64,000 bases of DNA from Octopus vulgaris. Taxonomy: Eukaryota. The stretch is from NCBI GenBank assembly GCA_951406725.2, contig OX597822.1:62000001-62064000 (forward strand). The letters are read 5' to 3'. The first letter of the stretch is position 1, and each line of letters starts with the position of its first letter. This document shows positions 1 to 64,000 of this stretch, piece by piece. The notes beneath the pieces are model-generated. The model was not told the origin of the DNA. It saw only the letters and a list, made by a program, of their open reading frames with translations, and did not search any database. A program made the position numbers and the translations under genes.

Positions 1-108
1 GATTATTCACAAGCACATTCTCAACATACACACACACACATACATACATACATACATACATACATACATACATACATACATACATACACACACACATACA
101 TACATACA

Positions 109-186
<78 letters not shown>

Positions 187-187
<1 letters not shown>

Positions 188-886
188 TAGCATTAAAGAC
201 CCGTCGTTGCCGGGTCATAGTGCTAGTGCATGTATATATGTGTACATATTACATGTACATCTATATATATACATCTACACATAAAATGCAAAATACAAAG
301 TTATATCTTGATATCGCTAGTGATAATACTCAAAATATATAACTGGAATTGTTAGCTCTTCTTTTTTCTCTACATTGTATACTTTATAGACAATAGTCTT
401 TTCTTTAACTTAATTTTTTATTATCCATCCGGACTATTCCATTTCTGCACGCTAATTTTATTTAAATGTATTCCCATTCATGTGAAACCACTTATTCAAG
501 TTCAAATTATTGATGCAATTTTATACCAATTGCTATTTTTACTTTTGTATGTTACGATTATATTATACTTTAGTTTGATTTTAATTATTACTTACTACAT
601 ATAATTCAATTGTTATTATCATTTTTATTGTTATAGTGAAAGCATCTGACATAAAATAGAGAAATATTTTTGCTTCACTTTTAACACGTAATACTGAAAT
701 AGTGGAGAAGATATGATATTGCTATGGGCTCGCTCTAGGCAAGAAGTTGAACATTTTTTTTGCCGATGACACTCCCCGGACCCTAAGTAAGGCATGTGTA
801 AAATTTGAATGAAATTGGTTGTGTAGTTCTCAAGTTTTAGGGAAACATACAGACAGAACACATTCTCAGTTTTATATATATAAAGA
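187..886 (-). mobile_element. Non-autonomous Helitron
   Basis: Minus strand starts TC(TTTATATATAT) at 886 and ends CTAG at 187, inserted between A and T. Subterminal GC hairpin GACCCG..CGGGTC at 198-216. Internal remnant resembles a helicase C-terminus (KTIVYKV). Confidence 0.7.
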
Positions 887-904
887 TATATATCTGTATA
901 TGTG

Positions 905-1147
<243 letters not shown>

Positions 1148-1536
1148 ATGCTGTATTTTTTTCTTTTTTTAGAAAGCAATTATTTGAAAGAGTTAATTTT
1201 TGTCTTATCGTATTTTGCATTTCATATTTTTCCTATTTATTTTTTGTTTGTTTTTTTTCTGATTTCATTGTATTTATCTACGGCTTCTTTCTACGGATTT
1301 GTATTGATCTACGGCTATAGCTTTCTTAAAGCAAACCATATTTGGTAACCAGCCGAACTCATCTCTTGTCTGAGAAATGTATATTGAGATTGCTTACCAT
1401 CTGTAGTAGAGTTGATGTTTTGAACTACCATGGAGCTATCTGAAGATTGGTCAGTTTGTTAAGTATCAAACATTTGTGTATGTGTGTGTGTGTGTGCATG
1501 CGTGTGTACAAATATGTTTATATTATAATTTAAATC

Positions 1537-1598
1537 CGGACGAATATTGTTGTAATATCTATTTACATAACTAAAATGATTATGAAACAGCTGTAAAC
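1537..1598 (+). ncRNA. Degenerate minimal hammerhead ribozyme motif
   Basis: CGGACGA (CUGANGA-like) ... GAAAC-AGCT-GTA with palindromic stem III; stems I and II weak. Confidence 0.35.
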
Positions 1599-2094
1599 CA
1601 ATGAACAAACATCTATTCTCTCTCTCACTTCTTTCATTTGCTTAGTTCCTATACATACTCTCCACCATTGCAATTAATGGATTTTTCAGAACGAGGCTAA
1701 GGTTTATTCTAACCTTAACCATTTGCTGGAAAGCATATTGCGTGCTCTATTTCCGTCTTTGAATCCATATTCTTACCATTTACTTATCTGTCTATCTTCT
1801 CCCCTCCGTACCTACCTACTTACCTGCGTGTGTACCTATATACATACAGACATATATATACACACACACCACATACATACATATGTATGTATATAAATGT
1901 GTGTGTATGCATGTATATACGTATATATATATATATATAAATATATATATATATATTTGCATGCGTACATATATATGCATGCATACATACGTACGCATAC
2001 ATACATAATATATGCATATAAATAGGTATATACATATATATACATAGGTATGTACAAATAAATATATTCATATACACAAATATATGCATATATA

Positions 2095-2145
<51 letters not shown>

Positions 2146-2156
2146 CACACACAGAG

Positions 2157-2197
<41 letters not shown>

Positions 2198-2768
2198 GTG
2201 ATATACAAAAAGTTATGTTTCGTTTATTATAATTTGAAGAAATAACGGCTTCATTAATTGTCGCCATTTTCTTGAAATTTCAAGCGTAAAATTAATATTT
2301 TTTCCTCTTCCACGTGCTTGATGTTTTAATCAAGTACAGTGTATAGAGACACGTTCCTCCTCTTCCAGCACCCATTTCTCTACTATTTAAGCACTTTTTC
2401 CTTCTCTCGATCTCTTAAGCACACACACATACACATACACATACAGACACACACACAGTACTATCATGCCCACTACTCACACTCACTCACAAACCATCAT
2501 ATACACGGCCACATTCAATCATACACATACACATACCGATTCTCAGTTACAGTCAAATACAAGTGTATTGTGAATCATACACATTCATTTTCAGTTTGAC
2601 TTCCTCGTTCTTCTCCTTCTGCTATGTTTTTCTAAACATATTAATATTCAGTTTTATTAATCTAGTGGCAAGCTTTTAATTTCAACAAAACACTTTTCCA
2701 TTGTTCTGCAACATTCAATTCTCTCTATTCAACTATGCATACGTTTATACATACATGTATGTGTATGT

Positions 2769-2819
<51 letters not shown>

Positions 2820-3047
2820 GTTTATGCACGTATGCACACACACTCACATACACACACACATATAGAGATAGATAGACAGATAGATAGATATAAATAGATA
2901 TAAATATATATATATATATGTGTGTGTGTATATATATAAATATATATATATATATGTGTGTGTGTATATATATATATATGAATTTTTTGCGTAATGAGAT
3001 AAAAAAAAACAAGGCTGAACAGATATTAGAACATTTATAGAAAGAAG

Positions 3048-3102
3048 GTCTTACAGCTGTTTCTAGAATATTAATTAATAGTAATATCCCTTCATCGAAG
3101 AC
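3048..3102 (-). ncRNA. Minimal type I hammerhead motif (PLE pLTR type), mutated core
   Basis: Minus strand: GTCT-TCGATGA-A-GGGATATTA..TAATATTCT-A-GAAAC-AGCT-GTA-AGAC; stem I GTCT/AGAC. Confidence 0.55.
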
Positions 3103-3138
3103 GGTGTGATACGAAAAGTTAACTCATAGTTAGTTTCG

Positions 3139-3191
<53 letters not shown>

Positions 3192-3204
3192 TGCGTGCGT
3201 GCGT

Positions 3205-3279
<75 letters not shown>

Positions 3280-3289
3280 CATATATGCA

Positions 3290-3445
3290 TCAGCCCAAAT
3301 TGCGAGAATGATCCGGTTCTTGACTGAGGATAGGAAGCTTCGACTGACCAGTCCTTGTTTTTTTATATCGTCTATCTGGATGTTTAGTTGTCCCATTTTT
3401 GTATCATCTAGTTGTCCGGATGTTTTGCGTTCTTGTCCCATTTTG

Positions 3446-3450
<5 letters not shown>
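3290..3450 (+). repeat. Unclassified dispersed repeat (second copy at about 57580-57737)
   Basis: GAAATTGCGAG..GTTCTTGACTGAGGAT..GTTGTCCGGATGTTTTGCGTTCTTGTCCCATTTTGTAT is shared by both loci. Confidence 0.75.
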
Positions 3451-3488
<38 letters not shown>

Positions 3489-3825
3489 ACTAGGGTTTTA
3501 GGAAACACCTACATTGCTAGAAATGAAAGCTAAACCGCTTTAATGCTGTAGTTAACGTACAGGAATGAAAACATGCACTAACGGGGACCATAATCGTCTG
3601 AAAAGTGCCGACCAAATCGCTAAATCATCCAATTCTTTAGATGACGAAAATATAAATACTAATGGGGAAGCGAGTCCGAAAGAGCCGAAGTCAAGCTGCC
3701 TTGACAAATGAGGCAACGGGAATTACCGAAACTAACGCGTCAGTATAAAGAATACTCGATCGGCACTTTTCGGACGATTATGGTCCTTGTTCTTTTTGGT
3801 GAAACATTGCAAACTGCTTATATTT

Positions 3826-3917
<92 letters not shown>

Positions 3918-4016
3918 AAGAATAGCAGCGTGGAAGGTGTTTAAAAGCCATTTTAGAAACACACAAAAACCGTCAGATTCACGTCGACATTGAAATTTAA
4001 TTTGCTAAAATATATT

Positions 4017-4107
4017 CGTCGTTTTCAGAACGCAACCTATTCACTAAGAAAGTTCCGTGCTGCACGGAATTTTGTCAGTGAACAGGTCGCGGTCTCAAAG
4101 CGAGAAA
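4017..4107. repeat. Imperfect palindrome of two head-to-head hammerhead-like arms
   Basis: Centre TTCCGTGC-T-GCACGGAA at 4061; the right arm reads TTGTCA-GTGAACA-G-GTCGC..GCGA-GAAA. Confidence 0.6.
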
Positions 4108-7100
4108 CCAATCGACCGACCAACCAACCAACAAACCAGCAAATTAACTGACCAACCAGCCGACAAACCAACCAACCAACAGACATATAGCCAACCAACC
4201 AACAAACCAACCGACAAACCAATCGACAAACCTACCGACAAACCAACAAGCCAACGAACCGACAAACCAGCCAACCAACAAACCGGCCGAAAAACCAACC
4301 AACCTACAAACAAACCAACCAACCAACAACCGACCGACAAACCAACCAACCAACCAACCAACCGACCGACAAACCAACCAAACAACCAACAGACCGACAA
4401 ACCAGCCAACCAATCAACCGACCGACCGACAAACCAGACGACAATCCAACCAACCGACAAACCAGCCAACCAATCAACCGAACCGACAAACAAGCCAACC
4501 AACCAATCGACCGACAAACCAGCCGACGATCCAAACAACCGACAAACAAACGGACCCATCAATCAACCAACCGACAAATCAACCGAACAACAAACCAACC
4601 AGCCGACAAACCAACCAACCAACCAAACCAGCCGAAAATCCAACCAACCGACAAACCAACCAACCAATCAAACGACCGAACGACAACCCAGCCAACTAAC
4701 CAACCAACCGACCGACAAACCAACCAAACAACCGACCGACATACAAACCAGCCAACCAACCATTCAACCGACTGACAAACCAACCAGCCAGACAACCAAC
4801 CGACAAACCAGCCGACGATCAAACCAACCGACAATCCAACCAACCAATCAGCCGACAGACCGACAAACCAGCCAACCAACCAACCGACCAACAAAACAAC
4901 CAACAAACCAACCGACCGACAAACAAGCGGACAATCCAGCCAACCGACAAACCAACAAACCAATCAGCCGACCGACCGACAAACCAGCCAACCAACCAAC
5001 CAACCAACCGACATACAAACGAGCCAACAAACCAACCAACTGACAAACCAGCCAAACAGCGAACCAACTGACCGACAAACCAACCACACAATCAACCAAT
5101 CAACCGACAAATCAACCAACCAGCTGACCGACAAACCAGCCGACAATCCAACCAACCAACCGAACCAACCAACCAACCAACCAACCGACCGACAAACCAG
5201 CCAACCAGCCAACCAAATGACCGACAAACCAACCAACCAATCAACCAATCGCCCGACAAACAAACCAACCAACCGACCGACAAACCAGCCGACAATCCAA
5301 CCAACCAACAAAACAACCAGCCAACCAACCAACCGACAAACCAACCAACCAATCAACCAATCAACAGACAAACCAACCAACCAACCAACCGACAAACCAT
5401 CCGACAATCAAACCAACCAACAAAACAACCAACCAACCAACCGACCGACAAACCAGCCGACGATCCAAACAACCGACAAACCAACAAACCAACCAACCAA
5501 CCGACCGACAAACCAGCCGACAACCCAACCATTAAAAAACCAACCAACCAATCAACCGACCGACCGACAAACCAGCCAACCAACCGACCGACCGACAAAC
5601 CAACCCACCAACTAACCGACAAACCAGCCGACAATCCAACCAACCGACAAACCAGTCAACCAACCAATCAACCGACCGACCGACAAACCAGCCAACCAAC
5701 CGTCCGACAAACCAACCAACCAGCCAACCGACCGATAAACCAGCCGACACTCCAACCAAACGACAAACCAACCAACCAACCGACCGACAAACCGACAAAC
5801 CAAACAACCACAATCAACCAATCAACCGACAAACCAACCAACCAACCGACCGAACGACAAACCAGCTGACAATCCAACCAACCAACAAAACAACTAACCA
5901 ACCAACCGACAAACCAGCCAACCAACCAACGAAACGACCGACCGACAAACCAACCAACCAGTCAACCAACAAACCGACAAACCAACCAACCAACAAACTG
6001 ACCGACAAACTAAGCAACCAACCAGCTGACAAACCAACCAACCGACCGACCGACAAACCAGCCGACAATACAACTGACCGACAAATAAAACAACTAATCA
6101 ACCGACCGACCGACAAACCAGCCAACCAAACAAACAACCGACCGACAAACCAACCATCCAACCTACCGACAAACCAGCCGACAATCCAACCAACCGACAA
6201 ACAAGCCAACCAATCAACCGACCGACCGACAAACCAGCCAACCAACAAACCGACAAAGCAACCAACCAATCAATCGACCGAAAAACCAGCCGACAAACCA
6301 ACAAACCGACCGACAAAACAGCCAATCAACCAACCAACCGACAAACTAACCAACCAACCGACCGACCGACAAACCAGTCGACAATCCAACAAACCGACAA
6401 CCCAACCAACCAATCAACCGACCGACCGACCGACCGTCAAACCAACCAACCAATCAACCAACCAACCAACAAACTAACCAACCAACCGACCGACCGACAA
6501 ACCAGTCGACAATCCAACAAACCGACAACCCAACCAACCAATCAACCGACCGACCGACCGACCGACCGACAAACCAACCAACCAATCAACCAACCAACCA
6601 ACCAACAAACCAACCAACCAACCGACCAACAAACCAGCTAACCAACCAACCCACCGACAAACCAACCAATCAACCGACCGACCGACAAACCAGCCAACCA
6701 ACCAACCAACCGACCGACAAACCAACCAACCAGCCGACAATCCAACCAACCGACAAACCAACCTACCATTCAACCGACCGACAAACCAACCTACAATCCA
6801 ACCAATCAACAAACCAACCGACCGACCGACCGACCGACAAACCAGCCAACGAACCAACCAGTCAACCAACCGACAAACAAACCAACAATGCAACCGACCG
6901 ACAAACCAGCCGACAATCCAAACAACCGACAAACGACAAACCAACCAACCAACCGACCGACAAGCCAGCCGACAATCCAACGAAACGACAAACCAGCCAA
7001 CCAACCATCAGACAAACCAGCCAACCAGTCAACCGACCGACAAACAAACCAACAAGGCAACCGACCGACAAACCAGCCGACAATCCAAACAACCGACAAA

Positions 7101-8158
7101 CCAACCAACCAACCGACCGACAAGCCAGCCGACAATCCAACGAAACGACAAACCAGCCAACCAACCATCAGACAAACCAGCCAACCAGTCAACCGACCGA
7201 CAAACCAGCCGACAATCGAACCAACCGACAAACCAGCCAACCAACCTACCAACCGACAAACCAGCCAACCAATCAATTGACCGACCGACAAACCAGCCAA
7301 CCAACCAACCGACCGACAAACCAACCAACCAGCCAACCGACTGACAAACCAGCCGACACTCCAACCAACCGACAAACCAACCAACCAATCAACCGACCGA
7401 CCGACAAACCAACCAACCACTCAACCAACCGACCGACAAACCAACCAATCAACCAGCCGACCCACCGACAAACCAAACAACCAACCAACTGGCCGACAAA
7501 CCAGCCAACCAACCAACCGACCGACAAACCAGCCGACAATCCAACCAACCGACAAGCCAGCCGACAATCCAACCAACCCACAAACCAGCCAACCAATCAA
7601 CCGACCGACAGACAAACCAACCAAACAGCCAACCGACCGACAAACCACTCGATATCCAACCAACCGACAAACAAGCCAACCAACCAACCGACCGACAGAC
7701 AAACCAACCAACCAGCCAACCAACCGACAAACCAGCCGACAATTCAACCAACCGACAAACAAGCCAACCAACCAACCGACCGACAAACCAGCCGACAATC
7801 CAACCAACCGAAAAACCAACCAGCCATTCAACTGACCGACAATCCAACCAACCGACAAACCAACCAACCAATGAACTGACCGACCGACAAACCAGCCAAC
7901 AAACCAGGCAACCGACCGACTAACCAGCCGCCAATCCAACCACTCGACAAACCAACCAACTAACCGACCGACAAGCCAGCCGACAATCAAACCAACCGAC
8001 AAACCAGCCAACCAACCAACCGACCGACCGACAAACCAGCCAACCTACCAATCAACCGTCCGACAAACCAACTAACCAGCCAACCGACCGACAAACCAGC
8101 CGACAATCCAACCAACCGACAAACCAACTAACCAATCAACCGACCGACCAACAAAACC
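4105..8158. repeat. About 4-kb complex tetranucleotide satellite (CCAA/CCGA/ACAA variants) with higher-order duplications
   Basis: Visible directly; strand almost entirely A/C; an inverted copy of about 80 bp lies at 8172-8252. Confidence 0.95.
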
Positions 8159-8803
8159 ATGCTATGAATTTCGGTTGGCTGGTTGGTTGGTTTGTCGGTT
8201 CATTGGTTGGTTGGTTTGTCGGTCGGTTGGCTGGCTGGTTGGCTGGTTTGTCTTTAGATTTTGTTTTCGTCATTAAGTCAATCAACTCATATCTTATTTT
8301 TTATAACGGATAAGTTGACGCAGTTTACTATTTGTTTGTTTGTTTGGTTGTGTTTCATGTTATTTCTTTTTGGTGTTTTTATTGTTTGTGTACCTGTGTT
8401 TTCTCCTTGTTGTCTTCTTCTTCTTCTTCTTCTTCTTCTTCTTCTTCTTCTTCTTCTTCTTCTTCTTCTTCTTCTTCAAATCAGGACTCTCGCCACAAAG
8501 AATAATCTCTAATTCGAGTCTGCACTAAGCTCCTAAGAATGCGTGTGGCAACTTGAAGATCCACCCACCATACACGATAGACTGGCGGTTGCACGGGCGC
8601 AAAAGCTACGTTGTTATCCTCATTCCATAAACGGTGGCTTTTTTTAACGGGTGCTGAGCTGAACCAACCTAGAATAAGTACTCGGCTTACAACGAATAAA
8701 GTTCTGTGGTCGATTTGCTCGGTTATATGTGCTGCAGTCAAATGACTGAAATAAATAAAAAATATATGTGTGTGTGTGCGCGTGTATGTATATATGTGTG
8801 GTG

Positions 8804-8867
<64 letters not shown>

Positions 8868-10141
8868 TGTGTGTGCAGACTTTTTGAAGAGCGGTCTGAC
8901 AAAAGTTTTGACAATGACATGTTAGATGACTCGAAAGCTGCTAATATTTTAGATCAGCCGCGCTATGCAGCAGTACAATATTAATGATTAAGAATCTGAT
9001 ACATGTTGAAAATATTGTTCTCACTGGGGGGGTGCCAAATTCCACTCACAATAATAGACGTGGCCTTTCGCTTAAGAAAACTTCAGTTAATGGTGTATAT
9101 AAACTTTCCCATTCTAATCAATAAATCTATGAAATTTACAGTTGCAGGGCTGAATACTGAAGAATACTGCTTAGCTTGCGGCTAATTTTATGAAAGATGT
9201 TAAAGATATGGAAGCTTCAATAATTTCTCTTAATGCCTACTGGTATAGAGGACACACAGACTAGCAACTTGAGATACAAGTATGCATGTTCAGAACTTTC
9301 AAAGCTTTTACGAATACAGCACTAGTATATTATGATAGGGCTTCTCGCATTCTTAATATCACGTCCTTGGTTCTACATGTATTGTAATTTCAATATTGGA
9401 AGAGCGAGCTTCCTTTAGGCATTCCAGTTTCCTTGTTATTACAAGACTGAATTTATATCCATGTGTTTCACCTCCCAACACTCCGGTTTCTATTCATTTT
9501 TCAAATTATTTTAGTAATAAAAGAATTTCAATATATAAAAAAAAAGGATATTACGTTAAATAATATTTTCATATGAAATAAAACAGTTTTCACTCTAATT
9601 TCTGCTCTCATTTAATATGCCGAATTAGCTGTATATCATTTATACAGTTATATTAAGAAATACCCTATTAATATTGAATAGGAGTCTGTTACACAGTGCA
9701 TCAGATACTGAACTGTATAAACGCAGAACAAGCAATTTCATTTCTTACATAAAAGCCAACTTTTGAAGAGAAATCCAATAGTGTTCTATTACGCAAAAAA
9801 ACTTACTCCATTAAGAACCAAGCTGGGCTAATTACAGTTACTTTTCAGCCTGGGGAACATCGGATATTCTGTTGGTTCTATATGAAGTTAAGATAATTAT
9901 GGATGTCAATTACATACAACGTTAGGTAAAATCTAAAACTGTATTCCACAGTACAGTATAGCTTCCAAGCAAAACATCTCTAACGCAACAGAAATATACG
10001 TGTGTATGCTAACGTTTTCTCCATTATATTAAGGATATTTATTTCGGTTATTTATGCATTCTTTTTCAATAATTATTAATAGTAGTATGATTATAACAGT
10101 GCTTTGTTTTCTTGTTTATTTAAGGATATTACGATGAAATA

Positions 10142-11401
10142 TTAGGTCGTCAAGTATTAAATTTATAGTAAGGTATATGGTAAACTTTGACAGCTGCTCA
10201 TTTTGCACCATTATTATATTTTAACAATCTTTATTTTTTGTTAGAAAGCTGACACATCTATTTCTTTATTCTAACTCACTTTTCGCTTTATAAAGTATTT
10301 ATAAATCGTTTTTTTTGGGGGGGCTATTTTTGTTTAGAGATGGAGAAGTCGAAAATTCGTACAGTTTTGAAATATGAGTTCTTTCTTTGAAATACAGCAG
10401 CACAGACAGTTCGGAATATTAACAGAGTATTTCATTCTAATGTTATTATACAGCAGATAGTATCAAATTGATGTGCAAAATTTCGTTCTGCTAACTTTGA
10501 CCTCACAAATGAGCAACGAGGCCGACCTGAAACAAAAGTGGATAATGACGAACTGAAAGCCACCGTCGAAACAGATCCACCTCAAATTGCCCGTGAATTA
10601 TCGTTGTTGTTTGGTGTTAGCAAGCAAACAATATTGACTCACCTAGTTCAAATCGGTAAAGTGAAAAAGTTGGATAAGTGGGTTCCACATGAACTCAATG
10701 AAAATCAGAAACAGCAACGTTTGGAATTCTGCATTATGCTACTTTCTCATCACAAAAATGAATCATTTTTTAATCAAATTGTAACATGTGATGAGAAATG
10801 GATCCAATACAACAACCGTAAACGTTCAGCACAATGGTTGAACAAAGACGAGCCACCAAAACAGTCCAAAAAGCAAAATTCATCAAAAGAATCTGATGGT
10901 GTGTGTTTGGTGGTCTGGCGCAAGTGTGATCCATTATGATTTCATTAAACCTGGCTCATCAATCACGGCCGAAGTGTACTGCGGCCAACTGGAACAAATG
11001 ATGCAGAAACTTACAAAAAAACAGCCTAGATTAGTCAACAGATCCACTCCTATTTTATTGCAAGACAGCGCCAAGCCACACATCGCAAAAATGACATTGG
11101 CGAAACTACAGGAGTTGGAGTTGGAAGTTTTCTATCATCCACCATACTCAGCTGATCTTGCCTCCGCTGACTACCTCTTCTTTCAGAATTTGGATAACTT
11201 TTTGAGAGCAAAAAAATTTAATTCCGGCAATGCTGTAAAACATGCCTTCCAAGATCTTATTGACTCTAGATTGCCAGGTTTTTACAGTTCTGGGCTGGAC
11301 AAGCTACCGCTGAAATGGCAAAGGTGCATTGACAATAAGGGTGTATACTCTGATGAATAACACTTTTTTCTTTTCTACAAATTTCATACTTGACGACTTA
11401 A
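10142..11401 (+). mobile_element. Full-length mariner transposon, decayed
   Basis: Left terminal inverted repeat (TIR) TTAGGTCGTCAAGTATTAAATTT; right end reverse-complements to TTAAGTCGTCAAGTATGAAATTT; TA at 10140-41 and 11402-03. Confidence 0.95.
10340..11360 (+). pseudogene. Mariner DD34D transposase pseudogene
   Basis: MEKSKIR.., WVPHEL, TCDEKW, LQDSAKPH and YSADLASADY motifs; two early stops and one frameshift near 10870-10900. Confidence 0.93.
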
Positions 11402-11598
11402 TATCATCACGCATACATTAGCTTCGTACATGCACAAATGCTACCCACACCTTCAGTCACCACTCACAGTTTTACTCCTTTCCATTCATGCCTCTAGCGA
11501 CCTCTTTTTCATCTGGTCATTTCAGTATGTGGTGCCCGTTGTAATTCAGACACGTTTGTTTTTTTCTCTCTCCATTTTTCTCTTCTCATCTATTCTTT

Positions 11599-11623
11599 CT
11601 GAAGAAGGGCGTATACTCGAAAC
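11599..11623 (+). ncRNA. Truncated hammerhead-like core
   Basis: CTGAAGA-AGGGCGTATACTC-GAAAC; the 3' part is missing. Confidence 0.3.
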
Positions 11624-12354
11624 ATCATCAACATAATGTGCGTGTGTGTGCGTGTGTGTTTCACAGATCATGTAAGCTTCATATGTCAGACCACCAAGTA
11701 GTATTCAATATAAAGAATTGTAGAGTTGAAATATATTGTGTAAATTGATATTCAGATATTCTCTTGCTGTTTCTTGTTGCTTGAGCCTATATCAGCCCTG
11801 ATCCAACAGATCTAAAATCAAAAACGTTTCACCTATAACCTTCTAGTTCTTTTGTTTGTTTGTTTGTTTGTTTGTTTGTTCTTTTCACAGCATTCAAAAC
11901 TGTATTACATGTTAACATGTCCTTCTTCTATACGAGAGGGAACTACGTTTTAATGGAGATTTTTTTAACGCTATTTCTAATAAACAGGTTGATCCAGTGC
12001 ATAGAGTCTCGATATTTTCCTTGTTAGCTTGTGCTACATTAGCACAGGTTTAAATCAGTTCCTGACTTACGACACAAACAGGTCGATAATGTTCATAAGC
12101 AGCAAGAAATTATACTAATCAATGGCAGCTAATTGCAGAAATCAATAGATTAAACTTCACGAAGCAATTTGCAAGATTACTAATTAACTGACAGAAAAAA
12201 AAATATATTTAAAAAAACAGAATGAACGAAAACGAGAAAAAGAAAAATGGTTTGTTTCTTTTGTGTATTTAGAGAAAGTTTCAAGATATAATTTGGAATG
12301 ATAAAAATATATGAAAGATGAAAGATGTTAATTTAGAATAACTAAATCATCATA

Positions 12355-12416
<62 letters not shown>

Positions 12417-12438
12417 ATTATTATTATTGTTGTTGTTG

Positions 12439-12511
<73 letters not shown>

Positions 12512-12717
12512 TATTATTATTATTATTATTATTATTCAACATTTCATGTCCGTAAGGGTACACACACATGCATCACAACATATGCATTGATCTCATATCA
12601 AGATAAAAGCACATGACCTTGCAGGTGGGGCCCAGTTAGAATTTTCTTCAGGTTGAGTAGCCCATCCCGCTCAAAAGGTCCCTGAATAAGGGTTGTTTAA
12701 AGATGTTGAAAGAACCA

Positions 12718-12801
<84 letters not shown>

Positions 12802-12802
12802 A

Positions 12803-13094
12803 CATTTCGTCCGTGTTTACGTTCTGAGTTCAACTTTGCCCTTTTGTCCTTTCAGGGTCGATAAAATAAGTACCAGTTGAATACTGGGGTTGATGTAGTC
12901 GACTTACCCCCTCTCTGAAATTGCTGGCCTTGTCCCAAAATATGAAATCATTATTATTAAGGCAGCGAGCTGGCAGAATTGTTAGCACGCCGGACAAAAT
13001 GCACAGCGGCATTTGGTCCGTCGTTACATTCTGAGTTCAAATTCCGCCGAGATCTACTTGCCTTTCATTCTTTTGGGGTCGATAACATAAGTAC
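12803..13094 (+). mobile_element. SINE family B (Nin/Deu-domain-like), two tandem pieces; the second resumes at 18577-18660
   Basis: GCCTTTCATTCTTTTGGGGTCGATAA..AAGTAC core; same family as 41764-42160. Confidence 0.75.
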
Positions 13095-13162
13095 TTAACT
13101 ACTAGTGGTTAAGAGCGCGGGCTTCTAACCCCAAGATTGCGAATTCGATTCCAAGCAATGAT

Positions 13163-13230
<68 letters not shown>

Positions 13231-13231
13231 T

Positions 13232-16200
13232 AAATTCTTTTATTGGCCACAAGGGCTGACAAAAATCAATTATCACATAAAGGGACAAAACAGGACGAAA
13301 GGTTACAGAGGGTTTTGTCCGTTTGTAAAATCGAGTAAAAAACAGTTTAACACCGAAAGATTATAACAATGAAAATCTCCCAAAAGGGGGAGGCGTTACG
13401 AAAGGTTCCTGGTGGAAAAAACCACAAAAGCCAACGGGAGTCTGGTCAAAAGCGGGGTAGAGAGCCCCTTTCTCCTCTTGTAATACCTTTTTAAATTATA
13501 GGTGTATTCTCAGAATGGCTCCTTTCATACTTGCCATTCTTGCGACATTTATCCACCTTTCACTAAATTTGCAATCGGACAGCACTTCCCTCTCTACTCT
13601 CATCTTCCTTTTCAAGTGAAACTTGAAAAAGTTGATGAGGCCTGGGCCAAAGAGGAAATTGTCTGACCTTAGCCCTTTCAAACGGGTCCACCATACCACC
13701 TCTTTCGCTACAGCCACTAGGCAAAAGAAAACTGCCTTGCCCGCCCGGTTAAAGGAGGTCGGCGGGGCAATCTTCACTGTGGATTCAGCTGATAGCAGGA
13801 TCCGTCCTATACGCGACAGTAGCTGTTCGACATAAACCCATAGTTCAGCAATACTCGGACACTGGACGAGTGCGTGCAGAACGGTTTCGTCGTCCTGGCA
13901 GGTCCGGTTGACGGCACTTCCGTGCTGGTAGAGTTTAACTCGAACAGGAAGCGCTCCTCGGTAGCACTGCCAGGCGAGGGACCTCTGGAAATTGCCCATT
14001 GGCCCCAGCCCGAAAGTCCTCCCGAACAGACTGCTCAGCTCGTTATCGTCAACGCCTAGAGTTTCCCCGAGAACGTCGTCGCATTTTTCTTCCACTGACC
14101 CTCTATAGAACGCTAGAGTGGAACTACTTCCGATCGCATTGCCCGCCTGGCGGAGGGCGCCAAGCGCCCTTTCTCGGTCTGCGTTTGATCCAGGTCTGCA
14201 GCTCTGTCAAAGAGACGAGCTGCGGAAAGTCGCGTCTGACAAAAGACGACTACACCTGTTCACCGTCTAGAAAACGCTTGAGATGCCGTAACCTGAGCGC
14301 ATGTCTGCGCATCAGTAACCACGGCATGCCAAGGCCTCCGTTCAGCGGTCGTTGACAGCAGATGGATCGCCTGACCAGTGGTACCTGACCCTTCCACAAA
14401 AAGTCGAAGATCAAGCACACCAGCTTGACCAACCAGCGGTCGGGACAAGGGACGACGGTCAAGCGGTAATAGATGACGGATGCGATGTACGCATTCGCCA
14501 CCTCCGCTCGACCTTTCAGGGACAGCTTCCTCTCGGCCCATTTCTGGGTGAGATTGGCCCCCTGCTCGTCACTTCCACCCAGTTTTTTTCCACATGGAGG
14601 TCTGGGCCGAACCAGACTCCGAGCAGTTTAACGGGTCCGTCTGTCCAGCGCCCTACGACGCTGTTGGACGGCATGGACTTGCCTCTCCAGGTGCCTAGTT
14701 GCAAGCCCACGGACTTTTCCGCGTTAATTTTTGCCCCTGTCACCGCTTCGTATTCGTTTAGCGTCTCGTCGATCAGATCAATGTGCCTGTGGCTCGACAC
14801 TATCACGGTGACGTCGTCGGCATAGGCAGACACGCTGTTTCCACCTCCTAGATCGCGCGGGATACCCCTCAAAGCCTCCAACTTGCGCAGTAATGGCTCG
14901 AGAGTTAATACGTACAAGAGGGAGGAGAGAGGGCATCCTTGACGGACCGAACGCGAGATGTCAAACGTCTCTGAAAGGTGACCGTTCACCCGTATTACCG
15001 AGCAGATGTTGCTGTATAAAGCAGCGATCCACCCGCGGAAGACTGGACCGAAGCCGGCTGCCTTGAGAACAGCCGCTAGGTATGGATGGTCGACCCTATC
15101 GAAGGCTTTACTCTGATCTAAATTGATCAAAGCCCCACCCGCGCCAGCGTCGTTACTCACCCTCTCTATGGTGTAGCGCATGAGATGGAGATTATCGTGT
15201 ATCGACCTGGTCAGCACGGCGCATGTCTGCGCCTTTCCAATCAGCTCGTCCACGACAAGCGCCAATCTCTTGGCTAACACCTTGGCCAAAGTATCTTCAA
15301 CTCTGCATTGAGCAGAGTGATGGGCCGAAAGTTCCCTATAATGTTCCCCTTGTTTGAGTCCTTTCTCAACAAAGCCACCACTCCTCGACAAACAAAAGCA
15401 GGAATTCTCCCGTTTTGCTGCCAGTTGCAGTAGACGGTTGCCAAGAGGCCCGCAAACAAGTCTGGCATTGAAGTGTAAAGCTCGTAGGGCTGACCATCCA
15501 AATCCGGCGATCTACCTCTCGTACAGCTTTTCATCGCTTCCTCCACTTCCCAGGCAGATATCGGCCTTCCGCAGCACTCTGCCTCGCTGTCCGAGAGTTG
15601 CGGTAGGCCGTCCAGGTACACACCGAAGTCTGCACCGTTGTCCGTCCCACCGTTCGTCCCAAACAGTTGAGCAAAGTGCCGCTGAAACACCGCACACATC
15701 TGCTTCGGCTCAGAAACCTCGCGCCTGTTCTGGTCCACCAAAGACCGAATGGTCGCTTTGTTGCCCCACTTCGCCTCCGCCACGCGGGCCCATAGAGCGG
15801 CCTTAGTCCCCTCGCCGCTTAGCGAACGCGCCTTAGCTCTGACAACGTAGCCTTCGTGTTTGGCTTCAAAGTGTTGGTCGAGGGCCAACCTAGCCGCCAA
15901 CACGTCGGTTGCGATGCCTGTCTCAAGAGCCTCGTCTAGTTTTCTAACTAAATCCCGCTCCATTTTCCTACGTTCTACAGCTAGAGCCTTACTAAACCTA
16001 ATCGACTCTGCTCTAATTGCTCTCTTGAGGGCAAACCACCAGTTGTTGTTGATGATTGCCCCCGTGAGCGCCCGTGTAACTAATAAACTAATCCGGTCTC
16101 TGTAGGCTTTGCACACCATTAACGACGCGTTCAGCTTCCAGTAGCCGGGTCCCTGTCTATGTAGCCTATCTAATTCGACCGTACAGATCACGAATTTGTG

Positions 16201-18038
16201 GTCTGTGTAGTCGACTAGGTGGAAGTGTGGACACCCTATGCTGTCCTTATCCGCTGGCCTACAGAACACTCTATCTAAGTACGATCTAGACGACCCGATG
16301 CGATTAGTCCAAGTCCACATTGGCACATTCGGGTTGTCTAGTCGAAACCTGTCGAACAGCTGAAAGCGCCTGAGCAGGTTGGCGAGGCTTTTGCACCCCA
16401 CTCTCCTATCAGAAGCTCCCGTGCCCACCCGACCGAAACGTTCGTCTAAGACAGTGTTCCAATCCTCAACTAGCTCTAGAGTGTGTGACGTTCCTAGGAA
16501 AACTTCCAGACGCTTGAAATAATCGGACTGCCCTGCTCCTGTCGGAGCGTAGGCAGCCAGCAGTCTGAAAGCACCGCTATCACTACCGTCTACGTCGAGG
16601 ACCACCAACTTACCTTCAGGATCAAGGAAAACTGTCCTTATTTTCAAATCCAGACCCTTCCGAGACAACACCGCAGTACCACCACCGCCCGCTCCCGGCC
16701 GACACAGAGATAGAAAAATCTCGTATCCGCCGAAAAGGGCCGCGAGTTCCTGCGGGTCGGAGAGCCTGGTTTCACTAATGGCTGCTACATCCACGCTGTG
16801 AGACCTCAGGTCGTTTTAACAGGTGGCCTTGTTTCCAAGGTGACCCGAGGCCTCTCACATTTAAGCAACCTATTCTGAGTTTAGCCATGTTTTTCTTAAA
16901 GGTTTAAAAGGAGAAAAAGGCTCTACTTACTGTTGTTTGGTGGGGTGGCTCCCTTGTGCTTTTGCACGGGTGTTTCCACCAAGTTTTTATATAATTTTTG
17001 GGAGAAATTTCTCCCTAGCGACCCGAACATCCTTAGGGAATTTCTCTTTGATTTCACTGTATATCATTTTGTTGATTTTTATTGTCAGAATGTGTGCTGG
17101 TGGTGTATTGTGTGTTGGTATGATAAAGTCTGATACTTAGTGTCTGTGTTATCTTTTATGTATGCTATAAGTCGTTCGTTTTTTTGGGGGGTTTATTGCT
17201 GTAACGGTGTCTGTGTGTGTTGGTGTGTGTGGCAGTGATGGTGGCGAAAGTGTTGTTGTTTGTTGTTGTTGTGAGTGCATGTTATTGTTGTTGATTTGAG
17301 GAAGCTCTATTTGTTCGTGCTTCCCCTGTGTTTTGTGTGTGTCTTTTTGCTTTTCCCTTCTTTTCTTTTTGTGTGACACAGTTTGCCACTCCCCTTTCTC
17401 GCTATCAGTGCCCGCACAATCCGAGCTTACCTGATCCGGAAAGGGGACATTTGTCGGGTCAACAGTTTGTCGAAAACAGTTTGTGGGAAACGGTGATGTT
17501 GCTGTAGTAGTTGGTGTCGGTGATGGTGTTGGTGTCTCCTTCTGCGTCGTCTTCTTTGGTGTTGGTGTTGGTGTTGGTTTGGTGATGGCTGGGGGTGGTG
17601 TTGCTCTTCGTGGTGTTGGTGATGGTGTTGGTGGTGTGGCAACCTTTTGTGTTTCATGCAGTTGTTGTTTCTGTTGTTGTTGTGGTTGTTGTTGTTATTG
17701 TTGCTGTTGCTGCTGCTGTCTCTTACCTTCTGCCTCCATTCTTTTCTTGTAAATGGGGCAGTCCCTCTTTAGATGGCTTTCGCAGCTCTACAGTAACGTG
17801 TAATCTTGTGCCGTCCGGCAAATTTACAGAATCTGGGATCGTATTTAAATTGTCTTGCTGTATCTGTACAAGGAGCAGCACTCCCATTCCTGACCAGTTT
17901 TTCTCCTTGACTCTCCGTACATCCAGAATAGAGACAGTGTCCTCTATATCATAGAAGACAGCTGCCAGCAGCCAAGATATATCCAGCTCGGGCGGCACCT
18001 GGTCGAATTTGATTTTCGTTACTCGCCGACCAAGGTAT
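13232..18038 (-). mobile_element. L1/Tx1-clade LINE, 5'-truncated within ORF1
   Basis: ORF1 remnant (YLGRRVTKIKFDQVPPELDISWLL.. followed by a low-complexity tract), ORF2, and a 3' UTR ending in a GCC-CTTGT-GGC hairpin plus AATAAA. Confidence 0.92.
13496..16888 (-). pseudogene. Tx1 ORF2 (APE endonuclease + reverse transcriptase + C-terminal Zn motif), frameshifted
   Basis: MAKLRIGCLNVRGL start at 16888; SETRL, YAP, SRSYLDRV, TDH, GYWKLN, FRPITLLN, DQSKAFDRV, RQGCPLS, YADD and ETVLHALVQC motifs. Confidence 0.93.
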
Positions 18039-18406
<368 letters not shown>

Positions 18407-18464
18407 TATAATAACATCGAAATATACCTTAGAAATGAGAACCCAGGTTCGAAATTTCCTCCAA

Positions 18465-18510
18465 GACACCTGATGAAGGCTGGAAGGTATATCAGCCGAA
18501 ACGTTGTGTT
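18465..18510 (+). ncRNA. Minimal type I hammerhead ribozyme
   Basis: GACAC-CTGATGA-A-GGCTG(loop)CAGCC-GAAACGTT-GTGTT; canonical core, palindromic stem III AACGTT, GUU cleavage triplet. Confidence 0.8.
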
Positions 18511-19901
18511 AACAAGAAACAAGATGAGAACAAATATCCGTCAAATGTAAACAATGTAAATAATGAACATAAGTACCAGTTGAACACTAGAGTCGGTGTT
18601 GTCGACGAGACACCCCTCCCCAAAATTTAAAGTCTTGTGTTCAAAAGTAGAAATGAATATTATAGGAAGAGGGGGTGGTGGTGGAGGAGAAGGAGGAAAA
18701 GAATAACAAGAACAGGGTGAAAGAGGCGATGAAGAGGAGGAGGTTGACGAGTTCGATGAGAAGAAAAAGAGAGGAGGAGAAGAGGAGGAGAGGGGAGGAG
18801 GCAAATTGAGTAAGAAGAAAATAAAAGGAAGAGAAAGAGGGGGAAGGGGGAAAAGAGGAGAGGGAAAGTTGTAGAAGAAGAAGAAGAAGAAGAAGAAGAA
18901 GAAGAAGAAGAAGAAGAAGAAGAAGAAGAAGAATGTGCCTTTAGAGCTGTGGGGAAAAGAAAGCCTGGCTGATGCGTGGAAAGATGTGATTTCCATCAAC
19001 TGAAGCAAGGCAAATGTGAGTGCATGTCTTACTCATCAAGGCTGAGGCGTTGCCACCTACTGAGTTGATGCCCCACGAAGTTGCGCAAAAGTTGATTCTG
19101 CAAAATTTTATGCGGCAGATTACGTCCAGAGTCATTGGCTCGTCGTCACCTATGCGGTACGATGTGAGAAGTGTTGAGTGCAAGCCTCACTAGAAACAGC
19201 TTGTGGTTGACATATCTGTATAGACACAAAGGTCGAGATGAGTTCCGAAGAGTACAAATCTTTGTGCAGTGTCCTTCACTGAGGGTGCAAATATTAGTCA
19301 TTAATCGTGTGGTGTAAATCAGAAAGCTCGGTTATTGTACGTGTAGCTCTCATGAGGACTCATTTTTACAATCCATTGTGCTCTCATTCAGGTGTTGTTT
19401 GTCTTCAGTTCAACCTAAATTGAGTAGATAATAACTATTTAATCCACGACCCACTCGTCTTTGTTTCAGGAAGTTTGGTCTCCGTAACTTAGCGGTTCGG
19501 CAATAAGACTGATATAATAAGTACCAGACCTAAAAAAACAAAAGAACTGGTGTCGATTTGTTTGATCACTGTCGATAACTTGAAGCCAGTGAATGATAAA
19601 AGATATAACAGCTTCGTCCCCTTAAGACGGGGCTGTGAACCAAACAGGGGGCTGACTTCATGTCCACGCAATACAATCTCAGAAGGTAACAGACTGCTGT
19701 GGATATTCCTAAATGAAAAAAAAGGTGGAGGATGGAGAAATTATTATCAATACCTTTAGTTTCGTTTCTATGTGGCCGTTCGACCTATTAGATATAGCAG
19801 TCGGACTCTACTGTTTTGGGAAATCAAAGGACATGCTGAAAAATGTAAAAATGTAAAGTGAAAAATGCAAATGTAGTCAAGGATTAAAACGTAAAAACGT
19901 C

Positions 19902-20090
19902 GTCCTTTTCAAGCCTAGCCAGGATCATGGGCCCGGTTTCCCGGTTTCTGTGACGTATATGTTCCCCCCAGATGGACGTTACTCAAGAAACGGGAAGAGA
20001 GAGTGAGAGAAAGTTGTGGCGAAAGAGTACAACAGAGGTCACCACCACCCCCTGCCGGAGCTTCGTGGAGCTTTTAGGCGTATTCGATTA
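19902..20090 (-). mobile_element. SINE family C, 3' part
   Basis: Aligns by eye with 21152-21471. Confidence 0.7.
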
Positions 20091-20351
20091 CCCGTGGTTA
20101 AACAACAACAACAACAACAAAATCAATACATTGACAAAATTAACAGTAAGTTAAGATAACTAGTGCAGCTGTAAATTTGCATAGTAATCAATCTGAAATT
20201 TAGAACATTAAGTACCATAATGATAATTTTATTTTTAATAAGATTGAGCTGACTAAGCTGAATTATTGGATTTGGTAATATTTTTTTTTTTACGCATTAT
20301 AACTTTATTACTTTCATCAATCAAAAGAAAATATTTAGCAAAAACATACAC

Positions 20352-20741
20352 GTGTGTGCTTGTGTGCATGCGTGTGTGTGTGCGTGTGTGTGTGTGTGTG
20401 TGTGCATGTGTGTGTGTATGTGTGTGTGCGTGCGTGTGTGTGTGTGCATGTATGTGTGTGTGCGGCTGTGTACGTGTGTGCATGTGTGTGTGCGCGTGTG
20501 TGTATGCATGTGTGTGTGTGTGTGTGTGTGCATGTGTGTGTGTGCGTGCATGTGTGTGTGTGTGTGCATGTGTGTGTGTATGTGTGTGTGCGTGCGTGCG
20601 CGCGTGTGTGCATGCGTGCGTGTGTGTGTGTGCATGTATGTGTGCGTGCGGCTGTGTGCGTGTGTGTGTGCATGTATGTGTGCGTGCGGCTGTGTGTGTG
20701 TGCGTGCGTATGTATGTGTGTGCGTGTGTATGTATGTGTGT
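20352..20741. repeat. Complex alternating purine-pyrimidine microsatellite (TG/TGCG/TGCA)
   Basis: Visible directly. Confidence 0.9.
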
Positions 20742-21151
20742 AATAGAACGGTACAGAGATAAATCTTGCTAATCGTAATACATTTTTTTTCTCATTTATT
20801 GCATAAATTTTCTGAAATAACTTTAAACAAAATTAAGCTACTCCTGTTGGCTGAATAGTTTTCAATTTTAATTACGAGCAGTCCCTCCCTCCCTCCTCTT
20901 TTTATTTCTTCTGGAAAAAATTGAATCAGTAATTATTTTCTGATCATTTCCACTGATTCTTCTCTTCACCTCCCCCCCACTTTCTATCTATTGAAAAGTC
21001 ATAACGTTTTCTACAACCAGAAAACGTATGTAGTCACTCGATCTTCCAGAAATAGCAGCTAAATCTTCTTAAATCATATCCACACTGTCTTCAATCAGGA
21101 AAGATACATTGAATGATGTCTTTCTGGATATTTTTTATTTATTATTTATTC

Positions 21152-21471
21152 GCCCTTTTCAAGCCTAGCCAGGCTCATGGGCCCGGTTTCCCGGTTTCTA
21201 TGGCGTATGTGTCCCCCACTCCCACCCCAGCTGGACGGGACACCAGTCCATCGCAGCGTTACTCAAGAAACAGGAAGAAAGAGTGAGAGAAAGTTGGGAC
21301 GAAAGAGTACAACAAGGGTCGCCATCCCCACCCCACCCCCTGCCGGAGGTTTAGATGCTTTCGCTCAATAAACACACTCAATAAACACACACAACGCCCG
21401 ATCTGGGAATCGAAACCGCGATCCTCCAACCGCGAGTCTGCTGCCCTAACCACTGGGCCATTGCGTCTCCA
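21152..21471 (-). mobile_element. tRNA-derived SINE family C
   Basis: Minus-strand head TGGCCCAGTGGTTAGGGCAGCAGACTCGCGG..GTTTCGATTCC (A and B boxes); homologous to 33504. Confidence 0.85.
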
Positions 21472-21796
21472 CACTTTCTGGATATACAATGTCTAAAGAA
21501 TCGACAGTATGGTCTTGGCTGGTCATCTTTGATCATAAGTTTAGTCTATCAAGGGTTAATTGGGACTAAACAGTAACATGACTTTTCATATATCTACAAA
21601 GTAACTCACTACGAGATCTTTGTTTTATTTTTGGAGTCTGGCATAACAACCCATTTCTTGTGTGTGTGTGTTTGGCTGTTGATTAGCTTTTAGTAAAGTA
21701 TATCTATGGCCTAATGTGTTTCATTCGATTCTTCTTTATTTTTATTTTTGTTTATTTATTTTTTAGACTGTGTCACGAACTAAATTATGTCGAGTA

Positions 21797-22196
21797 TTTA
21801 CTCTTTTACTGGTTTCAGTCATTTGACTGTGGCCATGCTGGAGTACCGCCTTTAGTCAAGCAAATCGACCCCAGGACTTCTTTGTAAGCCTAGTACTTAT
21901 TCTATCGGTCTCTCTTGCCGAACCGCTAAGTTACGGGGACGTAAACACACCAGCATCGGTTGTCAAGCGATGTTGGGGAGACACAAGTACAGACACACAA
22001 GCACAGACATACAGACATATACACACACATACATATATACGACGGGCTTCTTTCAGTTTCCGTCTATCAAATCCATTCACAAGGCTTTAGTCGGCCCGAG
22101 GCTATAGTAGAAGATACTTGCCCAAGGTGCAACGCAGTGGGACTGAACCCAGAACTATGGAGTTCGTAAGCAAACTACTTACCACACAGCCACTCG
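21797..22196 (-). mobile_element. SINE family A, near full length
   Basis: Reverse complement of 22650-23072. Confidence 0.9.
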
Positions 22197-22649
22197 TATT
22201 TTTTTTTTTAACGACAGCGTTGGGTTTTTAGGAAGAATTATCTCTTAAATCTTGCAGCTTAACGTAATGATTTTAGAGTTTGTCGGTGCTGCCATTGCTG
22301 CTATATTGTATAGTTCCACATCAATAACGATCAATCAGGTCCGTGATCAAAACATGTCTGCTCTGCCCATCTTGAGCTTTATTTTTTCAGTATCTATTGC
22401 TACATTATCCAATTTTGTTCTTCGTCTTCTTCAGACGGCAGAGGCGATTTGGTTGTTATTTATAGCAAATGGAGGAGTTCATTCGTCGCTTGCTCAGATT
22501 ATGATTGTGGATATTCGTGGCGAAATTGGTCTCAGTTATAACGTTGTTTTCGCTATCGTTTAACATCTTGTCAGCCCTAACTGAGGACCTGTGACCAAAG
22601 GTATACCAGCTATGAACATTTCATCTTTTCTTTTTTTCTTCAGTATATA

Positions 22650-22817
22650 GGCGCAGGTATGGCTGTGTAGTAAGTAGCTTGCTTACCAACCACATGGTTC
22701 CGGGTTCAGTCCCACTGCGTGGCACCTTGGGCAAGTGTCTTCTGCTATAGCCTAGGGCCGACCAAAGCCTTGTGAGTGGATTTGGTAGACGGAAACTGAA
22801 AGAAGCCCTCGTATATA

Positions 22818-22867
<50 letters not shown>

Positions 22868-23072
22868 TGTGTCTGTGTTTGTCCCCCCAACATCGCTTGA
22901 CAACCGATGCTGGTGTGTTTACGTCCCCGTAACTTAGCGGTTCGGCAAAAGAGACCGATAGAATAAGTACTAGGCTTACAAAGAATAAGTCCTGGGCTCG
23001 ATTTCCTCGACTAAAGGTGGTACTCCAGCATGGCCGCAGTCAAATGACTGAAACAAGTAAAAGAGTAAAGAG
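22650..23072 (+). mobile_element. SINE family A, full length
   Basis: GGCGCAGG..TGGCTGTGTAG A-box, GGTTCAGTCCC B-box, CCTTGGGCAAGT, central (TG)n, tail AGTAAAAGAGTAAAG. Confidence 0.92.
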
Positions 23073-23099
23073 CAAAGAGAGATATCCATCGAAGGTGAT

Positions 23100-23629
23100 A
23101 TCACGTAATCATGCCTTCCTTGTAAACAATATTGGCTTACTCGTCGAGCATTCTGGTAATCCTTCATCTGTACTGCTACTGTATATTCCCAACTTATGGA
23201 ATTATTGCCTCTAACTTGTCTAGGTTTCAGAATCACACAGGAGAGCGAGTACAATACATGTTTCACATACCATGTTTCGTTGTTTGCCTCAGAGCAGGAT
23301 TTTCCTTTGCCCCTCTTCTGAGACAACCAAAGATTACGCTGGCAAATTTTATTCCTTGTTGGATCCCCTCATCAAAATCTGCATACTGCAACAAGTGACT
23401 ATCCAAATATTGGAAATACTCTGCCTTTTTCACCATCTGTCTATATATCTGATTAGGTATCAATGATTCTTAGATGTTTATCAATGAAAGAAATATTATT
23501 TTTATTTATGTTGGGAGTTAGAACTCTGCTATCATACGCATCATGGGAAATGTCGGTAATTATCTAACGGTCTTGTGTATTGAAATTCAATTTCTGATGT
23601 CGCTTCGGTCTCTTTCCTATAATACATAG
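23100..23629 (-). pseudogene. Possible heavily decayed AIG1/GIMAP GTPase
   Basis: LCIIGK ..48 aa.. IIDT in one frame, then PNIWIVT and DFDEGIQQGIKFASVIFG in shifted frames; many stops. Confidence 0.3.
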
Positions 23630-25639
23630 TCAGTCGATGCAATTTCATCGCAACATAATTACTCACGGGTCTTATACATCGTCAGTTAAATTCATCTTCA
23701 TGATTTTTATCTGCAGTGTAAATACATCGCTAAATATAATTTAAACTTTTTATCCATAAAGAAGCACATCAACAAATAATATTTAAAGATTTTATTCGCA
23801 GAGCAAAGATGTGGTAGGCATTTCATTAAGAATGAAAATAAAAAGCAAAGACGAAAAGAAAACTTTATATCAAATTTATTCAAGATACAACATGAAAAAA
23901 CAAAGTTAATTTTAAAAGCTGAATCACAAAAAAAAGTATCAAAAAAGATAACATTATTTTAAATTGAAAGAACGGAGTGATGAAAGAAGAAAAGAAGAAC
24001 AAAAATAGCTTCTAAAAAGACAAATCATAAGTAATTCTCTTGAGTAATGCGGTCTTTACGAGTTTGATACTCATTGACAATCTATCGAATTCTTGTGACA
24101 CTAGCTTTATATTTGTTTTTGAGACATAATGACCACTAATTACTTCTTTCTTGATTATTGCCTTTTGAAGATTTCTAAAAGTTTTCAAATCGCAGAATGA
24201 AATATTTTGCCTTTGAATGTATTTTGCACTATTAATATTATCTAACGAAGTATTTATTCTGCGGAGATGGTTGCTCCGTGTCCACACTGGTGCACTGGAA
24301 TAGTCTAGTCAGTACATGTTAGAGAGAACTGTCAAGAAGTTTTATAAGATTTTTATACTTCCCTTTCTTATTGGCATAACCGCACAATCCTCGCATGCAT
24401 TTGATCTAGTATTCCAGTCTCCATACTAACTTTAAATAGCAATACATTCCCAGAATAAATATAGGTGCCCAAAGAAAATTCATCCTCCTTAGTGTTCATG
24501 CACAGCACCACTTAGTCCATGGAGATCGTTCGCATCTTGAGCTCCAAGTCTTACTGAAACAGTACAGCTACTGTACGAAGTTCAGATAATCGACCCTGAT
24601 CAGGTGGCGGGATGCGATATCCAGCTGTAATAGCAGAACCCGCAGTTGTCACTGCTGCTGCTACTGTTGCTACTAGTGTCGTTTTGTTTCTTAGTATTAA
24701 TCACTTTGACTGAAATGCATTTCGCACCAATGTGATACCACCATTTTAGATATGTCCTCTAATTTGGAAAGGGGAATTGATTTAGGTGGTTGGAGGCGAG
24801 TCCTGGGATAAAGGCTGCATAAATGCATGCCTTTTTTGTATTGGAACGTGCAATATTGGAAACAGTATTATCTAGAAAAGTGTGATTTACATTACGTACA
24901 TTAATAATTTGAAGATTGTATATATTCAAAGCGATTCCAGTTACTTTCCAACTAGAATTAGAAACTTAATAGCCAGTATCACTAGAAGATTCTCCAATTT
25001 ATTTTCAGATACAAATATCTTGGACAGAGTTACACTTCATTTCAGGGAGGCATAACGTGGTGGGGTTTAAGTGAAAATACAGAGAAACTCTGTTTTAGCC
25101 CAAATTACATAAAATTTCCAAAGCCCACATTTATACCACAAGCTTTTTAATGTGGGTTAGTTTCTCTTGCTTAGATAACATCGATCCTAACAGAAAAATG
25201 CATATATCTAATACAGCTTTTATTGTAGGTACCTACGGAATTAAACCACATATCTATTGAAAAGATTCCGCTTTTCCTTGATAAGATAACTGTTAGATAA
25301 CTCATTCCACCTGATAGTATCTCGGAAAACTATACATAACTCTCACCCTCTAATCTAAAGTGAAGGTTCGCTCCATATATACAAACTTTTATGGCCCAGT
25401 GACAAAGAAAACTCCACCAGACTGTCCTGTTATCTGGAAGTCTCAGGATCTAGATGCAACTTATTCTCGCAGGAGGTCGTCACTTCAATCTTTGTCTTTA
25501 TGAAAATTTGTTCAAATTACAACAGTTCATTGTACTTCTCAACAAAAAAACTCCCCTAATATCTTCGACATCACCTTGGGAGCCCCGAAGCTCCATCACC
25601 ATTGAAGCACAGATAACTGACATAGTAGGTATTTATTTA

Positions 25640-27316
25640 TAATCATATTTACAGGAAGAATTCCCAGAAATCAGGGGTGGGCTATAAAGGTATGATGCAC
25701 TATTTTTTACTAAAAAAACGTCTCAAATAGATTAGAATTAAGAAGCAATTATGTTTTTTAACGATTTGACCTAACTATTACTATAGAAAAGGAACATAAT
25801 TCTATAAACTACTTAGTTGCTAACTGCAACCTAGCCACGAGACTACACAAACCCAACATAAAACCAAATACAAACCTTAAATATATAAACGCATCAAGTA
25901 ACCATCCGAACTTTATTAAAAGAGGACTTGTGCAAAGCATCAGTAAGAGAATTTCACACCTCTCTTCCAACCAAGATATCTTCAATAAGTATAAGGAATT
26001 CTACAATAGCGCGTTACAAGAAGCAGATTATAAGCAAAAAAATTAAATATCTAGACTTTAAACATTATAGAAATAACCGGAATAGCATTAATGCCCAAGA
26101 TAATTATCATAACAGTAACTATACTCCAAATGACACTAACAACCATAACAACAATATGAACAACATTAATAAGATTAACAGTAAAGGTAACAGAAAAAAG
26201 TAGGAATAACGATAAGTTTCAAACTAAGATAACATTAAAAATGATAACATAAGTAATACCAACAATGTGAAAATTAGTAATATTAAGAATACTAATATGT
26301 CTAATAGTAATGATTTAAACATTAATAAGATTAAAAATACCCAAAGAACCAATATAACCCCAGTTAAGAATGATAATACCAAGCTATATAAATTAAATAA
26401 ACCGTACAGAAATAACCCCAATAAAACTGATAGTAATAAGAATAAAAATAACTATAGAAAGAAATATAATAATCATAACCATAACTTTACACTCTACAAG
26501 TATGCTGAGAACAGTTTCTACACCAAAAATAATAATACTAAAAATAAACGAAATAGCGATAAGATCTGGTCAATAATCCCTTTCGCGATGCAGCTTAAAG
26601 CAAACATAGTACATTCCATAATGAGACTTGTAGATAAGCACATGAGCTTAAATAACAAATACTCTAAAATCTTTAAGAATAAAATTAGAGTAGGCCATAG
26701 CTTAACTAGTAACTTGGCTACTATCATAGCCTCAATCAACAATAATAAGCTAGAGGCCTTCTATGAAACTAGGAAAAATAATAACATAAAACATAGCAAC
26801 CAATCGACAGATATAATAAATGTCATCCCTAATATCTCGCCCTCAAATAGCACGGATAACCCCCTCAACACAACATACACGCAGATAAATATAATAATTT
26901 ATGTGGCTGCAGAGATAAAAACAAGTGTCAATTCTCCAATATTTGTAAAAATAAAAATGTAATATACCAATGCGATGTACTTGCAAATAACCATAAGAAA
27001 TCTTATATAGGAGCAACTAAAAACGAAATGATACTTAGATATAATTCCCACCAATCTAGTTTCAGAAATAGAAGTAAAGCGAACTCTACAGGACTTACTA
27101 GCTACATTTGGGAATTGAAAGATAAAAATATAAACTATAGTTTAGAATGGTGTATCCTAACCAAAAATTCCTTGTATAGCATTAACAATAACCGGTGTGA
27201 ACTCTGTATAAACGAAAAACTATTTAAATGGCCAAATTACCTCTATTTAATAGGAGACACAAAATAATATTTTTGTTTGCATAAAGGCTGATTCGTATTC
27301 TCAAAATATCGATAAA
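25640..27316 (+). mobile_element. Penelope-like element fragment (Naiad-type): RT thumb, Asn-rich inserts, GIY-YIG endonuclease
   Basis: YINASSNHP, SISKRISHLSS, CGCRDKNKC (CxCx5C), VIYQC..SYIGAT, RYNSH, LTSYIWELK and RCELCINEK motifs; stops and frameshifts. Confidence 0.85.
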
Positions 27317-28109
27317 TCCACTTTGCACTTATATACCGCTATCCCCTATTTAAATGTCATAGCGAACCTACTTAACTTCGTATTACCTCCCTTTAACCTT
27401 CCTTTATACCAAATAGTTACACAGCCCACATTATAAATAAATTAATTACTGAACTTTATACTTATTCTTCATAATACGCTAGCTTACTATTTTCCAACAT
27501 TTTACTATTTTCCTATAATTTAATTTGTCTCGAGAGCTAGACTACCAATTCGTTTCGCACGCGATAAATTTCCCCTTTTGATCTTATTGGTTTTCTATGC
27601 ACTCTTCAAAACTATACATTATTCCGGTACATAGTCTATTTATACTCTATATCGTATAGATCCTAGATATAAACTTTACTCTTATATTACGGCTTCCATT
27701 GACAATATACGAACTAACTTACAACCTATAAATTAGTAGCACATAGGTCCATAGAACTACACCGGATATCCCAATAGCGATAACTCCCTCGGATTACACC
27801 GGCGGTCAAATAGCCGAACCTACGGACACGTGTAGGCTATGTTAATAACTAATTACGAGACCTTAGATTCAACTAACTCTCTTCTCATCTATCATACAAT
27901 GGATTCACTGAACTTTGAACCTATATATAATATATACAAAATAAGAAAATGGAGGAATAGATTTCTTTCAATCATCAACTTCCAGATAATACCAATTCAT
28001 ATAATTTATTAACTAATTATTTATATTAAATAGGAACATCCAAATCCAACAGAATAATACAGAATAAAACAATATACATCAATACATAAGGATAATAAAT
28101 GCAAAATGG

Positions 28110-28240
28110 ATTTTACAGCTGTTTCAGCCCGTAGATAAAAGTATCTCATTATGCCCATATTAGTCAGATGTATTGAGGTAATATGCAGTTAAAAATGAGT
28201 TACTTATATATATATATATCTCAAGGCCTCGTCAGAGATT
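28110..28240 (-). ncRNA. Hammerhead motif with long stem II insertion
   Basis: Minus strand: ATCT-CTGACGA-GGCCT..(about 95 nt)..GGGCT-GAAAC-AGCT-GTA-AAAT. Confidence 0.6.
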
Positions 28241-28598
28241 ATAAAGTACAATTATAAAGATATAAAAAGAAGATATAAAATGCAAATATGAATATTAAAG
28301 TTACACATATACAAGAATATGCATATATACATACATACATACATATACATATAAGTGTATATACACCTACATATACATATATATAAGTATATACATAATA
28401 ATATAAAATAGTGCTAGAGTGAGCCACATAGTGACCACTCTCTTATATTTATTTTGTAAAAATATTATAATATGTTATAAAATATTATAATAATCCAGGT
28501 TTCTCGGAGCACTAGGCCACTTGGTGTTGAATAGATATACTATTAAATTAGTATCTAATTCTCTCACCCTTATTAATTAATACATAATAATATACATA

Positions 28599-29891
28599 CG
28601 AGGGGCGTTCAATAAGTAATGTCCCTGACCTACTTCCCATAGCAGTAGAGCAACGAAACTTGGCACAGTTATTAGTCTTTTTCTATAGAGAAACCACCCA
28701 GAGTTACGCATTTCTCCCATCGTTTGATGCAGCTCTGGAGACCGTTTTTGTAGAAGACCCCAGCTTGGTCCTTCAACCTCGACGTGACTTCAGAAATCAA
28801 GGCTTCATCATCTGGGAAACGCTTTCCTTTCAAAATCAACTTCATGGCTGGGAAGAGGTGAAAATCAGAGGGTGCAAGGTCAGGAGAGTAGGGGGGATGG
28901 GGGAGGAATTCATAGCCACACGCCTGTGCTTCTGATCTGGCAACACGCGAGTTGTGGACCGGAGTGTTGTCCTACAGGAGGAGGATGCCTTTGCTGACCT
29001 TGCCCCGCCTCTTGATTTTGATAGCTTCTCTTAATTTCCTCAAAAGTGAAGCATAATATGCTCCTGTAATTGTGGTACCCTTTGCCAGGAAATCTGTCAT
29101 CACTACTCCGTCCTGGTCCCAGAAGACTGTGAGCATGACCTTGCCAGCTGAGGGCTGCACCCTTGCTTTCTTTGGAGGAGGTGAGTCACGGTGCTTCCAC
29201 TGCATTGACTGGGCTTTGGTCTCTGGATCATAGTGATGGACCCAGGTTTTATCCTGTGTAATCAGGCTTTTGAAAAAGTTTGACTCATCTTCTTGGCACA
29301 TCTCCAAATTCATCCTCGAGCACTCGACGCGTTCTTGCTTCTGGAAAGGTGTGAGCAACCTGGGAATCCATCTGGCAGACACCTTTTGCATATGCAAACG
29401 GTCATGAATGATAGTTTCCACAGACCCGGTACTAATCTTGACCTCATGGGCTATTTGGCGAATAGTTATGCGTCGATCTTCCAAAATGGCAGTCTCAACT
29501 TGACGGACAGATGCCTCATCAATGGCAGAAGGGGGGCGACCAGATCTGGGAGCTGTTTCCACAATGTTCCGACCATGTATAAATTCACGATGCCAGCGTT
29601 TTACAAGGTCATATGATGGGGCATCATCACCATAAGTTACTTTCATTTCATTAAAAGTCTCCCGTGGTGTGCGTCCTTTCAAATACAAGAACCGGATCAC
29701 TGCTCGACACTCAACAGGCTCCATTTCAGACTTGACTCAGTTCAAACACCTGTAAATCAGAAATCACAATTAGTTCAGAGCTGTAATTTGCCACTTAATC
29801 TATACAGATATAAATAATTGCACATGCAAAATTTCTGCTAGATCAAACAACTGCAAGTGGGTCAGGGGCATTACTTAGTGAACGTCCCTCG
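28599..29891 (-). mobile_element. Full-length mariner transposon
   Basis: TIRs of about 37 bp, CGAGGGGCGTTCAATAAGTAATG..; TA at 28597-98 and 29892-93. Confidence 0.95.
28672..29724 (-). pseudogene. Mariner transposase, open except one TAG at 28972-74
   Basis: WIPRLL, TQDKTW, LLL*DNTPVH, HPPYSPDLAPSDFHLF and RWEKCV, all in one frame. Confidence 0.93.
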
Positions 29892-29930
29892 TACACATAA
29901 GGCTACAGTTAATCAGATCTATATACTGGA

Positions 29931-29997
<67 letters not shown>

Positions 29998-30062
29998 TAA
30001 TCCAAACGGGAAAACAGAAAAGACAACAACACGTGGAACAATTAAAGTATTATTATTAGGCG

Positions 30063-30097
<35 letters not shown>

Positions 30098-31246
30098 ACA
30101 TCAAAGTGTCCATATACAAAGTCCAAAGTTCACTGTATTACATTACTAAAAACTATTAATATTATTATTATTATTAATAATACCAATAAAGGAATATGTG
30201 CATTCTGCTATTCACAATACATAGTAGATGGAAAATACCACATAAAATACAGCATAATATAATACAGTGTAACACGACATATTAAAATATAATATATTAT
30301 ATTACATATCAAATATACAATATATAATGTATAGTATAACCTAATATATAGACAGATGCATATGGGGGATGCCTGTAAATTAATTAATTCAATATAATAA
30401 AATAATGCAAAACAATATACAATGTCACAATATACAATGTCATTATATTCATGTATCATACAGCGAAAATCGAAACTTTAGTCTAAATCGACATACATAT
30501 ATATATACACACAGGTACAAAATACATAGACATGCATATACATACATGCACAAAAGCATCCATTAATACATATACATATATAATGGGTGAGTGATAGGTC
30601 TTAACGGGCTGATAGATTATTTACAATCTCCAGCTCAATGCAATTGGTTGGCACATTTGAATTTCTTTGTCTTAGTTACGGTTGGTTGGTTAAAATACAC
30701 ATACGTACATACATACACATATGCGCACATATACACGTACACATAGATAAACATAAGCAAATAAATACACACGTACATACATACATACATACATACGTAT
30801 ATATCCATATACATGCATATATACACATATACACATACCCATAAACACCCACTTACACATATATGTATATATATACATAGACATACATACTAATAACTAA
30901 AAGATAGTATTATAAACTATTAAAGTGAAAACTATGCTAATTCTTAATACGTAGAAAAAGCCCTGAAAGGGTACTTCCTAATGTATAAAAAAAATGGCTT
31001 AAAAGGGTATTATCTGGAAGTTGATGATTGAAAGAAATCTATTCCTCCATTTTCTTATTTTGTATTATGAATTTGAGGTAAAACATTTTACCTTCGCCCG
31101 TATAATACAATAAATGAAATAATTGCATTGTAATTCTTAGCATTTATGAATTAGCCTTCTGGGTACTTTACTGGCAGTATATTGGATAAATGATATCTCA
31201 TAGTGGGTTACACTCGTAACCCCTATCTCACTTTGTATATATATAT

Positions 31247-31399
31247 ACGTCGGGCTTGTTTCGGTATCTGCATACCAAATCCACTCACTAGGCTTTGGTT
31301 GGCCCGAGGCTAAAGTAGAAGACACCCACCGAAGGTCCAACGCAGTGGGACAGAACCCGGAACCATGTGGTTGGGAAGCAAACATCCACGCCTGCGCCT
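31247..31399 (-). mobile_element. SINE family A, 5' half, diverged
   Basis: Similarity to 22650-22812. Confidence 0.8.
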
Positions 31400-31406
31400 A
31401 TATACA

Positions 31407-31438
<32 letters not shown>

Positions 31439-31453
31439 GACAGATAGATAGAT

Positions 31454-31508
<55 letters not shown>

Positions 31509-31525
31509 TAGACAGACAGACAGAC

Positions 31526-32104
<579 letters not shown>

Positions 32105-32300
32105 ATAGATATAGACAGATATATATATACATATATAGTTATCGCCATACTAATATGGCATTCTTATAAAAATAAGAATAAAGCTGTCCGCTTATTAGCT
32201 CCATGAGGCCATCGCCTTAAGTTAGCTATTTGATACACAAACTGTATCCATATAACCTTCGAACAAGGGAGGTCAGTCGCTCCACACTACTTGATCGACA

Positions 32301-32342
32301 ACTACAGACGCGTTTCGGGGTATTGCCCCTTGTCAATGTAGC
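32301..32342 (-). ncRNA. Minimal hammerhead, U3-A8 core variant (copy 1)
   Basis: GCTACA-TTGACAA-GGGG(CAATA)CCCC-GAAACGCGTC-TGTAGT. Confidence 0.75.
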
Positions 32343-32662
32343 GTAGTCAGACCAGTGGGTGTCGCTTCCGACTATCTCTGTTCGAAGGTTTTATTTACCT
32401 AGTTTCGGTGGAATACATCCACTTGTTTTCAATAATAGAAATATTAAAATTACTAAGTCTCTCTAAAAGAGAACACGGCAGCGTTCCTGGAAATTAATAG
32501 TTATCGCCATACTAATATGGCATTCTTATAAAAATAAGAATAAAGCTGTCCGCTTATTAGCTCCATGAGGCCATCGCCTTAAGTTAGCTATTTGATACAC
32601 AAACTGTATCCATATAACCTTCGAACAAGGGAGGTCAGTCGCTCCACACTACTTGATCGACA

Positions 32663-32704
32663 GCTACAGACGCGTTTCGGGGTATAGCCCCTTGTCAATG
32701 TAGC
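32663..32704 (-). ncRNA. Minimal hammerhead, U3-A8 core variant (copy 2)
   Basis: GCTACA-TTGACAA-GGGG(CTATA)CCCC-GAAACGCGTC-TGTAGC; perfect 6-bp stem I. Confidence 0.78.
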
Positions 32705-32979
32705 GTAGTCAGACCAGTAGGTGTCGCTTCCGACTATCTCTGTTCGAAGGTTTTATTTACCTAGTTTCGGTGGAATACAGTTTGTGTATCAAATAGCTAA
32801 CTTAAGGCGATGGCCTCATGGAGCTAATAAGCGGACAGCTTTATTCTTATTTTTATAAGAATGCCATATTAGTATGGCGATAACTATTAATTTCAGGAAC
32901 GCTGCCGTGTTCTCTTTTAGAGAGACTTGGTAATTTTAATATTTCTATTATATACATATATACATATGTATATATACAA

Positions 32980-33022
<43 letters not shown>

Positions 33023-33503
33023 ATATATTTATGCATATATGTATGTTTGTGTGTGTATTTATGTATGCATGCATAGTTTTTATATGTATGTATATGAAGA
33101 TATACATGCATACATGTGGAAAGTAGGTGGGAAAAGAGAGAAAGATTAAAATGGTGGACAAGTCTATATGCCATTATGTTATATCACTTATAAAAGATGT
33201 TACGTAAACATAACCAAAACGTAAATATAAATGGCGAAGGAAGAAGATTGTCTTACGCAGCTATTTCAAAATTTCACTGATTTGTTGGTGTTATAAACTG
33301 TATTATGCAAACGTGGGTACACATTGATGCAATAATTGAACAAATAGAAGTTATTATTGACATATAAACATGATATGCTAATTTGATTAAGACAGACGCA
33401 TTGAAGTCCTAAATTTTCCTTCAGAAGGAAAACTGTCAAAATGCAAAATTCGTCGACGCTTTCTGCTTAATCATATTAATGCATGGCATTTACATGTTTG
33501 ATA

Positions 33504-33933
33504 GTGGAGGCGCAATAGCCCAGTGGTTAGGGAAGCAGACTCGCGGTCGTAGGATCGCGGTTTCGATTCCCAGACCGGGCATTGTGAGTGTTTATTGAGC
33601 GAAAACACCTAAAGCTCGACGAGCTGGTGGTGAACCCTGCTGTACTCTTTCATCACAACTTTCCTTCACTCTATCTTCCTGTTTCTATTGTGCCTGCATT
33701 TTAAAGGACCAGCCTTGTCTCACTCTGTGACGTCACTGGTGCCATGCTGTATCGGCCTTTGTCTTTCCCTTGGATAACGTCGGTGGCATGGAGAGGGGAG
33801 GCTGGTATGCGTGGGCAACTGTTGGTCTTCCATAAACAAACTTGCCCGGACTTGTGCCTGGGAGGGTAACTTTCTAGGTGCAATCCCTCGACCGCGAGTC
33901 CGTTGCTCTAACCACTAGGCCATGTGCCTCCAC
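33504..33933 (+). mobile_element. SINE family C followed by an inverted head of the same family (33886-33933)
   Basis: tRNA-like head GTGGAGGCGCAATAGCCCAGTGGTTAGG..GTTTCGATTCC; the end is the reverse complement of the head. Confidence 0.8.
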
Positions 33934-34228
33934 GATATAAGTAACATAAAGCCATATATACCTGCTTGTACATTCATACACGCTCGAGTATATATTTCCT
34001 TCTTTATTCACGCTGTTCCAGTCTACTCAGCCTGCAAAAATGAGTTCTACAAGTATTTCAAAGAGCCAGCCTTGTCACATTCTGTCACGCTGAATCTCCC
34101 TGAGAACTACGTTTAGGGTACACGTGTCTGTGGAGTTCTCAGCCACTTGCACGTTAATTTCACGAGCATGTATGTATGTATGTATGTATATATACATAAA
34201 AACATAAATAGGCATAGACAGACAGACG

Positions 34229-34309
<81 letters not shown>

Positions 34310-34968
34310 AAGTATAACTACCAATACCAAATAGTTAGATGGCTGGTGGTTGGCTGACTGGCTGGACTAATGGAAAATAACACAGTTAGATGTCGTGGAT
34401 AACTAACCCACTAGAGTTAGGTAAACATGTTGATTATTAGGCACACACATACACACACGCGCGCGCGCGCACACACATCATTTGAGTTATTTCTCTTACG
34501 TCAATTTTATTTAAATTATGCAAATTATTTAAGCTGTAAATGTTTTCTGTTATTTGTATAAGTTTTAGTCCTTCGGCTACAAGAGATGAGGTCGTGTTGA
34601 TGACGGTTATTGACCCAGAAACGCGTCTCCATTACTGTCCTCTTATCTCTAGAGAATAAGCCTGTGCTTTTCCTTCGTGGCGAGTTAGTTTTGGAGAATT
34701 TGATTCTTGAGATCATCCCCATCCTTCTCAAGTGGAGCTAATCTTAATTACAATTTGGTAATTATGATACATTCTCAGGGGGTGGAGATAATTTTTATAA
34801 ATTAAGAATTTAAGTTGTATGGCATTTCATATACCTCTATTCTTCTATGCTATTCAAACACATGCCATTGACCACTTTGAGCAGTTTTGCTGAGCTAATT
34901 TGTGTGTGTGTGCGTGTTTATATACATGTAGTATAATACAATATAATATATAAATGTAATATAATATA

Positions 34969-35362
34969 CTAGCAGTATCGCCCGGCGTTGCTCGGGTTTG
35001 TAAGGGAAATAACTATATAAGCATTTTTAGAGATGTAAAGTATAATAGCCACCTCAATATGGCTAACCACAAAGGGGGGTGTTACTGTAGCTTTTTACGT
35101 TCTGAGATTTAATAATACATTTTTAGAGAGTTACTTCCCTTATGTAATAGCAAAAAATGCATTAAAAATGGGAAAAAATTATGGTAAGTATTTTTTTTAA
35201 TCGTAGACTCATCGTAGACGCGCGCTAATACCCAGAAGGGCTCAATATGAATCACGACTATAAGATACCCGCTTTTGGTTACACTGCACCGCAAAATGTG
35301 GGAGTAGTTAGGAATCTAAATCGTTGGAGACAGACACACAACTTCACTTTTATATATAAAGA
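34969..35362 (-). mobile_element. Non-autonomous Helitron
   Basis: 5' TC(TTTATATATAAAAG), 3' hairpin CCCGAGCAACGCCGGG then CTAG; A/T target site. Confidence 0.8.
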
Positions 35363-35414
35363 TATATAATAAAATATATGCATATATAATATGTGTATAT
35401 TTATAATATATGTA

Positions 35415-35448
<34 letters not shown>

Positions 35449-35632
35449 AAGAACATAGTATAATATCTCCGTGATCAGATGTTGCTACACATCGTTGGTC
35501 ACAATGCGCTTCGCATTGTTTCAGCCTTCAAATGACGCCACCCCGCTGGTTAAGCAAGCAGGCCAGCAGGGATCGCTACCACCCCCTGCCGGAGCCTTGT
35601 GGAGCTTTAGGTGTTTTCGCTCAATAAACACT

Positions 35633-35703
<71 letters not shown>

Positions 35704-37559
35704 TATATAAGGCAAAGTTGAGTTATGATAAGACTGAATGAGTTGTAAGCAAACATCTATATTTTAGATTATCTGTGAACTAGTAAATTTCGAGTTGGAA
35801 AAACCAGTAAATCTCGTGTTGGAAACAAGAGTAAAACAGCAACAAATCGAAACAAAAGAAGAAAAACTCCTTTATTTCCAGCTTGTATTGTCATGTCTTT
35901 CCCAGACAATTCAAATTTATCCTACACTGCTTCATATTAACTATACTATCATCCTATCTATCTATCTATCTATATATATATATATATATATATATATGTC
36001 TGTCTCATTCACACGCACACACTATACACACACACGCCACACATACACGCATGTGTGTGGCTGTAAGATAGACGCATGAAAAGAGGAAATTCCAGTAAAT
36101 GGTAACTATTATGCAATGCCTACTTTCAGATGCATTAATAATTGAGAGAAACAGCAAAGCAAACACGACGCTAGATAAAAGATAGGAAAATATTGATATT
36201 CAATATCTTAAGATGGATAAACACGTACGATGAACTCCATAAAAGCACACCTAACATGTCTACTGTGTGAAATCATTATTGAGATAAACAGAGTTGCTCT
36301 AGGTGAGGTTAGCAGATTTATTGTTCCAAGTATACCATTCCTCTACTTGCTTAAGAACCATATTCTACACTCCCATATGCGTTGATATCGTTATTGTTCA
36401 GCTTCAGATCAAGCAAGATCGAGCTGACGTGTGAAAACTTAAAAGAGATCTTTCAATCGTGATAGCAATGTCTCATCTCGTTATATGTGTCATGCTGTTT
36501 TTAAGACAGGATGGTGCTATGTGAGAAAGAATAGTGAGCTATTTCTAACAGAATGAGATAGAACGTAGAGGCTCCCTTTGTTAGCCCATCATAATCGTAT
36601 GAGTTCCAATTTGATAGTTTGGACAAATATTTCTTAATAAGCATTGCAGCAAGAATGATGAATGTAACCCAATAAAACAGAACAATAACACTGTGTATCA
36701 CGATTTTTGTCTTATTAGTTTATCCATAGAAAGTATGAAAAATGGCTAATATTTCCCTCAAACTCCAAAGAATCCTACTAATCTCATGGCTATCATGCTC
36801 CCCCACTACTTCTGCTCGTATTGTCAGCTATTAAGGGACATGCTCAAGTGGTTAAGGTCAAGCAACTGACAAACAAATCTGTGGTATTGAGTAGAATATT
36901 TGCTATAATGATATTTCTGCTTCGGCAACTCAGCACTGAATCTGTCTGAAATGTAATGGAAAATAGGTCAGTTTTTAAAACATAGATGCCCAGGTCACAA
37001 AAGCAAAATGTGAAAGGAATAGTAGTCATTTCCTTTGATTTCCGGATAGAAGCAATTAGGAAATAACACTTACTGACCAAAGACAAAAGAAATTAAAACG
37101 TTGTTACACAGAGTGATGATAACTGGGATAATAGATTATGGTAAATATAGTTTGTTTTTTTTTAAAATTTAGTTTTGGCAGTGTAGCATCATTGACATAA
37201 ATTACTGTATCAAGTATACCTGATAAATTCACATTTCGTTGTCATTACTTTGAGCGCATGTTTAAATTTGAACTGTCAAACATACATACATACATACATA
37301 CATACATACATACATACATACATACATACATACATACATACATACATACATACATACATACATGCATACGTACATACATACATACATACATACATACATA
37401 CATACATACATACATACATACATACATACATACATGCATACATACATACATACATACTGTGGAAAATATTCAACTTAGAAACATTTTGAAACCACAGTCC
37501 GTAGAAAGCTACTGAAGAAAACATCAATAACTGCGTCGCTATTTTGGATGGTTAACCAC

Positions 37560-38060
37560 AATAATAAAATATGAGGAATAATGAGTTTACACCTCACCAT
37601 TTACATCTTATGAATAAATTAGCAAAAGTCTATGTTGACTCTTCACACCAAGCTCTTGATGGAAGGTTAATTACTCTAAAACACGAACTCAGGGTGCTGA
37701 AAGAAAAACCCTGCATAAATAACGACTTTGTTTCTAATTCGCAGGTTAGGACGTTTTTAGTTTGCTGCTGATAGCCTTCAATGCTTTTTCCAGAGAGATG
37801 CAGAAGGGAAATATTACTGTTGCGAAAGAAGTTCTTGAATAATTCTGGTTGGATGTCTGGAGCGAAAAGAGGGATTTCAATGCAAGATGGCAAATGCAGT
37901 AAAGAGAGAATACTGCACCAACATCAAAGGAAAAACATACACACTTGTCCCGAAAACTATAGTTATAGGCAAACTGCATATATACACACTATCCAGATTA
38001 CACGTTCAGGTTTATACCTGTAATTATTGAGGCCCTAAGATATGCAACACACTGCCTAAA
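37560..38060 (+). mobile_element. Ancient R4/Dong-like LINE fragment
   Basis: KEVLE*FWLDVWSEKRDFN resembles the FW..IWS motif seen at 44700 and 62740. Confidence 0.35.
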
Positions 38061-38147
38061 TACCAATCTTGAGAAATTAGGCTTCTCAAAACCAGAAAGG
38101 AGAAAGCTAATTTGAAGGATACAGATCCAATCCATCATTTAAATATA

Positions 38148-38747
38148 GGTGCATGAGTGGCTGCGTGGTAAGTAGCTTGCTTACCAACCACATGGTTCCG
38201 GGTTCAGGCCCACTGCATGGCACATTGGTCAAGTGTCTTCTACTTTGCCTCGGGGCGATCAAAGCCTTGTGAGTGGATTTGGTAAACGGAAACTGAAAGA
38301 AGCCCGTCGTATATATGTATATGTGTGTGTTTGTGTGTGTGTTCCCCCCCAACATGCATACATACATACATGCATGCGTACATGCATACATACGTACGTA
38401 CATGCATACATACATTTATACATACATACATACATGCATACATATATACACGCCTGCGTACATGCATACATACATACGTACGTACATACATACATACATA
38501 CATACTTGCATACATACATAGATACATGCATGCATGCGAACATGCATACATACATACATACATACATACATACGTATATATATACATGCATGCGTACATG
38601 CATACATACCTACATAAATACATACGTACGTACATACATACATACATACATACTACATACATACATACATACATGCGTACATGCATACATACATACATAC
38701 ACACATACATACATATATACATGCATGAGTACATGCATACATACATG

Positions 38748-38779
<32 letters not shown>

Positions 38780-39022
38780 CATGCATGCGTACATACATAC
38801 ATACATACATACATACATGCATGTATGCGTACATGCATACATACATACATGCATACATACATGCATGCATGCGTACATGCATACATACATACATACATGC
38901 ATACATACATACTAACATACATACATGCGTACATACATACATACATACATGCGTACATACATACATACATACATACATACATACATACATACATACATAC
39001 ATACATACATACATACATACAT
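38148..39022 (+). mobile_element. SINE family A 5' half running into a complex (CATA/CATG) microsatellite of about 670 bp
   Basis: Head at 38148-38356, then the repeat. Confidence 0.85.
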
Positions 39023-39650
39023 AATACTTCACTCACGTAGCAACTGCAATACTTCGTTAATTATCGATAAATATTTTTGATACCATTTAGTCATATAAAA
39101 TAATAATTCAGAAGAAAGAATTAACCTTTGAAGTATATAATTAAAGACTGAATACTTGTCGAACACAATAATAATGCCGCAAAATAAAGTATATAGAACA
39201 GAAAAACAGAATGGAATTACCAAATTTATTGAACAAAAGATTTAGTATTGTAAACATCGTTGTGTACGTCACGAACGCCTTTTGTGCAAAGCAAAGGCAT
39301 GATTGTACGGTAGATGAAATATAGATATATATTAATGTTAAGAGAATTAAAATGATATCTAAAAAAAAGAAGCAAGAATTGAACTACTTATTTCTTCATA
39401 AACATATTGTGAGCAGGAGATCGGCGATGGTTTCGTATTTATGTGTGGTTGTGTGCGCTCGCGAGTATATACACAAGGATGTACGTGTGCACACACACAC
39501 GTATGTATGTATGCATGTATGTATGCATGTATGTATGTATGTATGTATACGCCGTGTGTGAAGTGTGATTGTGTATACATTTGAAATTCAAGAACAAAAG
39601 AAAAAAGTACGCGAAACAGTAAAGTGCAATTATTCTTTATGTCTGTGAGA

Positions 39651-39740
<90 letters not shown>

Positions 39741-39753
39741 ATGTATGTATGTA

Positions 39754-39811
<58 letters not shown>

Positions 39812-39813
<2 letters not shown>

Positions 39814-40223
39814 CGCGGGAGTGGCTGTGTGGCAAGTAGCTTGCTTACCAACTACATGGTTCCGGGTCCAGTCCCACTGCGTGGCACCTTGGGCGAGTGT
39901 CATCTACTATTGCATCGGGCCAACCAAATTCTTGTGAGTGAATTTGGTAGAAGGAAACTGAAAGAAGCCCGTCGTATATATGTATGTATATATGTGTGTA
40001 TATATGTGTGTATATATGTATATATGTATGTGTGTATATGTGTTTGTCCCCCCCCCCCCAACATCGCTTGACAACCGATGGTGATGTGTTTACGTCCCCG
40101 TAACTTAGCGGTTCGGCAAGAGAGACCGATAGAATAAGTACTAGGCTTACAAAGTATAAGTCCTGGAGTCAATTTGCTCGACTAAAGGCGGTGCTCCAGC
40201 ATGGCCGCAGTCAAATGACTGAA
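39812..40223 (+). mobile_element. SINE family A, full length
   Basis: Collinear with 22650-23072. Confidence 0.92.
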
Positions 40224-40242
40224 ACAAGTAAAACAAAATGAG

Positions 40243-40276
<34 letters not shown>

Positions 40277-40283
40277 GATAGAT

Positions 40284-40318
<35 letters not shown>

Positions 40319-40871
40319 TACATATACATTTATATACATACATATATACATACATACATGCAAACATCCATCCATACGCACACACATATGCGTGCGTACA
40401 TACATACATACATACATACACATACATACTAAATACATACATACATGCATGTATACATACATACTAAATACATACATACATACATACATACATACATACA
40501 TACACACACACATACGTAGGTATGTATGTATATTTGTATGTATGGATGGATAAAAGTTTCAATTTTGTTTCCATAAGAGTAAATTATTCATGGTTCATTC
40601 AGAACTCCGATTTATGGCTGCAGAACGGAATGAAATAAATTATTTATGGATTAATAGTGCAATCTTGGGTTAATTTGCTAGTATTTCACTTTTATTCGAG
40701 TAATATACATGGATTAGAAGCAATACGAGATGCAGCGCTTGAAGTCACGTCTTCAATTTTCGGCGCCATTATTACACACACGCGCTTGCACACAGACAAA
40801 CACACACATATAATTATTAGAGTATTGTTTCCTCTAGAGTAATTCGTTTTCTTCTTTATTGCAGACAAATA

Positions 40872-41610
40872 ATGGATTCGAAGCAGAAGCAACATGCAGT
40901 CATTGAGTTCTTGACGAAGGTGGGTTACAGGGTGTCTGACATTCTCAGAAAACTAAATGTCTACGGAAAGGACGCCTCTGACATGAACAATGTGGAGAAA
41001 ATGAAGGAAGTTTAAAGAAAGGGAAAACAGCATTGAAGACAAACTACGCAGTGGGTGACCATCAACCGCGACCATTGGCATTATTCGCTCATGAATGGTG
41101 GAATCGATTCGCAACGACAGACGAATCACATCCGATGAGAATGATGCTCAACTTGACAGTTGTCACAATGCATTACAGAAGATGGTACAAGACTTTAGGT
41201 ATCGAAAAGTGTGCTTAACAGTAGCGGAAACCCGATTTGAAAAAGAGTGTGGTAGACGTCTGCTCTGATCTGCTAGAAGCGCTTGGAGCTAATGAAAACA
41301 CGTTTTCTTTTTCTTATATATTTTGACAGGGTATCTAGTGACAGGGTTTAAACGTAGGCTAGTGACAGGGGATTAAACGTAAGCTTATCTTAGTGATCCG
41401 AAAACGAAGGTTCGGTTCATGGAATGTTATCACACCTCTTCTTCAAAGCTTAAGGCGTTCAAGAGCTAGCGATTAGCAGTTATTGCCATGGTCACTGCTG
41501 TGGAAGATAAGGATTTTCTTGATCTTCTGGTGCATGGCTATACTGTGAACTGTGAACGGGGCATTGAGACATTGAAAAAGCTTAGAGGTGCCATTCATTC
41601 TCCCTTCATA
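40872..41610 (+). pseudogene. Old mariner transposase fragment
   Basis: MDSKQKQHAVIEFL..NVYGKDA..EDKLRSG*PST helix-turn-helix region; degraded downstream. Confidence 0.7.
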
Positions 41611-41634
41611 AAAGGGGTAAATTTTGTATTTTCG

Positions 41635-41734
<100 letters not shown>

Positions 41735-41763
41735 TCATCATCATTACTATTATTATAATTATA

Positions 41764-42160
41764 AGGGCGGCGAGCTGGCAGAAACGTTAGCACGCCGGGC
41801 GAAATGCGTAGTCGTATTTCGTCTGCCGTTACGTTCTGAGTTCAAATTCCGACGAGGTCGACTTTGCCTTTCATCCTTTCGGGGTCGATTAAATAAGTAC
41901 CAGTTACGCACTGGGGTCGATATAATCGACTTAATCCGCTCGTCTGTCCCTGTTTATCCTCTCTGTGTTTAGCCCCTTGTGGGTAGTAAAGAAATAGGTA
42001 TTTCGCCCGTCGCTACATTCTAAGTTCAAATTCCGCCGAGGTTGACTTTGCCTTTCATCCTTTCGGGATCGATAAATTAAGTACCAGTTATGTACTGGGG
42101 TCGATGAAACCGATTATCTCCCTCCCCAAAATTTCAGGTCCTGTGCCTATAGTAGAAAGG
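41764..42160 (+). mobile_element. SINE family B (Nin/Deu-domain-like), tandem pieces
   Basis: GGCGGCGAGCTGGCAGAA head, GAGTTCAAATTCC B-box, and GCCTTTCATCCTTTCGGGGTCGAT core twice. Confidence 0.8.
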
Positions 42161-42211
<51 letters not shown>

Positions 42212-42214
<3 letters not shown>

Positions 42215-44713
42215 TAGCTTTATTTTTATAGCGTGCTTTCACTTCACTACCGAGCGCAGCTCTGTGTGCCTTGGGTATGTGCTGTGATTTGTTGTGATGC
42301 TCTGATGGTTATTGTATGGAAAGTGTTCTGCGTAGGATGTTTGCAGTGCCTAGTAGTGCAATTTTCTGTATGTTATATGTGTTTGTAAGTCCTGGTGTTT
42401 TTGTTATGTATTTGTCTGAATATTTTTTTATCATGCCTAATGCACCTACTATGATAGGAATTGTTTCTGTTTTCAGATTCCACATTCTAGTTACCTCTAT
42501 TTCCAGGTCTTTGTATTTTGAGAGTTTCTCCATTTCTTTTAGAGACACGTTGTCATCAGCCGGTATTGATACATCAATTAGAAAGCATTTTTTTCTTCAT
42601 GGTCTCTGACAACTATATCTGGTCTGTTGGCCTTAATTTCTCTATCTGTGTGTATCGGCATATCCCAGAGTATGGTTGCTTTCTCGTTTTCTGTGACCTT
42701 TTCTGGTGTGTGCCTATACCATCTTTTTTTCTGTTGTTATTCCATAATGTTGGCATAGCTTCCAATGTATGTAGGTTCCAACTCTGTCATGTCTGTGAAT
42801 GTATTCCTTCTTAGCCAGGACTGGGCAGCTAGAGATAATATGATTTATTGTTTCTTGTCCATCTCCACATATTCTGCAGTTACTTGTAATATTTCTTTTC
42901 ATTACATGTTTTTGGTAATTTCTGGTGGGGAGGCTTTGGTCTTGTGCTGCAATTAAAAATCCCTCTGTTTCTGCTTTGAGTCCTGAGTTTCTCAGCCATT
43001 GCTGGGATTTTTCTTTGTCTATTTCTTTTGCGTTTAGTTTAGTCCAGTATTCACCATGAAGGGGCTTTTCTTGCCATCGTTTTATCATGGTTCGTTGCTG
43101 TTCTATTTTTAGTTTGGATTTCATTTGTTTTATAGCTTTTGTTGTTTCTTCATCTTCTTCTTCTTCTTCTTCTTCATGTTTATTAGGTGGTATGATTTCT
43201 TGTTTGTATTTGTCAGCTTCCTTAAATACTGAGAACAGTTTTTTGTTTTGCTCGTGTTTTGCCGCTATCTGGATCAGTTTTCCTTCCTTCTGAAGTAGAT
43301 ATTTTTGCAGTCCTATGGTGGTTATTTTATAGTAGGTTTCCAGCTGTATAAGGCCTCTACCACCTTCTATACATTGTATATATAGTCTTTCTATGTCAGA
43401 TTTTGGGTGATGCATCCTAGATCCTGTCATTATTTTTCTTGTTTTCCTATCTATTTTGGTCAGTTCACTTCGTGTCCAGTTAAGGATATTGTAGCTGTAA
43501 CTTATAACTGGGACAGCTAAAGTGTTGATACCTATTATCTTATTTTTAGCATTGAGCTCTGTGTTTAGTATTGATCTAACTCGTCTATAGTATTCTTTTT
43601 TTATTTTCTCTTTCATTTGTGTGTGTTGTGTCTTATCTAGTTCATGGATTCCTAAGTATTTGTAAGTTTGGCTTTGGTCTAATTCTTTTATTTCATTGGT
43701 TTTATCTAGTGTGATGTTGTTACTCTTAACTAGTTTTCCTCTTTTCATGGTTACTTTGGCGCATTTTTCTAATCCAAATTTCATATCTATTTCTTTGGTA
43801 AATCCATGAACTGTCTTTAATAGTGTTTCCAGCTGTTTGTCATTTGCAGCGTGTAGTTTTAGGTCATCCATATATAAAAGGTGGCTGATCGTTTTGCCGT
43901 AACATTTATATCCGCATCCAGTTCTATTTAGCATATCAGATAGAGGTGACAGTGCCAAGCAAAAAGGAGTGGAGAGAGCGTGTCTCCCTGGAATATTCCT
44001 CTTCTAATGGGGATGGCTTTGGTTTTCATGAGTCCCTCTTTTGTTTGGAGGTGTAGGACTGTTTGCCATTTATTCATAGAGTGCTCTATGAATTTTATGA
44101 TTGTTGGTGCTACTTTGTTAATGGCTAGTGTTTCGAGGATCCATGTGTGGGGGATGCTATCAAACGCCTTTTTGTAGTCAATCCAAGCCATACTGAGGCC
44201 TTTCTTCTTTCTGTGGCTGTCTTCAGTTATGGCTTTATTAATCATTAATTGATCTTTACAGCCATATGAGCCTTTGCGGCATCATTTCTGCTCTTCTGGG
44301 AACAGTTTGTTTTCGTCCAGGTGCTTGTTCAGCCTTTGTGATATCACTGCAGTAAATGCCTTGAACATAGTAGGGAGGCAGGTTATTGGTCTGTAGTTTT
44401 CTGGTTTTTCCTTTTCATTTGATTTGGGAATTAAGATGGTTTTCCCCTTCGTGAGCCATTCAGGCATTGTCTCTGGCTCTGCTAGTACGTTGTTAAAGTT
44501 TTCAGCCAGCTTTTTGTGCATTCCTGTTAGATATTTCAACCAGAAGTTGGGGATCTTGTCATGCCCAGGTGCCTTCCAGTTGCTTAGTCTTTGCAGTACC
44601 TGGGTGACCTCTTCAGTTGTTATGGGGGTCCAAAGTTGTTCAGATGCCGAGTTTGTTATTTTGATACTCCTTTTTTTTTTTGGTGGTTCGTTCGCCGACC
44701 ATATTTCTCTCCA
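42212..44713 (-). mobile_element. R4/Dong-like LINE (RT + CCHC + restriction-like endonuclease), 5'-truncated, in (TAA)n
   Basis: YRPITCL, WIDYKKAFDS, GIFQGD, LYMDD, CRIC..ETINHIISSC, RHD, RPDIV and KLSKYKDL motifs; (TTA)n on both flanks. Confidence 0.92.
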
Positions 44714-44751
<38 letters not shown>

Positions 44752-44904
44752 CATCCTCATCATCATCATATTTTTGTTTTGTTTGTTTTATGAATTTAGA
44801 ATTGATTTGATCATGTATCCCAGGTGAAGAATAAATTATACTTAGAATAACAAATTTCTATACAACATATTTTGCTTTTTTCTTTTAATATATAAGGTAC
44901 GGTT

Positions 44905-44938
44905 TCATTCCCGAGCAACGCCAGGTGCCTCTACTAGT
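44905..44938 (+). mobile_element. Helitron 3' end
   Basis: CCCGAGCAACGCCAGG hairpin then CTAGT, as in the Helitron at 34969. Confidence 0.5.
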
Positions 44939-44960
44939 ATGTACATATATGCATATTCAT

Positions 44961-45049
<89 letters not shown>

Positions 45050-45105
45050 ACTATAGATTTATGTATGTATATATAGACACACACACAAACATTTATACAT
45101 ATATA

Positions 45106-45321
45106 CGATTAGGTGATGTAAAATTCCTGGCTTTAAGGGTGTAACGAAAAACCTGGTTGAAGGATCAACCTTCCAAATTCTTTTACAGAGCTTAGAAAAC
45201 TGAAAGACCGCTGCAACAAGTGTGTGAATCTGAAAGGGAAATATGCTGAATAAAATCATAATTAACTGATCCTCCTGAATTTTCTTTTACCCAAAGCCAA
45301 GGACTTTTCAGCACTCCCTCG
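45106..45321. mobile_element. Mariner-derived MITE
   Basis: Degenerate TIRs CGA..AAAATTCCTGGCTTT / AAAGCCAAGGACTTTTCAGCACTCCCTCG; TA on both sides. Confidence 0.65.
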
Positions 45322-45541
45322 TATATATGTCCAAATATAATCATATGTATGCGTAAATAATTACATGTATATTTATATATACGTATAGACATGTATAGAC
45401 ATACATATAAACGTATATATGCATACATATATCCAAATACATGCACACACATCTATGCATGCACTACCTCCAAATATGTGCATGTGTGTGTGGAGGGTGT
45501 ATAAAGAAAAAATGGAAAAAATAAGTACAAAATGGAAATTT

Positions 45542-45798
45542 GGAAGTTAATAATTGTTTTTTTATTAACAGCAAATTGGTCATCTTCACTTACAGCCGTT
45601 TCAATTAATTCTCAAATTCAGTCTGCTAAAATGAATTCATAAGCACTCATATAACATCCAAATGGACATCTTTTTCCCTCTGATGATAGTGTGCTCTTGT
45701 CACATTAAGGTAAATTCTATGTTTATTGAGTATTAATTGAATCGGCTATTAGTGAAGATGACCAATTTGCTGTTAATAATAAACAATTATTAACTTCC
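45542..45798. repeat. Inverted repeat with arms of about 73 bp, made of hammerhead 3' halves; degenerate full hammerhead on the plus strand at 45674-45756
   Basis: Left arm (minus strand) GAAACGGCTGTAAGTGAAG; plus strand TTCCCT-CTGATGA..GAATCGGCTATT-AGTGAA. Confidence 0.65.
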
Positions 45799-46333
45799 TT
45801 ATCACCATTTTCTTTTCTTCTTTTAAATGAATATAAACTGTATGTTTTTACATATACCTATTATTTTTAGGAAATTCATTCTCCCAAAATACTAGGAATT
45901 GAACTAGTATTTCCTTGGATGAAATCATCCCTTCATGAAGTTTACATACACTCTAATTAAATTTACATATTTATTATATAAAATCCGTTCTGTCTGTCTA
46001 TCTGTGTGTCTTCTAGGATCTCGAGCATCCTCCATTCGATTGCGCTAAAATTTGATATGTAGATACAAAAATGTAGATATGTAGATACAAAAATCGATTC
46101 CAGGTGAGAATGCGATCGATAAAGCCGTGGGAACGTGCATTTGTAAAATCCTTTTTCTTGGAATAGAAAAAAGTCTATCTTTATTTCTTCTTTTGCTGGT
46201 GTCTCAAATTTAGGTTAAATCAGTGTTTCTCAAAGGGGAGGCCTATGGGACGGTAGGACAATTTGTTTTGAGAAAATTTGGTTTAAATGTTTGACAACTC
46301 AGCACTGTCCATTGGATGGGGGGCGTTTTGCTC

Positions 46334-46386
<53 letters not shown>

Positions 46387-46394
46387 TACACATA

Positions 46395-47938
46395 CTGTAG
46401 CGCCCATAATATAAGGGTCATTATAAACAAATGTATTGAAATATTTATTATAGAAGATTAACAAAACTTTGAGAGACTAGATTTTTTTACACATATTTAG
46501 ATATATCTAAATATATCTTTCGTGAATATTTCAAGGGAATGGAATAAATACTTCGTAAGTTATGAGGAAATAAACAAATAATCTTCAAAACTGCAACGGC
46601 CAAACGTTAAGGGTCACTTAGAAAAACAATGAAAACTGGAACAAGCACAAAAAGGAAACCCTTACTATTAATATTTTGTGAACATCCCTTTACTATCAAT
46701 AACCTCCTGACATCTGTTACCACAAGACAGAATTAATTTCTTGTTCCATTCGTTTTTCAATAATTTCCAGAGAGCATCTTAGTTCTTTGGATTTCTTCTT
46801 CGAGTCCCGTCTCCAATAATCTTCCAAATGTTTTCTGTAGGGTTGAGATCGGGACTTCGAGGTGGCCAGTCCATGAGATCAATCAACTCCCTCATCCCTC
46901 ATGAAAATCTTTGACTCTCTTCGCAGTGTGACAGGGATCGTTGTCCTGCTCGTTGAACTGACGAGGTTCGGAGATGTGGAATGGCATGCTGTCTAAGAAT
47001 CTGCTTGTGGATTTCAGCATTGACAGTCCCTTGTAGGTGAATAAGTGGACCAGGACCAGCAGCAGAGATCAATCCCCATACCATTACACTGCCTCCTCCA
47101 TATTTCACTGTCCTCTTCACACAAGCACGAAATAATCCGTGCATCCTGCCATCGGAACCAATCACATTAAACTTCGATTCATCGCTAAAATGAACCTGCG
47201 ACCACTGTTCTTCTGTCCAAACGACATGTTCGAGGGCGAAACGAAATCAGGCTCTTTGATTCAAAGGTTTCTTTGCCGGTGCCCGAGCAAGCAACCCAGA
47301 ACATCGTAACCTCCGAGAAACTGTTTTGCGTGATACGTTAACATCGGAAGTGGAGCTAAACTCGCATGATATCTCAGCAGCACTTTTAAACCTATCTTTC
47401 AGTGACATTATAACCATTAGATCCTGTCTTGGTGATGACTTAAAACGAGCTACAATCCGTTGCACAACACTTCTAGACCTTCCTACAGTAGTTGCTATCA
47501 AAGAATTTGACTTGCCCTCTTGGTGAAGGCACACAATCTTTCGTTTTTCATCACAGGATACCGGTTGTCTCTCACAAACCGCCATGTTTACAATTGAATG
47601 TTCCAATAATGTAAGATCATAAGAAGTAACTGTTAGCCCGTAACTATTAGCCTATAAGTGTTAGCCCATTGCAGTCTTCTAAACAACAAATACCTCGGTT
47701 AGTAGTTCATTTTTCCTAAGTGACCCATAACTTATGGCCGCTGCAATTTGGAAGATTGTTTTATTTCCTCATAACTTACGAAATATTTATTTCATTCGCT
47801 TGAAATTTTCACAAAAGATAGATATTAGATATATCTAAATATGTGTAAAAAAATCTAGTCTCAATGTGTTGTTAATCTTCTATAATAATTTTCAATATAC
47901 CTGTTTTTACTGATCCTTATATTATGGCTGCTGCTCTG
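46395..47938 (-). mobile_element. Tc1 transposon with IR/DR terminal repeats of about 240 bp, decayed
   Basis: TIRs at 46395-46635 and 47705-47938 with internal direct repeats ..TAAGGGTCA; transposase motifs FSDESKFN, TVKYGGGSVMVWG, QDNDPCH and PDLNPTENIW. Confidence 0.92.
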
Positions 47939-48650
47939 TGGGTGTGTATGAAATTCAAATTACGATATATGTAAACAAAGTTTGCTTTTTTAAAAGCATT
48001 GAGGTGTATTGAAAATAAACAGATATGGAAATAATTTATTCCCAAACGCAGATTAATGCTGAATAGCAGCATAAATAGGATAGAACATTTTTAGAATAGG
48101 ATAGAATATTTTTTAGTGGTTTTCACATTTTTTTTATTTATTATCTATTTATATGTTGTACTTGTATATTATTATTTGGTTAGAGGATATAAAAATTGAA
48201 AAGATTTTGTCTATTTATGTGGATTATTACTTGGTTAGAGAATATAATAAAAGTGAAAGAATTTTGTCTATTTATTTATTTTGACTGTCCACCAGCGACA
48301 GTGATTAAATTGACACCACGCGACGAATATCCAATACCAAACTATCTCAATCTCCATATTTAAACTGCATTAAACTTTGACAAGCTTACCTTTACCTATT
48401 CTAGAGTTACTTGAAAGGTGATGTTCCCTTCCTTCTCTTCTATTTACTCTTTTACTTGTTTCAGTCATTTGACTGCGGCCATGCTGGAGCACCGCCTTTA
48501 ATCGAGCAACTCGACCCCGGGTTGTAAGCCCAGTACTTATTCTATCGGTCTCTTTTGCCGAACCGCTAAATAACGGGGACATAAACACACCAGCATCGGT
48601 TGTCAAGCAATGCTAGGGGAACAAACACAGACACACAAACACACACACGC

Positions 48651-48681
<31 letters not shown>

Positions 48682-48824
48682 TACGACGGGCTTCTTTCAG
48701 TTTCCATCTACCAAATCCACTCACAAGGCTTTGGTCGGCCCGAGGCTATAGTAGAAGACACTTGCCCAAGGTGCTACGCAGTGGGACTGAACCTGGAACC
48801 ATGTGGTTGGTAAACAAGCTACTT

Positions 48825-51026
48825 TATTTCAAAACATTTGCCATAAAGGCAGTACACAGATTAAGTTAGCTTTGCGGGCTGGACGAGGACATTAATGAAG
48901 TGAATGATAATGAAAGAAAGATGATAAGGATGGGAGAAGACAGAAAGCGCCCGCCGACTTTTGCTTCTCTAAAACATTGTTCTTTTTAAAAAGATAAACA
49001 CAAAACGAGGTATAAAACCTCTTACAATTTTTCCCAATTTTTGGGCTTAGCAGTCCATTATTAATACAAAACGAGGTATTAATCCTCTTACAATTTTTCA
49101 ATTTTTGGACTTAAGTCCATTACTAATAATACATATCGTCCTCGAAATAGCTTGTGCCCGCGCCCTCCACCATCAACCACGCCTCCCTCAGAACGTAGTC
49201 AAGTTCCGAGTTCGCGTCGCCCGGGACCAAGTTATAATCTTCGTTGAGCTCCTTTAGCCCTAGCGTCACGTCGAACGCCACGGCCTCCACAGCTACCTGC
49301 GGAGGCCATTCGGGGTCCTGTGTGAAGGCTAAAGGTGCTCCCTTGTAGTGCTCTTCCATCACTTTTTCAATTTCTCCTCCTCTATAGAAGAGGACCAACA
49401 CATTTAGTTCTTTCGTTGGCGGCACAGTTTCCGCCAACGGTATTCCTTCTCTTGTCGGTGGCACAACCCCAACCGACGTAGTTCCGCGACATTCCGGTGC
49501 TACACTGACAGCCGGTAATGTCCCGTTTTTCTTCCTCTTTTTCTTTTTTTTTCCCTTTTCAACTGAGGGAGGGTGCGTCTCCTCCGTGGCTGGAAGATTC
49601 GCCTTCCTCTCCTCATCCCTATTATCCTTTGGTGAGCACCCATTGTTGCTCACCTTCCTCTTTCGGCCTCTGTTTGAGGAGTCCTCTGCTTTCTCGGCCG
49701 TTATCGTTCCCTCTTCTAGAGGGGTTTTACTTAACTGTTCCGGGATCCTATTTTGTTCCCGAGGACAGTTCTTCTTTATGTGGCCGGACTCCAAGCACCG
49801 ATGACACTTAGGGGGGCGACCCTCAAGCATCACCGGGTACCTGCACCCGGCCATTTTCAAAAAATCTGGAAGAACCAGATTGGCTGATTGTGTCCACAGA
49901 GTCAAAATTGCTTTCGACCCAACCCAAGCAGCCGCAGGAAGAACTTTTACATTGAGGAGCTTAGTTTCGCTGTCACCCAGACCCCGGCGGATAGTCTCCT
50001 CTATCCACTCGGGTTCTATGTCGGGTGGCAGTCCGCAGATCCAAGCTTTCATCAATTTCTTTTTTTTGTACGTGGGCAGGAATAAGATTTCCTTACCCTC
50101 CAAGGGTTTGCTAGCAAATATGCAAGCCTCTTCAGGGGTGTCAAATAGCAACCACACCGTTGCATATTTGACACCCCTGGAAATGAATTTAATTGTTGGC
50201 AAATACTCTTCCAACTCCTCCTCAATTGCCGTCTTTTCGAATAGGGCGATGGTGTCAAGTGCCTTGGAGTAGGTTCTCAACACCACCGTCCTATCTTCAC
50301 GGTCTTTTAACCACTTTTTGGGTGGTATGATTTCCCACTCCAAAATTTTGTTATTTTTCATTGCCATGTTTTTTTAAAAATATATTCAAATTAAACTCAA
50401 AAGCAGGAAGAAAAAAGTTCAAAAGTCTAAATAAAATTTGATAGATTTTTGAAAAAACAAAAAGGAGAAAGTACAACAGAAGGGAAGAAATTAACGGAAA
50501 GTCGCAATAAAGAAAAAAAACAAAAAGGGGGGGGGGTTAAATGAAGTTCAAAAGAAAGTTAATAAACAGAAAAAACACAGCAAAAATATTCTGGCCTTGC
50601 GGTACTCCCGGCCTGGGTTGAACCTGGAACGCCGCAACTGCAACACAACCTCCACAAAAATGGGTCCGAAAGGTAATCCAATAGTGGCTTATTTTTATAA
50701 TTTTCTTGCGAAGTAGTAAAACACAAGCAAACAAATTAATTTTTGCGGAGGGGCTACGCCTCCTCAAAAAGCACAATTCTCACTAAAGAGTGAGACCTTA
50801 GACACGACAACAGGCAGAGAACTATATCTGAAGTAAAGTGAAGTCTATTACCCGCAAAAAAATATTAATGCTAGATAACGTTAACTGCTAAATAACATTA
50901 AGCAAGCAATAAACTTCACTATGCTTCTAAAAATACAGAACGTCTTACCTGTCACCGAGTCAAAAGTTCAACATTTCACGTTCAAACACGTGACATTTGC
51001 AGGAGCAAAAAACAACACGTCTGTCT
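48825..51026 (-). mobile_element. ORF1-only non-autonomous L1/Tx1 derivative (HAL1-like), apparently complete
   Basis: TSD GGTAAACAAGCTACTT (48809-24) / GGTAAG-AAGCTACTT (51027-41); single ORF; ends TGCC-TTTAT-GGCA..AATAAA; 66-bp tandem duplication at 49000-49125. Confidence 0.8.
49123..50367 (-). CDS. Tx1/L1-type ORF1 (gag-like) protein with CCHC zinc knuckle, 414 aa, intact
   Basis: ATG-to-stop ORF; CHRCLESGHIKKNC; similar to the Tx1 ORF1 remnant near 18000 and to 58603-59135. Confidence 0.82.
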   Translation of the reverse strand: MAMKNNKILEWEIIPPKKWLKDREDRTVVLRTYSKALDTIALFEKTAIEEELEEYLPTIKFISRGVKYATVWLLFDTPEEACIFASKPLEGKEILFLPTYKKKKLMKAWICGLPPDIEPEWIEETIRRGLGDSETKLLNVKVLPAAAWVGSKAILTLWTQSANLVLPDFLKMAGCRYPVMLEGRPPKCHRCLESGHIKKNCPREQNRIPEQLSKTPLEEGTITAEKAEDSSNRGRKRKVSNNGCSPKDNRDEERKANLPATEETHPPSVEKGKKKKKRKKNGTLPAVSVAPECRGTTSVGVVPPTREGIPLAETVPPTKELNVLVLFYRGGEIEKVMEEHYKGAPLAFTQDPEWPPQVAVEAVAFDVTLGLKELNEDYNLVPGDANSELDYVLREAWLMVEGAGTSYFEDDMYY

Positions 51027-52050
51027 GGTAAGAAGCTACTTACCACACAGCCACTCCTGCGCCTATTTGTTGATACCTTTGTTTACCTACCAATGCGTTG
51101 TTTCACTTTAAGGAAGTTTATTTACCCATCCATTATGATATTTCGAACTCGACATCTTTTGACTGCGAACTGCTAAAGATTCAAAGCAGTATTCGTGAAC
51201 TGAAGTCAAACTCTTCATGTCTTCATTTTCCGTTACCTGAAGTCAATTTCAGAGTGGCCGTACACTATAAGCACATAGCAAATACATTCTTTTAACTCTA
51301 CTTTTTCAACTAGGTATTATATAGCCATTTTTGAACATACCAATCATACTTCTCCCCGAAAAAATCCTCCCTTCGCTATTGAATAAAATAAACTCGCAGA
51401 AAGGAAAGAAACTCTTACCTTTCGATTAGACACAGTGACTTGACAACGAAAAATACGATTTGTTTTTTACAGTAAATGTTTTTATTTTCGCTTTTGTTAA
51501 ACACAGTGTTTTAATCATATAGAAATATTTTAAAGTAAATATGATTTCAAAAATGTAAGCTGTTTGTACAGTAAGTATTTATATTTTAGCTTTCTTTAAA
51601 CACAATATTTTAATGGGGTTTTTTTCAAATTAATTTCAAGTGAATAAAATTACAAAAATTTTATTTGACATATTCAGAAAACATTTTAAAGTGAAAATGA
51701 CTTTTAAAATACGGTAAATATTTAGTAAAAGACCCGTTCGTAACCTCGGTGTGAAATAACTTTTTCTATAGGAGTTTTTTCGAGTGCATTCAATGTACCT
51801 CACTTCCAAGTATTTTTCTGCTATTTCTAGCACGCTCTGCAATCACGTAACAGCTATTTGCGATAAAAGACCTGAAATACCTGCTACATGGAAGCAAGGT
51901 GTGCAAAAAATAGCAACCAAATCTTTCCTTTCCTTGGGAAAGGAGTCAATTACGCATCATTTAGATGTCACATGCAGTGAAAGTATGCGCAATAACCTGG
52001 AAGAGAAAAAAACACACGAAATAAAACTCCGTTGGTGGGAAACTCAAACA

Positions 52051-52088
<38 letters not shown>

Positions 52089-52364
52089 GTAAACAGAGTC
52101 AGCGGTTATAGTAACCGACTAAGGGATAGAATATCCGTACATACTATCGGTATCCGTTACCAGTATTATCCCTGAGCATTGGTGTGCAGGCACACTAAGC
52201 ACGTGGAGTGCAGGTAACAACAGGATAAATAAGGGTTTATCAGGAACCAATGCAAATAATTAAAAAGTGGAGAAAACCATAGATTAACCAACACATCCAC
52301 TGGACCACAATTATAGCTTATTTTTTAAATACAAAGCATGACGACAAAATAGGTGACATAACTT

Positions 52365-52480
52365 AGCTTACGGCCGTTACTGATCGGATTGCCTATGTGC
52401 AGTCTATAAATAAATGCGAGAATAAAGTTCTTCATCTTCATAGAGCATTCGAATTAAGGCAAAGGATCTTCATCAGTGAC
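52365..52480 (-). ncRNA. Degenerate hammerhead with long stem II
   Basis: Minus strand: CTGATGA-A-GATC..GATC-A-GTAAC-GGCC-GTA (GAAAC mutated to GTAAC). Confidence 0.45.
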
Positions 52481-53025
52481 AAACAAGAGCATACAATGTA
52501 AACAAAAGGAAGAAGGGAAAGGAAAGAAAATATGACTTAGACAAATAGTCTAGAAGCCCAATATGTTAAGAGCAAATAATTCACCAACAGGTACTACAGG
52601 GTCGGTAGTTAAACGAGTAAGCTAGTAATGGTCTAGGGAATACTACAATTTATTAACAGGTAAGTACAATTAGGTGGGTGGTTCAGGATGTTTTAAAAAA
52701 GTGACCAAGAAACTATATATAAGGAAAATACTTATATATAGTTACTTGGTTCATGTGAATCAATATCGAAGTTCATCATACCTTAATTTATAATTTGTTA
52801 CTTCTGGAGTACTTCACTGTTATTACGAATCAGATTATACATATCAGATGTTGAGGATAAAACAATAGTAACGTCGTCCTTTAAAGCAGTGCTACTCGAA
52901 GCGGTGGTCCACAGAGCGGCACCGGTCCGCAAGCCATCAGCTACCAGTACACAGCATGTTTCCAGAAAAGAAGCATTATAAAATGCTTGTGTAATATTGT
53001 ATTGCTTGTTTACAAAATAAATATA

Positions 53026-56000
53026 ACTCTTTTACCTATTTCAGTCACTTAACTGCGGCCATGCTGGAGCACCACCTTTAGTTGAGCAAATCAACCCCAG
53101 GACTTATTCTTTGTAAGCCTAGTACTTATTCTATCAGTCTCTTTTGCCGAACCGCTAAGTTATGGGGACGTAAACACACCAGCATCAGTTGTCAAGCGAT
53201 AGTGGGGGGACAAACACACACACACACACTCTCTCTCTCTCTCTCTCTCTATCCGCTCAGTCGAAGTCGACTCTCGGTCACTCGTTGGATCAGTGTCCTC
53301 CAGTCAGTACTATCCTGGGCCGCTTCCTTCAGACTGGCCATGTCCATTCCGGTATCACTCCTGGTGGTGTCAAGCCAGCGGGTTCTTGGTCGGCCCTTCC
53401 TCTCTTGCCACTGACCATTCCGAGCATGATGTCCTTCTCCAAGGATTCTCTCCGCACAATACGACCGAAATATGCCACTCTACGCTTGGTGATCCCAGCT
53501 TCTAGCGACATTTTCGGCCTTATCTGCTTAAGAACTTCTCCATTGGTGAGCCTCGCTGTCCATGGAATCCGCAAAAGTCTTCTCCAACACCAAAGCTCGA
53601 ATGCATTAATTCTCTTCTGGTCAGCTTTCTTAGTGTCCATGTCTCGCATCCATATGTTGCTATTGGGAAGACAATTGCATTCACCAATCTGCATTTGGTA
53701 GCGAGTCTGATGTCTCTACTCTTCTAGACCCTGCTCATGCTGACCATTGCCTCTCTACCTAGTACTATCCGCCGTCTTATTTCTGGAGCGCAGTCACCAT
53801 CTCGATTTATTTTGGAGCCAAGGAAGATGAAATCATCAACCACTTCACTCTCTTCATTATCGATCTTGATGCTGATGTTTGTTATGGCTGCTGTTGATAT
53901 GATCTTCGTTTTCTTAACATTGAGGTACAGCCTAAATTTCTCACTCTCTTTCTTGACCAGCAGGACAAGATCCTCCAGATCCTTACCACTCTCCGCCAGC
54001 AGGGTTGTATCATCTGCATAGTGAAGGTTATTAATATTTCTTCCTCCAATTCTCACTCCAATGCTGCTATCCTCCAGGCCTGCATTCCTCATGACCTTTT
54101 CAGCGTACATGTTGAAGGCTGCTGGTGACAGGATGCAACCTTTCCGAGTGCCTTTTCCAATCTCAAACCAATCAGTGTCGCCATATAGTGTCCGTACTGT
54201 AGCCTCTTGGTTTTGATAGAGTGATCTAATAAGCTGGACAAGGTGTAAAGGTGTTCCCATTTCCTCCAGACATTTCCATAACTTGTCATGATCAATGCTG
54301 TCAAAGGCTTTGGAGTAATCAATGAAACACATGTACAGCTTCTATTGGTATTCTCTTGCCTTTTCCATAATCCACCGAAGGTTGGCGACGTGATCGCGGG
54401 TGCCTCTTCCCTTTCTGAAACCAGCTTGCACCTCTGGCAATCCTCTCTCAATAGTTGTGTTCAGGCGCTTCTGGATGATTTTAAGGAGAATTTTGCTTAC
54501 ATGGGGGATCAGGGTTATGGTACGGTAGATTGCGCAGTCCTTGGTATCTCTTTTCTTTGGTACTGGGATGAAAACTGACCTCTTCCATTCCCTTGGCCAC
54601 TTACAGGTTCTCCATATACGTTGGCAAAGCGATGTTAGTGTTTTTGTTGGTATTGGCTTGAGTAATTCTAGTGGAATACCATCAGTACCTGGGGCTTTTA
54701 GGTTGGCCAGCTGTTTCATTACCCATACCACCCCATCCTCCAGGATGTCTGGCACCAGTTCCAGTTCCAGTGGCTTCTCTTCTGCCTGTTCACCGAGGTT
54801 GTTCCTGCATATAACTGCTCAGTGTACTCTTTCCATCTTTTCCTGATCCCTTCTTGGTCATGCAGTTCTTCACCATTTCTCCCTCGGATGGTTGCTTGTC
54901 TGGCCATGAATGCTGTACGGGGCTTCTTTACATGTTGGTAAAGTTCTCTCATGTTCCCTTTCCTGTATGCCTCCTCTGCCCTTGCACATTCCTCATTCCA
55001 GTATTTCTCTTTGTCCTTCCTGGCGGCCTGTTGGAACATTGCATTCAGGCGCCGCACTTCATTCCTGCTTCTGGTCATCTTTGCTCTCCTTCTCTCCTCT
55101 GCTATTGCAATAGTCTCCTCCGAAATCCACTTTGCTGATCGTGCGGGTTTCTTGTACAGTACATGTTTCTCTGTTGTTTCAACGACAATTTCCTTCACCT
55201 TCTCCCATATTTCTTCTGCTTCTTGATTCTCTTCGATGGCGAGCAGTTCGAAGCGGTTTCTGATCTCAGCGGCATATGATGGACCAATCTTGCTGGTATC
55301 AAATTTCTGGTAAGCGGGTGGTCGCTTGACGCTGCAGAGTCGTATCTTGATCTCGGCAACCAGAAGTTCATGGTCAGATCCACAGTCTGCCCCAGGGAAC
55401 GTCTTCACAGCTTGAACTGAACTCTTCCACCGTTGCTGACATAGGATGTAGTCGATTTGATTGCGGTACTGTCCGCTTGGTGACGTCCAGGTGTATAACC
55501 TTCTTCTTGGTTGCCGAAACCAAGTATTGGTTAACCGCATGTGTTGTTCTTGACAAAATTAGACCAGTCGATCTCCTGCTTCATTCCGTTTTCCTAATCC
55601 AAATTTGCCAACGATGTCTGCTTCTGTCCTTTCTCCAATTTTGGCATTGAAATCTCCCATAATATACACAACATCTGCTCGTGGTGTTTCTTCGATTGCG
55701 CCCTGAATTTCTGCATAGAATTGTTCTATCTCATCTTTTTCGGCGTCGGCAGTTGGTGCGTAGATTTGTAGCAATGTGATGTTATTGGGTTTGGCTTTGA
55801 TGCGAATGGTAATCACTCGATCACTCATGGTCTGGTAACTTTCAACGCACTTGGATATTTTCTTGTATAGAACAAATCCCACTCCATGTTGTCTGGTCTT
55901 ATTATTGCCCGAAAAGTACATTGTATGATCACCAGAGTTGAAGAAACCATTGCCAGTTCAATGAACTTCGCTGACTCCCAGGATATCGATGTTTAACCGA

Positions 56001-56415
56001 TTCATTTCCTTCTTGATGGTGTCCAACTTCCCAATGTTCATCCCCCTTACGTTCCATGTTCCAATTTTTGTGACTTTTGTGCAGCGCAGGGATCTCAGTT
56101 CGCTGGTGGCTACATCAGCAGGCAGGTGTCTAGAAGGATTTGTCCCGTCCGCGTCATCAATACCGCCGCTATTATGATTATCCTTGTGCTCTTACCCAGT
56201 AGCCAATGTGGTATCTCGCAGCCCGGGGGTCCCACTGTTTGGTACCATCGTACTAGAATTCTTACACTTTTGATCCATAGAGTATATTGGCCAGGATACT
56301 GGGGTAGGTGGCCAGGTCTTTCCCCAGGCCAGAGCCGTTTAGCTAGCATACTTACCATATGCCGTTGCGACCCCCAGCACCACGGTGAGGAGAACGGTTG
56401 GGCTTTGGAGGGGGA

Positions 56416-56494
<79 letters not shown>

Positions 56495-56670
56495 CATATA
56501 CATATATACGACGGGCTTCTTTCAGTTTCCATCTACCAAATCCACTCACAGGGCTTTGATCGACCCGAGGCTATAGTAGAAGACACTTGCCCAAGGTGCC
56601 ACGCATGGGACTGAACCCGGAATCATGTGGTTAGTAAGCAAGTTACTTACCACACAGCCACTCCTGCGCC
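53026..56670 (-). mobile_element. SINE family A split at its central microsatellite by the RTE
   Basis: 3' half at 53026-53229; 5' half at about 56417-56670. Confidence 0.85.
53250..56416 (-). mobile_element. RTE-clade LINE, near full length, with stops and frameshifts
   Basis: IGTWNVRGM, QIYAPT, MGDFNAKIG, NQIDYIL, GSDH, FIDYSKAFDS, YADD and FELWCWRRLLRIPW motifs; (GA)n tail. Confidence 0.93.
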
Positions 56671-57214
56671 TATAAAGCCGCCAACTTTTATTATATCATT
56701 ATATATATTGTTTCCGATATAAATTGATATTGCTACGAAATATTAGCTGGCACATTGGAAAAAAAGAACTGCCAGTACACTACATCATAGTTTGAGAAGC
56801 ACTGCTTTATAGGACTTCCACATTCTGTTGCCATGTAAACTTTATATTTAGTTCATAATATATCTATGAATATCTATATTTATAATATACATACATACGT
56901 ATGTACACACACATACATATTATATATATTCATACACAGAAACCATACAAGAACTTTCTGGTGTCAAAATATTTCTTAAAGCAATATCCTGTATCTCAAA
57001 TAATATATGTCACAAATGATAGCATCACCTTTCAGCTGGAAAAAAACTGAGAATGAATAATTTTATGAAATAAGATCTAACAGGTAAAAAGAAACTGAAC
57101 GAAAAGGAAATAGGGCAGAATAAATATACATCATAACTAATGCAAATCAGATACTCTCACTCTTTCTTTCCCTCTCTCTCTCTCTCTCTCTCTCTCTACA
57201 TATCTTTAACTATT

Positions 57215-57736
57215 TTCTTTTATTTGTTTGTCATTTCACTGCAGCCATGCTGGGACACCGCCTTGGAGGGTTTTAGTCAAACAAATCAACACTAGGACTT
57301 ATTATTTTGGTCTCTTTTGCCGAACTGTTAAGTTAGAGGGACATTACACCAGCACTGGTTGTCAAGCAGTAATGGGGGACAAACACAGGCACAAATACAC
57401 ACATACATATATATATATATATATTATTTTTTGTATTTTTGTATTTATGTTCGTGTAACATCGTCTGTTTTTCCGTCCTTGTTTTCGTATACATTCGATG
57501 CTTTTTCCCAAGGAATCTAATGCTCTTAGCTTAGTTTTTCCTTGGAGCTGGCCAGATTGGAACAATCTCAAGATTAATCAGCGGAAATTGCGAGGATGAT
57601 CTAGTTCTTGACTGAGGATAAAAGACTTCGAATGACCCGTCCTAGTTTTTTTTGTATTGTCTATCTGGATGTTTTGTTGTCCCTTTTTGTATCACCTAGT
57701 TGTCCGGATGTTTTGCGTTCTTGTCCCATTTTGTAT

Positions 57737-57767
<31 letters not shown>

Positions 57768-57776
57768 ATATGTATA

Positions 57777-57849
<73 letters not shown>

Positions 57850-58001
57850 ACGAGCTTCTTTCAGTTTCTGTGTACCAAATCTACTTGCAAGGGTTTGGTT
57901 GGCCTGTGACAATAGGAGAAGACACTTGCCCAAGTCGCCACACAGTGGAACTGAAACTGGAATTATATGGTTAGGAAACAAACTTCTTACCACACAGCCA
58001 C
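57215..58001 (-). mobile_element. Diverged SINE family A with the unclassified repeat (57430-57737) nested in its microsatellite
   Basis: Halves at 57215-57400 and 57850-58001. Confidence 0.7.
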
Positions 58002-58073
58002 GTAGGGTATATGTTTCTGTATATTAATATGCATACAGGCACAGGAGTGGCGGTGTGGTAAGTAGCTTCCTTA

Positions 58074-59135
58074 AGCTTGTCGTAGACGGACCTCTTTTTT
58101 CGGCTGCTTGATGTCACATCTTTCGTCGTGAAAATATTGAACTTTGAGGCTCGACTACAGGTAAGTGTTTGTTGTATCTGTGTTTGTTGTATCTTTTGAG
58201 GGCTTAGTGGAGTTTGTTGCTCTGTATTGAATATTTTTTGGTGAGCAACAGGCTCCAGACATTTGCCTGCCTGTGGTCGTGCATAAAAACTCACTTTGCA
58301 GTGAGAATTGTATTTTTTGAAGAGGCGTAGCTCCTACGCAAAAAATAATTTGTTTACGAAAATTGTCTTCATGTCTGTGAATTTCCACTGGATTACCAAG
58401 GAGTACCAAGGCAGGAAGGACTATTTTTGGAGCTGGAGTACCTATATCGGACTTGTGGAATATGTTGCCGTTGATTGAACTGTCTTCCTTCGTTCTTTTC
58501 TCTGTTCTGTCTTTCCGTTCTTTTTTTTTGTGTTTATTACTGAACTTTTAGAACATTTGAACTTTTGTTGAACTCTTTTTTGTTTCTTTGTGGTTTTAAA
58601 TTATGGCAACAAAGAAAACCACTGTGCTGGAGTGGGAAATTGTCCCCCCCCCCCAAGCAGTGGATAGAGGACCGAAATGGGAGAATGGTGGTGTTGAGGA
58701 CATACTCCAAGTCACTCGACACTATCACTGTGTTCTCTCAGGACGAAATTGAAAAATAGTTGGCAGAATACATACTAACTATCAAGTATATCGCAAGGAG
58801 TGCCAAATTTGCAACAGTGTGGTTACTGTTTGACACCCCTAAAGAGGCTAGCTAGTCAACCCCCTCGAAGGGGAAAAAATTTTGTTTCTCCTCACATATC
58901 GGGGAAGGAAATTGACAAGAGGCTGGGTGAGTGGCCTGTCACCCGGAATAGAGCCTGAGTTGATAGAGGATACTATCCGCCGGGGTCTGGGTAGCAGCGA
59001 AGCCAGGCTCTTGAAAGTTAAAAAGCATCCTGTTGCTGATTGGCTGGGGTCGAAAGCAATTTTGAACATATGGACCCAATCAACCAAAGATCTGGTCTTC
59101 CCAAATTTTCTAAAGATAGCCGGTTCTAGGTTTCC
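58074..59135 (+). mobile_element. Second, diverged copy of the ORF1 element after a SINE A head (58038-58073); ORF1 pseudogene from 58603, 3'-truncated
   Basis: MATKKTTVLEWEIVPP/KQWIEDR..VVLRTYSKSLDTI..ATVWLLFDTP..IEDTIRRGLG aligns with the 49123-50367 protein; 5' ends are homologous. Confidence 0.85.
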
Positions 59136-59952
59136 TCCCCTTCTCCTCTCAAATCCCCTTCTCTGGAATGTTCAGCATTCTTTCCTCCCGTTCCTCCACT
59201 TCACTTCTCAAATCCCCCTCTCTGAAATGTTCAACATTCCTTCACCCCATTCCTCCCTTCCCCTCTCAAATCCCACTATTCGCAATGTTCAACATTACTT
59301 CCACCACTTCCTCCCCTTCACTTCCCAAATCACCCTCTCTGGAATGTTTAACATTCCTTCCTCCCCTCACAAATTCCACTATTTGGAATGTTCAAATTCC
59401 TTCCTCCACTTCCCCTCTAAATCCCACTCTCTGGAATGATCAACATTCCTTCCTCCCCTTCACGTCTCAAATGTGAAGGGGAGGAAGGAATGTTGAACAT
59501 TCCAGAGAGGGGAATTTGAGTAGTGAAGGGGAGGGAGAGGAGGAAGGAATGTTGAACATTCCAGTGAGAGGGATTTGAGAAGGGAAGGGGAAGAAGGCGA
59601 GGAAGGAATGTTGAACATTCCAGAGAGGGGGATTTGAGAAGTGAACGGGAGGAAGGGGAAGAAGGAATGTTGAACATTCCAGAGAGGGGAATTTGAGAGG
59701 TGAAGGGGAGGATGGGGAGGAAAGAATGTTGAACAATCCTTCCTCCCCTTCCACCCCTCCTCTCTCCAATCCCCCACACTGAAATGTTCAACATTCTTTC
59801 CTCCCCTTCCTCCGCTTAACCTCACAAATCCCCCTCTCTAGAATGTTCAGCATTCCTACTCCCCTTCCTCCCCTTCAACTATCAAATCCTCCTCTCTGGA
59901 TTGTTCAGCCATCCTTCCTCCCCATCCCCTCTCAATCCCCTCTCTCTAGAAT
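59135..59952. repeat. Minisatellite of about 50 bp (GGAATGTTCAACATTCC + pyrimidine tract) with an internal inversion at about 59472-59735
   Basis: Visible directly. Confidence 0.9.
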
Positions 59953-61010
59953 GTTCGGCATGAAATCCTCGGAACTTCCCAGGACGTTTCCGACGAGATT
60001 TCCAGGAAGTTGGGGAATCCTAGGAATTTTCCGACGAAATTTCCAGGAAGTTGGGGGGAATCACTGGAACTTTCCATGGAATCCTCGAAACTTTCCAAGA
60101 AGTTTCCCACGAATTTTATAGGAAGTTGTGGGATCCCCGGAATTTTCCATGAAATTCTCAGAACTTTCCAGGAAGTTTCCCTCCGATTTTCCAGGACGTT
60201 TGGCAATCCCCGGAACTTTCCATGAAAACCTCGGAACTTCCCGACGATATTTCCAGGAAGTTGGAGGTATTCTCGGACCTTTCCATGGTGTCCTCGGAAT
60301 TTCCGACTAAATTTCCAGGTAGTTGGGGGAATCCCCCGGAACTTTCCATGGAATTCTCGGAACTTTCCAGGAAGTTTCCGACCAACTTTACAGGAAGTTG
60401 GGGGAATCACCGGAACTTTCCATGATATCCTCGGAACCTTCCAGGAAGTTTCCTCCCAATTTTCCAGGAAGCTGGGGGAATCCCAGGAACTTTCAGAAAC
60501 TTTTTAGGAACTTTCCATGGAATCCTTTCCATGGAAGTTTCCCATTAATTTCCCAGGAATTTTCCCGTGAAATCCTGGGAACTTCCCTTGAAGTTGGGAA
60601 ATTCCTCGGACCTTTCCATGGAATCCTCGGAACTTTCCATAAAATTTTCGATTAAATTTCCAGGAAGTTGGGCAGTCCCCGGAACTTTCCAAGAAGTTTC
60701 CTCCAATTTTCCAGGAAGTTGGGGGAATACCCGGAACATTCCGACAAATTTTTAGGAATTTTTGGAATCCTCGGAACTTTCCAGTAAGTTTCCCCACTAA
60801 TTTTCCAGGGAGTTGTGAAATCCCCGGAACTTTCCGTTCGATTTTCCAGGAAGTTGGGAAATTCCTCGGGCCTTTCCATGGAAACCTCGGAACTTTCCAT
60901 AAAATTTTCGACTAAATTTCCATGAACTTGGGGAGCCCCCGGAACTTTCCATGTAATCCTCGGAACTTTCCAGGAAGTTTCCGACCAATTTTACAGGAAG
61001 TTGGGGAATC
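59953..61010. repeat. Palindrome-rich minisatellite (GGAACTTTCCAGGAAGTT variants)
   Basis: Visible directly. Confidence 0.9.
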
Positions 61011-61109
61011 ATTTTTGCTTGCTGAGTGGACTGGAACAACGTGAAATAAAGTGTCTTGCTCAAAGACATGACGCGCCACGAGGAATCGAACTCACGACCC
61101 ACATGCCTT

Positions 61110-61850
61110 CACAATTGCGACCAAATTGTGACAAAGTGTAACTGAGATAAGCATTTCGAAAAAGCTCAGTCTAAAGTGTCATTGATGAGGGTAAAAATGA
61201 ATTGTTAATGCAAGGTATCAGCAACCAAAGAATGTCATTGGTTTATCGTAGTCTTTATAAAGTATTTCAGAGAACTGAATTCGTAATCCAGTAAAACTCG
61301 TTCAAATACAGACGGCTGAAGACTGAGACAAGGAGTGATAAACAGAAGGCCTAGATGCTTAATATGTGGGTAAATGAGGCTTTTCTCTGGTTTAGTCGAC
61401 CCAATTGCAACTAAAAGCGCGACTGTAGTTATATGATCCCAAAGCGTTAACGCTTATGTATCTTTTTATTGAGATAAAATGATTTCTCAAGGTTTGAGAA
61501 ATGACAGAACCATCAGTTTGTTGTGGCCTTTATAAAAGATTGCAGAAGGTTGAGTCAGGATGGACAAATGCGAGGAGTGACATGGAATTTGTAATGTCTG
61601 TATAATAGGTACACACTCGGAAAAAAGCGTATGGACAAAAACTTGAGACAGATAGTGGTAGACAGAAGGCTTAGATGTTTAATGTGTAGAGCAAGGAAAC
61701 TCTTGTGATTTAGCAGACCACATTGCGAGGAAAAGCACAACTGTGGTTACACGACCTCAAAATGTTCGCGCTGGTGTATATGTTTTTATGGAGATAACAT
61801 GATTTATCTGAGTAACAGCAGTTACCAATAAAAGTGAATAATCGGTTTAT
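61110..61850 (+). pseudogene. Degenerate tandem units of about 280-320 bp, possibly decayed Cys-rich EGF-like repeats
   Basis: ACAGAAGGC at 61342 and 61662; translation RCLMC..FSRPHCEEKHNC..SKC..CICFYGDN, and ESGWT. Confidence 0.3.
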
Positions 61851-61904
61851 GTGATCTTCAGAGAACTGGTTGCTGTTAGCATGAACAAATACAAGGAGAA
61901 ATAT

Positions 61905-64000
61905 AAAAATAGATGGCTTATTTTTTTATTGGCAATTTTATATCCATACCCTGTTCTGTTTAATTCACTTGTAAGGGGTATTAGGGCTATGCAGAATATT
62001 AAAGGTGAAAGTGAGTCACCTTGAAAAATTCCACAGTTGATGTTTATATTTTCTGAGGCAAGTACTCCATTAGAGTGGTATAATTTGAGATTTGTATTCC
62101 ACAACGACATATTGTGCTTCAGGAAGCTTGAAATCACAGGGGAAATTTTGAAGATGTCAGCGATCTCAAGATCCATGGATGCGGTATACTGTCGAAGGCC
62201 TTTTTATAGTCAATCCATGCGGAGCTGAGATTTCTGCGCTTGTGACAGTTCTCAAGGATCATACGATTAATTAGCAGTTGATCTTTACATCCGTATGAGC
62301 CTCGGCGGCACCCTTTTTGTTCAATGGGGAAAATATCGTTCTTCTCCATGAATGCATATGTTTTCTCCGCCAGGATAGATGTTAGGATTTTATACGTGGT
62401 GGATAGACAGGTTATAGGCCGATAGTTTTTGGAAGGTTGGTTTCGTTATTCTTTGGGAGTAAGTAATACCACTTGCTAACCATTCAGGTGTTTTCTTTGG
62501 GTCTCTCATAATTCCATTGAGCAGCTGAACTAGCTTACCGTGTGCGCATGGGAGCGATGCGACCAGAAATTCGGCACCCTATCTTTACCGGGGGATTTCC
62601 AATTATGGGGATTTCGTGAGTGCCTTTCTTAGGTCTGCTATTGTGATGTCTTCCCATGCTTGTTGCTGTAAATTTTGGTAGGATCCTTCTGTTTGTATAA
62701 TCCAGTCTGCATTTATGTTGTACGTCTTCTTGTCACTCCAAATCCTTTTCCAAAAGTTTTGAACTTCTTCCATGGGAGGAGGGTCTTTAACGGTTACTTT
62801 CTCCTTCCCTATTTCTCTGTAGAATTTTTTGGCATTGTATGTGAACAGCTTATTTTGCTTGTAAAACTTGTTTCTCTTCTCAAATCTTCGTATTCTTTGG
62901 GCTTTTGCTTGGACTTTTTGTTTCTTTTATTGATATCAGTTCTTCTCTTGGTAAGGATCCAAATTTTGTCTTCATCTTTCTTCCTGTTCTGGATCTTACA
63001 TCATTTCCACATATCAGTTCATTTGATATTGATATTTTCCCTCTCATAAATTCAATCTCTTTTTCAATTTTACTTCTCCGGGTTTGATTTCTTACCAGGT
63101 TTGGTTTTCTTTGTTTTTTCGGGGCATACAGCTGGTTTCAATTGCCCTAGCAGAAGCGTAAATAATTTCATTTAACTCAGTAAAATCAGGTTTTAATTCT
63201 CGTATTATTTTATTTGTTACATAGTTGCCAATTTGGATTTGTTTTTTATTTTGGTTTGTATTTGAGAGTTTATGAAGTGGTTCTCTATCATTCATACTTG
63301 TATGTCTTACAACTTCAAGCGTATTCAGGATTTTCTGCCTCATTTCTGCCATAGACTCTCTGTGTTCTTCAGCAAATGCGAGATCTTCACTTACTGTTGT
63401 TTTATCATTTTCCTGGCTATCTTTAACAGGTTCAATAGAATTTTTTGTATCTTCGGGCCTTTGCGTACTTTGGTCAGATGGCAGTCTTTCAATTAAACCT
63501 CGTGGCGGGCTATACTGTTCATCTGATTCTTCATTTCCTTTGTGTCTTATATTTATGTCATTTTCCGTTGCGTGCTTGATCGCGCTTATTTCACTGTCTG
63601 TGACTCTGTTATTTCTAAGGATATCCCTTCTCACATTTGCCAATTTGTTCTCGTCCAAATAGGGCCTACTGTCTTGATTCCGTGTTCTCCATATACTGTA
63701 AGAGTTTGCGGTGTGTCTCTCTTGAGATGGCCTACCTAATGCATAGTAATAAGCGTATATTACTTCTTTATACTCTTCTCGGGTCCATTTGTTCCGCTTA
63801 CATTTTTCTTTCTGTGGTGGTGAACTTGGAGGGCTCGAGTTGGGGGATTTCCCGTTCAAGTGACCATCCATGTCCGTATTCGGAGAAGAGTTTGTGCCAG
63901 TTGATGACTTTTCGATCCCAGGCTGGCTCTTCCCTGGGGACGCGCTTCCAGATTAACCATAGGACAAGCGATTTGGTATACTGATTTAGTTTTCCTTTTA
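61905..64000 (-). mobile_element. R4/Dong-like LINE, 5' portion; broken within the RT
   Basis: ORF from 63871 (KWTREEYKEVIYAYY), EQKGCRRGSYGCKDQLLIN, WIDYKKAFDS, GIFQGDSLSPL; ends at KISHL. Confidence 0.9.

Follow-up and report, generated by a model that had tools for sequence, protein, structure and literature searches.

A retroelement copy of 2,217 nt, including a target-like leader, occupies positions 48825-51041 on the minus strand of the 64-kb window (the whole stretch of DNA analysed) and encodes ORF1, a protein of 414 aa. The annotated parts, with a relative elsewhere in the window, are as follows.

48460..48808, minus strand: remaining host SINE, with a B-box-like motif, the body, an internal (CA)n(TA)n tract and the tail, from alignment of the SINEs in the window.
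48809..48824, minus strand: 3′ repeat, the 16-nt target of the host SINE itself, AAGTAGCTTGTTTACC, which changes with the host SINE copy.
48825..48851, minus strand: 3′ terminal motif common with an autonomous LINE, a 4-bp hairpin (48839-48851) and then ...AAATA, from covariation.
48825..49122, minus strand: 3′ UTR without ORF2 and without poly(A), from the sequence.
49123..50367, minus strand: ORF1, 414 aa from ATG, uninterrupted, from the ORF translation, Pfam, a structure model and homology to the partner ORF1.
50368..51026, minus strand: 5′ UTR of subfamily A type; in other subfamilies the same ORF1 is preceded by a different 5′ UTR.
51027..51041, minus strand: 5′ target-like leader, AAGTAGCTTCTTACC, TSD-like, yet element-borne past about position 9; this variant is common to 20/22 copies with the same 5′ end, their 3′ repeats varying.
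51042..51066, minus strand: 5′ part of the host SINE head, putatively tRNA-derived, with an A-box-like motif; tRNA genes of the genome can be aligned to intact SINE heads, which ARAGORN calls at a relaxed score.
58060..59131, plus strand: 5′ part only of another ORF1-only relative, decayed and inserted at this same base of a SINE (head ~58035-58059); it groups with the ORF1-only proteins in a tree and is ended by a 59-bp minisatellite.

The preliminary description had reported a 2.2-kb insert between 15-16-nt SINE repeats, with SINE on both sides. We found an insert of 2,202 nt (48825-51026), flanked by a 16-nt repeat at 48809-48824 and a 15-nt repeat at 51027-51041, with the SINE head and body beyond them. 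The insert is in sense to the host SINE because both are on the minus strand, and it lies, as had been described, between the A-box-like (51043-51053) and B-box-like (48783-48793) motifs. The end coordinate given earlier, 51064, took in the host SINE head. Both direct repeats are present, but they are unlike each other (AAGTAGCTTCTTACC and AAGTAGCTTGTTTACC). The 5′ repeat is characteristic of the family and does not copy the host target; it has 55 exact genomic copies with adjoining element sequence. The AATAAA noted at the 3′ end also exists, but it spans the junction, combining AATA of the element with AA of the target. No poly(A) tail was found at the element 3′ end.

An uninterrupted 414-aa ORF with a CX2CX4HX4C knuckle was confirmed at 49123-50367, and the element has no RT or endonuclease, as first described. 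The claim that no other long ORF in the window both is intact and has a domain held for complete genes but not for open fragments: a 406-aa open RT-like piece of a broken LINE lies at 42714-43934. The sole Pfam family at E≤1 for ORF1 was zf-CCHC (residues 187-202; E = 0.008, 16.7 bits, under the 20.8 cut-off), and there was no Pfam match to Transposase_22. A structure model had two RRM-like domains, at about aa 27-100 and 105-181 (pLDDT 64), and the C-terminal half past the knuckle is rich in K, R and P. ORF1 is predicted to be an RNA-binding protein of RRM-RRM-CCHC type. A protein search with it gave two matches only, both from Octopus sinensis.

The 3′ end of the element had 216 exact matches in the genome, a count beyond chance (the reversed control had none), and 213 of them run directly into the target. 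All 40 copies taken in order of position, and all of the best 30 copies, were at one base just past the A box of the SINE. These non-random flanks bear out the proposal that an abundant SINE serves as the landing site. As had been expected, ORF1 is multi-copy and the other copies are without ORF2 (0/40 position-ordered copies); the single ORF2 within 7 kb of these copies is that of a separate tandem neighbour. The 5′ end was kept in 39/40 copies, and the 414-aa ORF was intact in 13 of the best 30, several breaks being apparently in homopolymer runs. The copies are interstitial and spread over many contigs. The stretch was found in 20/24 sequencing runs under four organism codes, with no RNA run listed; among the matches listed from four sequencing runs, which gave contigs only, there were no usable RNA ends and there was no splice joint in the 5′ UTR.

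The suggested search for an autonomous element with the same target and 3′ end succeeded: a LINE with ORF1 and ORF2 had 109 exact 3′ ends in the genome. It occupied the same SINE base in 30/30 best copies and in 20/20 position-ordered loci (of 40 planned). Its ORF2 carries APE, RT and zf-RVT and was full-length in frame in 12 of the best 30 copies; in one locus (L102) both ORFs were open. Among solved structures the nearest relative of this ORF2 was human L1 ORF2p (E = 8e-66), with R2 at 1e-21, and we assign the partner by its domains (APE endonuclease, RT, C-terminal zinc finger) to the L1 group. Its ORF1 has a zf-CCHC above the Pfam cut-off. In animals, Tx1 has an ORF1p of RRM/CCHC type (PMC5203782), so both ORF1 type and target specificity are consistent with a Tx1 label; no labelled Tx1 sequence was among the 120 listed homologues or the 10 clusters looked up. 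The window's own Tx1-like LINE (~13.3-18.1 kb) was rejected as the partner, as it ends in (TTA)n, a different 3′ end.

The non-autonomous, ORF1-only nature of the element was supported by the copies above and by homology of its ORF1 to that of the LINE (29% identity over 196 aa, E = 4e-24). DNA similarity between the two is limited to the last 37 nt and the target-like 5′ leader. By this comparison the element did not arise simply by deletion from the present partner. The preliminary description had called it young; this fits the copies but not the ORF1-only lineage, which is old and diverse. We regard the element as a young copy of an old lineage because the two ORF1 proteins are only 29% identical. 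The current or ancestral helper could be an unsampled family, since the sampled partner ORF1 has just this identity and is on a separate branch; ORF2 ends of ~80% identity were seen at 2/20 unclassified junctions.

Between three clean ORF1-only families, the proposed dN/dS comparison gave 0.12, 0.13 and 0.18, with dS near saturation (1.7-1.9); clusters L063 and L068 (frameshifted N-terminus or deletion) were left out, and saturation was reached in the pairs that included the autonomous ORF1. These ratios indicate, at near-saturated dS, that ORF1 is maintained by selection in ORF1-only families. The selection might instead date from an autonomous phase, the ORF1-only families being repeated, independent internal deletions of unsampled autonomous LINEs. 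ORF2 was lost repeatedly in Drosophila telomeric elements, according to a preprint (10.1101/2025.06.09.658640), HAL1 is described as having several origins in mammals (PMC5753468), and our inspection covered only part of the ~800 occupied sites. We nevertheless consider repeated deletion unlikely. In the tree, a 100/100 branch parts 18 ORF1-only-type proteins (one from Octopus sinensis, grouped by protein alone) from both sampled autonomous ORF1s. A 3′-UTR block common to most ORF1-only types was not found in the ORF2-bearing ends L124 and L126. Furthermore, all 12 unclassified copies with an ORF1 match have no room for ORF2, because they end 0.8-1.8 kb past the N-terminal domain.

The element and the autonomous LINE have a covarying 3′ hairpin in common. 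Across 21 distinct 3′ ends, 83/84 cells were paired (98.8%) with 6 double changes, compared with 0/500 shuffles and 13-62% in slid controls; the hairpin is only 4 bp, and the covariation counts are inflated by related rows.

At the 5′ junction we parsed 76 rows, 8 of which, classed as other (including L110), were kept out of the counts for subfamily A, subfamily B and the autonomous LINE. The 5′ leader matched the copy's own 3′ repeat in 0/14 informative subfamily-B and 0/5 informative autonomous junctions. Judged from these junctions, the leader is inherited with the element and largely element-borne. Target bases do occur on the 5′ side: in L023 a private base at position 7 is present there too. 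Another explanation is that the TSD is just ~9 bp and the target-like leader a fossil without a role in integration. Most full-length copies indeed match their own target only across the first 9-10 nt, and some truncated copies have overlaps of 7-10 nt. Against this, 16 nt are duplicated in the truncated L110, including private bases, in L019, where the element's own leader follows, and in L038. A target-like leader was also kept by every full-length family seen, autonomous or not, despite unrelated 5′ UTRs. We therefore think a short duplication with a functionless leader rather improbable. Overlaps in truncated copies vary (0, 0, 1, 7, 10, 13-16, 15 and 16 nt), so that a fixed 16-nt stagger followed by trimming is a model and not a measurement.

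Identity of the host SINE body to three further full-length copies within the window is 83-87%. Octopus SINEs have names such as OR2 and OK, and OR1 is another. The last is mentioned in PMC4824008. The best alignments of SINE heads to tRNA-Thr, -Glu, -Ala and -Lys genes were ~3.5-5.5 SD above shuffles, and ARAGORN at a relaxed score called 3/3 correctly oriented heads; it called no tRNA within the 64-kb window at the default score, and Rfam gave no tRNA match for one head. On the basis of the tRNA-gene alignments and the relaxed ARAGORN calls, we take the SINE to be tRNA-derived, with A and B boxes in its head. The genome has ~69,000 empty SINE heads and ~800 or more occupied sites. The insertion plausibly disables its host copy, whose boxes are now 2.2 kb apart; the impact on the SINE family itself seems small, with ~1% of heads occupied.

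Because SINE heads align to tRNA genes, and the site just past the A box is in the region that Dada transposons also target in tRNA genes (described in PMC8869645), the true target might be a tRNA gene or some other gene of the Pol III type, the SINE being struck through resemblance only. This is very unlikely, since all 3′ flanks in the position-ordered samples were SINE or family member (40/40, 20/20) and the 16-nt target was unconserved in the alignments read, those of 13 of the 20 tRNA genes, which represent just 6 amino-acid types. A tRNA may have been the ancestral target.

For 11 subfamily-A loci, the mean identity was 98.5% in the element, 92.8% in the SINE part downstream of it and 45.7% in the sequence upstream of the SINE. 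With SINE flanks far more diverged than the element, these copies are best read as independent insertions. Some copies stand behind other elements without a SINE head. That SINE and insert travel together, as a composite element or through segmental duplication, without repeated targeting, would fit the SINE on both sides of every copy and the inherited 5′ repeat, but is largely refuted by the flank identities and the different SINE variants, by use of the same base by unrelated families and the autonomous LINE, and by the copies without a SINE head, and we give it almost no credence.

We conclude with high confidence that this is a multi-copy ORF1-only non-LTR retroelement at one tRNA-SINE base, for which the ORF2 of a same-base LINE of the L1/Tx1 group likely acts in trans as the copying enzyme. 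The common insertion base, ORF1-only structure, intact ORF2-bearing partners, covarying hairpin, target-mimicking leader and 16-bp duplication in a truncated copy were observed; the promoter, RNA ends, nick positions and trans-mobilisation we infer from genomic copies. The RNA would begin with the target-like leader and probably extend beyond the 3′ end by a few bases of target sequence. The predicted RRM-RRM-CCHC protein would package its own RNA in cis. Partner ORF2 would bind the 3′ hairpin, nick the SINE at GGT^AAG and prime reverse transcription, for which poly(A) would be unneeded; stringent LINEs are described as employing 3′ stem-loops (PMC3747384). The opposite strand would be cut ~16 nt downstream. 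The leader-complementary cDNA end may then anneal to the 16-nt overhang, mismatched target bases being converted to the element's version. Annealing of this kind would account for the chimeric nature of the 5′ repeat and for most copies being full-length. Since the target is restored with every insertion, different families would build up into mixed head-to-tail arrays.

R2 (28S rDNA) offers a similar case: its RNAs keep upstream target sequence at the 5′ end, for which annealing at the 5′ junction has been proposed (PMC6895275). The same source gives R2 a restriction-like endonuclease and target sequence obtained by co-transcription and ribozyme cleavage, whereas the octopus system is of APE type and its leader would be a heritable, family-specific part of the element.

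In Tx1L in Tx1D (Xenopus) and Tx1-Mar in Mariner-N4_AMi (crocodilians), as described in PMC4494074 and PMC6719617, an APE-type LINE of the L1/Tx1 group likewise uses a dispersed repeat as a low-cost site, with a non-autonomous passenger on the common target. Their target is a DNA transposon and their passengers are SINEs, whereas the octopus target is the tRNA head of a SINE, insertion is one-base specific in 213/216, and the passengers encode ORF1. Keno (U2), Mutsu (5S), Dewa (tRNA-Leu spacer) and the Dada DNA transposons (tRNA A box) also have targets in or beside small-RNA-type sequence, but these are functional RNA gene arrays in the accounts cited (PMC3706591, PMC8869645), not a retroposed tRNA derivative.

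With an ORF1 under selection, no ORF2 and an amplified unit, the element fits the class of ORF1-present non-autonomous LINEs (HAL1, HeT-A, Ag-Sponge). Mammalian HAL1 (half-L1) is also a non-autonomous L1-group element with ORF1p alone (PMC5753468, PMC5786205), but its ORF1p is of type II (coiled coil, one RRM, C-terminal domain), whereas the octopus one is predicted to be of type I (RRM-RRM-CCHC), and the octopus element is without poly(A) and has a partner-like 3′ hairpin and strict target specificity. We rejected it as HAL1 in the strict sense: it has two predicted RRM-like domains and a CCHC, no Transposase_22, and no 5′ or 3′ DNA shared with the sampled partner beyond the last 37 nt and the leader. 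HeT-A and other ORF1-only telomeric Drosophila elements are similar in that ORF1-only lineages yield further ORF1-only lineages and hold a specialised niche in common with ORF2-bearing partners, in mixed head-to-tail arrays (PMC5786205; 10.1101/2025.06.09.658640). They are of the Jockey clade and telomeric, while the octopus system is of the L1/Tx1 group and scattered among interstitial SINE sites that number in the tens of thousands; membership in HeT-A was rejected because the partner is L1-group and the copies are interstitial on many contigs. The separate parts are thus already known from Tx1L/Tx1D, Tx1-Mar, HAL1 and HeT-A. The present combination was not found in the literature searched; Repbase and Dfam may contain unnamed consensus entries for these families.

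We lean, with moderate confidence, towards a broader reading, in which an octopus-type genome harbours a HeT-A-like guild outside telomeres: a long-lived ORF1-only clade and a few L1/Tx1-group helpers on one tRNA-SINE base. Site fidelity of ~99% and mostly full-length copies would follow because each RNA's heritable 5′ target copy anneals to the cut site. If this is true, the chimeric junctions would directly record, in the genome, the annealing of cDNA to target, and the system would be a natural APE-type site-specific integrase that takes unrelated cargo on a ~40-nt 3′ tag. For targeted insertion work, a LINE that is specific to a single base, is seldom truncated at its 5′ end and recognises a short RNA tag in trans would be of interest. 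Use of a branched cDNA-target intermediate by APE-type LINEs remains to be determined, according to PMC6895275; the question is testable here in hundreds of natural events because target polymorphisms and family-specific leaders mark the strand origin of each base. The 2025 preprint ties repeated ORF2 loss in Jockey elements to telomere specialisation (10.1101/2025.06.09.658640). If an L1/Tx1 system specialised for its target has seen a comparable radiation of ORF1-only elements, a common target would seem to favour passengers of this kind.

The 2,202-nt insert runs in sense with its host SINE, both on the minus strand, and has SINE head and body on either side. The preliminary description had proposed this arrangement, together with a single 414-aa ORF with a CCHC knuckle, and both were recovered.

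Features of the element in the window
~48460-48808, minus strand, host SINE body
48809-48824, minus strand, 16-nt repeat flanking the insert
49123-50367, minus strand, single ORF of 414 aa with one CCHC knuckle
51027-51041, minus strand, 15-nt repeat flanking the insert on the other side
51042-51066, minus strand, continuation of the host SINE head

The knuckle matched Pfam at E=0.008, under the curated cut-off. N-terminal of it, a model from a four-row alignment (mean pLDDT 64) has two beta-alpha-beta-beta-alpha-beta units. Tandem-RRM proteins ranked highest in Foldseek (best E=2e-4), and the best rows in VIA-align were single RRMs with a middling score (Z ~7). The predicted RRM/CCHC layout fits type I ORF1p, which is RRM plus CCHC in the available part of PMC5203782. 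The AATAAA noted earlier at the 3′ end is present, but it is not wholly carried by the element, since it consists of the last four bases of the element and the first two of the target. Poly(A) was absent from the element's 3′ end at this junction.

A decayed second ORF1-only relative occupies the same SINE base at 58035-59131 (plus strand), its 3′ part lost behind a 59-bp minisatellite array. The window also holds a degenerate 4-kb (AACC)n satellite (4106-8152), which yields long spurious open frames, and Mariner/Tc1-like transposase fragments, read from translations, at 10472-11360, 28972-29736 and 47247-47651.

The last 27 nt of the element had 216 exact matches in the genome assembly (G000) and the reversed control had none; 213 of the 216 ran directly into the first target bases. 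Insertion was at GTGGT^AAGTAG, just past the A box, in all 30 best-scoring copies and in 40/40 ORF1-only copies taken in genome order, which were followed on the 3′ side by SINE body (39/40) or another element (1/40). The suggested SINE landing site is thus a single base in nearly all copies, and the element's flanks are not random. The ORF1-only structure likewise held as a family trait, with ORF2 in none of the 40 genome-order copies, 39 of which retained the 5′ end. The full ORF was intact in 13 of the 30 best copies. At L033, a mini-element of 106 nt combines the initial 63 nt of subfamily B with its final 43 nt and has both junctions at the target; it may be a later deletion, or it may indicate that the ends alone suffice for mobility.

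An autonomous LINE with the same target and a shared 3′ motif, as had been anticipated, does exist. The 5.7-kb element at L053/L071 encodes ORF1 and a 1,133-aa ORF2 (APE, RT and zf-RVT domains). An ORF1-only element lies on each side of it, and the junctions of all three are at the same target. Autonomous copies used the same base in 30/30 best and 20/20 genome-order cases; among the latter, 13 began at the first base, 4 missed <100 nt and 3 were deeply truncated. The ORF2 frame was full in 12 of the 30 best copies, and both ORFs were open at L102. A sister subfamily, ~92% identical over ORF2, had 109 exact 3′ ends. The closest solved structure to this ORF2 was human L1 ORF2p, and no labelled Tx1 reference was present among the 120 homologues listed or in 10 clusters looked up. 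In ORF1 type and in target specificity, the partner is compatible with Tx1 as given in the available text of PMC5203782 and PMC4494074.

A broken Tx1-like LINE in the window (~13290-18100, minus strand) shares 53-70% identity with the partner ORF2. It terminates in a (TTA)n microsatellite, with another such tract upstream, and is possibly a microsatellite-targeting sister family. In the fish Coilia grayii, the locus tags of two distant relatives of ORF2 (P0111, P0112) are consecutive, suggesting that the family is clustered in that species and possibly target-specific.

The ORF1 proteins of the ORF1-only element and the partner were distant homologues, with 29% identity across 196 aa (E=4e-24); at the DNA level, similarity was confined to the last 37 nt. 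Among the first 20 unclassified junctions on one contig (C1), 13 had an ORF1 of the ORF1-only type, two had ORF2 ends and, within 2.6 kb, the other five had neither. In a midpoint-rooted tree (20 ORF1 pieces, no outgroup), a 100/100 branch parted the two autonomous proteins from the other 18. Between three clean ORF1-only families, dN/dS was 0.12-0.18 at dS 1.7-1.9. An Octopus sinensis protein was 63% identical to the element ORF1. From the distant ORF1s, the 100/100 split and the dN/dS, we concluded that the ORF1-only lineage is old and diverse, with selection keeping ORF1, and that the present copies are young. The proposed youth of the element applies to its copies but not to its lineage. 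Repeated recent deletions from unsampled helpers seem unlikely as the source of the ORF1-only families.

Mosaic families (L046, L049, L050, L056, L062, L063, L065; L031, L043) combine a single 5′ UTR with several ORF1s, or a single ORF1 with several 5′ UTRs, a pattern that suggests exchange of modules between ORF1-only families. The otherwise unrelated 5′ UTRs of subfamilies A and B and of the autonomous element contain, 75-120 nt from their start, a motif resembling a splice donor, AG/GTAAG or CG/GTAAG (window ~50940-50952, minus strand; L028, L102); spliced copies were not seen.

For the 5′ side, we tabulated 76 parsed junctions, setting aside eight rows classed as 'other'. Two direct repeats do flank the insert, but the 5′ one is not the plain target site duplication (TSD) it had been taken for: 20 of 22 A-type junctions, the type of the window copy, had the same one-base-shorter repeat (common to 55 copies genome-wide), while their 3′ repeats took six forms. 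Where the target differed from the family's target-like 5′ leader, it was reproduced at the 5′ side in 0/14 junctions of subfamily B and 0/5 of the autonomous family. The target does contribute to the 5′ repeat, as four copies with target bases or 16-bp duplications show: at position 7 of L023 both sides carry a private base, L110 (a truncated autonomous copy) has a perfect 16-bp duplication including private bases, and L019 a 16-bp duplication and then the element's own leader, while L038 keeps 16 bp. Overlaps in the remaining truncated copies were 0-15 nt. Beside these junctions, a TSD of 9 bp together with a leader that has no function appears improbable. In the simplest reading, the cuts would be staggered by ~16 nt and the target-like cDNA end would anneal to the overhang, mismatched bases being swapped for the element's; where cDNA end and overhang lack homology, trimming may follow. 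R2 is a precedent for such annealing, and the 5′ junction question is still open for APE LINEs, according to the accessible text of PMC6895275.

The SINE head is tRNA-like, aligning best to tRNA-Thr, Glu, Ala and Lys genes of the same genome and giving relaxed ARAGORN calls. With SINE sequence at the copies' flanks, it is very unlikely that a tRNA gene is the true target. The SINE is highly abundant: exact matches to empty heads numbered 68,974 and occupied junctions of any family 798, an occupancy (~1%) that is only rough because the two patterns differ in length. Over 11 subfamily-A loci, mean identity was 98.5% for the element, 92.8% for the downstream SINE and 45.7% for DNA upstream of the SINE. 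These are therefore independent insertions into older SINE copies, and movement of SINE and insert as a composite is scarcely credible.

Every insertion recreates the target site. A family member lay immediately upstream of 4 of the 40 genome-order copies, against 0.5-1 expected under random site choice (binomial P 0.001-0.015, with occupancy rough), and at L032 four or more elements followed one another head to tail. Mixed-family arrays of this kind were seen at L032, L039, L054, L022, L009, L071 and L114. One 3′-end type (hairpin loop CTAGT) was the upstream neighbour in most arrays; candidate explanations are preference for occupied sites and template jumping between RNAs.

Every family ended in a 4-bp hairpin and then AAATA. 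Pairing held in 83 of 84 cells over 21 distinct ends, with double changes in two of the four pairs (6 cells). No shuffle among 500 attained the pairing or covariation score, a result that is not a probability because the rows are related; slid controls dropped to 13-62%. Stringent LINE recognition is characterised by 3′ stem-loops in the available part of PMC3747384.

As far as the available texts go, three parts of this picture are each known separately: Tx1 elements targeting other repeats, namely Tx1L in Tx1D and Tx1-Mar in Mariner-N4 (PMC4494074, PMC6719617); the ORF1-only LINE derivatives HAL1, HeT-A and Ag-Sponge (PMC5753468, PMC5786205, 10.1101/2025.06.09.658640); and A-box-proximal targeting by Dada (PMC8869645). 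A full-text literature search, with subscription papers and Repbase outside its scope and sources available in part, listed no publication that describes cephalopod LINEs specific for a SINE head or a Tx1-type family with ORF1 only.

Judging from sequence, we think it highly probable that these elements would be mobilised in trans by the ORF2 of an L1/Tx1-group LINE; this estimate and those for the alternatives apply to separate steps, and their total is not one. An ORF2 of the partner type would recognise the 3′ hairpin of the ORF1-only RNA and cut the SINE head. ORF1 may have been kept to package its own RNA or to join the partner's particle, the latter being the role proposed for the ORF1 of HeT-A, HAL1 and Ag-Sponge in the accessible text of PMC5786205.
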